DNA of 32,000 bases from Synechococcus elongatus PCC 6301. GTDB lineage: Bacteria > Cyanobacteriota > Cyanobacteriia > Synechococcales > Synechococcaceae. This document shows, piece by piece, positions 1 through 32,000 of this stretch. How positions within the stretch are numbered: the first letter of the stretch is position 1; each line of letters starts with the position of its first letter. Both the position numbers and the translations under genes were made by a program. The stretch covers positions 2,400,001-2,432,000 of the forward strand of contig NC_006576.1 in assembly GCF_000010065.1 (NCBI RefSeq), in the 5' to 3' direction. The notes below the pieces were generated by a model. The model did not search any database and was not told the origin of the DNA. It saw only the letters and a program-made list of their open reading frames with translations.

Positions 1-430
1 GCTGGCAGACTTCAGCCCAGCGATGCAGCCCCAGTTGTAGTGCTTGGCGTAATTCAGTCAAGGAACAATCGACAATCTTGGCCCAAGCTTCAAAGGAAGG
101 ACGGTGACCCAGCTGCGCGGTCAGGCGATCGCGGCCTTCCTGCAGGTCAACGTAATCCTTGAGAACCCCTCCTTCTTCAACGGCGACGCAATTCCGAACC
201 GCCAACAACTGCATGTAGCGCTGCACCCACCGTGCCTCACTCACCTCTTCATCGCGCCCAAGGAGACGGACTCGCCCGATGTCTTGTAAATACAGCCGAA
301 TCAGATCGGTTGACTGGCGGCTAGAGACCGCTGTTTCCACGGCTTCAGAACTTGGAGTTTCTGACAAGTTAGCGACGTCAGACGAAACTGCTTCGTATTC
401 CGTGGAATGAGTGAAATAGGCAGCCGTCAT
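1..430 (-). CDS. RNA polymerase sigma-70 family factor (group-2-like), N-terminal 143 codons only; the gene runs off the left edge
   Basis: Absent from the ORF track because it has no stop in the window. Reverse complement from ATG 430..428 reads MTAAYFTHSTEYEAV...STDLIRLYLQDIGRVRLLGRDEEVSEARWVQRYMQLL...LGHRPSFEAWAKIVDCSLTELRQAL with no stop through position 1. DLIRLYLQDIGRVRLL-RDEE is the sigma-70 region 1.2 signature. It may be an rpoD6-type gene, but the discriminating regions lie outside the window. Confidence 0.8.
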   Translation of the reverse strand, partial: MTAAYFTHSTEYEAVSSDVANLSETPSSEAVETAVSSRQSTDLIRLYLQDIGRVRLLGRDEEVSEARWVQRYMQLLAVRNCVAVEEGGVLKDYVDLQEGRDRLTAQLGHRPSFEAWAKIVDCSLTELRQALQLGLHRWAEVCQ

Positions 431-1240
431 GGTGAATATCCAGTTTATTACAGGGATAACGACTGGCTGGAGCGATGCAATATTTTGCCGTCGACTTCAA
501 GGCCAGTGCTTATCTGGAAAATAGTCTCTCTATAAAAAATAAAATTCTTGCCAGTGCCCCAGCTCTCTTTAGATTTTGGCCAAAATGTAAGTCCTCGGTA
601 AAGCCCAGATGTTGCTTTGATATTTGCCCAGTTCAGTGCTTGGTTTCTTGAACTTTTGTATCCCTCTAGCTCACCATTGAGAACCATCAAGAATTCTGAG
701 AAAACATGTGGCATCAACGCTGAGTTTGCATTGTTGGCGATCGCTCGTCTGAAATGACTCCCCTACTCGGAATCCAGCCTAGAGGGCCATTGCGGCTTTG
801 CCCTAGGAGAATCGTGATTCTATGAGTGAGCCTCTGGGCTCTGGGGGCGCTGGAAAGGGTGCTTGCCTGCTGGCTTGGGGCTGTTAGAGCTGCAAAAATC
901 TTTCTCAATGCGGCGTCCAGCCCCGCTTGGCTGTATTCTTGTTTCTCGACAGCGCCGAGTATGATGGAGGTTCCCCGCAATTCCCAGGAATGGGTCGGAA
1001 CTCTTTAGCGCTTCATGCTCTTCATTTCCCTGTATGACGCAGCAGCTCGTAAAATCTGTGAGCAAAACTGGTTTTCGCTGGTGCTTCTCGAGCAGGTTTA
1101 GAGTCTTGGCATGATGGACAGAAGCGCGAGTCTACAGAAGCTGTCATTACCAAAACTCTGTGTGCCGATGCGCCGCCAGACAATGGGCGCAGAGTTGTCT
1201 GCTTTCGCTATCGATGCTGTTTGGGGTTAGGAGGTTGTCA

Positions 1241-2278
1241 TTGTCACAGGGCTATCGCGTTGCAATTCTTGGAGCGACCGGTGCAGTTGGCACTGAGCTA
1301 CTGCAGATCCTAGAAGAGCGTCAGTTTCCGATCGCTGAGTTACGGCTGTTAGCTTCCCCTCGTTCTGCGGGCCAAACCCTGACTTTTGCAGGAGAAACGC
1401 TGACGATCCAAGAAGCGACTCCCAGCGCCTTCCAAGGTCTTGATATCGTCTTAGCCTCCGCGGGGGGCAGCACCTCCAAAGCGTTGGCAGAAGCGATCGT
1501 GGCTGCGGGTGCTGTCATGATCGATAACTCCAGCGCCTTTCGGATGGATCCGACAGTCCCCTTAGTAGTGCCTGAGGTCAATCCAGAAGCCGCAGCCCAG
1601 CACCAAGGCATCATCGCTAACCCTAACTGCACGACAATTTTGATGGCGATCGCGCTGTGGCCGTTGCAGCAGCGCCATCCGATCCGCCGGATTGTGGTCT
1701 CCACCTACCAATCGGCTAGTGGTGCTGGGGCGCGGGCGATGGCAGAAGTCCAAGAGCAAAGCCGAGCCATTCTTGCCGGTCAACCCGCGATCGCTGAAAT
1801 CCTGCCCTATCCCTTGGCTTTCAACCTCTTCCCCCACAACTCGCCTCTGACTGAGTCGGGCTACTGCGAAGAAGAGCTGAAGATGCTCAACGAAAGTCGT
1901 AAGATTTTTGGCCTGCCCGACCTTAAGCTGACGGCTACCTGTGTGCGAGTGCCTGTGCTGCGTGCTCACTCAGAAGCCATTAACGTCGAATTCACGGAGC
2001 CGTTCTCGGTGGCTGAAGCCCGGGAAGCGATCGCAGCTGCTCCTGGGGCGAGACTGCTAGAAGACTGGGACCGCAACTACTTCCCGATGCCGATTGAAGC
2101 CAGCGGCGAGGATGACGTCTTAGTCGGACGTATCCGTCAGGATCTGTCGGAACCAAACGCCTTGGAATTGTGGATCTGTGGCGATCAGATTCGCAAAGGT
2201 GCAGCTCTCAATGCAGTGCAGATTGCCGAACTACTGGTGAAACGCCAGTGGCTGCGATCGCCGGCTCTGACTCACTAA
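1241..2278 (+). CDS. asd: aspartate-semialdehyde dehydrogenase
   Basis: Contains the [22 protein letters not shown] Rossmann N-terminus and the [10 protein letters not shown] active-site Cys motif. The ORF-track start at 1160 adds about 30 non-conserved residues. AGGAGG at 1229-1234 followed by in-frame TTG at 1241 (giving ..[10 protein letters not shown]) looks like the real start. ATG 1214 is the alternative. Confidence 0.93.
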
Positions 2279-2294
2279 ACGTTTGCAGCACGCG

Positions 2295-3194
2295 ATGCCC
2301 CAGCCTTATCCCTTCGGCCGTGTGATCACGGCCATGATTACTCCATTCAATGCCGAGGGCCAGGTGGCCTACGACATTGCTCAGTCCTTAGCTGTCCACC
2401 TGGTTGAACAGGGCAGTGATGGCCTTGTGATTTGTGGCACCACTGGTGAGTCACCCACCCTCACTTGGGAAGAAGAACTGCAACTGTTCCGGGCCGTGAA
2501 AGAAGCAGTGGGCGATCGTGCCGCTGTGATTGCCGGCACTGGCTCCAATTGCACCCGTGAGGCGATCGCGGCCACCCAAAGTGCTGCAACCCTTGGGCTA
2601 AACGGTAGCTTGCAAGTGGTGCCCTACTATAACAAGCCACCCCAGGAAGGGCTGTATGCTCATTTTCGGGCGATCGCTGAAGCCTGTCCCGACCTGCCCC
2701 TGATGCTGTACAACATCCCTGGGCGAACCGGTCAAAGCCTTCAACCCGAAACGGTTGCTAGACTGGCGTCACTCCCGAATGTGGTCGCCATCAAAGCAGC
2801 CAGTGGCAATGTTGAAGAAGTCAGCGCGCTGCGTCAGCTGCTGCCCGATTCCTTTGCCATCTACTCCGGTGATGACTCGCTCACCCTGCCGATGCTGGCA
2901 GTCGGTGCCCAAGGCGTGGTTAGCGTTGCCAGCCATCTGGTTGGACCCCAGCTGCAAGCCCTCATCCAAGCGTTCGAAGCAGGGAATGTGGCACGAGCGC
3001 AACAGTTGCACCATCAGCTCTACCCGCTGTTTAAGGCGTTGTTCCTGACCACCAATCCCATCCCTGTGCGAGCGGCTATGGAATTGCTGGGCTGGTCAAT
3101 CGGGCTTCCTCGTCTGCCCTTGGTGCCTGCGAGCGCAGAAATTCGTCAAGCGCTGGCGAGTTGTTTAACGGAACTCGGTCTTTACACCGCTTAG
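2295..3194 (+). CDS. dapA: 4-hydroxy-tetrahydrodipicolinate synthase
   Basis: Contains the [30 protein letters not shown] and AIKAASG (Schiff-base Lys position) motifs. The ORF opens at TTG 2283 and the first ATG is 2295. It starts 5-17 nt after the asd stop, which suggests an operon. Confidence 0.93.
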
Positions 3195-3242
3195 CAAGTT
3201 CCCCAAGTTTGTCCTTTCTTTTACTTGTTGACTCTCAAGCCT

Positions 3243-5072
3243 ATGCCTTCTCAAAAACCCATCATCGTCTCCAAAACCAGTGCTGCTGCTAGCTCTAGTT
3301 CTGACCGGCTGCGGATTATTCCCTTGGGCGGTCTTCACGAGATTGGCAAGAACACTTGTATCTACGAAGTCGGCGATGAAATTCTGCTGGTTGATGCTGG
3401 GTTAGCCTTCCCGACGGATGGGATGCATGGTGTAAATGTCGTGCTGCCCGACATGACCTACCTACGGGAAAATCAGCATCGCATTAAGGCGATGGTGGTC
3501 ACCCATGGTCACGAAGACCACATCGGTGGCATTCCCTTTCACTTGCGTCAGCTCGACATCCCGATCATCTATGGGCCACGTCTGGCGATGGCCTTGCTTG
3601 CCGGGAAGTTGGAGGAAGCCGGTGTTGTTGGCCGCGCCAATGTCAAAACCGTGCAACCCCGCGAAGTGGTGCGCATTGGTCAAAACTTCCTAGTCGAGTT
3701 CATTCGCAATACCCACTCGATCGCGGACAGTTTTACGCTGGCGATTCGCACACCCTTGGGTGTAGTGATTCACACCGGTGACTTTAAGTTCGACCACACG
3801 CCTGTGGATGGCGAAACCTTCGACATTCAACGGCTGGCAGATTACGGCGAACAAGGCGTTCTCTGTCTGGTCAGTGATTCGACCAACGCGGAGCTTCCCG
3901 GCTTCACGCCGTCTGAACGATCGGTTTTCCCCAATCTCGATCGTGCCTTTTCCCAGGCACAGGGTCGCTTGATTGTTACGACCTTTGCCTCATCGGTGCA
4001 CCGGGTCAACATGATCCTCGAGCTGGCGAAGAAGCATGGTCGCAAAGTCACAGTCCTAGGGCGATCGATGCTCAACGTCATCGCTCATGCCCGCAATTTG
4101 GGCTACATCCATTGCAGCGATGATCTGTTCCTGCCCCCGAAGGAGCTACGGGATCATCCCGATCGCGACGTGCTGATTTTGACCACCGGCAGCCAAGGCG
4201 AGCCGCTGGCAGCCCTGACGCGGATTGCGCGACAAGAGCATCCACAGGTCAAGATTCGCCAAGGCGACACGGTGATCTTCTCGGCCAACCCAATTCCGGG
4301 CAACACCATCTCTGTGGTCAACACGATTGACCAACTGATGATGCAGGGTGCTCACGTTGTTTACGGCAAGGGTGCCGGCATCCACGTTTCGGGACACGGC
4401 TGCCAAGAAGACCAAAAGCTGATGATCGCGCTGACCAAGCCGAAGTTCTTCGTGCCGGTCCACGGCGAGCACCGGATGTTGGTACAGCACTGCAAAACGG
4501 CCCAATCGATGGGCGTGCCGCCGGAACACATGATCGTGATCGACAACGGCGACACGGTGGAGCTGACGCCGGAATCGATTGGTTTGGGCGATCGCGTCAC
4601 CGCTGGGATTGAACTGGTCGATACCTCTCGTACGGGTTTGGTGGATGGCAAGGCGCTCAAAGAGCGTCAGCAGCTGGCCGAAGACGGCTTAGTCTCCCTG
4701 TCGGCACTGGTCAATAGCCAAGGTCAACTCGTCGACGCTCCCACGGTTCATCTACGGGGTGTTGTCACCTCGGCAGACCCGCGTCGCGTCAGCGTTTGGG
4801 CACAAAAAGAAGTGGAAATGGCGCTCGACAATCGTTGGGCTGACTACTGTCGCCGCTTGCCCAGTGGTGAGCTGGATGTCGATTGGGTGGGTCTACATGC
4901 CGAGGTCGAAGTAGGGATGCAACGCCGCCTCAAGCGGGAGCTGCAATGCGTGCCAATGATTCTCTGTACCTTGCAGTCAGTGCCTAGCGTGGCAGCACAG
5001 CCCGCTGAAGAAGATAACCGCATGCGCCGCCGCCGTTCTTCAGCTCCGATCAAAGTGGGCGCCAAGCTCTAA
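3243..5072 (+). CDS. rnj: ribonuclease J (metallo-beta-lactamase/beta-CASP family)
   Basis: Contains HGHEDHIGG, the GDFKFDHTP and VSDSTNAE beta-CASP-type motifs, and HVSGHG/PVHGEHR. Length is about 600 aa. The first ATG is 3243 (TTG 3225 opens the ORF). The C-terminal tail is ..EEDNRMRRRRSSAPIKVGAKL. Confidence 0.9.
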   Translation: MPSQKPIIVSKTSAAASSSSDRLRIIPLGGLHEIGKNTCIYEVGDEILLVDAGLAFPTDGMHGVNVVLPDMTYLRENQHRIKAMVVTHGHEDHIGGIPFHLRQLDIPIIYGPRLAMALLAGKLEEAGVVGRANVKTVQPREVVRIGQNFLVEFIRNTHSIADSFTLAIRTPLGVVIHTGDFKFDHTPVDGETFDIQRLADYGEQGVLCLVSDSTNAELPGFTPSERSVFPNLDRAFSQAQGRLIVTTFASSVHRVNMILELAKKHGRKVTVLGRSMLNVIAHARNLGYIHCSDDLFLPPKELRDHPDRDVLILTTGSQGEPLAALTRIARQEHPQVKIRQGDTVIFSANPIPGNTISVVNTIDQLMMQGAHVVYGKGAGIHVSGHGCQEDQKLMIALTKPKFFVPVHGEHRMLVQHCKTAQSMGVPPEHMIVIDNGDTVELTPESIGLGDRVTAGIELVDTSRTGLVDGKALKERQQLAEDGLVSLSALVNSQGQLVDAPTVHLRGVVTSADPRRVSVWAQKEVEMALDNRWADYCRRLPSGELDVDWVGLHAEVEVGMQRRLKRELQCVPMILCTLQSVPSVAAQPAEEDNRMRRRRSSAPIKVGAKL

Positions 5073-5099
5073 ACCCTAAGAGCGATCGCTCTTTACGTC

Positions 5100-5127
5100 A
5101 AAGCCCCTGCATTGCAGGGGCTTTTTC
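5100..5127 (+). terminator. rho-independent terminator after rnj
   Basis: GCCCCTGC (5103-5110), loop ATT, GCAGGGGC (5114-5121) form a perfect 8-bp GC-rich stem followed by TTTTT (5122-5126). It lies 30 nt after the rnj stop. Confidence 0.8.
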
Positions 5128-5170
5128 TGTTGAGGGAGGGGTCAGATGCGATTGCAACGTCGTGAAGAGC

Positions 5171-5398
5171 TTAGGCTATAGACTCCGCGAGTTGCAGAAA
5201 CTGATGGCGTTCTAGAGTCACTTCGCCGTGATCCGGCACCCACGCAATCCAGGCATCATTCAAGGCTTCACACATCAAGAGAGCACGGTCGTAGCTGTAC
5301 TCAGAACAGCGATCGCGCAATTGCACCCACTGGCGCGGCATTGGAACGAACCGATCTGAAGCCGCAATGCCCTGAGAAACTGGAAGAATCGTGCTCAT
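5171..5398 (-). CDS. hypothetical small protein (75 aa)
   Basis: Only the intact ORF in the gap between rnj and queF, with GC and HIP1 content matching neighbouring genes. No recognisable motif. Confidence 0.45.
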   Translation of the reverse strand: MSTILPVSQGIAASDRFVPMPRQWVQLRDRCSEYSYDRALLMCEALNDAWIAWVPDHGEVTLERHQFLQLAESIA

Positions 5399-5563
5399 GG
5401 GCCACCTTTGGTAGCAACGGATACAAAAATTCTAGGTTTTGGTATTTGGCGATCGCTGAATTCCGGAACAAACTTAACCTCCTGTTGAGCCATGGGCAGA
5501 GAAGGTTGGTCAAGAGTCCTGAGCGCGACAGGCGAGAATAGAGAGCGATCGCTGCAGAAGTTC

Positions 5564-6016
5564 ATGACCGAAACGCTCACTCAACTCGGCCAAATGGTTG
5601 GCCTGCCGGCTAGCCCAGAGGTTGCCGTTCTAGAAACCTTCGACAACCCCCACCCCGATCGCCAGTACCTCGTGCGGTTTGTTGCGCCGGAATTCACCTC
5701 GCTTTGCCCGCTGACAGGGCAGCCGGATTTTGCTCATTTGGTGCTCGACTACGTTCCCGATCAACGGTTGGTCGAAAGCAAGTCACTCAAGCTGTTTTTG
5801 GGCAGCTTCCGCAATCACGGTGCCTTCCACGAAAACTGTACCCTCACGATCGCCAAGCGCCTCGAAGAAGCGATGAACCCGACGTGGCTACGCTTGGGCG
5901 GTTACTGGTATCCGCGCGGTGGTTTGCCGATCGATGTCTTCTACCAATCGGGGGAACCGCCGGCTGGCGTTTGGGTACCAGAGCAAGGGGTTGCACCCTA
6001 TCGGGGTCGCGGCTGA
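5564..6016 (+). CDS. queF: NADPH-dependent 7-cyano-7-deazaguanine (preQ0) reductase, unimodular type
   Basis: Contains [14 protein letters not shown] (catalytic Cys) and [10 protein letters not shown], which matches the QueF motif E(S/L)K(S/A)hK(L/Y)(Y/F/W). ATG 5564 ([10 protein letters not shown]) is preferred over the upstream ORF-track start at 5492. Confidence 0.9.
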
Positions 6017-6825
6017 TGCCAGCGGCAACTGAGACAGTTCAGCAGGCAGCGGTAGCCGACTTTCGTTACACACCTCCACCCGCAGCAGCTACGGCTCGAC
6101 GGATTCTCGTCAAACCCAATCTGGGCTATCCGGTGGGGCCGCCTGTCACCGTGGGGATGCCGGTATTGAAAGCTGTGCTGACGGGACTGCGACAGGTTAA
6201 TCCCAGCGCCGAAATCCTGATCGTGGAAGGGGTTTGCTCACCGGTGCCTCTGTCTGAAATTGCCGATCGCTTGGGGGTGCGATCGCTCTTGGATGAGGGC
6301 ATGCAGCTTTTGGATGCTGACCAGCTGCCCCAGGCAGAATATCCCAATCGACTACCGAGCCCGACCCGCTTTGCCAGCCTTTGGGCTCCGCGGCTGCTAG
6401 CGGAAGTGGACTGCCGAATCACGGTCGGGACGCTCAAACAGACCAATCTCCAGAGCAGTCCGCTGATTTCTGCTTCGCTCAAAAATCTCTACGGACTGCT
6501 GCCGCGCGATCGCTACAAAGCGCGGAGTAGCCACTCGCGGGGACAACTGCATCGCCCTTCGGTGCCATTGGTGTTGCGCGACGTCTGGGGCTGCATTGGC
6601 CATCTGTTCGATGGGGCAGTCGTGGATGGCAGTTGGCGCTACATTAGTCCCGACTGGAAACCCGATCGCGCCAAGGCGGGTCAATGGCTCGGCCAAGTGA
6701 TCTGGGGAGAGGATCCGATCGCGGTGGACCGCCAAGCCTGTCGTGTGGCTCAGTTCGAGGAACCGGAGTATCTGCAAACCTTGGCACAGTGGCGACAAAA
6801 CCTCTTGACATGCCCCCCGTCCTAA
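6016..6825 (+). CDS. DUF362-like protein of unknown function (C-terminal codons apparently supplied by the inserted IS end)
   Basis: ATG 6016 overlaps the queF stop (TGATG). The pattern ILVKPNLG...ILIVEG...ISASLKNLYGLLP...VVDGSW resembles the DUF362 family (recognised by eye, no HMM run). The 5704..6015 part of the ORF-track entry overlaps queF in another frame and is rejected. Confidence 0.6.
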   Translation: MPAATETVQQAAVADFRYTPPPAAATARRILVKPNLGYPVGPPVTVGMPVLKAVLTGLRQVNPSAEILIVEGVCSPVPLSEIADRLGVRSLLDEGMQLLDADQLPQAEYPNRLPSPTRFASLWAPRLLAEVDCRITVGTLKQTNLQSSPLISASLKNLYGLLPRDRYKARSSHSRGQLHRPSVPLVLRDVWGCIGHLFDGAVVDGSWRYISPDWKPDRAKAGQWLGQVIWGEDPIAVDRQACRVAQFEEPEYLQTLAQWRQNLLTCPPS

Positions 6826-6967
6826 AGAACAGGGATTCAAACAGCCTCGCGGCTTGTTCTTACTGGTTCAGCGACTGCACTTACAGAAGTGGGTTGCCCT
6901 ACTTCGGCAGAGGTGCTTATCTCCCCAGTCGTTTGCTCTTGCGACCCGGTTTCGGCATGCCCTGCCG
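6785..6967 (-). ncRNA. predicted omega-RNA (reRNA) scaffold overlapping the tnpB 3' end, plus about 20 nt of flank-derived guide
   Basis: Minus-strand RNA structure seen by eye: a long-range pair of CGGCAG (about 6967-6962) with CUGCCG (about 6909-6904). A hairpin GAAGUAGGG-CAA-CCCACUUC lies at 6905..6886. AGCC-GCGA-GGCU (GNRA loop) lies at 6854..6843. The terminal hairpin CCCUGUUC-UUUA-GGACGGGG uses U-G pairs that form only on this strand. Guide candidate is GAGGTTTTGTCGCCACTGTG (6804..6785). The 5' extent is a guess. Confidence 0.45.
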
Positions 6968-8105
6968 TACCGTTGTTCCATTCCGCGCCGACGACTTCTA
7001 ACCCTCGCTTGAGGATATTGAGCGCGGCATTTTGGTCGCGGCAAATCGTTAAGCCGCAGTGTGGGCAGTCATGGGTTCTGGTCGAGAGTGACTTCTGCAC
7101 CCGATAACCGCAACCAGAGCAGTCTTGGCTGGTGTAGGCCGGATTAACCGCGACGACGACTTTTCTCCAAAGTTTGCCGTAGTAGCCCAGCCAGTGGGTG
7201 AACTGCGTCCAGCCTGCATCGTGGATGGATTTTGCTAAGTGTCGGCTGCGAACTAAGTTAGGCACCCGCAAATCTTCATAGACCACGATGTCGTTAGACA
7301 CCATTACGCGCCGTGCTTGTTCAATAGCCCAGCTTTTACGTTGGCGCTGAATTTTGAGGTGGACTTTGCCCATTCGCTGACGTTGCTTGTGGTAGTTCTT
7401 GCTCTGAGGCTTCGCTCCTTTCTTGAACCGCTTGGATAGCCGCCGTTGGGCCCGTCTGAGCCGCTTTTCTCCCTTGCGGAAAAACTTGGGACAAGCAACC
7501 TCAGCGCCATTAGAGTCCTTGGTGAAATACTTCAGCCCCAAGTCCAAGCCAATGACGTTGCCGCTGTAGACTCCAGCTTCCTGTCGTTCTACGTCCAAAC
7601 AGAACTGAGCGTAGTACCCATCAGCACGGCGCACCACCCGAACGCGGTTGATTTTGGATGACAGAATTAACTGCCGAGCAGAACCGTCCAACCACAGCTC
7701 CAACTGACCCGCCTTAAAACCGTCGGTGAACGTGATCGACATCCCATCATCCGAGAGTTTCCAGCCCGACGTTTTGTACTCCACTGAGCGGGAATGCTTT
7801 TTGAACTTGGGATAGCCCTTGTGTTTCGCGCCCTCCTTGCAACGGCGATAAAAAGACTGAATCGACTGCCAAGTCCGTTCCGCGGCTGCTTGTCGAGCCT
7901 GCGAATTCAGCAAGCCCATCCAAGGCTGCTCAGCATCTTTAGCTAAGACAGCACAGAACTTTTGCAAGTCGTTTTTGCTAACCCCAGCGTTGTCTCGCCA
8001 GTAGCGAAGACAGCGGTTGTGGACACACTGAGCCGTGCGGATTGCTGCATCGAGTTGGGCAAACTGCTCAGGGGTTCCAGCTAACTTGGCTTCACGGATT
8101 AACAT
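6837..8105 (-). CDS. tnpB: TnpB (IS605 OrfB family, RuvC-like RNA-guided endonuclease)
   Basis: 422 aa. The N-terminal pattern is LAGTPEQFAQLDAAIRTAQCVHNRCL. RuvC triad candidates are GLDLG (D), VVYEDL (E) and CRDQNAALNI (D). The zinc ribbon reads CSGCG...CPHCG. The low-complexity tail (GTAGHAETGSQEQTTGEISTSAEVG..) is typical of an ORF overlapping an RNA-coding end. Confidence 0.9.
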   Translation of the reverse strand: MLIREAKLAGTPEQFAQLDAAIRTAQCVHNRCLRYWRDNAGVSKNDLQKFCAVLAKDAEQPWMGLLNSQARQAAAERTWQSIQSFYRRCKEGAKHKGYPKFKKHSRSVEYKTSGWKLSDDGMSITFTDGFKAGQLELWLDGSARQLILSSKINRVRVVRRADGYYAQFCLDVERQEAGVYSGNVIGLDLGLKYFTKDSNGAEVACPKFFRKGEKRLRRAQRRLSKRFKKGAKPQSKNYHKQRQRMGKVHLKIQRQRKSWAIEQARRVMVSNDIVVYEDLRVPNLVRSRHLAKSIHDAGWTQFTHWLGYYGKLWRKVVVAVNPAYTSQDCSGCGYRVQKSLSTRTHDCPHCGLTICRDQNAALNILKRGLEVVGAEWNNGTAGHAETGSQEQTTGEISTSAEVGQPTSVSAVAEPVRTSREAV

Positions 8106-8110
8106 AGTCT

Positions 8111-8134
8111 TATCCTGGCATTAGTCAGGATAAA
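8111..8134. repeat. perfect 8-bp inverted repeat immediately upstream of the tnpB start
   Basis: TTATCCTG (8111-8118), 8-nt loop gcattagt, CAGGATAA (8127-8134). It lies 6 nt from the tnpB ATG (8105..8103). It could be an operator, a 5'-UTR hairpin or part of the left end. Confidence 0.6.
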
Positions 8135-8204
8135 GCTGTCCTCAAGGACGGGGCTTTAAACCCAGCGCCAAGGGTAAACTGATCCAGCGATCGCCGGAGC
8201 GGGT

Positions 8205-9572
8205 ATGGCTACTTTCTTCTCGCCGTTTCAGATTCAGCTGGGTTTGGGTGCTATCCCCCTTCAAGTCGGAGAGGCTTGCGATCGTCCCGCCCGATCGCTC
8301 ACGACCGATTCCCGCCAGATCCAACCCGGCGACATTTTTCTGGCCTTGCGGGGCGATCGCTTTGATGGCCATGACTTTGTCGCTCAAGCCCTTGCCGATG
8401 GTGCGATCGCTGCGATCGTCGATAGGGACTATCAGCCGCCCAGTGATTTAGCCGCGGGCCATCTCCTGCAAGTGGACAATACCCTTTGGGCTTATCAGGA
8501 AGTGGCGCGGCTCTGGCGACAGCGCTGTTCCTTGCCCCTGATTGGCATCACAGGATCCGTGGGCAAAACCACGACAAAAGAACTGATCGCCGCGATGCTG
8601 GCGGTGCGCGGGCCGGTGCTGAAACCGGAGGCCAACTACAACAACGAAATCGGCGTTCCCAAGACCGTTTTGCAGATCGATCCCGATCACCATTGGGCAG
8701 CCGTGCTGGAAATGGGAATGCGCGGCCGTGGTCAAATTGCCGAGCTAGCCCGCATTGCCCAGCCAAATATTGCGGTGATCACCAACGTCGGCACAGCCCA
8801 TATCGGTCTACTCGGATCCGAACAGGCGATCGCGGAAGCCAAGTGTGAACTGCTGGCGCAACTGTCCGGCACAGGGCTGGCAATTTTGAACGCTGATAAC
8901 CACCGCCTGATCGCGACGGCTCAACGGCTGAACTTACCGCGCTGTCGCACCTATGGCTTGCAGAATGGCGACTTGCAGGGTCAGCTTATTGATCTAGAAA
9001 CCTTGGTTGTTGAGGGTCAGCGCTTCCGGCTGCCGTTGCCCGGGGCTCACAACGCTCTTAACTTCCTCGCGGGTCTGGCGATCGCTCAGGAATTGGGGCT
9101 GGACTGGGAGGCTTTCCGCGACTTAAGCGTGACGCTGCCCCAAGGTCGGGCGCGGCGCATTGAACTGTCGCCGGATATCGTCCTGCTTGATGAAACCTAC
9201 AACGCGGGCTTGGAGTCGATGTTGGCAGCGCTGCAGCTTTTGGCGGATACGCCGGGCCAACGCCGGATTGCAGTGCTGGGCACGATGAAGGAATTGGGCG
9301 ATTTCAGCGAAACCTACCATCGCCAAGTTGGCGAAAAAGCGGCTGCCCTCGGTCTCGATCGCCTCTTGATCTATGCTGACCCGACAGAAGCGGCTGCCAT
9401 GCAAGCGGGAGCTTCTGCGATCGCCACGCAGATCTTCACCAACGCTGAGGATTTGCTAAGCGAGCTCCGCCAGTCTGTCCAGACGGGCGATCGCCTGCTG
9501 TTTAAAGCCTCGCGCAGTGTCGCCCTCGATCGCATCCTCGCGGACTTTGTGGCAGTCTACAGTGCTGTCTGA
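8205..9572 (+). CDS. murF: UDP-N-acetylmuramoyl-tripeptide--D-alanyl-D-alanine ligase
   Basis: Contains DSRQIQPGDIFLALRGDRFDGHDF, the Mur-ligase P-loop GITGSVGKTTTKE, and NADN/DETYNA motifs. Length is 455 aa. Confidence 0.9.
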   Translation: MATFFSPFQIQLGLGAIPLQVGEACDRPARSLTTDSRQIQPGDIFLALRGDRFDGHDFVAQALADGAIAAIVDRDYQPPSDLAAGHLLQVDNTLWAYQEVARLWRQRCSLPLIGITGSVGKTTTKELIAAMLAVRGPVLKPEANYNNEIGVPKTVLQIDPDHHWAAVLEMGMRGRGQIAELARIAQPNIAVITNVGTAHIGLLGSEQAIAEAKCELLAQLSGTGLAILNADNHRLIATAQRLNLPRCRTYGLQNGDLQGQLIDLETLVVEGQRFRLPLPGAHNALNFLAGLAIAQELGLDWEAFRDLSVTLPQGRARRIELSPDIVLLDETYNAGLESMLAALQLLADTPGQRRIAVLGTMKELGDFSETYHRQVGEKAAALGLDRLLIYADPTEAAAMQAGASAIATQIFTNAEDLLSELRQSVQTGDRLLFKASRSVALDRILADFVAVYSAV

Positions 9573-9614
9573 GCGACGTGAAGAAATGTTAACCTCAGCC
9601 TTGGACGATGTGGA

Positions 9615-10130
9615 GTGCAAGCTGTGAAAGTGTGGCAACGCTGGGTCAAAGGATTGGTACTCGCGATCGCGATCGCATTGGTTGTGGCGCCGACTGCTGC
9701 TTGGGCAGCCAGTTCCGCAGCGATTCGTGCCTTTGATGATGCGGAGGTCACCCGCCAAGACTATTCCGGCCAAAGCCTGATTCAAGCGGAATTTGCCAGC
9801 GTCCGGCTCAAGGGCGTCAGCTTCCGAGGCGCTGATTTGCGCGGCGCAGTTTTCAATGGCGTCGATCTGCGTGAGGCCAACTTTGAAGATGCGGATTTCA
9901 CCGACGGCATCGCCTACGTCAGCGATCTGCGCAATGTCAATTTCCGCAATGCCAATCTCACCTCGGCCATGTTGCTGCAATCAGAACTGCAAGGCTCTGA
10001 TGTGACCGGTGCTGATTTCAGCTTTGCGGTGCTCAGCAAGCAACAAATTACAGCGCTCTGTGAAACTGCCAGCGGCACTAACCCCAAAACGGGCGCGGAT
10101 ACCCGTGAGTCGCTCGGCTGCCCCGACTAA
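9615..10130 (+). CDS. pentapeptide-repeat protein with N-terminal signal peptide (probably lumenal or periplasmic)
   Basis: Signal-like N-terminus WVKGLVLAIAIALVVAPTAAWA followed by A(D/N)LxG-type pentapeptide repeats (ADLRGAVFNGVDLREANFEDADFTDG..NFRNANLTSA). The start is GTG 9615, with GTG alternatives at 9624 and 9630. Confidence 0.85.
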   Translation: MQAVKVWQRWVKGLVLAIAIALVVAPTAAWAASSAAIRAFDDAEVTRQDYSGQSLIQAEFASVRLKGVSFRGADLRGAVFNGVDLREANFEDADFTDGIAYVSDLRNVNFRNANLTSAMLLQSELQGSDVTGADFSFAVLSKQQITALCETASGTNPKTGADTRESLGCPD

Positions 10131-10215
10131 ATCTCAATCGATGACTCAACTCAGCGATCGCTTCTGGACTAAAGGGGCGATCGCTTGTTCTCTTTTTGGG
10201 GAAAATTGACTTCCT

Positions 10216-10956
10216 ATGGACCCAGTCAGCACCAGTTCTGCGCAGCCTGCCACAACTGTCCAAGGCTTGCCGACGGTTATCCTGCCGGGCTACTTAGCGG
10301 GTGCTGCACCCTATCAGCCCTTGGCACAGTGGCTGAGCGATCGCGGTTTTCTAACCACGGTGGTGCCGCTCCAACGCAGCGACTGGTTCCCGACTTTGGG
10401 CGGTAGACCCGTGACGCCGATCCTAGAGGCGCTGGAAGCGACGGTTGCTCAAGTTCTGGCAGCCACAGGTGCAGCGAAAATCAATTTGATCGGCCATTCA
10501 GCCGGCGGCTGGATTTCACGAATTTGGTTGGGCGATCGCCCCTATGGGCCGACTCAGCAGGCTTGGCAGGGACGCGATCGCACGGCAGTGCTGATCTGCC
10601 TTGGCACCCCGCACCGCAGCCAAGAGCGCTGGACACGCCGCAATATCGATTTCGTCAATGAGCACTATCCAGATGCATTCTTCAAAGATGTTCGCTACGT
10701 CTGTGTCGCCGGTAAAGCCGTACAGGGGGCGCGCCGCTGGGGACAGTGGGTGGCTTACAACAGCTACAGCTTAACGATCGGTCAAGGCGACAGTTGGGGC
10801 GATGGGATCACGCCGATCGCGGCCGCCCACCTCGAAGGCGCTTTGAATCTAACCTACGAGGCGGTCTATCACTCACCCCGCCCGAATCGACTCTGGTATG
10901 GCAGCCCAGAAATTGCCGAACAGTGGCGATCGCACCTGGTTACAACAGCGGCGTAA
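10216..10956 (+). CDS. alpha/beta-hydrolase fold protein (lipase/esterase-like)
   Basis: Contains the GHSAGG nucleophile elbow (LIGHSAGGWISR) after a beta-strand VILPGY. Length is 246 aa. Confidence 0.7.
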   Translation: MDPVSTSSAQPATTVQGLPTVILPGYLAGAAPYQPLAQWLSDRGFLTTVVPLQRSDWFPTLGGRPVTPILEALEATVAQVLAATGAAKINLIGHSAGGWISRIWLGDRPYGPTQQAWQGRDRTAVLICLGTPHRSQERWTRRNIDFVNEHYPDAFFKDVRYVCVAGKAVQGARRWGQWVAYNSYSLTIGQGDSWGDGITPIAAAHLEGALNLTYEAVYHSPRPNRLWYGSPEIAEQWRSHLVTTAA

Positions 10957-11092
10957 CGACCAGCGCAGCAACGACTCCAGCAACGTAACGTTTCTCCTGC
11001 GATCGCTGTGGATCAGGGTTGGCTTTGCCACCATCGGGAAGTGACCCGCGATCGGGGCGGGCCTTGGCTTTTCAGTCCCCAGGAGCAAGCGC

Positions 11093-12619
11093 ATGAAGCT
11101 GGCCTATTGGATGTATGCAGGCCCTGCCCATATCGGCACGCTGCGCATTTCCAGTTCCTTCCGCAACGTGCACGCGATCATGCATGCGCCCTTGGGCGAT
11201 GACTACTTCAACGTCATGCGATCGATGTTGGAGCGGGAGCGCAACTTTACGCCGGTGACGACCAGTGTGGTCGATCGCAATGTGCTGGCTCGCGGCTCTC
11301 AGGAAAAGGTAATCGACAACATTCTGCGCAAGGACACGGAGGAGCGGCCCGACCTGATCGTGCTGACCCCCACCTGTACCTCCAGCATCCTGCAGGAAGA
11401 TCTCCAGAACTTTGTCGAGCGGGCCAAGGAAAGTGCTCAGTGCGATGTCCTACTAGCGGACGTCAACCACTACCGCGTCAACGAGTTGCAAGCTGCCGAC
11501 CGCACCCTGGAACAGATTGTCCGCTTTTACCTCGATCGCGCCCAACGGCAAGGCACGCTCCCGAGTCAGCGGACGGAGCAGCCCTCCGTCAATATCTTGG
11601 GCATGACCACTCTCGGCTTCCACAACCGCCACGACACCACCGAACTGCAGCGCTTGATGGCGGACTTGGGGATTACCGTGAACGCAGTGATCCCAGCGGG
11701 TGCTTCTGTAGAAGAACTCCAGCATCTCCCCCGTGCTTGGTTTAACCTCGTGCCCTACCGTGAGGTGGGGCTGCTGACGGCACAGTACCTCCAGGACACC
11801 TTTGATCAGCCAATGGTGGCGATCGCGCCCATGGGCATTACTGCTACGGCAGACTGCATTCGCCAAATTCAACAGGTCTTGAATCAGCAGGGCGCTGCGG
11901 TCGATTTTGAACCCTTTATCGATCGCCAGACGCGCTTTGCCTCGGAAGCCGCTTGGTTTAGCCATTCCATCGACTGTCAGAACCTGACGGGCAAACGAGC
12001 CGTGGTCTTTGGCGACAACACCCATGCGGCGGCCTTCACCAAAATCCTCAGCCGCGAGATGGGTATTCATGTCGTGCTGGCTGGCACCTACTGCAAACAC
12101 GATGCCGACTGGTTTGAGGCAGAAGTGGCAGGGTATTGCGACCGCGTGCTGATCAGTGATGACCACAACGCCATTGCCGACGCGATCGCGGAGCTTGAAC
12201 CAGCCGCGATTTTTGGCACCCAAATGGAGCGCCATGTCGGCAAGCGGCTCAATATTCCCTGCGGCGTTATCGCGGCGCCAGTCCACATCCAGAATTTTCC
12301 CGTTGGCTATCGTCCCTTTGTCGGATATGAAGGTGCGAACCAAATCGTCGATTTGGTCTATAACAGCTTCACCCTCGGCATGGAGGATCACCTGCTAGAA
12401 ATCTTTGGCGGCCATGACACCAAGGAAGTGCTGACCAAAACAGTTTCCGCCGGTAGCGATCTCGACTGGAAACCCGATGGGCTGACGGAACTGAACCGCA
12501 TTCCCGGCTTCGTGCGCGGCAAAGTCAAGCGCAACACCGAGAAATATGCGAGGGAGCAAGGGCTGACGGCCATTACCGCTGAAGTGCTCTACGCTGCCAA
12601 GGAGGCACTCGGGGCGTGA
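11093..12619 (+). CDS. chlB: light-independent protochlorophyllide reductase subunit B
   Basis: [58 protein letters not shown] is the characteristic ChlB N-terminus. Length is 508 aa. AGGAGC lies upstream of the ATG. Confidence 0.95.
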
Positions 12620-12675
12620 TCCCGCTGCCTAGCCAGTGCTGTTAGGATGCGAATGCTGTTGTCTGCGATGCAATC

Positions 12676-13020
12676 GTGACTTTACCGGAATTGCCTGCCC
12701 AGCCTGAACTGCTGAAAGCAATTTTGGAACCGCTGCTCGATGACTTTCTCTTCTGGTTTGATCGGGCAGAACAATTGCTGACCAAAGAGTCGATTGACTT
12801 CCTGACGCCAGAAGAGCAGGCTGCCCTTTGCAATCGCTTAGCGGTCGCCACCGCTGAGGTGCGATCGACCCAAGCGCTGTTCAAGGCGATGGACGGCAGT
12901 ATCGGCATCGAAGTTGCAGTCATGAAGCCTTGGCATGCCTTGGTGACTGAGTGCTGGCAAATTGGTGCCCGCTGGCGGCGAGAGCAAGCACAGCAATTGC
13001 CCCCCGAGACGTCACAATAA
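12676..13020 (+). CDS. conserved hypothetical protein (114 aa)
   Basis: GTG-initiated ORF that fills the gap after chlB and has coding-like composition. No catalytic motif recognised. Confidence 0.5.
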   Translation: MTLPELPAQPELLKAILEPLLDDFLFWFDRAEQLLTKESIDFLTPEEQAALCNRLAVATAEVRSTQALFKAMDGSIGIEVAVMKPWHALVTECWQIGARWRREQAQQLPPETSQ

Positions 13021-13029
13021 AACTAGTCC

Positions 13030-13392
13030 TTGGTGCCTGAACAGACAGGAGGTTTGGTGGTGCTGCAAGCAATCTATATCCTGCTGTTCGCCGTGCTGGC
13101 TATTTTGGCGTTTGCCAATCTGTTCCGCAGTTTGTTTAGCCTGGGCATTGCCAGTCAGCGCGTGACCCAGGCCCCGGCTTGGGATGGGGCCTCAGTGCCT
13201 CATGAACCCCGTCAGCCCACGCTTCATCCGGAGTTGCTGGACGATCGCGGTCGCCTGATCAATGAGCCGTTGTTGGTGATGCGGCAGATCAGCGTCGAAG
13301 ATGTGCGCGATCGCCTTGATGCGCTCTACGAAGCGTCACCGGAAAATAAAGGTGGCGACAGCGAAGAGCCCCCCACCGCTCCGCTCGCCTAA
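13030..13392 (+). CDS. hypothetical membrane-anchored protein (120 aa)
   Basis: One N-terminal TM helix (LQAIYILLFAVLAILAFANLF) followed by an acidic soluble tail. It starts 9 nt after the previous gene. The exact start is uncertain. Confidence 0.5.
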   Translation: MVPEQTGGLVVLQAIYILLFAVLAILAFANLFRSLFSLGIASQRVTQAPAWDGASVPHEPRQPTLHPELLDDRGRLINEPLLVMRQISVEDVRDRLDALYEASPENKGGDSEEPPTAPLA

Positions 13393-14025
13393 TTACCAAT
13401 CGCTCCAATCATCGCGCGCGGCAGGCTCGGCGGGCGTTGCCAACAGTTTTGCAGCGATCGCCCCTCCTACAAAGCCAAAAAGGTGGCCTTCCCAGGAGAC
13501 GCCATCTTGCAGCGGCAGCACGCCCCAAATCAAGCTGCCGTAGAGGAAGAAAGCAACAACCGCAAAAATCAGCGTCGGGAGACTACGGTCAAACAAACTA
13601 GAGCTGAGCAGAAAGCCAAAGAAGCCAAATACTAGGCCACTCGCCCCAACATGAACTGATCGGGCCGATCCAAAGAGCCAAACCCCCAAGCCACTGACCA
13701 GCAGCGTGATTCCCAACGTCACCCAAAAGTCGCGCAGACTGCGGAGGATGATCAGCCCACCTAAAACCAGGAACGGTACGGTGTTCGCAAGCAGGTGGGC
13801 CAAGTTGAGGTGGAGGAAGGGCGCAAACAAAATGCCCCAAAGTCCGCCGAGATTGCGCGGGCGAATGCCGTAGAAGACCAAGCGATTGCTGAACAGCAGA
13901 CTGTTGACTAGGGCGATCGCCCACATTGTTCCCAACAGGATTCCGAGGGACTGTACGCCTGCACCCCACTGCACCAGCGCGGTGCGTTTGGGCGGTTGGG
14001 GATCGAGAGGAGCCGTCATCGTCAA
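13393..14025 (-). CDS. rhomboid-family intramembrane serine protease
   Basis: Polytopic membrane protein with GASGLVFGFFG (GxSG catalytic Ser) and a later WEGHLFGFVGGAIA (catalytic His in an HxxGxxxG helix). Confidence 0.8.
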   Translation of the reverse strand: MTMTAPLDPQPPKRTALVQWGAGVQSLGILLGTMWAIALVNSLLFSNRLVFYGIRPRNLGGLWGILFAPFLHLNLAHLLANTVPFLVLGGLIILRSLRDFWVTLGITLLVSGLGVWLFGSARSVHVGASGLVFGFFGFLLSSSLFDRSLPTLIFAVVAFFLYGSLIWGVLPLQDGVSWEGHLFGFVGGAIAAKLLATPAEPAARDDWSDW

Positions 14026-14061
14026 TCTCAGAGCACTTGGGTTCCGGCGATCGCTGCCAGT

Positions 14062-14520
14062 TTACCAGCCGTGCAGTTTGCGTTTGAGTTGATCGAGTTC
14101 CTGGCGTAGCAGCGTGACTTCTTCGCGTAGAGTGGTCTGGCCGAGAACCAAATCCAGCCGCTGGGCGATCGCTTCTTGCAGCAGATCCGCTTCCGATAAA
14201 CCTTGATCCTGAGCCTGTTGCTGGAGTTGCTGTTGCCAACTGCGGGGGCAGGCCGTGCCCAACCAGACGCGATCGCTACCGTTCCCTTGCCGGAGCCGTT
14301 GCAAAAGGCGTTGCTGTAAGTCCGGATCGAGCAGCACTAAATCTAAGGCCGCCTCGATCACATCGCCAGCATGGACGGCGTAGCGATCGCAAAAGGTTTC
14401 AAACTCGCGGGGCAGGAGTTGCAGCGGGCGATCGCTCAGTTCGGGGCCGGTCGTGAGGCTTCCTTCCCGTGCGATGGGCGTTCGCGATCGCTTTTTGAGG
14501 CGGTCAAAGGCGTCAGTCAT
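14062..14520 (-). CDS. mcdB: McdB-like carboxysome-positioning adaptor (152 aa)
   Basis: Its start overlaps the stop of the upstream ParA-like gene (TGATG). It has a basic, disordered N-terminus (MTDAFDRLKKRSRTPIAREGS..) and a Q-rich predicted coiled coil (WQQQLQQQAQDQ...LLRQELDQLKRKL). The C-terminus is ..KLHGW. There is no HTH or ParB fold. This matches the published McdB hallmarks and the 152-aa size I recall for S. elongatus McdB. Confidence 0.7.
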   Translation of the reverse strand: MTDAFDRLKKRSRTPIAREGSLTTGPELSDRPLQLLPREFETFCDRYAVHAGDVIEAALDLVLLDPDLQQRLLQRLRQGNGSDRVWLGTACPRSWQQQLQQQAQDQGLSEADLLQEAIAQRLDLVLGQTTLREEVTLLRQELDQLKRKLHGW

Positions 14521-15284
14521 CAGCAGCCCAGCTTTTCAAGGATCGTCCGGAAAGGATACTCCAGATCGGCATACCCCAGCGCTGCCAAACTCACGCCTTG
14601 GTCGATCGCCTTTTTAAATTGCTCCGATTCCAAAATTGAGGGCAAGATCGGATGGCCTGCGGCAACTTCCTGCATCGATTCCAAACTTTTCTGGCTCTGC
14701 TTGGCTTGGGTACGACCCAACCAGCGATCGCGGAAGGGCAAAATCCCCAGAATCTGTCCCTGAAAGGCTTCCACCTCGCTCATTTCCGCCACGAGGTCGA
14801 GGGTGCGCAAGAGTGAGTTCAGTCCTTTGGAAGAAGCCTCAGCGGGGATCAAGAGCTGATCGGCCGCGCCCACACTGGTCATGCAGAGCTGCGATCGCTG
14901 GGGCGGCGCATCGATCACGCAAAAGTCAAATTGATCCTGCAAAGGACTCAACCGCCGCCGCAAAACAATCGCCCCCATCCCACTTGTCGCTAAAAAATCT
15001 TGGGCGCTATCTAAAGCATCATCAGCGGGGATCAGGGCGAGGCGATCGTCCAAGTTCCACAAACTATCAACGACATCAACTTCTTTTTTGAGCACTTCCA
15101 GTAAGGTAGCTTGCTCAGAACTCAGCTCACAGCCTAGATAAAAACTCAAGCTGGATTGCGGATCAGCATCGATCATCAACACGCGCTTACCCCGCGCCGC
15201 CAGCGATCGCCCGAGGAAAAGTGCCGTGGTGGTTTTTCCTTGTCCGCCTGAGAGCGACGCGCATGTGACCGTCAGCATCGACAA
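14520..15284 (-). CDS. mcdA: McdA-like ParA/MinD-family ATPase (carboxysome positioning)
   Basis: The deviant Walker A reads SGGQGKTT (15251..15231), with Ser where classical ParA has the signature Lys (KGGxxGKT). ParA-fold motifs present include MIDADPQ and DFCVIDAPP. GGGAGG sits 6 nt upstream of the ATG. Confidence 0.8.
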   Translation of the reverse strand: MSMLTVTCASLSGGQGKTTTALFLGRSLAARGKRVLMIDADPQSSLSFYLGCELSSEQATLLEVLKKEVDVVDSLWNLDDRLALIPADDALDSAQDFLATSGMGAIVLRRRLSPLQDQFDFCVIDAPPQRSQLCMTSVGAADQLLIPAEASSKGLNSLLRTLDLVAEMSEVEAFQGQILGILPFRDRWLGRTQAKQSQKSLESMQEVAAGHPILPSILESEQFKKAIDQGVSLAALGYADLEYPFRTILEKLGC

Positions 15285-15304
15285 CCTCCCAAAGCGAAGA
15301 CGAA

Positions 15305-15310
15305 ATTATA
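15305..15310 (-). promoter_or_regulatory. candidate -10 box for mcdA
   Basis: Perfect TATAAT on the minus strand (plus-strand attata, 15305-15310), about 20 nt upstream of the mcdA ATG. No convincing -35 element. Confidence 0.3.
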
Positions 15311-15384
15311 GACCGGATTGCAAACTAAATTGCCTCCCTTCTTTTTTCTTCAGGCAAGGCGCTATTCTTAGTGCTGATCACCAC

Positions 15385-15413
15385 TTGGGTAAAGCTCTGG
15401 TCAGCTCTACACT
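15385..15413 (+). promoter_or_regulatory. candidate sigma-70-type promoter for the CurT-like gene
   Basis: TTGGGT (15385-15390), a 17-nt spacer, then TACACT (15408-15413), about 35 nt upstream of ATG 15449. Confidence 0.3.
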
Positions 15414-15448
15414 GAGTTGCTGGTTTTGTGTCATCCCCCGTACTCGCT

Positions 15449-15898
15449 ATGACTTCCGAATCCAACCTGCCTGAATCTGCTGTGTCGCAGTCGGTGCGTC
15501 TGGAAGCCCCTCCCCAAGAAGCCTCACCAACGCCCGATAGTGGTGCTCCGCTCACCCTGCCGAGCAGCAATTCTGGCACCACTGCGAGTGAGGTTCAGGA
15601 ATTGCTTCAGCAGGTGGTTGAATGGCTGTCGATCGATAAGCTAGTCACCCTCTTCCAGCAGTATCGCCAACCGGTAATTGCCGTTGGTTTGGCGATCGCA
15701 ACCGTCATTCTTTTGAAAGTTGCCCTAGCGATTCTCGGCGCGATCAACGAAGTTCCGCTGCTCGAACCCACCTTCGAAATTGTTGGTTTGGGTTACTCGG
15801 CTTGGTTTATTTACCGCTACTTGCTCAAAGCTGAAAGCCGCAGCGAATTGCTGGCGCGTTTCAACGCCCTCAAAAAACAAGTACTGGGTGAGCGCTAA
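15449..15898 (+). CDS. curT: CAAD/CURT1-family thylakoid membrane protein (CurT-like)
   Basis: Disordered, acidic N-terminus followed by two adjacent TM helices (VIAVGLAIATVILLKVALAILGAI / FEIVGLGYSAWFIYRYLL) and an amphipathic tail. This is the CAAD-domain layout. ATG 15449 is preferred over GTG 15428. Confidence 0.65.
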   Translation: MTSESNLPESAVSQSVRLEAPPQEASPTPDSGAPLTLPSSNSGTTASEVQELLQQVVEWLSIDKLVTLFQQYRQPVIAVGLAIATVILLKVALAILGAINEVPLLEPTFEIVGLGYSAWFIYRYLLKAESRSELLARFNALKKQVLGER

Positions 15899-15921
15899 TT
15901 TTTCTGGCGTCATCGCTGTCT

Positions 15922-15946
15922 GGGGGGCTAACCAGCCCCCTTTTTG
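15922..15946 (+). terminator. rho-independent terminator after the CurT-like gene
   Basis: GGGGGCT (15923-15929), loop AACC, AGCCCCC (15934-15940), then TTTTT (15941-15945). Confidence 0.8.
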
Positions 15947-16030
15947 TAGCAGCGGTCACGGACAAGATCACTGAGCGCTGATCAGACCAATTTGATACGC
16001 TAGCCTAAATAACCTTTGGGAACGGGACGA

Positions 16031-17194
16031 GTGGATATCCAACTGGGGCGCGGCAAGACCGTCCGCAGAGCTTACGGCATTGACGAAATTGCGCTTGTAC
16101 CGGGCGATCGCACGGTAGACCCTGCTGTGACCGACACCCGCTGGACGATCGGCGGAATCGAGCGGGAAATTCCGATTCTGGCCAGTGCCATGGACGGCGT
16201 TGTCGACGTCAAAATGGCGGTGCGTCTCTCACAATTGGGAGCGATCGGGGTGATCAACCTTGAAGGCATCCAAACGCGCTACGAAGATCCAGAGCCGATC
16301 CTCGATCGTATTGCCTCGGTTGGTCCAACTGAGTTTGTGCCCTTGATGCAGGAACTCTACGCCGTTCCAGTCCAAGAGTCTCTGATCCGCAAGCGGATTG
16401 CCGAAGTCAAATCCCAAGGTGGCATTGCTGCAGTCAGTGCGACACCAGCCGGTGCTGCAAAATTTGGCCCTGTCGTTGCTGAAGCCGGTGCTGACCTCTT
16501 CTTCATTCAGGCAACGGTCGTTTCGACTGATCACGTTGCCCCCGAGGGGGTTGAACCGCTCGATTTGGCTGCTTTCTGTCAGTCGATGCCCATTCCAGTG
16601 ATCTTGGGCAACTGCGTCACCTATGACGTTACCCTGAAGCTGCTGAAAGCTGGCGCCGCTGGCATTTTGGTCGGCATTGGCCCCGGTGCAGCCTGTACTT
16701 CGCGCGGGGTTCTGGGCGTTGGGATTCCCCAAGCGACTGCTGTCTCGGACTGTGCAGCGGCTCGCGACGACTACGAGCGGGAAACTGGTCGCTATGTACC
16801 GATCATTGCGGATGGTGGCCTAATCACCGGTGGTGATATCTGCAAGTGTATTGCTTGCGGTGCCGATGCTGTGATGATTGGCTCTCCCTTCGCACGAGCT
16901 GCAGAAGCGCCGGGTCGTGGCTTCCACTGGGGGATGGCGACACCGAGCCCCGTCTTGCCGCGCGGTACCCGTATCAAGGTAGGCACCACCGGCACGCTCG
17001 AACAAATCCTGCGCGGACCCGCACAACTGGATGATGGCACTCATAATTTCCTGGGTGCCCTGAAAACCAGTATGGGAACGTTGGGCGCGCAAACCCTCAA
17101 GGAAATGCAACAGGTTTCTGTGGTGATTGCGCCTTCCCTGCTGACGGAAGGGAAGGTCTACCAGAAAGCTCAGCAACTGGGGATGGGCAAATAA
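16031..17194 (+). CDS. IMP dehydrogenase-family protein lacking the CBS insert (GuaB3-like)
   Basis: The N-terminus DIQLGRGKTVRRAYGIDEIALVPG and the TIM-barrel motifs (ILASAMDGV, IIADGGL.TGGDI.KC.A.GADAVMIGS) fit the IMPDH-related family. GTG 16031 is preferred and TTG 16016 is the alternative. Confidence 0.85.
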   Translation: MDIQLGRGKTVRRAYGIDEIALVPGDRTVDPAVTDTRWTIGGIEREIPILASAMDGVVDVKMAVRLSQLGAIGVINLEGIQTRYEDPEPILDRIASVGPTEFVPLMQELYAVPVQESLIRKRIAEVKSQGGIAAVSATPAGAAKFGPVVAEAGADLFFIQATVVSTDHVAPEGVEPLDLAAFCQSMPIPVILGNCVTYDVTLKLLKAGAAGILVGIGPGAACTSRGVLGVGIPQATAVSDCAAARDDYERETGRYVPIIADGGLITGGDICKCIACGADAVMIGSPFARAAEAPGRGFHWGMATPSPVLPRGTRIKVGTTGTLEQILRGPAQLDDGTHNFLGALKTSMGTLGAQTLKEMQQVSVVIAPSLLTEGKVYQKAQQLGMGK

Positions 17195-17207
17195 AGCAAA
17201 TCAGCCT

Positions 17208-17227
17208 ACATGAGCGATCGCTCATGT
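17208..17227. repeat. 20-nt perfect palindrome built around a HIP1 core
   Basis: ACATGAGCGA|TCGCTCATGT begins 14 nt after the IMPDH-family stop. No T-tract follows it. Confidence 0.9.
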
Positions 17228-17339
17228 GGGTATGAAGAAACCGCTGCGGCCCAAAAGTTCTTGCGGCGCTCTGGAAAAGCATCACTTAGAATGAGGTTAG
17301 CGGAGACAAATGTTTCCGTTCACTCCTCACACCACACTT

Positions 17340-17366
17340 CGCCCGGGCAACGCTCGGGCGTTTTTT
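17340..17366 (+). terminator. rho-independent terminator in the IMPDH-family/trxA spacer
   Basis: CGCCCGGG (17340-17347), loop CAACG, CTCGGGCG (17353-17360, one G-U pair), then TTTTTT (17361-17366). It lies 146 nt after the upstream stop and 134 nt before trxA. Confidence 0.75.
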
Positions 17367-17499
17367 ATGCGATCGCCCCTAAAACTCTGATCCCCATTGT
17401 TAACCCACTTATGAATTCTTTCGTTTCCTAGCAGACAGGGTCATGAGACATCCGCTATCTTAGGATTTTAATGACCTGATCCAAGCAAAGGCTGAACCT

Positions 17500-17823
17500 A
17501 TGTCAGTAGCTGCCGCTGTGACAGACGCCACTTTCAAGCAAGAAGTGCTCGAAAGTAGTATTCCGGTACTGGTTGATTTTTGGGCGCCTTGGTGTGGACC
17601 TTGTCGGATGGTTGCTCCTGTTGTCGATGAGATTGCTCAGCAATATTCCGATCAAGTCAAAGTTGTCAAAGTCAACACGGACGAAAACCCCAGCGTTGCG
17701 AGTCAGTATGGGATTCGTAGCATCCCAACGCTGATGATCTTTAAAGATGGTCAGCGGGTAGATACGGTTGTTGGTGCTGTTCCCAAAACCACCTTGGCGA
17801 ACACGCTAGATAAACATCTCTAG
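17500..17823 (+). CDS. trxA: thioredoxin
   Basis: 107 aa with the WAPWCGPCR active site and the canonical thioredoxin fold pattern (VLVDFWA...[14 protein letters not shown]). Confidence 0.95.
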
Positions 17824-17862
17824 GATGTTTTTCTTGCTTTAACGTAACGTCTTCTTCATGTC

Positions 17863-17893
17863 AGCGCCTTGAGTTTTCCTCAGGGCGCTTTTG
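17863..17893 (+). terminator. rho-independent terminator after trxA
   Basis: AGCGCCTTGAG (17863-17873), loop TTTTC, CTCAGGGCGCT (17879-17889, one G-U pair), then TTTTGTG. Confidence 0.65.
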
Positions 17894-17953
17894 TGTGCTT
17901 GAGCCCTAATGATCGCCACGATCATCGGTGGTCTTTGCACAATAATTCCTAAC

Positions 17954-17975
17954 AAAAAACCCCAAAAATTGGGGG
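17954..17975 (-). terminator. possible terminator for the hisA transcription unit
   Basis: The minus strand reads CCCCAA-TTT-TTGGGG followed by TTTTTTG (plus-strand A6 at 17954-17959). The stem is only 6 bp. It lies about 100 nt downstream of the hisA stop. Confidence 0.45.
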
Positions 17976-18074
17976 TGTAGTGCTTCTGCTGTGACGAACG
18001 CTCAAGTTATGAAGAAAATATTGCAGGCACTCAGGAATAACTGCACAGAAATTTTGATTTTCTTAACCTTTGGC

Positions 18075-18845
18075 TTAAGCCAAGCGGGAGGAATCATCCA
18101 CGGCCACATCTTGCCAGCGTCCTGAACCGATCGCCCGTAGGGCCTCTTGGAGATCGACGGCACCGGTATAGAGAGCTTTGCCAACGATCACGCCGCTCAC
18201 CCCTTGGGCCTCGAGGGGCAGCAAGCTGAGGAGATCAGTTAGCGATCCGACACCACCCGACGCAATGACCGGAATGGAGACTGCAGCCGCGATCGCCCGC
18301 AATTCCTCCAGGTTCGGACCTTGAAGCGTGCCATCTCGCCCAATGTCGGTGCAGATCAGTGCGCAAGCGCCCAAGTCTGCCATCTGCTGTGCCAGTGCAA
18401 CGGCTGTGAGCCCAGAATCTTCCAGCCAGCCCCTTGTGGCGACTTTGCCGCTGCGGGCATCGATCCCCACGGCAATCTGACCCGGAAATTCCCCAGCTAA
18501 GGCTTCAACGAGCGCTGGCCTTTCGACCGCCACAGTCCCGAGAATGGCCCGTTCAACCCCGCTGTCAAGCAGGCGAGCCACGGTGTCGCGATCGCGCAGG
18601 CCGCCCCCCACTTGAACCGGAATTGAGAGCCGTTGCGCGATCGTTGCGATCGCCTCCGCATTGACAGGTGAACCCTCCTTGGCACCATCTAGGTCGACCA
18701 AGTGCAGACGCTGGGCTCCGGCTTCGGCCCAGCGCAAGGCCATTCCCACGGGATCTTTGCCGTAGACTTCCGCCTGATCGTAATCCCCTTGGAAAAGGCG
18801 TACGCACTGCCCTCCGAGGAGGTCAATGGCTGGGATTACGTCCAT
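18075..18845 (-). CDS. hisA: 1-(5-phosphoribosyl)-5-[(5-phosphoribosylamino)methylideneamino]imidazole-4-carboxamide isomerase
   Basis: Contains the [23 protein letters not shown]-terminus and the duplicated (beta-alpha)4 phosphate-binding motifs (VGGGLR, ASGGVGS). Confidence 0.9.
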
Positions 18846-18878
18846 GGAACTGACTTGAAACCTGCAGGATCTAGGCTA

Positions 18879-19136
18879 TCAGTCAGACTCAGCTGTCTCG
18901 GCAGCGGCGATCGCTTGTAACGGCTGCCAACCGGGCTGCCAGAGGTCGCGATCGCGCAGGGCTTCTGCGTTGACCCAAAATCGCACTTGTTCATCACAGG
19001 CGGCGACGAGTTCAGCAAAGACGAGCTTGCCTTGGTTTTTGCGAGTGACGACCCGAAAATGCCGCCAGCCTAGGGTTTGCTGCTGAGCTGTCCACTGGGA
19101 GCCCACCAAGAAGGGAAATCGTTGCTTACGTGCCAT
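18879..19136 (-). CDS. small Trp-rich conserved protein (TIGR02450-like)
   Basis: 85 aa with the pattern GSQWTA...GWRHFRV...FWVNAEALRDRDLWQPGW. The ATG directly abuts the stop of the upstream gene. Confidence 0.6.
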   Translation of the reverse strand: MARKQRFPFLVGSQWTAQQQTLGWRHFRVVTRKNQGKLVFAELVAACDEQVRFWVNAEALRDRDLWQPGWQPLQAIAAAETAESD

Positions 19137-19763
19137 TTAGTAAAACTGTACGGCAGTGACTTGGCTGCCGCGAATGGTTAGCAGGGGACTGACCTCAGGG
19201 TTGATCCGCTGCCAGAGTTCTTGGCGACCTTCAGTACCGGCGACAACCTGCCGACGTTGATAGCCGCTGGCTTCGAGGAGTGCTGCAGCGTCATCAGGAG
19301 CGAGGCCCAGCAGTTGATTGCGCAGGGTCACAATTTGAAGCGCTTTGGTCGGCCCCCATGCCCAACCGGCATTGGCGATTTTGCAGTCGAGTTGCCGGAG
19401 GCGATCGCCCCGCAACCAGCCCGATCGCGCCAGATCAGTCCGCAGCCCTGCACTGCCAACTGCTCCTTCAAACACGACCGGTGCCACTTGGAAATACTCG
19501 TAACCATCGACCTGATTGAGCACTCGACTGAGGACAGAGACAACAGCGCCGCTGTCTAAGCTTTGGGGGGCTGCTGAGACAGTCGCAGACGAGAGCAGAC
19601 TGCCGTAAGGACTCGCAAATAACGACACACTCTCATCGCTATAGGCCGTAATTACCCGACCCAGTTGCCCAGTCACAGCACCGCACTCTGCTTGAGCGGC
19701 TTGGGGCCAAAGACCCAAACCCAGAACTGCTGCCAAACTAAGCCAAATTCGTTTGCTTGCCAT
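19137..19763 (-). CDS. secreted or periplasmic hypothetical protein
   Basis: Carries the signal peptide MASKRIWLSLAAVLGLGLWPQAAQA. ATG 19763 is preferred over GTG 19772. No known domain recognised. Confidence 0.6.
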   Translation of the reverse strand: MASKRIWLSLAAVLGLGLWPQAAQAECGAVTGQLGRVITAYSDESVSLFASPYGSLLSSATVSAAPQSLDSGAVVSVLSRVLNQVDGYEYFQVAPVVFEGAVGSAGLRTDLARSGWLRGDRLRQLDCKIANAGWAWGPTKALQIVTLRNQLLGLAPDDAAALLEASGYQRRQVVAGTEGRQELWQRINPEVSPLLTIRGSQVTAVQFY

Positions 19764-19886
19764 GCCGATCACCTGCTCTCGCTGTATTTTGCGACTACCA
19801 GAGGATTTTGACAGCCCTATCCGCTCCTGTCAGCGTGCCCCCGAACCTGCTCTAATGGCGATCGCAGAAGGAATGAGCAAACGGGA

Positions 19887-20828
19887 ATGCGGATCCTTGT
19901 CATTGGTGGCAGTCGCTTCATTGGGGTTGCCCTCGTGCGTCAACTGCTCGCTGCTGGGCACGCCGTCACGGTCTTCAACCGCGGCAGCCGCCCTGCTCTG
20001 GCAGGCGTGGAGCAATTGGTGGGCGATCGCCAAGATCCCGCTGCTTTGGCTCAACTGCAGGGCCGATCCTTCGACGTTGTTTTTGACAACACAGGTCGCG
20101 AAGCTGCCGAAACGCAAGCTCTAGTAGCTAGCCTTGACGGCCAGTTCCAACAGTTGATCTACGTTAGCTCGGCCGGCGTCTATGCCGCCAGTGATCAGCT
20201 GCCGCTGCGGGAAAGCGATCCGGTCGATCCCCAAAGTCGCCATCGGGGCAAGTTCGAAACCGAAAATTGGCTCCAGCAACAAGGGCTTCCTTTCACGGCT
20301 TTCCGACCGGTCTACATTTACGGCCCCGGCAACTACAATCCGCTGGAACAGTGGTTCTTCGATCGCATTCTGCGTGATCGCCCGCTACCCATTCCCGGAA
20401 CGGGTCTGCATTTGACTCAGCTCGGACATGTCGAGGACTTGGCGACAGCGATGGTCGCTGCGGTCAAAAACCCCCGCGCGATCGGGCAGATCTACAACCT
20501 CTCCGGCGATCGCTACGTCAGCTTTGATGGCTTGGCTCGAGCCTGTGCGATCGCGGCCGGTCGCGATCCCCAAGCATTGCACTTGGTTCACTACGATCCC
20601 AAACAGCTCAATCTGGGCAAGCGCAAAGCTTTCCCGATGCGGGCTCAACACTTCATCACTGCGATCGATCAAGCTCGGCAAGATCTCGAGTGGGTGCCCC
20701 GTTTTTCACTGATCGACGGTTTGCAGAATTCCCTCCAGAACGACTATTTAGCGCGGGGACTAGATCAGCAAGCTGTGGATTTCAGCTTGGATGAGGAGAT
20801 TTTGGCGGCAGTCTCCAGCTCACCCTAG
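19887..20828 (+). CDS. NAD-dependent epimerase/dehydratase family protein (CSP41-like)
   Basis: Contains the MRILVIGGSRFIGVALVRQLL Rossmann GxxGxxG motif. Length is 313 aa, with an SDR-extended layout resembling the chloroplast CSP41 family. Confidence 0.8.
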   Translation: MRILVIGGSRFIGVALVRQLLAAGHAVTVFNRGSRPALAGVEQLVGDRQDPAALAQLQGRSFDVVFDNTGREAAETQALVASLDGQFQQLIYVSSAGVYAASDQLPLRESDPVDPQSRHRGKFETENWLQQQGLPFTAFRPVYIYGPGNYNPLEQWFFDRILRDRPLPIPGTGLHLTQLGHVEDLATAMVAAVKNPRAIGQIYNLSGDRYVSFDGLARACAIAAGRDPQALHLVHYDPKQLNLGKRKAFPMRAQHFITAIDQARQDLEWVPRFSLIDGLQNSLQNDYLARGLDQQAVDFSLDEEILAAVSSSP

Positions 20829-21343
20829 GTAGTCTTGCTTGGTCGCAGGTAAGTCCAGCCTGAGATCAAGGTCAGAGCAACGGCAATCCAAAAGCAGCCC
20901 AGCCCGAGGGGTAAAAAACGCGGACTGAGGGGTGGCAATAACAGCGCGATCGCAGCGATTTGGACAACGGTTTTGAGCTTGCCCCAGAGATTCGCGCCGC
21001 TAATTTTCGGCTGGTTGACCCGCCAACCGGCGATCGTTAGTTCCCGCGCCAAAATCAAAAACACTGCCCAGGTAGGAACCACCTGTTGGGCCACCAGCAC
21101 CAGCAAGGGTGCTAGCACCAGCAGCTTGTCGACCAAAGGGTCGAGGACTTTCCCGAGATCGCTGACCTGATTGAGGCGCCGCGCGAGCCAGCCATCCAGC
21201 CAATCGGTTGCAGCGGCTAGCAAGAAGACCACAAGGGGAACCCAAGTGGGTAAAAGACCCGGTTGCTCCATCCCCACCAGCAAAATCGGCACTGCGAAGA
21301 GGCGAGTGAGGGTCACCCATGTGGGCAGCGTGATCGTGGCCAT
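20825..21343 (-). CDS. pgsA: CDP-diacylglycerol--glycerol-3-phosphate 3-phosphatidyltransferase
   Basis: Contains the CDP-alcohol phosphatidyltransferase motif DWLDGWLARRLNQVSDLGKVLDPLVDK within a polytopic membrane protein. Confidence 0.85.
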   Translation of the reverse strand: MATITLPTWVTLTRLFAVPILLVGMEQPGLLPTWVPLVVFLLAAATDWLDGWLARRLNQVSDLGKVLDPLVDKLLVLAPLLVLVAQQVVPTWAVFLILARELTIAGWRVNQPKISGANLWGKLKTVVQIAAIALLLPPLSPRFLPLGLGCFWIAVALTLISGWTYLRPSKTT

Positions 21344-21419
21344 TCGAAAATTTTTACCCCGGTAAATTAATCGCGACGATCGCGATCCCTAAAATTAGAG
21401 CAGACCTTAGGCTTCGCCC

Positions 21420-21884
21420 ATGACTGCGACTGTTGCTGATTTCATGACCCGTGACCCGATCAGCGTGAAGCCACAGACCCCGCTGACAGAAGCGATTCGC
21501 ATCTTGGCAGACAAGCACATCAGTGGACTGCCCGTGGTGGATGAAGCGGGTCAGCTGGTTGGAGTCCTCTCAGAAACTGATCTGATGTGGCGAGAGAGTG
21601 GTGTTCCGACACCGCCGCCCTACATCCAAGTGCTCGACAGCTTTATCTACCTTGAAAATCCAGCCCGCTACGAGCAAGAGCTTCACAAAGCCCTCGGTGA
21701 AACGGTCGCAGAGGTGATGACGGCCCAACCTTTGACGATCGCAGCCGATCGCCCGCTGCCGGAGGCGGCTCGCCTCTTTAACGATCGAAAGGTGCACCGG
21801 CTGTTTGTGCTCTCTGGGGATCACCAGGTGGTCGGCGTGATCACCCGCGGTGATATTATCCGGGCGATGGCACAGGGAGCCTAG
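21420..21884 (+). CDS. CBS-domain pair protein
   Basis: Two CBS repeats (VADFMTRDPISV...ISGLPVVD and VAEVMTAQPLTI...VHRLFVL...VVGVITRGDI). Confidence 0.8.
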   Translation: MTATVADFMTRDPISVKPQTPLTEAIRILADKHISGLPVVDEAGQLVGVLSETDLMWRESGVPTPPPYIQVLDSFIYLENPARYEQELHKALGETVAEVMTAQPLTIAADRPLPEAARLFNDRKVHRLFVLSGDHQVVGVITRGDIIRAMAQGA

Positions 21885-21890
21885 GTGCGG

Positions 21891-22550
21891 ATGACTCCGG
21901 CGGAAATATCAGCTCTTCTTGATTCGGAAGACTATGGCGATCGCCTCAAGGCGTTAAATGCCATTCGCAATTTGCCGTTGGCAGATGCCTTCGAATTAAT
22001 TTGTAAAGCGATCGCGGATAGCAATCCGCGGGTTCGTTACGCTGCGGTCAGCCAACTTTCTAACCTTGGGCGTCACGATCGCGATCAAGCCCGCACGATT
22101 CTGCTCGATCGGCTGGAAAATGATTCCGAAACCGATGTGCAAGCCGCTGCCGCTGATGCGTTAGGAGCGCTGCGATTTACGGACGTCTATCCAGCGCTCG
22201 AGGCGACCTATCAGCAATCGTCCGACTGGGTTTTGCAGTTCAGCATCGTGGCCACCTTGGGAGAACTGGGCGATCGCCGCGCCTTTGATCTGCTGGCAGC
22301 GGCGATTGAATCGCCGGTTGAACTGATTCGAACAGCGGCGGTCGCCGCCCTGGGTGAACTCGGCGATGAACGAGCCGTCCCGCTACTCCTTCCCTTGGTC
22401 AGCGATGATGACTGGCAGATTCGCCATCGACTGGCGCAAGCTCTGCATCGCTTTACTCATCCCGATGCCCAGGCGGCTTTGGCCCAGCTTTCGCAAGACA
22501 AAGCGGCAGCTGTAGCTGCCGCTGCCAGGGGCGATGGTCTAGAAGCCTAG
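21891..22550 (+). CDS. nblB: HEAT-repeat (PBS-lyase-like) protein, probably the phycobilisome-degradation factor NblB
   Basis: Repeated units of the form D..VR.AA..ALG.LGD..A...L. Length from ATG 21891 is 219 aa. The NblB assignment rests on my recollection of the S. elongatus gene order and is not verified here. Confidence 0.6.
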   Translation: MTPAEISALLDSEDYGDRLKALNAIRNLPLADAFELICKAIADSNPRVRYAAVSQLSNLGRHDRDQARTILLDRLENDSETDVQAAAADALGALRFTDVYPALEATYQQSSDWVLQFSIVATLGELGDRRAFDLLAAAIESPVELIRTAAVAALGELGDERAVPLLLPLVSDDDWQIRHRLAQALHRFTHPDAQAALAQLSQDKAAAVAAAARGDGLEA

Positions 22551-22759
22551 TCTTGCGCGTTCGGGGCAACCTGCTGCTCGAGTTCAGCGATCGCAGCGTT
22601 GATCCCGGCCAAACGGGTTTTTAGGTCATCCCGCATCCAACGCAGGAAACGCAGCTTGCGTGACTTGTACTCTTGCTCTGCAGCTGAACTGCTTTCGCAG
22701 CCAAGGAAAAAGGGAAACATGGACTGCACTCCGAACTGATGTAACGGATTATTACGCAA
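22547..22759 (-). CDS. hypothetical small protein (70 aa or shorter)
   Basis: ORF with a C-terminal amphipathic or coiled segment (LKTRLAGINAAIAELEQQ). Alternative start is Met14 (22720). The stop overlaps the nblB-like stop on CTAG. Confidence 0.4.
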   Translation of the reverse strand: MRNNPLHQFGVQSMFPFFLGCESSSAAEQEYKSRKLRFLRWMRDDLKTRLAGINAAIAELEQQVAPNAQD

Positions 22760-22786
22760 CTTGCCCGACGGCGTCGGCAGTGGGGG

Positions 22787-23146
22787 CTACTTTTGAGCGA
22801 GCTGTTGCTGCAGTGTTTGGTAGCTCGGATTCTGGGGATCTAGCTTCAGCAACTGATCGAGATACTGTTGCGCTGTGTTTTTGCGGCCAAGCTGCAGCTC
22901 TAGTTGCACCAATTGTTCGAGAGCAAAGCGGTTGTTGGGCTCGCGTGCGACCACATTGCGGTAGCCCTGAATTTGTTTCAGTAGGTCCGCGCTGACCAAC
23001 CCTGCAGTCTCGGACTCCTGACTAGCCTGCCAGCTCGATTGCAGGGCGCTAAAAATGCCAACTGCGCTGGTGCCGATAAAGGCAAAACCGCTGATGTAAA
23101 CCAACAAAAGTTTGGCAATTCGGGTTTTGCGATCGCTAGCTGCCAT
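22787..23146 (-). CDS. membrane-anchored TPR-like protein (119 aa)
   Basis: N-terminal TM helix (LLLVYISGFAFIGTSAVGIF) followed by a TPR-like helical hairpin (ALEQLVQLELQLGRKNTAQQYLDQLLKLDPQNP). Confidence 0.55.
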   Translation of the reverse strand: MAASDRKTRIAKLLLVYISGFAFIGTSAVGIFSALQSSWQASQESETAGLVSADLLKQIQGYRNVVAREPNNRFALEQLVQLELQLGRKNTAQQYLDQLLKLDPQNPSYQTLQQQLAQK

Positions 23147-23315
23147 ACAGAGCCATCCGTCCTACTGGGAGAATTTTCCCAAGCGTTCATTGTCCGATAA
23201 CGACGAAAAAAGGCGGAAAACCGCCCTGCGCGCGATCGTCACAGTCGCTATGCTGGTAAGCAATCAGCCTCTTGCAGGCACAGCAAAGCCTGCAGCAGAT
23301 CTGGAGAGATTCTTC

Positions 23316-24044
23316 ATGTCCACCTCGAGCAACTTTCGAGACGCAATTCGTGAGGCCCAGACTAGCGCACTCGTGGGCCCCAGTGTGGTTCGCCGTGCCC
23401 TGCCCTTTGTGGGTGGTGGTCTTGTGCTCACCTCCGTCGGTGTTTACGGCGGGCTCGGTGTCCTGGGCAGCAACCCTAGTCTGTTCATGCCCCTGTGGAT
23501 CGGCTCAATCGTTCTACAGCTAGTGCTGTTCTTTGTTGCCCAAGGCATCGCCTCGCGCGGGAGCAATAGCACTGCCCTACCGCTATTGGCCCTGTATGGT
23601 TTGCTCACCGGCTTTTCGCTGACTGGGCTTATTAGTGTTGCCCTCGGCAGTGTCGGAATTGGCGGTCTAGGAGTCGCAGCCCTCGGCTGTGGGATCACCT
23701 TTATCTTGGCCAGCATCTTCGGGCAGAAAATGTCCGAATCGACCGGTCAAGCCTTGACCCAAACCGTCACCTTGGGTATTGGCGCTCTGTTCTTGGTGAT
23801 GCTGGTGCAGCTGATTGGCGGCATCTTCATTCCAGCCCTACGGGGTGGGCTAGAGCTTTTGATTGCTGGTGCTGGCACTGTTCTCTTTATTGGTGCCGCT
23901 TTTGTAGACTTCTACACCCTGCCGCGCACCTACCGCGACGACCAATATTTGGCTGCCGCGCTGTCGATGTATTTGACCTACATCAACCTGTTCATCTTCA
24001 TCCTGCGCTTCCTGATTGCGATTTCTGGTAACAGCCGCGACTAA
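23316..24044 (+). CDS. Bax-inhibitor-1/YccA family membrane protein
   Basis: Predicted to have seven TM helices, with the typical tail ..YLAAALSMYLTYINLFIFILRFL. ATG 23316 is preceded by GGAGAG. The longer ORF-track start at 23112 would overlap the convergent upstream gene. Confidence 0.85.
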   Translation: MSTSSNFRDAIREAQTSALVGPSVVRRALPFVGGGLVLTSVGVYGGLGVLGSNPSLFMPLWIGSIVLQLVLFFVAQGIASRGSNSTALPLLALYGLLTGFSLTGLISVALGSVGIGGLGVAALGCGITFILASIFGQKMSESTGQALTQTVTLGIGALFLVMLVQLIGGIFIPALRGGLELLIAGAGTVLFIGAAFVDFYTLPRTYRDDQYLAAALSMYLTYINLFIFILRFLIAISGNSRD

Positions 24045-24086
24045 TCACAAGGCGATCGCCGGAACCCTGAAGAAATAATCTGCATG

Positions 24087-24120
24087 ACGGTCAAGTCCAG
24101 TGAGGGCTTGGCCGTTTTGT
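24087..24120 (+). terminator. possible rho-independent terminator after the BI-1 family gene
   Basis: ACGGTCAAG (24087-24095), an 11-nt loop, CTTGGCCGT (24107-24115, one G-U pair), then TTTTGTTT. Confidence 0.45.
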
Positions 24121-24663
24121 TTAGGGTTCGGTTGAGGGGACTGAGCGATCGCGATGATAGGTGCATTGCAGCAAGCCCGTGGGATAGGACTGTGTTTTGA
24201 CCAGCTGCCAGCGCTGTTCTGGGAATGGACTTGGAAAGAGAGGAATACCGTTGCCGAGCAAGATGGGATGAATCGAGAGGATCAGTTCATCGAGACAATC
24301 GGCTGCTAAACATTGCTGCACTAGCTGACCGCCGCCGACGAGCCAGAAGTTTCGACCCGGTTGCTGCTTCAGCTGGCTGACCCAAAGGGCTGGATTACCC
24401 TGTACAACCGTTATGGCTGGATCTGCTGTTTCCGTTAGCGATCGCGAAAAAACATAGATTTGGCAGCCTGGATAGGGGTCGTCACTCAGGCTCATGGAGA
24501 GTTCGTAGGTCTTGCGACCCATCAATACTGTGTCGATTTGGCTATAAAACTCGCTGTAGCCATAGTCTGCATCGTCAAACAGCCAATCGATGCCCTCATT
24601 GCGACGCGCAATGTAGCCATCCAAACTGGTTGCAATGAAGAGAATCAAACGCCGCTCAGTCAT
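24121..24663 (-). CDS. dihydrofolate reductase-like (RibD C-terminal domain) protein
   Basis: RRLILFIATSLDGYIA...VLMGRKTYE...FWLVGGGQL matches the RibD_C/DHFR-like fold. Met15 (24663) is preferred as the start. Confidence 0.75.
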   Translation of the reverse strand: MTERRLILFIATSLDGYIARRNEGIDWLFDDADYGYSEFYSQIDTVLMGRKTYELSMSLSDDPYPGCQIYVFSRSLTETADPAITVVQGNPALWVSQLKQQPGRNFWLVGGGQLVQQCLAADCLDELILSIHPILLGNGIPLFPSPFPEQRWQLVKTQSYPTGLLQCTYHRDRSVPSTEP

Positions 24664-24819
24664 GGTGCTCAGCAATATCGAGGAAGGCGGGGTGATCGCC
24701 CCCATGACTGTAGCAACCTAGGGCGAAGGGCCCCGCAGCACTGGCATTGAATCACTCGTTAGACTGCGCCGCGATTGCACTGGAGCTGAGGCATCGCTGA
24801 CTTGGGACCCAATTTTTGC

Positions 24820-24847
24820 TTGACGCGTTCAGGAAGCGCGCTATGAT
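24820..24847 (+). promoter_or_regulatory. near-consensus sigma-70-type promoter upstream of the signalling cluster
   Basis: TTGACG (24820-24825), a 16-nt spacer, then TATGAT (24842-24847). Confidence 0.45.
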
Positions 24848-24893
24848 TCGGCAGCATTCCAGCGCTTCAAAACGGCTCAAACAGCCGCTTCCC

Positions 24894-25160
24894 ATGGCCT
24901 ACCCTATCCCGACCAATCGGGAAGAGCTGTTGACGCTCTGCCGTCAACCAGCTGATAGCGAAATATTAGCGACTGCGATCGTGGGCATTATTCAATGGGC
25001 TCGCACCCAAGGTCAAAGTTTAGCGGATTTACAGGCTGAAATTTTGACAGAAGATCAGCTCCTCGAACCTGAACAAAGACAGTGGCTGTCTGAGTTATTA
25101 CTCAAGACTTGGCAGCAATTAGAAACAACGTCTGCCACTCACTCTGCTGAATCTTCCTAG
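24894..25160 (+). CDS. hypothetical small acidic protein (88 aa from this start)
   Basis: ORF 24816..25160. The first two start candidates lie inside or upstream of the predicted promoter, so ATG 24894 (MAYPIPTNREELL..) is preferred. No motif recognised. Confidence 0.4.
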   Translation: MAYPIPTNREELLTLCRQPADSEILATAIVGIIQWARTQGQSLADLQAEILTEDQLLEPEQRQWLSELLLKTWQQLETTSATHSAESS

Positions 25161-25262
25161 CCTTGGGGTTGGTGTTTTGGCACAATCGTTAAGACATAGG
25201 ATTGCGATCGTTGCTTTCACCCTGTGGCGGTGAGGTGATCAATCGGGGTGAGAGGATTAGGG

Positions 25263-25628
25263 ATGACTAAAATCTTGTTGGTAGAAGACAACGAAGACAA
25301 TTGGGATATGTTGTCGCGCCGTCTGACTCGCAAGGGTTTTGAAGTGGTCTTGGCTCACGATGGAGCTGCCGGTGTGGATACGGCACGGCGCGAGCAACCG
25401 GATCTGATTTTGATGGATATGAGCTTGCCAGTGATGGATGGCTGGGAGGCCACGCGCCAACTCAAAGCCGATCCTGAACTGCAACAGACGCCGGTGATTG
25501 CACTGACTGCCCACGCCATGGCTAGCGATCGCGAAAAGGCGATCGCCGCGGGCTGTGACGACTACGACACCAAGCCAATCGAGCTACCGCGCCTGCTCAG
25601 TAAAATTGCTCAGTTGCTCGAACGCTAG
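25263..25628 (+). CDS. single-domain response regulator (CheY-like receiver)
   Basis: ILLVEDNEDN, LILMDMSLPVMDG (phospho-acceptor Asp), ALTAHA and DYDTKP (conserved Lys). ATG 25263 is preferred over GTG 25248. Confidence 0.9.
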   Translation: MTKILLVEDNEDNWDMLSRRLTRKGFEVVLAHDGAAGVDTARREQPDLILMDMSLPVMDGWEATRQLKADPELQQTPVIALTAHAMASDREKAIAAGCDDYDTKPIELPRLLSKIAQLLER

Positions 25629-25673
25629 AGCCACCGTCGCGAGCCTTGGTTGCCCCCCTAACCCTCGACTGCC

Positions 25674-28607
25674 ATGAAGCTGCGCCGCCAATTCCTGTTG
25701 TTTGGAGTGGGGACAACCTTTACAGCGATCGCTGCGATCTCCTTATCGGATGTCATTACCAATACCCGACTGAGTGAGTCCAGTCGTGAGGAGGTGCAAT
25801 CCCTGCTGCAGCGTGAGCAAGAGAGCATCCTGTCGCGAACGTACACCGTGGTTCGGGTGCAGGGCACCTCGATCGAAAAGCAACTCAGTCGACAGATCCA
25901 GGTTCTCGATGAAGCCCTCCAACGAGCCGGCGGCCTCAGGACTGGCTCTCGCCTAGTGCGCTGGCAAGCTAAGAATCAATACACAGGCGCCATACAGCCT
26001 GTTGAGTTGCCGGAACTTCAGTTGGGTGGCCGCTGGCTCGATCAGGTTAGTCGCTTTGATCAGGCAGTGCCAGTGATTGACACAGTGTCTCGGCAAATGG
26101 GCGGCACTGTCACGATCTTCCAGCGGATCAACGATCGCGGTGACATGCTACGGGTCGCAACCACCGTCCCTAATCAGGATAAGCAGCGGGCGATCGGCAC
26201 CTACATCCCTGTGACCAATCCCAGTGGCGATCCCAACCCTGTGATTGCAGCAGTTTTGAAAGGTCAGACCTATCGCGGGCCAGCCTACATTGTCAATGAT
26301 TGGTACATCGCCATCTATCAGCCGCTCAAAGATGCTCAGGGGCGGGTTATCGGGATGATCTATGCCGGTCAACGTCAGGATCAAACCGGTGAACTAGCGC
26401 GCTCTTTTCAGGATTTGCGCTTTGGTCAAACCGGATCAGCTTTTGTTTTCCTGGGGCAGGGCAGCCAACGGGGCGAGACCATTCTGACCAGTGACCCATC
26501 GCTCCAGAAAAAAAACTTTTGGGATGCCAAAGACGCCTCAGGGCAGTTTTTTCTGCGAACTTCGATCGCAGATGCCATCCGCCAACCGGGTGCTTTTATT
26601 CGCGTTCGCTACTTGGCTCGCCCTTGGACGGAGGGGCTGCAATCGACGCAACCGGCTCGCCAAGAACAGATGCTACTGGTCTATTACCGCCCTTGGAACT
26701 GGGTTATTGGCATTCGCCAGGATAAGCAGGAATTTGCGGAACCCTTCCGCCGCCTAGAGGCTATTCAGCAGCGATCGCTCTACATTCAGTTACTGCTCGG
26801 TGTCATCATTGCGGTGCTCGGCGCAATCGCCGCCCGCGGTTGGGCTGCCCACTTAGGAATGCGCATTGAGCAGTTAGCCCATGCTGCCGATGCCATGGCC
26901 AGCGGCCAGCTCCAGCAACAAATTCCCACCAGTGGTCGCGATGAACTCACTGTGCTGGCCCAAGCCTTCAACCGGATGGCGGTTACACTGCGGGAGTTGC
27001 TGGTCAGTTTGGAGCATCGCGTCCAAGAACGTACGGCGGCTCTCCGAGAAACTAACGATCGCCTCGAACAGGCCCGTGAGCAGGCCGAAGCTGCAAACCA
27101 GGCTAAGAGTGCATTTCTAGCCAACATGAGCCACGAGTTGCGCACTCCCCTCAATGCCATCATTGGCTACAGCGAAATGATGATGGAAGAGGCAGAAGAC
27201 GGCATCGAGGTCGAAGAACTCCTGCCCGACTTCCGCAAGATCAACAATGCAGGCAAACACTTGCTGGAGCTGATCAACAGCATTCTGGACCTCTCCAAAA
27301 TTGAAGCGGGTCGCATGGAGCTTTACTTAGAAAGCTTCTCGCTGCCCGAGCTGATCAATGGTGTGAAATCGATTATCAAGCCCTTAATTGAAAAAAATCA
27401 GAATCAGCTGTTGGTGGACTGCCCAGCCGATATAGGGCTGATGACTGCTGATGTCACGAAGCTGCGGCAAACCTTGCTCAACCTTCTGTCTAATGCCAGC
27501 AAATTTACTCACCAAGGCACGATTCAGCTGCAGGTTGCTGCCCAGGGGGATCAGGTGGTCTTCAAGGTGGTTGATAGTGGCATTGGTATGTCACCGGAGC
27601 AGATCGATCGCATTTTTGAGGCGTTTGCCCAGGCAGATGATTCCACGACACGGAAATTCGGAGGCACAGGTCTTGGGCTTTCGATTAGCCGCCATTTCAT
27701 AGAAATGATGGGAGGCAAAATTACGGTTGAGAGCGTTCTCGGGGAAGGCAGTACGTTCACCATTACCCTGCCGCGCCAAGTGCAACCGCCGCAGTCGATC
27801 CCTGCGGTTGATCCAGTCCTGACTGATGAGGCGATCGCAACGGCCACTGAACAGGAAGATCAAAACCAGCCTGTGGTCCTCGTTGTGGATGATGAACCTA
27901 GTGCCCGCGAGTTGTTGCGCCGCATGCTGGAAAAGGAAGGCTATCGCGTCGTTACGGCAGCAGGGGGAGCTGAAGGGTTGCAGCGAGCGCAGGAACTGCG
28001 CCCTGCCCTGATCACCCTCGATTTGATGATGCCCCAGGTGGATGGTTGGTCAGTGCTAACCGCTCTCAAAGCCGATCCAATGCTGGCGGAGATTCCAGTG
28101 GTGATGGTGAGCATGGTGGAAGGGCGATCGCTCTCCTATGCCCTCGGTGCAGCTGGCTACCTCCACAAACCAATTGATCGCGACCAGTTGCGGCGGATCC
28201 TGGAGGGCTATACCCACCCCGATCGCCAGCCGCTGGCACTGGTTATTGAAGACGACCCAGTCAACCGATCGCTGCTGCGGCAATTGCTCGAGCGGGATGG
28301 CTGGCAGGTCGCAGAAGCCAACCAAGGGCAACAAGGCCTAGCTGTTTTGGAGTCGCTGGAGCAGCCGCCCGACCTGATCTTGCTGGATTTGATGATGCCC
28401 CAGATGGATGGCTTTGCCTTCGTCGACGCGCTGCGAGCTAACGGTAACTGGCAAACACTGCCGGTGATTGTGGTGACGGCTAAAGATCTGACGGAACAGG
28501 ATCGTCAGCGCCTGCAAGGGCGGGTCAGCCAGGTGATTGCCAAGGGGAATTTGGCGATCGATCGACTCCTGGCGGAAATTCGCCAAGTGGGGGCCAACCG
28601 TGTCTGA
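25674..28607 (+). CDS. hybrid sensor histidine kinase: TM, Cache-like periplasmic domain, TM, HAMP, HisKA, HATPase, REC, REC
   Basis: Two TM helices flank a sensor domain of about 330 aa. HAMP is present ([17 protein letters not shown]), as are the H-box [18 protein letters not shown] and the ATPase boxes ([27 protein letters not shown]). Two receivers follow ([13 protein letters not shown] and [13 protein letters not shown]). Confidence 0.9.
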
Positions 28608-29835
28608 GTCGCTTGAATCCTTAGCCAGGCTCGCTCACTGGCGCCATGAACTACGGACTCCCATCAACGCCATTTTGGGCTACAGCCAACTGCTGCTGGA
28701 GGATTGGGCAGGCACCGCGATTGCTACAGACCTAGAGCGGATCGAATCAGCTGGGCAGGAGTTACTGCGGCTCGTCAATGAAATTTTGGATCCTCACAGC
28801 AGCGATCGCGGTCTAAGCCTCGACACCTACCAGGCCCGTCTGCGCTACGCCCTGCGGACGCCGGTCAACACTGTTTGCGGTTATGTCGAGCTGCTGCTCG
28901 AGGAAGACTCGCCCGAACTGGCCGAGAGCCGAGTTGACTTAGAGCGGATTAGCGCAGCGGGCGAGCGTTTGCTAGAACAACTCGAGGCCATGGCAGCTTG
29001 GGATCAGCCGGCGAGCCAAGCTTCGGCTGTGGCGCTGTCAGAGATGGAGGTGGAGGTTGCCGAATCGGTGCTCCGCTATCGCCAAGCAGCGGTGTCAGCG
29101 TCGGCAGTCACGGGCGGTCGACTGTTGGTTGCCGAGGACAACGAGATCAACCGTGATGTCTTGGAGCGTCGTCTGCGTCGTCTTGGGCATGACGTCGTCT
29201 GTGTTGCTTCGGGGCAAGAAGCTCTGAATCAATTAGCGCAACAGCCCTTCGATTTGCTGTTCCTCGATCTGATGATGCCGGGACTGACCGGTTTTGAGGT
29301 GCTGCAGCAGCTCAAGGCAGATCCCACCTTAGCTGAGCTGCCTGTGCTGATGATTTCGGCGCTGGATGACCTTGAGAGTGTGATTCGCTGTCTGCGCTTG
29401 GGTGCGACTGACTATCTGACCAAACCGTTTGAACCAACGCTGTTACAAACGCGTTTGGAGACTTGCCTCCAGCACAAACGTCTGCGCGATCGCGAGTTGG
29501 ACTACTTGCGTAATGTTGCGATTGTCACGGATGCGGCGGTGGCCGTGGAGGCGGGTGACTACGATCGCGATCGCCTCCAGACGGTGGCAGAGCGCAGCGA
29601 CGCACTGGGGCAGTTGGCACGCATGTTTCGCCAGATGACCCGCTCGGTAGAACAGCGAGAAACCCAGCTCAAGCAGACAATTCGGCGTTTAGAGCTGCAG
29701 ATCGACACCGCTACCGTCAAAAGCCAAGTCAAGGAGATCACGGAGTCGGATTATTTCCGTGACCTTGAGAGCCGTGCCCGCCAAATTCGCCGCGATCGCA
29801 GCTATCGTTCTTCGCCCCCTGACCGCCATGCCTAA
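28600..29835 (+). CDS. response regulator with two N-terminal DHp (HisKA-like) modules, no ATPase domain, and a C-terminal HAMP-like/coiled-coil module
   Basis: GTG 28600 overlaps the kinase stop by 8 nt. H-box 1 is [22 protein letters not shown] (His codon 28645-28647). H-box 2 is [23 protein letters not shown], with Tyr (28846-28848) in the His position. The receiver reads [11 protein letters not shown]...[13 protein letters not shown]...YLTKPF. No N/G1/G2 ATP-binding boxes were seen. Confidence 0.8.
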
Positions 29836-30574
29836 TCCCAACGCCTTGGCGGAACTGCAAGCACTGGAGCTGTTACAAACTTGTACCCCGGCTGAACTAG
29901 CAGATCTGGCCCATTGCCTGCAACCCCAGACACTCCAAGCGCAAGAAGCTCTATTCCACTGTGGCGATCCAGCAGCAGCGCTCTACTGGATTCGCTCAGG
30001 ACGGGTGGGCGTTTTTGTCGCCGATGGTAGCAACAACCAGCATGAGTCGTTGCTGCGCGTGCTGGGGGCCGGTGCTCTGCTGGGAGAGATGGCCCTGATC
30101 GATGGGCAACCACGATCGGCGACTTGTCGGGCCTTGGAACCGACGCAACTTTACGCGGTCACTAGCCAAGATTTTCAGCAGTTGCTAACGCGATCGCCCC
30201 AGTTTGTGCAGGCCTTGTTGGCAACCCTGAGCCAGCGGTTGCGCTATACCAATCAGTTCCTGAGTGAAGTGGGGGCGGGCGTGCAGCAGTTGGCAAGCGG
30301 CCAGTATGCCCCCCTAGCGCAACTGCAAAGTCCAGATCACTCCCTTGAACATCTGGCAACGGCTTTTGCCCAGATGGCTCTGAGGGCGCAGCAGCGGGAA
30401 GTGGCTCTGCAGGAACGGATTCGGCGTTTGGAATTAGAAGTCGATGCTTGTCGCCTCCAACAGTCTGTGGCAGAAATCACCGAGTCAGAGTTCTTCGTGC
30501 ATCTCCAACAGCGGGCGCAGCAAATTCGGCGCAATCGCCACAAATCCTTGCCGCCCCAAGCCGATTCTGAATAA
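29828..30574 (+). CDS. cyclic-nucleotide-binding domain protein with a C-terminal HAMP-like/coiled-coil module
   Basis: ATG 29828 overlaps the upstream stop by 8 nt (ATGCCTAA). The cNMP-binding signature LLGEMALIDGQPRSATCRA is present. The C-terminal 49 aa align without gaps to the tail of the preceding protein. Confidence 0.8.
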   Translation: MPNPNALAELQALELLQTCTPAELADLAHCLQPQTLQAQEALFHCGDPAAALYWIRSGRVGVFVADGSNNQHESLLRVLGAGALLGEMALIDGQPRSATCRALEPTQLYAVTSQDFQQLLTRSPQFVQALLATLSQRLRYTNQFLSEVGAGVQQLASGQYAPLAQLQSPDHSLEHLATAFAQMALRAQQREVALQERIRRLELEVDACRLQQSVAEITESEFFVHLQQRAQQIRRNRHKSLPPQADSE

Positions 30575-30700
30575 GGCGATCGCAGTTCACTACTCGCTAC
30601 TGCAACAACAGAGCGGACGGAAATCCGAACTTTTCCCGACCTGCGCGGCTAGTGCAGGCTCTCCTATGATCAAGCCGTCCTGTCACTCTTTAGTTTGGGT

Positions 30701-32000
30701 ATGGCGATTCTAGAGCAAGGCAATATCACGATTCATACCGATAACATTTTCCCGATTATCAAAAAGTCGCTCTACTCAGAGCATGAAATCTTTTTGCGGG
30801 AACTGATTTCTAATGCAGTGGATGCCATTCAAAAGCTGAAGATGGTGTCCTATGCCGGTGAATTAGAGGGTGAAATCGGTGACCCCCAAATCACACTGAG
30901 TATCGATCGCGATCGCAAACAACTCAAAATTGCCGATAACGGTATTGGGATGACAGCCGATGAGATTAAGCGTTATATCAATCAAGTTGCCTTTTCAAGT
31001 GCAGAGGACTTTATTGAAAAATATAAAGGCGGAGCTGATCAGCCTATCATTGGTCACTTTGGTCTAGGCTTCTACTCAGCTTTTATTGTTGCTGATCGGG
31101 TGGAAATTGAAACCCTCTCCTATCAAAAAGGAGCGACACCTGTTCATTGGACTTGTGATGGATCTCCAAGCTTTGAACTGTCAGAGGGGAGCCGTACGGA
31201 GCGAGGAACAACGATTATTCTTAATCTTAGTGAGGAGGAGTTAGAGTACTTAGAACCTGCTCGTATTCGTCAGCTTGTTAAGACCTATTGTGACTTCATG
31301 CCCGTTCCGATCGCTTTAGAGGGAGAAGTCTTAAACAAGCAAAAAGCAATTTGGCGAGAATCAGCTGGCAATCTCAAAGAAGAAGACTACCAAGAGTTTT
31401 ATCGCTACCTGTATCCATTTCAAGATGAACCATTGTTATGGGTTCATCTCAACACAGATTACCCCTATCAAGTGAATGGTGTTCTCTATTTCCCGAAATT
31501 GCGGCCCGATATTGATCTAACTCAAGGACAAATTAAACTATTCTGCAATCAAGTCTTTGTCAGCGATCACTGTGAAGAAGTTGTGCCGCGTTTTCTCTTG
31601 CCGATGCGAGGGGTGATCGATAGTCCTGATATTCCTCTCAATGTGTCGCGCAGTGCGCTGCAAGCCGATCGCAAGGTGCGGAGTATTGCTGGCTTCATCG
31701 CCAAGAAAGTGGGCGATCGCCTCAAAGAACTCTATCGCTCGCAACGCGACCAATATCTCAATATTTGGTCAGATCTCAGCACCTTTGTGAAGTTTGGCTG
31801 TCTCAATGATCAAAAATTCAGAGAACAGGTCAAAGAGATTCTCGTTTTTCGGAGTAGTGCTGAGCTCAGCGAGGCGACCAGTAGCGATCGTGGTCAAGAT
31901 AGCCAAGGTAATTGGTACACTACTCTGCAGGCCTACCTCGAACGCAACCAGGAAAAACACGAAAATCGTGTCTATTACTGTACGGATGCTGCTAGCCAAG
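30701..32000 (+). CDS. htpG: molecular chaperone HtpG (Hsp90), N-terminal ~433 codons; runs off the right edge
   Basis: Absent from the ORF track because it has no stop in the window. ATG 30701 gives MAILEQGNITIHTDNIFPIIKKSLYSEHEIFLRELISNAVDAIQKLK...IGHFGLGFYSAFIVADRVEI, which carries the Hsp90 N-terminal ATP-binding motifs. Confidence 0.9.
   Translation, partial: MAILEQGNITIHTDNIFPIIKKSLYSEHEIFLRELISNAVDAIQKLKMVSYAGELEGEIGDPQITLSIDRDRKQLKIADNGIGMTADEIKRYINQVAFSSAEDFIEKYKGGADQPIIGHFGLGFYSAFIVADRVEIETLSYQKGATPVHWTCDGSPSFELSEGSRTERGTTIILNLSEEELEYLEPARIRQLVKTYCDFMPVPIALEGEVLNKQKAIWRESAGNLKEEDYQEFYRYLYPFQDEPLLWVHLNTDYPYQVNGVLYFPKLRPDIDLTQGQIKLFCNQVFVSDHCEEVVPRFLLPMRGVIDSPDIPLNVSRSALQADRKVRSIAGFIAKKVGDRLKELYRSQRDQYLNIWSDLSTFVKFGCLNDQKFREQVKEILVFRSSAELSEATSSDRGQDSQGNWYTTLQAYLERNQEKHENRVYYCTDAASQ

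Follow-up and report, generated by a model that had tools for sequence, protein, structure and literature searches.

The DNA that we analyzed, a 32-kb stretch of the Synechococcus elongatus PCC 6301 chromosome (hereafter the window), carries a tnpB gene on its minus strand (6837..8105), as are all features of the element described below. The gene lies between two plus-strand genes, one encoding a DUF362 protein (6016..6825) and one a murF-like Mur ligase (8205..9572). Its 422-aa product is 100% identical to PCC 6301 BAD80442.1, differs by two residues from Synpcc7942_1842 of PCC 7942, and matches Pfam OrfB_IS605 and Cas12f1-like_TNB as well as NCBIfam guided_TnpB (255 bits). RefSeq already names the protein RNA-guided endonuclease TnpB, and the finding is less novel than a first-pass annotation of this DNA had scored it.

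That annotation had recognized an OrfB/TnpB of this length with three RuvC motifs and a CxxC...CxxC zinc ribbon, and alignment to ISDra2 TnpB of Deinococcus radiodurans (PDB 8EXA, 8H1J) places each of these features. The RuvC-I aspartate D188 (GLDLG; 7542..7544), the RuvC-II glutamate E277 (YEDL; 7275..7277), and the RuvC-III aspartate D357 (RDQNAALNI; 7035..7037) align to ISDra2 D191, E278, and D361, respectively. The zinc ribbon, C329-x2-C332 ... C347-x2-C350 (7056..7121), is identified by the same alignment and falls within the Pfam Cas12f1-like_TNB match (residues 299–364). Domain order, the D-E-D triad, and the zinc ribbon are thus shared by the two proteins, though the relationship is distant (phmmer E = 7e-38 over residues 31–382; 133.6 bits).

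The first-pass annotation had also called the protein apparently intact and proposed a closer alignment as a check for RuvC substitutions. The triad proved unchanged relative to ISDra2, but ‘apparently intact’ fits the triad only, because the PCC 7942/6301 lineage has changed at other deeply conserved positions. Three derived substitutions – R29H, D258S, and K262E – fall where at least 96% of 118 relatives share the conserved residue. Codons 258–262 (7320..7334) read S-W-A-I-E, where 96–97% of relatives, and ISDra2, have D...K; a sister lineage (L081) keeps D258 and K262. In ISDra2, K263 hydrogen-bonds the omega-RNA pseudoknot (PMC10097598), and E262 is the corresponding residue in the window. 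The conserved protein contacts to the pseudoknot, made in ISDra2 by K263 and its neighbours, are therefore altered here, with glutamate in place of lysine and serine in place of aspartate. We read K262E and D258S as a caution on activity rather than as a family-defining feature. Because substitutions at deeply conserved positions include K262E, the nuclease activity of the PCC 7942/6301 TnpB is, unlike that of ISDra2, only putative.

Ends, target site, and class of the element

The limits of the element were mapped against 80 related cyanobacterial loci, with a left-end core found in 35 and a right end in 69. The left end (8106..8173) comprises a conserved GGGTTTAAAGCCCC motif, an imperfect hairpin, and GATAAG before the ATG. 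Its core, GGGTYTAAAGCCCCGYCC, is conserved in the 35 loci, lies directly upstream of tnpB in all 35, and occurs once in the window. TTAC precedes the core by 9–10 nt in 33 of these 35 relatives and is found just outside the left end in the window (8174..8177; GTAA on the plus strand). A -10-like CAGGAT sits 6 nt before the tnpB ATG.

Two empty sites – one in the more distant S. elongatus IITB7 lineage, which lacks the element, and one on a metagenome contig – read ...GGC/GTAAAC at the junction (...CCTCGGC/GTAAACT... in IITB7), which places TTAC on the tnpB strand exactly at the insertion point. These observations bear out an earlier prediction of a TTAC-like transposon-associated motif (TAM). 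Since TTAC is target DNA outside the element, the element spans 6805..8173 (1369 bp) rather than 6805..8174; the first-pass annotation had the 6805 end and the approximate length (about 1370 bp) right, but the left limit is 8173. When the two window flanks are joined, the DUF362 gene again reads in frame to ...QNLVN*. The empty-site comparison also contains a 3-nt difference on the right-end side.

At the other end, the final four bases of the element are TCAA (6805..6808), and GGGGAGTATGTCAA is common to 69 distinct relative ends. Among these ends, which were located by ATGTCAA, the six positions immediately before that motif are conserved at 1.4–2.0 bits each, and conservation drops to about 0.1 bits per position right after TCAA. 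A copy at a second site (protein 87% identical) loses similarity to the window at 6806. Both results agree with the right end proposed earlier, at 6805 after TCAA.

Each end contains a subterminal hairpin, and the two cores are related in sequence. The terminal hairpin of the right end (6814..6835) has a UUUA loop on a 9-bp stem (6835..6827 with 6822..6814) that includes three G.U pairs and shows covariation across the family. Its core is GTTC-TTTA-GGAC (6830..6819), and TCAA (6808..6805) follows 10 nt after the hairpin, as first described. C-to-T changes in this stem leave G.T mismatches at the DNA level. The left-end hairpin, CCCCGTCC-TTGA-GGACAG (8136..8153), has the core GTCC-TTGA-GGAC (8149..8138), which measures 24 nt from TTAC (8177..8174), where about 20 had been estimated. 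Against the family consensus stem CCGTCC/GGACGG, the window copy is broken by one C.A mismatch and the sister lineage carries a different single mismatch (CCATCC); the left-end hairpin is eroding. The two ends also gave an inverted repeat, but both of its arms are palindromic hairpins in their own right, so we rejected it as evidence of terminal inverted repeats.

The element is inserted in the last codons of the DUF362 gene, whose final six codons (LTCPPS) and TAA stop are supplied by the right end; murF starts 32 nt from the left end. Insertion occurred 3' of TTAC without target-site duplication, as in the IS200/IS605 family and its IS1341 group. IS608 of Helicobacter pylori likewise inserts 3' of TTAC, finishes its right end with TCAA, and has subterminal imperfect hairpins with neither inverted repeats nor target duplication. 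All four end features recur in the S. elongatus element. However, IS608 carries its own Y1 transposase, TnpA, whereas a single TnpB gene (OrfB_IS605 plus zinc-ribbon domains) is all that lies between the ends mapped here.

The first-pass annotation had reported no Y1 (HUH) transposase on either side. In agreement, the neighbours are murF and the DUF362 gene, no Y1 transposase was found between the ends or elsewhere in the 32-kb window, and Pfam returned no Y1 match for ten further window ORFs that are small or unassigned. Movement would therefore depend on a transposase acting in trans. Used as queries, the left-end core, the right-end motif, and a covariance model (see below) detected no other copy in the window, and the PCC 7942 protein is present at a single place in all 24 contigs read. 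Synpcc7942_1842 is the only transposase gene named in PCC 7942 in a 2011 genome study (PMC3025956); the absence of tnpA thus refers to the 32-kb window and to one paper’s list of mobility genes, and a literature search for an insertion-sequence or tnpA census in S. elongatus returned none. Given these observations, the copy is most likely immobile and vertically inherited.

Taken with the RNA features described below, we put at roughly 90% the probability that 6805..8173 (minus strand) is one non-autonomous IS200/IS605-family, IS1341-type (tnpB-only) insertion sequence in the S. elongatus chromosome, with a tnpB gene and a predicted omega RNA.

A structured RNA at the tnpB 3' end

We know of no curated omega-RNA family for the clade of this TnpB, and therefore built our own covariance model (R1), using other genera only and no S. 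elongatus sequence. The model matched the window once in 32 kb, at full length, over 6805..6976 on the minus strand (115.8 bits, E = 3.9e-26). This predicted scaffold of 172 nt is made up of the final 140 nt of tnpB (with the stop codon) and the 32-nt right end. A covariance-model scan of the right end had been suggested as a check on the structured 3' end as an omega RNA, and this independent match strengthens that proposal.

Covariation among relatives points the same way. At the 34 consensus pairs, 97.6% of cells are paired, as against 31–49% when the structure is slid; 427 cells are double changes, and none of 500 shuffles reached any of these measures. RNAalifold found compensatory changes at 28 of 40 pairs. 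Two sets of RNAalifold pairs (1–3 with 302–304 and 24–26 with 33–35) were set aside as uninformative, since they show no variation, or variation of one partner only, within coding sequence. The window copy keeps 32 of the 34 consensus pairs; one omega-RNA pair broken in the PCC 6301-type window is retained in PCC 7942.

The fold is strand-specific, as had been proposed from its G-U pairs. Over 6785..6975, the tnpB-sense strand folds at -71.9 kcal/mol (z = -2.9) and the opposite strand at -56.4 kcal/mol (z = -0.3); pairing in the window copy works on the sense strand only because G.U pairs are needed. Scaffold and guide together make up 192 nt, over which the PCC 7942 type and the sister lineage differ in nothing but one pair, swapped from G-C to C-G, and its tetraloop. 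This compensatory pair swap is a sign of selection on the RNA within S. elongatus.

The hairpins could instead be transposase recognition structures in DNA, with the apparent RNA structure in the tnpB 3' end incidental to protein coding. Subterminal DNA hairpins are indeed found at IS200/IS605 ends, and the left and right cores are related here. Yet seven further helices lie upstream of the terminal hairpin, each with pairs showing compensatory changes; nucleotide conservation in relatives runs on across variable stop-codon positions; pairing is confined to the sense strand by its G.U pairs; and published RNA-seq shows a transcript spanning the region, with raised coverage at its 3' end. We regard this DNA-only explanation as highly improbable. 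What we find is a conserved, structured sense-strand RNA formed from the tnpB 3' end and the right end and finishing at the element boundary, as expected of a TnpB/OMEGA system.

Archaeal sotRNAs were described before guide-RNA function was known. IS1341-type sotRNAs are sense RNAs overlapping the tnpB 3' end, with a right-end hairpin bearing a UUCA tetraloop (PMC4615843). The S. elongatus element resembles their source elements in being tnpB-only, and most of its relatives have a TTCA loop, but the window copy has UUUA. Rfam returned no match for the region at gathering thresholds; under permissive thresholds HgcC (RF00062) matched on the correct strand at 6792..6927, far below threshold (13.3 vs 50 bits).

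Transcription and the guide segment

Published RNA-seq indicates that the locus is transcribed in PCC 7942. Vijayan et al. 2011 (PMC3219970, Table S1) assign Synpcc7942_1842 to transcript 336 (1908945..1910261), with a 5' UTR of 0 nt and a 48-nt 3' UTR. Mean coverage is 108.6 for the transcript, 78.5 for the ORF, and 3.5–7 for neighbouring genes (PMC3219970), so that transcription of the locus exceeds that of its neighbours about 20-fold. From these values we calculate that the last 48 nt are covered by about 905 reads per nt, about 11-fold above the ORF mean.

The coordinate mapping between strains is gapless and places the published 3' end (CP000100:1910261) at window position 6789. The 48-nt 3' UTR thus corresponds to the 32-nt right end plus 16 nt of flank, with the transcript ending 16 nt past TCAA. 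The RNA that reaches about 16 nt into the flank is defined here by a transcript end and coverage rather than as a discrete small RNA, in a strain that differs from the window at 8 of 4269 positions in this region. A promoter and terminator scan of 6600..8400 found none, so the transcript 3' end is not explained by an intrinsic terminator. The UTEX 2973 primary transcriptome supplements have no entry for the tnpB gene.

The first-pass annotation had assigned the guide to 6804..6785. Its origin in the flank and its start at 6804 hold, but on the published transcript end a guide of 16 nt, GAGGTTTTGTCGCCAC (6789..6804), is more likely than one of 20 nt. This segment runs antisense to the final native codons of the DUF362 gene, and the tnpB RNA and the convergent DUF362-queF mRNA overlap by about 72 nt. 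No natural target was identified: a query of TTAC plus the first 14 nt of the guide gave no viral match, and its 13 metagenome matches lay in unrelated contexts and were set aside as chance. Compared with the guide, the known empty sites show a 3-nt indel and additional substitutions.

This arrangement parallels ISDra2, in which the tnpB 3' end and the right end likewise encode the guide RNA and about 16 nt of flank serve as the guide. The two systems differ in several respects: the ISDra2 TAM is TTGAT rather than TTAC, ISDra2 carries a tnpA, and the scaffold here is somewhat longer (172 nt), with an extra subfamily-specific hairpin. The ISDra2 pseudoknot region has -3C, -2A, and -1A (PMC10097598); the last three scaffold bases here are also C-A-A.

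By analogy with ISDra2 and Geobacillus TnpB, the S. elongatus protein would bind its own transcript and trim it to an omega RNA about 188 nt long (172 nt of scaffold and 16 nt of guide), and the complex would cut double-stranded DNA containing TTAC followed by the guide sequence. TTAC plus guide would be the sequence that remains after excision or replacement of the element, and the cut would force repair from a copy still holding it. The ends, the catalytic triad, the covarying RNA, and the transcript end together support the earlier designation of a candidate RNA-guided nuclease (OMEGA) locus, with nuclease activity putative.

Selection on the locus and comparison with related systems

The element occupies the same site in the sister lineage, and a gapless alignment of 9269 nt indicates an orthologous position. 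Between the window type and this lineage, tnpB shows 18 non-synonymous and 25 synonymous differences, a dN/dS of 0.20 that departs from neutrality (binomial P = 7e-7). By branch, 8 non-synonymous changes stand against 5 synonymous ones in the PCC 7942 type, a ratio that does not differ significantly from neutrality (P = 0.16), vs 3 and 12 in the sister (Fisher P = 0.051). These branch counts are low, and the changes are concentrated in a single 200-nt patch resembling gene conversion. Synpcc7942_1842 is non-essential in a published transposon-library classification. Divergence around the locus is mosaic, as frequent homologous exchange would produce.

We consider it possible, at odds well short of even, that the element is a decaying relic – a stranded, immobile copy whose RNA is still made, whose TnpB has lost or is losing nuclease or RNA-binding activity in PCC 7942/6301, and whose ORF has stayed intact through short time only. 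A branch ratio no different from neutral would be expected of such a copy, as would the loss of a pseudoknot-contacting lysine together with D258S, a separate disruptive left-end mutation in each lineage, the G.T mismatches in the right-end stem, dispensability of the gene, and the absence of any site matching the present guide among the metagenome and viral contigs scanned. Against decay stand the intact triad and zinc ribbon, the low dN/dS between the two lineages, an omega-RNA fold preserved down to a compensatory swap within the species, and high expression; the branch counts carry little weight given their size and the single patch.

At the other extreme, the locus might be retained for a role beyond transposition, either destroying element-free alleles, incoming by natural transformation or recombinant (a self-preserving drive without transposition), or acting through an abundant antisense RNA co-opted to control the convergent DUF362-queF operon. 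One copy has stayed at one site in two lineages under purifying selection, though no tnpA is known in the genome; its expression far exceeds that of its neighbours; RNA pairing is kept while the DNA hairpins erode; the right end and guide are antisense to the 3' end of the DUF362-queF mRNA; and the species is naturally transformable, with mosaic divergence around the locus. However, most tnpB genes in nature lack an adjacent tnpA, and all of these features are also expected of an ordinary young-to-middle-aged IS1341-type copy. The gene is non-essential, neither the known empty sites nor the metagenome and viral contigs hold a matching element-free allele, and RuvC is intact, unlike in known domesticated TnpB repressors. 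We think a retained function of this kind unlikely.

Those repressors, the nuclease-dead TnpB-like TldR proteins, offer a partial parallel: one TnpB-family gene, fixed at a single place in the chromosome together with its guide RNA and outside an active transposon. TldRs, though, are missing RuvC catalytic residues and are associated with particular host genes, whereas here the triad is intact, both transposon ends are recognizable, and the guide is the insertion flank. We therefore rejected classification as a TldR-type domesticated protein.

The preferred reading remains an ordinary transposase-less IS1341-type insertion, a known kind of element that adds no new principle. Its sole distinction is to be a single, old, well-expressed copy in a model cyanobacterium. 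With ends, TAM, scaffold, and 16-nt guide mapped in a tractable, naturally transformable host (PCC 7942/6301), it provides a clean setting in which to ask what a TnpB–omega RNA pair does once transposition is lost. The natural allele pair S258/E262 and D258/K262 is a ready structure–function comparison, and one possible test would be to reprogram this putative endogenous miniature RNA-guided nuclease for editing in S. elongatus.

A tnpB-only element and its boundaries

The only ORF at the element coordinates is a 422-aa tnpB (6837..8105, minus strand). Its product carries the Pfam domains OrfB_IS605 and Cas12f1-like_TNB, matches NCBIfam 'guided_TnpB' at 255 bits, and has the ISDra2 TnpB nuclease as its top natural match among solved structures (E = 7e-38). 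Residues D188, E277 and D357 align to the catalytic D191, E278 and D361 of ISDra2, and both CxxC pairs align as well. Synechococcus elongatus PCC 6301 encodes the identical protein (BAD80442.1), and ABB57872.1, the product of Synpcc7942_1842 in PCC 7942, differs from it at two residues. PMC3025956 names Synpcc7942_1842 as the transposase of PCC 7942, and a compilation built on published transposon-library data classes it as non-essential. The window and a PCC 7942-type contig (L085) align gaplessly over 4269 nt and differ at 8 single bases (6192..8625). Four of these fall in tnpB, where those at 7371 and 7186 alter amino acids and those at 6945 and 6876 are synonymous.

To map the element we scanned relatives, taking one genome per species, and obtained 80 related loci – nearly all cyanobacterial and mostly at 55-66% protein identity. 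We detected the left-end core in 35 of the 80, with the layout TTAC, 9-10 nt, GGGTYTAAAGCCCCGYCC-loop-GGACGGCTTT upstream of tnpB. TTAC precedes the core in 33 of these 35 loci and likewise in the window (8177..8174), in agreement with the proposal of a TTAC TAM. Right ends, which we located by their ATGTCAA motif, share the pattern ...GAATC-stem-loop-stem-AGTATGTCAA downstream of tnpB across 69 distinct ends. Conservation is 1.4-2.0 bits at each of the six positions directly upstream of ATGTCAA and falls to ~0.1 bits per position right after TCAA (6808..6805, minus strand), in support of a right end that finishes in TCAA.

Two further comparisons bear on the boundaries. A copy at an unrelated site (L084, 87% protein identity) stays similar to the window only as far as 6806. 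Empty sites occur in S. elongatus IITB7 (CP143859.1) and one metagenome contig, where queF-DUF362-murF have nothing between them; the sequence across the junction is ...CCTCGGC|GTAAACTAATCCAGCGATCGCC. Brought together, the two window flanks read ...AACCTC|GTAAACTGATCCAGCGATCGCC, and DUF362 regains the ending ...QNLVN*; in the occupied allele the right-end hairpin supplies the last six codons and stop codon of DUF362. Together, the ends in relatives, the second-site copy and the empty sites therefore define an element of 1369 bp (6805..8173), inserted 3' of TTAC with no duplication. The first-pass annotation thus had the 6805 end right and placed the other end, at 8174, one position too far. 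Its description of a tnpA-less IS605-family element fits the OrfB_IS605 assignment and the mapped ends, within which tnpB is the sole content, and the motifs, hairpins, TTAC and TCAA that it quoted all lie in the window where it put them.

We also observed TnpBs labelled Chloracidobacterium (Acidobacteria) that are 64-65% identical to the window protein (P0040, P0047, P0048, P0071 and P0083), and one at 62% identity in a genome bin labelled Rhizobium (locus L068). These represent either cross-phylum spread of a cyanobacterial TnpB family or binning contamination.

A conserved omega RNA at the tnpB 3' end

The tnpB-sense strand of 6785..6975 folds at -71.9 kcal/mol (z = -2.9 against shuffled sequence), whereas the opposite strand does no better than shuffled sequence (z = -0.3), bearing out the earlier claim that the fold is confined to the tnpB-sense strand. 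We aligned 64 sequences from the RuvC-III codon to TCAA. RNAalifold predicted 40 pairs, 28 with compensatory double changes. Over the 34 pairs that we retained, in nine helices, 97.6% of cells hold standard pairs; shifting the partners by 1-3 columns lowers this to 31-49%. Double-change cells number 427, compared with 21-82 after such shifts, and no observed measure was reached in any of 500 shuffles. Of the 34 pairs, 32 are intact in the window; the synonymous difference at 6945 disrupts a pair that PCC 7942 retains.

A covariance model built from 60 relatives, with all S. elongatus sequences and the two closest relatives left out, found a single match in the whole window, at 6805..6976 on the minus strand (115.8 bits, E = 3.9e-26). 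This full-length match stops precisely at TCAA. With the covariation, it substantiates the omega RNA that had been suggested at the tnpB 3' end. The model treats as an 18-nt insertion an extra hairpin, ACAAGCC-GCGA-GGCUGUU (6838..6861, minus strand; with G.U pairs), that lies between the main body and the terminal hairpin and is limited to a subgroup comprising S. elongatus, L002, L004, L010, L075 and L084.

In relatives, nucleotide conservation runs uninterrupted past stop codons of variable position, which implies that the C-terminal 'tail' of their TnpBs is largely translated RNA gene. Most of them (among loci L005-L080) have their tnpB stop codon far short of the right end, ~60-75 codons past the RuvC-III motif. 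The S. elongatus subgroup keeps an open frame across most of the RNA gene, and the ~55 extra residues are probably not a folded protein domain.

In Rfam, no family covers the omega RNA; the sole trace is a sub-threshold 13-bit hit to HgcC (RF00062) on the correct strand. An earlier study connected HgcC with the right ends of IS1341 elements and the UUCA loop found there (PMC4615843). The only above-threshold Rfam match in the window is the cyanobacterial small RNA Yfr1 at 17300..17362 on the plus strand (RF01116; 62 bits, threshold 38); in the corresponding part of the PCC 7942 genome, Table S2 of Vijayan et al. (PMC3219970) lists a non-coding transcript that 'contains Yfr1'.

Transcription and the present guide

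Vijayan et al. 2011 (PMC3219970) report Synpcc7942_1842 as transcript 336 (CP000100, plus strand, 1908945..1910261), which has a 5' UTR of 0 nt, a 3' UTR of 48 nt and a mean RNA-seq coverage of 108.6; adjoining genes are at 3.5-7. Gapless mapping puts the end of the right end at CP000100 1910245, so transcript 336 ends 16 nt into the flank, at window position 6789. Coverage of the ORF averages 78.5 (Table S5, PMC3219970). From the two published means, coverage of the final 48 nt works out at ~905 reads per nt. This is ~11-fold the ORF mean, the excess expected of a stable 3'-end RNA. A promoter and terminator scan of 6600..8400 found no intrinsic terminator, which makes processing or protection a likelier origin of the 3' end than termination.

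The guide of ISDra2 TnpB is sixteen nucleotides long. In the window the guide starts at 6804 on the minus strand, as the first-pass annotation had it, but spans ~16 nt to the published transcript end at 6789 rather than reaching 6785; the predicted target next to the TAM is GAGGTTTTGTCGCCAC. Both empty sites (L086 3286..3296, and L087) carry a GGC glycine codon adjoining the right-end position that is absent from the 6804/6805 junction of all element-bearing strains, and the present guide therefore matches no known element-free allele. We found no TTAC-flanked target for it in metagenome and viral contigs. The guide is an exact antisense match to the final native codons of DUF362. The convergent DUF362-queF transcript is reported to stop 35 nt inside the element (PMC3219970), so that it and the 3' end of the tnpB/omega transcript have ~72 nt in common (6789..6860; CP000100 1910190..1910261). 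The tnpB transcript is ~25 times the more abundant.

History and erosion of the insertion

The element also occupies this site in a second S. elongatus lineage (WP_126147766.1; L081-L083), with 9269 nt aligning gaplessly at 97.7% identity. The element therefore predates the split of the two element-bearing lineages. IITB7, whose flanking genes are 85-88% identical, lacks it; the element either arrived after the IITB7 lineage had split off or was lost from it precisely. PCC 7942 TnpB occupies one genomic place in 24 of 24 contigs read.

The tnpB genes of the two lineages differ by 18 non-synonymous and 25 synonymous changes (dN/dS 0.20; neutrality rejected at P = 7e-7). Across scaffold and guide (192 nt), the sole changes between the PCC 7942 type and the sister lineage are a swap of a G-C for a C-G pair and changes in the adjoining tetraloop. 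Divergence between the window and L081 is a mosaic over a background of ~1%: a 13-15% block covers queF/DUF362 (5640..6730) up to ~75 nt from the right end, and within tnpB a patch reaches 11.5% (7237..7436, codons 224-290). This pattern suggests homologous exchange or gene conversion.

Some features point to erosion. The left-end stem has one mismatch per lineage, differing between lineages, and the right-end stem has two C-to-T changes from the family consensus that leave U.G pairs in RNA and G.T mismatches in DNA. Of 161 positions with at least 95% conservation among 118 relatives, the window TnpB departs from the others at 8. Three departures, R29H, D258S and K262E, originated on the PCC 7942/6301 branch; D258 and K262 correspond to D259 and K263 of ISDra2, where K263 hydrogen-bonds a G:C pair of the omega-RNA pseudoknot (PMC10097598). 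Parsimony assigns that branch 8 non-synonymous and 5 synonymous changes, a ratio indistinguishable from neutral, and the sister branch 3 and 12 with the RNA hairpin left out (Fisher P = 0.051 between branches). Because the mosaic includes a gene-conversion-like patch, these counts are not independent events.

Nearly all particulars of the first-pass interpretation are supported. We regard the element as a well-mapped new case of a thoroughly known kind, whose candidate nuclease already bears the RefSeq name 'RNA-guided endonuclease InsQ/TnpB family protein'.

Follow-up and report, generated by a model that had tools for sequence, protein, structure and literature searches.

The question raised by this locus is whether a ParA-type ATPase and the small protein encoded directly after it segregate DNA or position some other cargo. 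Both open reading frames lie on the minus strand of the window (the whole 32-kb stretch of DNA analysed here), and sources still name their products 'ParA family protein' and 'hypothetical protein', which is precisely the mis-annotation that the first-pass annotation had warned of when it proposed an McdA/McdB-type pair. That proposal is borne out by our results. The two proteins are exact matches to ABB57863.1/ABB57864.1, as well as to BAD80451.1/BAD80450.1 and AJD57654.1/AJD57653.1, their UniRef names are McdA and McdB, and they are identical to the proteins on which McdA and McdB were defined. A 63-nt exact DNA search of the genome contig collection gave no match, and in a protein-guided contig scan the top match was 72% identical, with S. 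elongatus absent from the best 80 of 293 McdA-like loci. Because the source locus is seemingly absent from that collection, or masked in it, identity was set by the exact protein look-up together with a DNA comparison, in which an assembly (locus L084) carrying these exact proteins matched 20,460 bp (~20.5 kb) of the window at 99.93% identity. The 32-kb window also holds 82 copies of HIP1. We regard it as almost beyond doubt that positions 14062-15278 (minus strand) are the mcdA-mcdB operon of S. elongatus, the founding type-1 'maintenance of carboxysome distribution' system, for which the gene names Synpcc7942_1833 and Synpcc7942_1834 are used (MacCready 2018, eLife, PMC6328274). The pair is a system already known since 2018, and the main finding is not new. 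Compared with McdAB of S. elongatus PCC 7942 (PMC6328274), the proteins are identical, the neighbours are the same and there is no difference; PCC 7942, PCC 6301 and UTEX 2973 are near-identical and are not distinguished here. The type-1 hallmarks (MacCready 2020, PMC7182216) that were compared were all found in the pair, and the assays that the first-pass annotation had proposed (deletion, two-hybrid, ATPase stimulation and DNA binding) have all been published for exactly these genes (including PMC6328274). There is essentially no counter-evidence on the identity or function of the pair, beyond minor points.

The mcdA gene (14520-15278, minus strand) encodes 252 aa, with its stop codon at 14520-14522, and its product is a deviant Walker ATPase of the ParA/MinD fold (Pfam AAA_31, 5e-34; CbiA, 1.5e-17). 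A comparison with characterised McdA had been suggested and was informative: the solved McdA 6NOO is the best structure match of the ATPase (E=3e-86), and 6NOO, 6NON and 6NOP all match it over the full length at E ~1e-86. The Walker A motif or P-loop, S10-G-G-Q-G-K15-T-T (15228-15251, minus strand), is present as it had been read, SGGQGKTT with serine at the ParA/MinD signature lysine position; Ser10 stands where the Soj/ParA and MinD signature KGGxxGK[ST] has its lysine, and K15 is the catalytic lysine. Both S10 and K15 have been mutated, and K151A and S10K/K151S swap mutants have been made (Hakim 2021). K151 (codon at 14826-14828, minus strand) is the relocated 'McdA signature lysine', which reaches the ATP of the other subunit and whose structural role has been described (Schumacher 2019, PMC6582323). 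In our alignment it is invariant among 21 McdA-like proteins, as are F117, C120 and D123, and it aligns to the lysine of the SSKG/STKG motif in 6NOO. The other hallmarks of McdA, read from the sequence, are D39, F46-Y47 and a Walker B motif, FDFCVID, at residue 117. Even carboxysome spacing requires McdA, and ATP-dependent, non-specific DNA binding has been published for the exact protein (PMC6328274; Hakim 2021).

The ATPase had initially been given as 254 aa, a length that counts from a TTG at 15284 (minus strand). The reading frame stands, but translation almost certainly starts at the ATG at 15278, giving a 252-aa product that begins MLTVTC. Of the two forms, the protein collection contains that of 252 aa and not that of 254 aa, and the in-frame upstream TTG (15282-15284, minus strand), which is probably not a start codon, directly abuts a Shine-Dalgarno sequence, GGGAGG (15285-15290, minus strand), read 6 nt upstream of the ATG. 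A perfect TATAAT hexamer (15305-15310, minus strand), 27 nt upstream of the ATG and within the 143-bp divergent intergenic region between mcdA and a CAAD gene, is a possible -10 element. A consensus promoter scan found no full -35/-10 pair, and around the operon neither promoters nor terminators were predicted above the chance level. The neighbours of the operon are this divergent CAAD gene and, downstream, a rhomboid gene (Synpcc7942_1835 in the literature).

An alternative reading is that the pair is a DNA-partition system, in which the ATPase and its small adaptor segregate a chromosome or plasmid, a function probably served by their closest plasmid-borne relatives in cyanobacteria. Outside the S. 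elongatus clade, both proteins have their nearest relatives in ParA-plus-adaptor pairs, the core of McdB (residues 35-78) is homologous to a plasmid adaptor family, and McdA binds DNA non-specifically (PMC6328274). However, the locus lies on the chromosome in a conserved housekeeping gene order, and neither parS nor a centromere-like repeat lies nearby. The earlier statement that no parS-like site or ParB is close to the pair could be extended to the window at up to 3 mismatches, the ParB GERRxRA box occurs nowhere in the window, and a search for centromere-like repeats near the pair found only copies of HIP1. Furthermore, McdB co-localises with carboxysomes and the dynamics of McdA are disrupted when mcdB is deleted (PMC6328274), and the carboxysome-binding terminal Trp present here is absent in all plasmid-type partners examined. 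We judge a role in DNA partition to be very improbable, and for practical purposes refuted. No carboxysome gene adjoins the pair either, as had been noted, and no BMC or ccm domain was found in the window. This is to be expected, because McdAB lies near carboxysome genes in only ~31% of genomes (MacCready 2020, PMC7182216).

It is scarcely conceivable, and even less credible than a partition function, that the ATPase is a member of some other ParA/MinD branch (Soj, MinD, FlhG/FleN, BcsQ or MipZ) with a different cargo, the small ORF being unrelated to it. Such an assignment could draw on generic Pfam matches (CbiA, BcsQ, VirC1 and MipZ) and on sub-threshold NCBIfam matches to ParA_partition and MinD, but all NCBIfam matches fall far under their cut-offs (78.9 bits against 180 for ParA_partition; 41.1 against 212.9 for bacterial MinD) and none of the NCBIfam ParA, MinD and RepA models reaches cut-off on the ATPase. 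In the PDB search, ParA/Soj/MinD structures other than McdA scored 1e-21 or weaker, with the best Soj/segregation protein at 5e-15 and MinD at ~1e-8; the E-values of the Soj, MinD and FleN structures exceed that of McdA by over 60 orders of magnitude. The ATPase does not have the signature lysine by which those branches are defined, and the small ORF is apparently translationally coupled to the ATPase gene and co-conserved with it, a small ORF also lying immediately downstream of the McdA-like gene in loci L001, L002, L004 and L005.

The partner gene, mcdB (14062-14520, minus strand), encodes 152 aa followed by a stop codon at 14062-14064, and its ORF specifies a type-1 McdB, the carboxysome adaptor. 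Its start overlaps the mcdA stop by one base in TGATG (14518-14522, minus strand), an overlap that had been reported and is present, and which would couple the translation of the two genes. The reported length and terminal KLHGW are also as described, and our Pfam, NCBIfam and PDB searches agree that the partner contains no HTH or ParB domain; none of the Pfam and NCBIfam models run here identifies it. Its description as disordered holds for the N-terminal ~18-34 residues only. McdB 1-18, MTDAFDRLKKRSRTPIAR (14467-14520, minus strand), is a basic, disordered peptide and a highly charged region, with 6 K/R against 2 D/E (net +4). The AF2 pLDDT is below 50 for residues 7-34, and an N-terminal IDR has been demonstrated experimentally in published work, whereas the remainder of the protein is predicted to be helical by AF2 and is helical by CD in the literature. 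Type-1 orthologues all have M1, D3-L8, R11, R13 and R18, R13 and R18 are ~90% conserved among 33 partners, and the N-terminal peptide motif is common to all partners of McdA-like ATPases with Ser or Ala in Walker A.

Beyond this peptide, three further elements can be distinguished. Residues 35-78 (14287-14418, minus strand) form a helical core with homology to the a1-a2-a3 helices of a family of plasmid-type McdB homologues to which the crystal structure 6NOY belongs (hhalign Prob 95.6%, E=1.3e-8 for the core against the family; E=2.5e-35 for the family profile against 6NOY), and it probably adopts the same fold as the core of 6NOY. In the partner alignment, C44 of this core is invariant and E56, A57 and A58 are nearly so. 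Residues 83-131 (14128-14274, minus strand) are an insertion confined to the S. elongatus clade, seen as an alignment gap in the plasmid-type partners, and contain the Gln tract WQQQLQQQAQDQ (95-106), with 9 Q in the 20 residues at 96-115 and 11.8% Q in McdB overall. This tract is not kept in orthologues (Q 4.5-9.7% vs 11.8%), those at ~40% identity having only 3-4 Q per 20 residues, and a Gln-rich centre is not a family-wide feature of McdB. Residues 131-150, LREEVTLLRQELDQLKRKL (14071-14130, minus strand), make up a C-terminal heptad (coiled-coil) helix with L131, V135, L138, L142, L145 and L149 at the a/d positions, and AF2 predicts a single helix across 110-150 (pLDDT ~73-81). The first-pass annotation had described a 'Gln-rich heptad region'; the Gln tract and the heptad helix both exist, but they are two separate elements. 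According to the literature on the domain architecture, the CTD trimerises McdB dimers into a hexamer. The final codon, TGG (14065-14067, minus strand), lies before the TAA stop and encodes W152, which with G151 is invariant in all six of the 90%-identity clusters. Published work shows that W152 is needed for carboxysome association and that deletion of W152 phenocopies deletion of mcdB.

McdB proteins ending in Trp are extremely rare, amounting to six 90%-identity clusters among 5.8 billion. A word-indexed homologue search with McdB retrieved its own cluster only, and an exhaustive HMMER scan added two 50%-identity representatives and no more. On two metagenome contigs mcdB follows mcdA in the same CAAD/IMPDH-like/thioredoxin synteny, with an McdA that is 72% identical and a partner that likewise ends in GW. 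The precomputed Pfam family PF26392 (McdB) is recorded for orthologues and yet has no record for the S. elongatus cluster, so the founding member is highly divergent; in our local Pfam scan PF26392 was left unmatched even by the orthologues P0140 and P0141. McdB resembles a ParA adaptor of the plasmid type (6NOY family) with an insertion of ~50 aa and a terminal Trp added, and at the level of the alignments both gains are shown.

A more specific proposal, which we consider improbable, is that McdB is a chimera, a plasmid-partition adaptor of the 6NOY family, made up of an N-terminal peptide that activates ParA and a helical core, which in the lineage of S. elongatus was turned into an adaptor for an organelle by way of a ribbon-helix-helix (RHH)-like ~50-aa module (83-131) and a C-terminal ...KRKLxGW. 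The basis for an RHH assignment lies in residues 83-127, where NCBIfam gives a sub-threshold RelB-like match (E=0.02) and where PDB 2K9I, which we take to be the RHH/CopG-like ORF56 of pRN1, is the best profile match, albeit below the family threshold (E=0.59 with the single sequence, 0.011 with a profile). The Pfam RHH_1 model is also sub-threshold, at E=0.011 in the orthologue P0141 and 3.6 in the McdB of the window. RHH families do recur in Pfam scans, but a clearly spurious family, Condensation, scores alike (7 members, 1.5e-4). The AF2 model of the McdB monomer is all-helical (pLDDT 66, pTM 0.41) and, at low confidence, makes residues 81-88 a helix rather than a strand; a Foldseek search of the model against the PDB returned nothing below E=2. 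By hhalign the insertion has no similarity to the plasmid-partner core and aligns to McdB's own core with Prob 17.7%. A second RHH-like unit considered at residues 31-66 was rejected: the homologues of that region are the a1-a3 helices in the 6NOY family, and the profile of this family found no RHH match among structures. RHH membership of McdB is a low-probability lead that is not established, and an RHH fold of the insertion, like any contact between McdB and DNA, is speculation.

Type Ib partition systems (ParF/ParG of TP228 and similar) pair a small ParA with an RHH adaptor that carries a flexible basic N-tail. They resemble McdAB in outline: the Walker ATPase is small, the adaptor is small, dimeric and linked to it in translation, and a basic N-tail stimulates the ATPase. 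There is a weak RHH-like signal at McdB 83-127, but the McdAB locus has no centromere repeats and its cargo is a protein organelle, not DNA. The McdA of Cyanothece PCC 7424 (6NOO/6NON/6NOP, PMC6582323) is alike in having Ser in Walker A and Lys151, and aligns over its full length; S. elongatus McdB has the N-terminal peptide and the a1-a2-a3 core in common with the Cyanothece McdB homologue (6NOY). However, the Cyanothece pair is plasmid-borne (PMC6582323) and the pair in the window is chromosomal, the partners of the Cyanothece family are without the ~50-aa insertion (83-131) and the terminal Trp, and a direct comparison of the S. elongatus and Cyanothece McdB sequences is insignificant (E=2.6). 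The cargo of the Cyanothece-type plasmid pair is probably the plasmid itself (PMC7182216). The type-2 McdAB systems of most beta-cyanobacteria follow the same logic of a nucleoid-bound ParA-type ATPase and an adaptor, and their McdB is alike in being a small, charged, Gln-containing coiled-coil adaptor with a Trp within the last four residues (PMC7182216). [quoted passage not shown] The alpha-McdAB system of Halothiobacillus neapolitanus uses the same Brownian-ratchet positioning, and its McdB shares the invariant C-terminal Trp and a basic N-terminal peptide, which there binds McdA, but it is monomeric and fully disordered and serves alpha-carboxysomes, whereas S. elongatus McdB is a helical hexamer (PMC8359340, PMC12139897).

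Published work on these very proteins has largely established how McdAB positions carboxysomes. ATP-bound McdA dimerises as a sandwich and coats the nucleoid by non-specific DNA binding; with Ser10 in place of the Walker A signature lysine, K151 from the C-terminal half contacts the ATP of the partner subunit (PMC6582323; Hakim 2021). McdB is a hexamer (a trimer of dimers) on beta-carboxysomes, where its presence requires both W152 and oligomerisation, and it makes two-hybrid contacts with the shell proteins CcmK2, K3, K4, L and O (PMC6328274). McdA and McdB interact by two-hybrid, McdB stimulates the McdA ATPase, deletion of mcdB collapses McdA dynamics, and carboxysomes do not keep their normal spacing when these ORFs are deleted (PMC6328274). 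By analogy, the basic N-terminal peptide of McdB (1-18) would be the part that contacts McdA and stimulates its ATPase; the N-terminal 20 aa suffice in H. neapolitanus McdB, and direct evidence for the role of the peptide comes only from this unrelated alpha-McdB. Each carboxysome removes the McdA underneath it and is drawn to the McdA that remains, a Brownian ratchet that has been modelled (PMC6328274) and whose outcome is equidistant spacing and equal inheritance of carboxysomes. For a single step in this scheme, a different account is possible, if on balance unlikely: the main mode of attachment might be a multivalent, condensate-like layer of McdB wetting the shell, and not the docking of W152, in fixed stoichiometry, into a shell-protein pocket. 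In the literature, condensate formation in vitro runs in the order W, Y, F and deltaW, and this order tracks carboxysome association and positioning in vivo, and the central domain drives condensates whose solubility is tuned by the charge of the N-terminal IDR. Against this stand the direct two-hybrid contacts with five shell proteins (PMC6328274), the hydrophobic-pocket model, which the published authors left standing, and the Gln tract, an element often invoked for phase separation, which is not conserved in the orthologues found.

The locus is the model system itself and offers no new biology. The result serves instead as a positive control for the genome scan, in that a reader of raw sequence recognised a system that standard annotation mislabels. 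The by-products are modest, namely a rarity census of the W-ending type-1 McdB proteins and a set of domain-level differences from their plasmid relatives. Were the insertion an RHH module for dimerisation or DNA binding, a contact with nucleic acid might persist in McdB, and the published 'central coiled-coil dimerisation domain' would be two distinct modules. Cyanobacteria fix CO2 in carboxysomes, organelles whose spacing and inheritance McdAB controls, and the system is in use for engineering organelle positioning.

The ATPase and its partner in the window are Synpcc7942_1833 and Synpcc7942_1834, the genes that defined McdA and McdB. An exact-sequence look-up returned the 252-aa ATPase as ABB57863.1/BAD80451.1/AJD57654.1 and the 152-aa protein as ABB57864.1/BAD80450.1/AJD57653.1, all from Synechococcus elongatus. 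Contig L084, which encodes exactly this McdB, shares the gene order of the window and is 99.93% identical to positions 4062-24521 (14 mismatches and one gap over 20,460 bp). Together with the exact proteins, this places the window on the S. elongatus chromosome. The locus itself seems to be absent from, or masked in, the genome contigs collection: an exact 63-nt stretch of mcdB found no match there, and no S. elongatus locus was among the best 80 of 293 in a protein-guided scan, where the best match was 72% identical. The first-pass annotation, which had read the pair as McdA/McdB from sequence features, is fully supported.

In a PDB search, the ATPase matched the solved McdA structures 6NOO, 6NON and 6NOP best (E about 1e-86, residues 3-253). 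The next entry behind these stood at 1e-21, the best Soj/segregation protein at about 5e-15 and MinD at about 1e-8. Pfam returned generic AAA_31 and CbiA matches only, and no NCBIfam ParA, RepA or MinD model came near its cut-off. All the type-1 hallmarks that we checked, as given by MacCready 2020 (PMC7182216), are present: a Ser at the signature-lysine position, F46-Y47 where type 2 has Trp-Trp, the Walker B sequence FDFCVID, and a relocated signature lysine, K151, which is invariant in 21 relatives. This lysine contacts ATP across the subunit interface (Schumacher 2019, PMC6582323), and S10, K15 and K151 of exactly this McdA were mutated in Hakim 2021.

Both predicted ORFs were found on the minus strand, mcdB at 14062-14520 and mcdA, in its long form, at 14520-15284. 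The length of 254 aa claimed for the ATPase holds if counted from TTG, but translation almost certainly begins with the ATG at 15278, which gives a 252-aa protein beginning MLTVTC. A Shine-Dalgarno sequence, GGGAGG, lies 6 nt 5′ of this ATG and immediately touches the TTG, and by exact look-up the public protein collection holds the 252-aa form and not the 254-aa one. The other features read from the sequence were recovered: the stop/start overlap TGATG (14518-14522, minus strand), the Walker A motif S10-GGQGK15-TT, a basic McdB N-terminus (net charge +4 over residues 1-18), a Gln-rich stretch with 9 Q per 20 residues at 96-115, a clean a/d heptad (L131, V135, L138, L142, L145, L149) and W152 as the final residue. 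As anticipated, comparisons with Pfam, NCBIfam and the PDB detected neither an HTH nor a ParB domain in McdB, and no parS-like site, ParB box or BMC/ccm gene was found in the 32-kb window.

A rhomboid-family gene (13393-14025, minus strand) lies 36 nt downstream of mcdB and may be co-transcribed with it; this is Synpcc7942_1835 in the literature, and its deletion leaves McdA dynamics unaffected (MacCready 2018, PMC6328274). The 32 kb contain 82 copies of the HIP1 element GCGATCGC, where about 0.5 would be expected, and every direct or inverted repeat found around mcdAB is a copy of it. Elsewhere in the window, a 422-aa IS605-family OrfB/TnpB (6837-8105, minus strand; OrfB_IS605 and Cas12f1-like TNB domains) has inserted between the genes for a DUF362 protein and a Mur ligase, and a plus-strand signalling cluster (25248-30574) encodes a response regulator, a hybrid histidine kinase (977 aa, Cache-HAMP, two receiver domains), a HisKA-receiver protein and a cNMP-binding protein.

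McdB stands almost alone in sequence space. When 5.8 billion clusters were searched by word index, its own cluster was the only match; exhaustive HMMER scanning of 1.84 billion representatives added two more at 41-42% identity, and a profile search brought the GW-ending McdB proteins to six 90%-identity clusters in total. The small ORF is conserved beside the ATPase, as the conservation test of the first-pass annotation asked: two metagenome contigs encode an McdA with 72% identity, the partner comes after mcdA there too, and the thioredoxin, IMPDH-like and CAAD genes on either side agree with the window. Between the IMPDH-like gene and trxA lies the cyanobacterial sRNA Yfr1 (17300-17362, plus strand; Rfam RF01116, 62 bits against a gathering score of 38), in a region about 85% conserved in one of these contigs (L002). 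Invariant among the orthologues are the N-terminal M-[TS]-DAFDRL..R.R, residues C44, A57, W95 and G107, and the C-terminal LR....KRKL.GW. The Gln tract WQQQLQQQAQDQ (residues 95-106; 14203-14238, minus strand), frequently named as a hallmark of McdB, shows no conservation across the five orthologous clusters (about 40% identity), where W95 and G107 alone are invariant around it. Orthologues contain 4.5-9.7% Q and peak at 3-4 per 20 residues, compared with 11.8% and 9 in the window McdB. Precomputed Pfam annotation (clusters P0002 and P0140-P0144, metagenome contigs L001 and L002) assigns PF26392 'McdB' to the orthologues and has no entry for the founding cluster of S. elongatus; with a local Pfam-A copy, PF26392 had no match in P0140 or P0141.

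The scan (one genome per species) gave 293 McdA-like loci, and we parsed 82, comprising 80 genome loci and the two metagenome contigs. Walker A reads S/AGGQGKT in nearly all of these ATPases, and in most cases an ORF of 120-190 aa comes next, starting with McdB's N-terminal peptide. Among them, the four S. elongatus-clade loci alone have the GW ending; the remaining partners, among them those on Nostoc contigs and on three plasmids of Calothrix sp. PCC 7716 (p5, p7 and p3; L046, L048 and L062), lack Trp and finish with ...RKFQTMAKKI or ...KRLITMLSN. A single strain can have several McdA-like pairs on separate plasmids. Loci L006-L083 form a large cyanobacterial McdA-like ATPase family without the signature lysine (SGGQGKT at Walker A, with AGGQGKT in a subset), whose partners have the N-terminal peptide and the core of 6NOY, a crystallised Cyanothece McdB homologue, and no C-terminal Trp. 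The partner-family profile matches 6NOY at E=2.5e-35, and McdB 35-78 is homologous to this plasmid-type core (hhalign Prob 95.6%, E=1.3e-8). In contrast to plasmid-type partners, McdB of the S. elongatus clade carries an extra insertion of ~50 aa (residues 83-131; 14128-14274, minus strand) and the terminal Trp. The comparison fits, and supplies some detail to, the published statements that S. elongatus McdB, set against McdB-like proteins borne on plasmids, shows 'extensions and gaps', and that horizontal transfer may have given rise to type 1 (MacCready 2020, PMC7182216).

Residues 83-127, within this insertion, repeatedly gave sub-threshold matches to ribbon-helix-helix proteins: a RelB-like antitoxin (NCBIfam, E=0.02), Pfam RHH_1 in one orthologue (P0141, E=0.011) and 2K9I, the structure of ORF56 of pRN1, an RHH/CopG-like protein (E=0.59 with the single sequence, 0.011 with the profile of the orthologues, over the full length of the 45-residue domain). 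A spurious family scored about as well in a batch Pfam scan. The AF2 monomer of McdB is all-helical (pLDDT 66, pTM 0.41), with low confidence at 81-90; Foldseek found no match to it below E=2, and hhalign no profile similarity between the insertion and the plasmid-type partner core. We consider a ribbon-helix-helix-like fold here unlikely.

In published work on these very proteins, McdA-ATP associates non-specifically with the nucleoid, McdB sits on carboxysomes in contact with shell proteins and stimulates both the ATPase activity of McdA and the release of McdA from DNA, and carboxysomes deplete McdA locally and climb the resulting gradient as a Brownian ratchet (MacCready 2018, PMC6328274). 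McdB has also been shown to form a hexamer, a trimer of dimers, and to consist of an N-terminal IDR, a dimerising domain in the centre and a C-terminal domain; deletion of W152 abolishes carboxysome association and phenocopies ΔmcdB. The element contacting McdA is probably the N-terminal peptide, because it is the sole segment common to all partners of this ATPase family and because, in H. neapolitanus McdB, the corresponding 20 residues are both required and enough for binding to McdA. The pair is the already characterised model system, and every experiment that the first-pass annotation proposed has been done on these genes.

Follow-up and report, generated by a model that had tools for sequence, protein, structure and literature searches.

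The window, i.e. the whole stretch of 32,000 nucleotides from Synechococcus elongatus PCC 6301 that was analysed, carries on its forward strand a cluster of five genes (24894-30574), which encode a small ORF product, a protein consisting of a receiver (REC) only, a hybrid histidine kinase, a HisKA-HisKA-REC protein and a cNMP_binding protein (Table 1). The original prediction described five same-strand genes with two 8-nt overlaps, four receivers, one kinase core and one kinase-less DHp protein, and all of these are present. All four receivers are catalytically intact and possess the equivalents of the acidic pair (D13), the acceptor Asp (D57), T/S87 and K109. The Pfam domains are as had been claimed as well, and neither Pfam nor NCBIfam reveals a DNA-binding or known enzymatic output domain in the cluster proteins; however, a C-terminal module shared by two of the proteins had been overlooked. 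Rfam detects no RNA element within the cluster, and the DNA repeats found there merely reflect the paralogous REC and HisKA domains.

Table 1. Features of the gene cluster and its surroundings (positions in the window; residue numbers refer to the encoded proteins)
Feature	Position	Strand	Details
Candidate sigma-70-like promoter	24820-24847	+	TTGACG-16-TATGAT; scan score 10/12
Synpcc7942_1818, small ORF	24894-25160	+	88 aa; no Pfam or NCBIfam match
ltnA (Synpcc7942_1817), single-domain receiver, DivK-like	25263-25628	+	121 aa; Pfam Response_reg, E 2e-27
ltnB (Synpcc7942_1816), membrane hybrid histidine kinase	25674-28607	+	977 aa; Pfam domains: periplasmic Cache_3-Cache_2 35-362; HAMP 397-441; HisKA 477-546; HATPase_c 593-702; REC1 735-843; REC2 ~853-977
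Synpcc7942_1815	28600-29835	+	411 aa; Pfam HisKA (twice) and Response_reg; DHp1 ~2-62 (His16); DHp2 ~74-133 (Tyr83 replaces His); REC 174-290 (Asp223); HAMP-plus-tail ~300-404
HAMP-plus-tail of 1815	29497-29811	+	HAMP ~300-352; tail ~353-404, RRLELQID...EITESDYF...RARQIRR
Synpcc7942_1814, cNMP_binding protein	29828-30574	+	248 aa; Pfam cNMP_binding, E 4e-22
HAMP-plus-tail of 1814	30239-30547	+	tail RRLELEVD...EITESEFF...RAQQIRR
htpG (1813)	starts 30701		directly downstream of the cluster

The near-consensus promoter sequence that had been proposed in front of the cluster is present, but by itself the pattern is not above chance (2 sites in 7 kb versus 3.1 +/- 2.0 in shuffled sequence). In the divergent S. 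elongatus strain IITB7 (protein identity about 88%), the site reads TTGACC-16-TAAGAT, and since hexamers and 16-nt spacing are kept there while spacer and flanks have diverged, we regard it as a phylogenetic footprint. The five-gene arrangement is conserved in IITB7, too, and so are both overlaps, GTGTCTGA between ltnB and 1815 (28600-28607) and ATGCCTAA between 1815 and 1814 (29828-29835). The second overlap hinges on the start codon of 1814, since an older annotation places it at a TTG (29846), which leaves no overlap; the ATG start is backed by a conserved Met and N-terminus in seven orthologues of the S. elongatus clade. Such overlaps would favour matched synthesis of the products of the overlapping genes.

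The expression data lend no support to a single operon of all five genes. After 2 h of UV, 1814, 1815 and 1816 rise together (log2 changes of 1.74, 1.82 and 1.07), but ltnA (0.25) and 1818 (0.72) are not co-induced. The transporter gene ltnT increases along with the former three (+1.14); however, since UV treatment for 2 h alters the expression of many genes, co-expression of this kind is weak evidence. In a fitness table, mutants of ltnB, 1815 and ltnT resemble one another in having a small defect under the first condition. The cluster does end just upstream of htpG, as had been pointed out, but this adjacency is not seen at related loci and is not accompanied by co-regulation. We rejected a functional link, since htpG is absent from the 11 other loci that encode a DHp-REC-tail protein like 1815 and is unchanged after UV (+0.09), and its position appears to be incidental.

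Gene tables identify Synpcc7942_1817 as ltnA, Synpcc7942_1816 as ltnB and Synpcc7942_0366 as ltnT, which encodes a SulP transporter, and the lengths and order given there agree with the positions of ltnA and ltnB in the window, upstream of htpG. The statement that no characterised pathway could be named is therefore wrong for two of the genes, which already had names, whereas 1815, 1814 and 1818 carry none in these tables. Mutations in ltnA reportedly unmask LtnT-dependent nitrate uptake in a mutant without the ABC nitrate transporter. Ltn stands for latent nitrate transport (Maeda, Sugita, Sugita and Omata 2006, J Biol Chem 281:5869), with LtnT as the transporter in S. elongatus, and LtnT bears a cNMP-binding-like domain. 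Our main reading, to which we assign a probability of roughly 45%, is that the cluster comprises the Ltn two-component system (ltnA, ltnB) together with two unnamed partners, 1815 and 1814, and that these proteins work as a relay with an assembly output.

The kinase core of LtnB is complete (HisKA, E 9e-19; HATPase_c, E 2.5e-31; both Pfam) and the acceptor Asp is present in both of its receivers. In contrast, Pfam finds no HATPase_c domain in 1815 at E <= 0.01, and the same is true of its full-length homologues, which are 43-50% identical and belong to Chloroflexota, Actinomycetota and other MAGs. That these nearest relatives are non-cyanobacterial might be explained by horizontal transfer, but this lacks compositional support, as the GC content of 54-59% and the 13 HIP1 sites of the cluster are both typical of the window. 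Among the homologues of 1815, the DHp1 histidine is invariant (89/89), as is E/D at position +1 (89/89), and T at +4 is found in 86 of 89 sequences; the DHp2 histidine is retained in 64 of 89 and is a tyrosine in 1815 itself. With two HisKA domains, no HATPase_c and an invariant DHp1 histidine, 1815 thus looks, by sequence, like a His-phosphotransfer element. The AF2 model (pLDDT 83.7, pTM 0.70) has four N-terminal helices, and a Foldseek search with this model returned matches to the receiver only.

LtnB, LtnA and 1815 belong to a widespread cassette, in which a hybrid kinase and an LtnA-like receiver are followed by a DHp-DHp-REC protein with a class III cyclase, a Ser/Thr kinase or a HAMP-plus-tail module as output. 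With tight or overlapping spacing, this trio occurs in Anaerolineae, Acidobacteriota, Gemmatimonadota, Proteobacteria and cyanobacteria. The kinase cores from other phyla are 45-55% identical to that of LtnB, and LtnA is highly conserved across phyla (65-77% identity), with 58-77% identity to small receivers at 30+ loci from many phyla. Examination of the gene neighbourhood, which had been suggested as a check on the cluster, gave a divided answer: kinase, small receiver and DHp-DHp-REC protein are co-conserved across many phyla, but 1818 was found only in S. elongatus strains, and in our sample a cNMP gene beside the DHp gene is almost specific to S. elongatus, with one other locus (L134) encoding both proteins.

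An LtnA-like receiver is encoded at 10 of 11 loci with a DHp-REC-tail protein and at none of 16 loci with a REC-tail protein without DHp (Fisher p = 1.3e-6). The receiver therefore tracks the DHp domains, which favours a relay like that of Spo0F, Spo0B and Spo0A. It is also present in about eight cassettes whose third gene is devoid of DHp domains, for instance at the cyanobacterial REC-cyclase loci L024, L030 and L033. The cyclase-type cassettes come from a genome scan with the 1815 alignment, whose patterns (H-box, DYLxKPF) were too generic and mostly retrieved unrelated hybrid kinases; the loci obtained in this way also served as the control set. Seven of these cassettes encode a HisKA-HisKA-REC-cyclase (L007, L010, L012, L016, L018, L022 and L048) and the cyanobacterial L024 and L030 a REC-cyclase. 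Their kinase core shows 39-55% identity along its length and their LtnA-like receiver 64-72%, and they have the N-terminal DHp-DHp-REC unit in common; however, they end in a class III adenylate/guanylate cyclase, where S. elongatus has the HAMP-plus-tail module and a separate cNMP-binding protein. Either one of the two DHp copies can be degenerate in the cyclase-type relatives, and a canonical H-box is present in 13 of 14 proteins checked.

The succession of kinase, single-domain receiver, DHp phosphotransferase and response regulator has precedents in Spo0F-Spo0B-Spo0A, CckA-ChpT-CtrA and Pak-SdrG-PhyT-PhyR (PMC5898713), and the same logic may apply to LtnB, LtnA, DHp1-DHp2 of 1815 and the 1815 receiver, respectively. 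The putative phosphotransferase in 1815 differs from Spo0B, ChpT and PhyT, to none of which orthology is detectable, in being a tandem DHp without a pseudo-ATPase domain that is fused to the terminal regulator. Further differences are that LtnB is a hybrid kinase with two receivers and that the output is a HAMP-plus-tail module instead of a DNA-binding domain. The multi-step His-Asp-His-Asp relay of the original prediction is plausible, given the invariant DHp1 histidine, the intact receivers, the co-conserved trio and the co-occurrence of receiver and DHp domains. We envisage a four-step relay that would end in a protein-assembly output. LtnB would sense a periplasmic ligand via Cache_3-Cache_2 and autophosphorylate, and the phosphoryl group would then pass to LtnA, to His16 in the tandem DHp of 1815 and finally to Asp223 of the 1815 receiver. 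The tandem DHp is expected to form a single-chain, pseudo-dimeric four-helix bundle, which would take the role of Spo0B, ChpT or PhyT. It is also conceivable that the two receivers of LtnB could feed DHp1 directly, leaving LtnA as a sink.

A branched circuit in the manner of DivK and PleD would need no phosphotransferase. LtnB would phosphorylate LtnA and the 1815 receiver in parallel, and the tandem DHp would be a docking site, a phosphatase of LtnA~P or an allosteric site for LtnA~P. The solved structure closest to LtnA is indeed DivK (1m5t, E 7.5e-26), followed by PleD, the latter also being nearest to the 1815 receiver, and among NCBIfam families PleD is the one that 1815 matches best. As in the DivJ/PleC-DivK-PleD system of Caulobacter, in which DivL also takes part, a small, highly conserved receiver and a larger regulator stand under one kinase; however, Pfam finds no GGDEF domain in 1815, PleD is devoid of the DHp domains, and organisms and physiology differ. 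DivK~P acts on DivL, the DHp domain of which has a tyrosine in place of the histidine, as does DHp2 of 1815. Isolated DHp domains, such as domain A of EnvZ, can dephosphorylate cognate receivers, and DHp1 retains an intact HisKA phosphatase motif (E/D at +1, T/N at +4). The occurrence of LtnA-like receivers alongside DHp-less REC-cyclases fits a branched circuit as well. However, a histidine as strictly conserved as that of DHp1, with a canonical H-box in 13 of 14 relatives checked, is expected of a phosphoryl carrier, whereas neither docking nor phosphatase activity needs one. Since, moreover, DHp domains and LtnA-like receiver come and go together, we consider the branched circuit a serious but rather unlikely alternative.

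LtnB and DHp1 have nearly identical H-box and alpha-1 residues (DNA repeat D2). Together with the missing ATPase domain and the 8-nt overlap of ltnB and 1815, this similarity would also suit a RetS-like inhibitor, the DHp domains of which form heteromers with that of LtnB and block or divert its autophosphorylation, while receiver and tail merely tune this effect. We regard such an inhibitor as very unlikely, since a tandem DHp more probably satisfies its own bundle and the strict conservation of a complete receiver and of the output module suggests that 1815 is a signalling end-point more than a brake. The same N-terminal DHp-DHp-REC unit is also fused to cyclases and Ser/Thr kinases, which need activation and not the inhibition of a kinase.

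The original prediction saw no output domain in the cluster. This does not hold, since 1815 and 1814 both end in a conserved module of about 100 aa (best local alignment 73 aa, 48% identity, E 2e-17), which is likely their output module. It is carried by about 1,560 protein clusters, in which it follows REC, DHp-REC, cNMP, GAF, PAS, dCache, 4HB and NB-ARC/TPR inputs, and the families met most often among 119 representatives surveyed include no enzymatic domain. In every protein examined that has the full module, at most about 45 residues follow it; in 1815 and 1814 there are 10 and 9, respectively. The tail gives way to a Ser/Thr kinase in Gemmatimonadota, and the whole module to a class III cyclase in the sister cassettes; the position of the module is therefore an output slot. 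HAMP (PF00672) is matched by 8 of 12 module sequences (best E 1.8e-7), but neither by the 1814 module alone nor by full-length 1815, and the module profile matches the HAMP domain of NarQ weakly (E 0.08). The tail part has no Pfam family and no PDB relative, and a word-indexed search with the module returned mostly short fragments. FliM carries an 'EIDAL' motif, to which the 'IEID' of the tail bears some likeness; we judged this likeness too short to be meaningful.

Between the tails of 1815 and 1814 the identity is 52%, which is higher than in any comparison of either tail across loci, whereas their HAMP parts share only 24%. Both S. elongatus tails have diverged in concert. Several other loci encode two or three module proteins, too, but within-locus tail similarity is not raised at the three other multi-module loci compared (L005, L134 and L122). 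The co-divergence may therefore reflect a lineage-specific partner shared by both proteins and not direct pairing. In our preferred model, phosphorylation of the 1815 receiver would switch its HAMP-plus-tail module, which would be the real output, and 1814 is expected either to assemble with 1815 via the tails or to compete with it for a common partner. Phosphorylation and cyclic-nucleotide occupancy would thus be integrated in one complex. The downstream effect would be post-translational control of LtnT, to which the system is reportedly linked genetically (Maeda et al. 2006).

An integration of cyclic nucleotides had been predicted, and is plausible in so far as the phosphate-binding cassette of 1814 (G-E...R-[ST]-A) is intact (GEMALIDGQPRSAT), with G86, E87 and R96 invariant in 20 homologues, the output of sister cassettes is a class III cyclase, and LtnT has its cNMP-binding-like domain. 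The AF2 model of 1814 combines a confident CNB fold with long C-terminal helices, and Foldseek matches it to the CNB domains of CRP, MloK1, PKA and CNG channels, including CNG structures with the C-terminal leucine zipper (CLZ). We rejected 1814 as a CRP/FNR transcription factor, since the NCBIfam CRP match spans the CNB part only (62 bits versus a cut-off of 266) and Pfam shows no C-terminal HTH, the HAMP-plus-tail module being there instead. Like 1814, CNG subunits have a CNB domain followed by a coiled coil, which in their case sets the composition of hetero-oligomers. This is an analogy only, since in 1814 the HAMP part lies between CNB and coiled coil and there is no channel, and the Pfam CLZ match is not significant (E 0.23).

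It is also possible that the grouping is partly accidental and that 1818 and 1814 are functionally unrelated to the three-gene two-component unit. No relative of 1818 was found by local searches among the ORFs of the gathered loci outside S. elongatus, and a terminator-like hairpin lies 3' of the gene. Elsewhere, genes for cNMP-tail proteins mostly follow a large cyclase-STAND gene and not a DHp-REC-tail gene. For 1818, which is conserved in frame in IITB7 with mostly synonymous changes, and whose alternative 105-aa start falls within the -10 hexamer (24843) and has no counterpart in IITB7, an accidental position may well be the right explanation. With regard to 1814, however, several observations speak against it: the module is common to 1814 and 1815, their tails have diverged together, the 8-nt overlap is conserved, both genes are co-induced, and L134 encodes a cNMP-cNMP-tail protein together with a DHp-REC-tail protein. 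As an account of both genes, we hold an accidental grouping to be highly improbable.

In other bacteria the module has a usual genomic partner. A MinD-like ATPase, with the Walker A motif RGGTGKS, is encoded at 50 of 78 module loci, usually directly downstream, and at none of 80 control loci (p = 3e-21); it is found at 35 of the 45 module loci of at least 5 kb and at 7 of the 11 DHp-REC-tail loci. A cyanobacterial case is plasmid pNPUN02 of Nostoc punctiforme, where the ATPase adjoins a Cache-HAMP-tail gene. These findings would suit an explanation in which the tails do not pair, but each docks on a third component as the true effector, be it a MinD/ParA-like ATPase elsewhere in the genome, a TPR/STAND protein or LtnT, with 1814 as an independent, competing cNMP input; the missing tail convergence at other multi-module loci agrees with this. 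However, no such ATPase was found among the ORFs of the window or in the 10 kb downstream, a finding that also counts against our own model, as this is the usual genomic partner. McdA (14520-15284) was rejected as the missing ATPase, since a direct search gave no match between it and the module-linked ATPase, and since it belongs to a different ParA family with another Walker A motif, SGGQGKT, with Ser replacing the signature Lys. In addition, the tails of 1815 and 1814 left the consensus together. We therefore consider unpaired tails unlikely, but since joint divergence also fits a changed or lost third partner, this explanation overlaps with our preferred one and does not exclude it.

More tentatively, and with considerable doubt, we propose that the HAMP-plus-tail module represents a new class of signalling output, which would tie REC, cNMP, GAF, PAS and MCP-like sensors to a MinD/ParA-like ATPase, often with a membrane protein of about 975 aa. 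Proteins of the 1815 type would be single-chain fusions of Spo0B- and Spo0A-like functions that are fed by a near-invariant DivK-like receiver, and in S. elongatus the LtnAB relay and a cyclic nucleotide might act in one hetero-complex that gates LtnT post-translationally. Our searches of the open full-text literature turned up no mention of the tandem DHp, the shared module or the cross-phylum cassette, and nothing relevant was retrieved on the locus tags (main text), on tandem HisKA or on MinD together with HAMP. The names of ltnA and ltnB were already known; new in the present study are the cross-phylum cassette, the co-occurrence of LtnA-like receiver and DHp domains, the shared HAMP-plus-tail module and its link to the MinD-like ATPase.

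S. elongatus PCC 7942 serves as a genetic model, and nitrate uptake via LtnT already provides a selectable phenotype for the Ltn system, so that 1815 and 1814 are directly accessible to testing. If our reading is right, it would explain how LtnA, which has no effector domain, reaches the transporter, and it would define a design in which phosphotransferase and regulator are fused and a tandem DHp serves as a single-chain bundle. It would also give a function to an unannotated module and its MinD-like ATPase partner in Chloroflexota, Actinomycetota, Acidobacteriota, Proteobacteria, Deinococcota and cyanobacteria. Finally, it would link His-Asp relays to cyclic-nucleotide signalling, in keeping with the class III cyclase in which the same cassette ends in many bacteria.

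All five plus-strand genes of the cluster are present where they had been placed (see table), and the catalytic residues are retained in all four receivers. Both 8-nt overlaps, ltnB/1815 and 1815/1814, are found in the sequence and are retained in IITB7, a divergent strain of S. elongatus. The second one arises from the ATG start of 1814 at 29828, the methionine and N-terminus of which are conserved in seven orthologs of the S. elongatus clade, whereas an older annotation starts 1814 at a TTG at 29846 (242 aa), which leaves no overlap with 1815. An identical copy of the 248-aa protein is encoded on chromosome CP130602.1. Annotations also disagree on the start of the small ORF 1818, which is either 105 aa (ATG 24843, within the -10 hexamer of the promoter-like site) or 88 aa long (ATG 24894), and in alignment with IITB7 the ORF evolves as coding sequence from the latter start. 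The comparative data favour 88 aa for 1818 and 248 aa for 1814 as the probable lengths.

Coordinates of the features in the window
Feature	Position	Strand	Description
Promoter-like site	24820-24847		score 10/12
1818	24894-25160	+	small ORF, 88 aa
ltnA (1817)	25263-25628	+	receiver, 121 aa
ltnB (1816)	25674-28607	+	hybrid kinase, 977 aa; Cache_3-Cache_2, HAMP, HisKA, HATPase_c, two REC
1815	28600-29835	+	HisKA-HisKA-REC protein, 411 aa
1814	29828-30574	+	cNMP_binding protein, 248 aa
htpG (Synpcc7942_1813)	start 30701
ParA-family ATPase	14520-15284	-	Walker A SLSGGQGKTT, without signature lysine
Protein after the ParA-family ATPase	14062-14520	-	152 aa
Yfr1 (RF01116)	17300-17362	+	cyanobacterial sRNA; Rfam 62 bits, gathering score 38

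Sites like the near-consensus promoter proposed in front of the cluster occur no more often in this sequence than after shuffling (two versus 3.1 ± 2.0). However, the hexamers and their 16-nt spacing are kept in IITB7 (TTGACC...TAAGAT) with the spacer and flanks diverged, and it is this footprint and not the site frequency that supports the site. As further features of the DNA, HIP1 (GCGATCGC) occurs in 82 copies in the window versus about one expected, and the GC content of 45.6% inside htpG (31001-32000) makes this region, next to the cluster, a compositional outlier from the 52-60% found in most of the window; another dip (49%) lies at 17-18 kb.

The statement that no characterised pathway could be named for the cluster does not hold for two of its genes, which already bear names. 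According to gene tables published with two RB-TnSeq studies, 1817 is ltnA, 1816 is ltnB and Synpcc7942_0366, which encodes a SulP transporter, is ltnT; 1815, 1814 and 1818 are unnamed there. No mention of 1814-1818 was found in the main text of any paper in an open full-text literature search. The names originate in the work of Maeda et al. (2006, J Biol Chem 281:5869). A preprint citing it describes LtnT as a nitrate transporter of the SulP type, the cytosolic domain of which is cyclic-nucleotide-binding-like. In a stretch of the S. elongatus chromosome outside the window (NC_007604, 356676-359732), ltnT is preceded by 0365, a 'CheY-like' receiver protein of 209 aa, a length that would leave room for a receiver and a short C-terminal extension.

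The neighborhood is conserved in its core: kinase, small receiver and DHp protein are kept together across many phyla. Full-length homologs of 1815 outside S. elongatus (43-50% identity) stem from Anaerolineae, Rubrobacter, Thermoanaerobaculia-like and other metagenome-assembled genomes (MAGs), none of them cyanobacterial, and in every context examined they adjoin a hybrid kinase (HisKA-HATPase-REC-REC) and a receiver of 121-127 aa, often with 4-nt overlaps between the genes. The small receiver stands out by its conservation: counterparts that are 58-77%, mostly 64-77%, identical to LtnA occur in over 30 loci of many phyla. For the kinase core of LtnB, identity to the cassette kinases is 45-55%. 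The three core genes form an ancient cassette, the third gene of which is modular: behind the DHp-DHp-REC unit it carries one of three outputs, namely a class III adenylate/guanylate cyclase (loci L007, L010, L012, L016, L018, L019, L022 and L048 from other genomes), a Ser/Thr protein kinase (L008 and L009, Gemmatimonadota) or, as in S. elongatus, the HAMP-plus-tail module. A plain REC-cyclase is the third gene instead in the cyanobacterium Capilliphycus (L024) and in a gammaproteobacterial MAG (L030). In the two Gemmatimonadota MAGs (L008, 6248-8269; L009, 136-2232), DHp-DHp-REC-HAMP is fused to the Ser/Thr kinase domain, which replaces the tail; these fusions would be a His-Asp relay driving a Hanks-type kinase.

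The closest solved structure to LtnA is Caulobacter DivK, and a branched DivK/PleD-like circuit, in which the DHp domains would act as a docking site or phosphatase, is a serious rival to a linear phosphorelay. The histidine of DHp1 is invariant in 89 homologs of 1815, where E/D stands in position +1 and T in position +4, and that of DHp2 is found in only 64 of the 89, being replaced by tyrosine in S. elongatus. Among cyclase-type relatives the degenerate DHp copy can be either one, and 13 of the 14 proteins checked have a canonical H-box. An LtnA-like receiver is encoded in ten of the eleven DHp-REC-tail loci with enough upstream sequence versus none of 16 REC-tail loci without DHp (Fisher p = 1.3e-6), and these 16 also come after a hybrid kinase. 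The AlphaFold2 model of 1815 (pLDDT 83.7, pTM 0.70) consists of four confident N-terminal helices (residues 2-35, 40-62, 74-101 and 105-133), the receiver and long C-terminal helices. Taken together, the DHp conservation, the LtnA-like receiver tracking the DHp and the model favour a phosphorelay similar to Spo0F/Spo0B/Spo0A or Pak-SdrG-PhyT-PhyR (PMC5898713). Unlike in these systems, the phosphotransferase would here be a tandem DHp fused to the terminal regulator.

In line with the original prediction, no DNA-binding or enzymatic output domain was detected in the cluster, but an output module exists that had been missed. The C-terminal ~100 residues of 1815 and 1814 are common to both proteins (best local alignment 73 aa, 48% identity, E 2e-17). 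This module starts with a probable HAMP domain, which Pfam detects in 8 of 12 members. Its other half, a helical tail, is conserved (consensus LRIEIDE-x5-QVAEITETDYFxxLQxKAxxLR), and neither a Pfam family nor a solved relative was found for it; in the AlphaFold2 models, both tails form a long helix that is broken at EITES and followed by a terminal helix. When 1.84 billion representative proteins were searched with a profile, 1,560 clusters were found at E ≤ 1e-10, and practically always the module lies at the very C-terminus. REC alone, in proteins of about 235 aa, is the commonest input, next to DHp-DHp-REC, cNMP or cNMP-cNMP, GAF and PAS, MCP-like transmembrane receptors (dCache, CHASE3, 4HB/TarH) and an NB-ARC/TPR protein. 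Because the module is C-terminal and has many inputs, and the census revealed no enzymatic domain among the commonest families, it is best interpreted as being itself an output or transmitter. The NB-ARC/TPR (STAND) protein, from an Anaerolineae MAG (L003, 9326-11764, 812 aa), carries the tail part only, at its very C-terminus, and its gene and the stop codon of the DHp-REC-tail gene overlap. At two unrelated loci, genes for SET-domain methyltransferases adjoin module genes (L004, 9299-10621, on a 2.1-Mb MAG contig; L171, 14766-15242, on a Deinococcus plasmid).

The tails of 1815 and 1814 are 52% identical, a value reached by no background comparison with tails from other loci, whereas their HAMP parts are only 24% identical and each is closer to its own class. 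This lineage-specific co-divergence would fit tails that contact each other and also tails with a common, altered partner. The conservation of the 8-nt overlap and the shared induction after 2 h of UV (log2 change of +1.82 for 1815, +1.74 for 1814, +1.07 for 1816 and +1.14 for ltnT, versus +0.25 for ltnA, +0.72 for 1818 and +0.09 for htpG) point in the same direction. This evidence is suggestive only, because three other multi-module loci showed no such tail convergence and many genes shift after 2 h of UV. The proximity of htpG, noted in the original prediction, appears incidental to the system, as does 1818. In the cNMP domain of 1814 the phosphate-binding cassette is intact and the fold is CRP/MloK1/PKA-like, and no HTH was found in the protein.

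Elsewhere, proteins with a cNMP domain and the tail are usually encoded directly after a cyclase-STAND protein of ~1,300 aa. In L165, L167, L169, L087, L088, L133, L159 and L127 they follow immediately downstream of proteins of ~1,230-1,430 aa which, where annotated, contain Guanylate_cyc and a STAND AAA_16 domain, in L133 also TPRs. This suggests local producer-sensor pairs. L167 additionally has a Che-like cluster and a REC-GAF-tail protein.

A further neighbor is a MinD/FleN-like ATPase of ~251 aa, usually directly downstream. Of the 78 metagenomic loci to which the module led, 50 encode it (35 of the 45 with at least 5 kb), versus none of 80 control loci found by generic kinase and receiver patterns (p = 3e-21). 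Its Walker A motif, RGGTGKS, is tightly conserved; no NCBIfam equivalog matched, and PGAP labels it just 'MinD/ParA family protein'. Its gene is often followed by one for a membrane protein of ~975 aa, in which just one region is weakly amino-acid-permease-like and for which no relative in the PDB was found. Such pairs lie downstream of module genes in L092 (7884-8639 and 8652-11579), L097, L103, L124, L133 and others. Cyanobacteria have the module and ATPase system, namely on Nostoc punctiforme pNPUN02 (L170, NC_010632.1, 38120-42869), where genes for a Cache-HAMP-tail protein, the ATPase, a hypothetical and a cNMP-binding protein stand in a row, all under generic PGAP names. In S. elongatus no module-linked ATPase was found in the window or the 10 kb downstream. 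We take the ParA-family ATPase of the window and the 152-aa protein after it to be the carboxysome-positioning pair McdA/McdB (Synpcc7942_1833/1834), and the ATPase gave no match to the module-linked family in a direct search.

Mutations in ltnA reportedly unmask LtnT activity in a strain without the ABC nitrate transporter. We propose as the most likely mechanism, at slightly less than even odds (about 0.45), that LtnB would pass its phosphoryl group via LtnA to His16 and then Asp223 of 1815, which would switch the HAMP-tail of 1815, that 1814 would feed in a cyclic-nucleotide signal through the same HAMP-plus-tail module, and that LtnT would thereby be controlled post-translationally. Two parts of the original prediction are kept here, the logic of a relay and the input by a cyclic nucleotide; the named genes and the output module had escaped it. 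The proposed steps are experimentally accessible, and S. elongatus is a tractable model organism.
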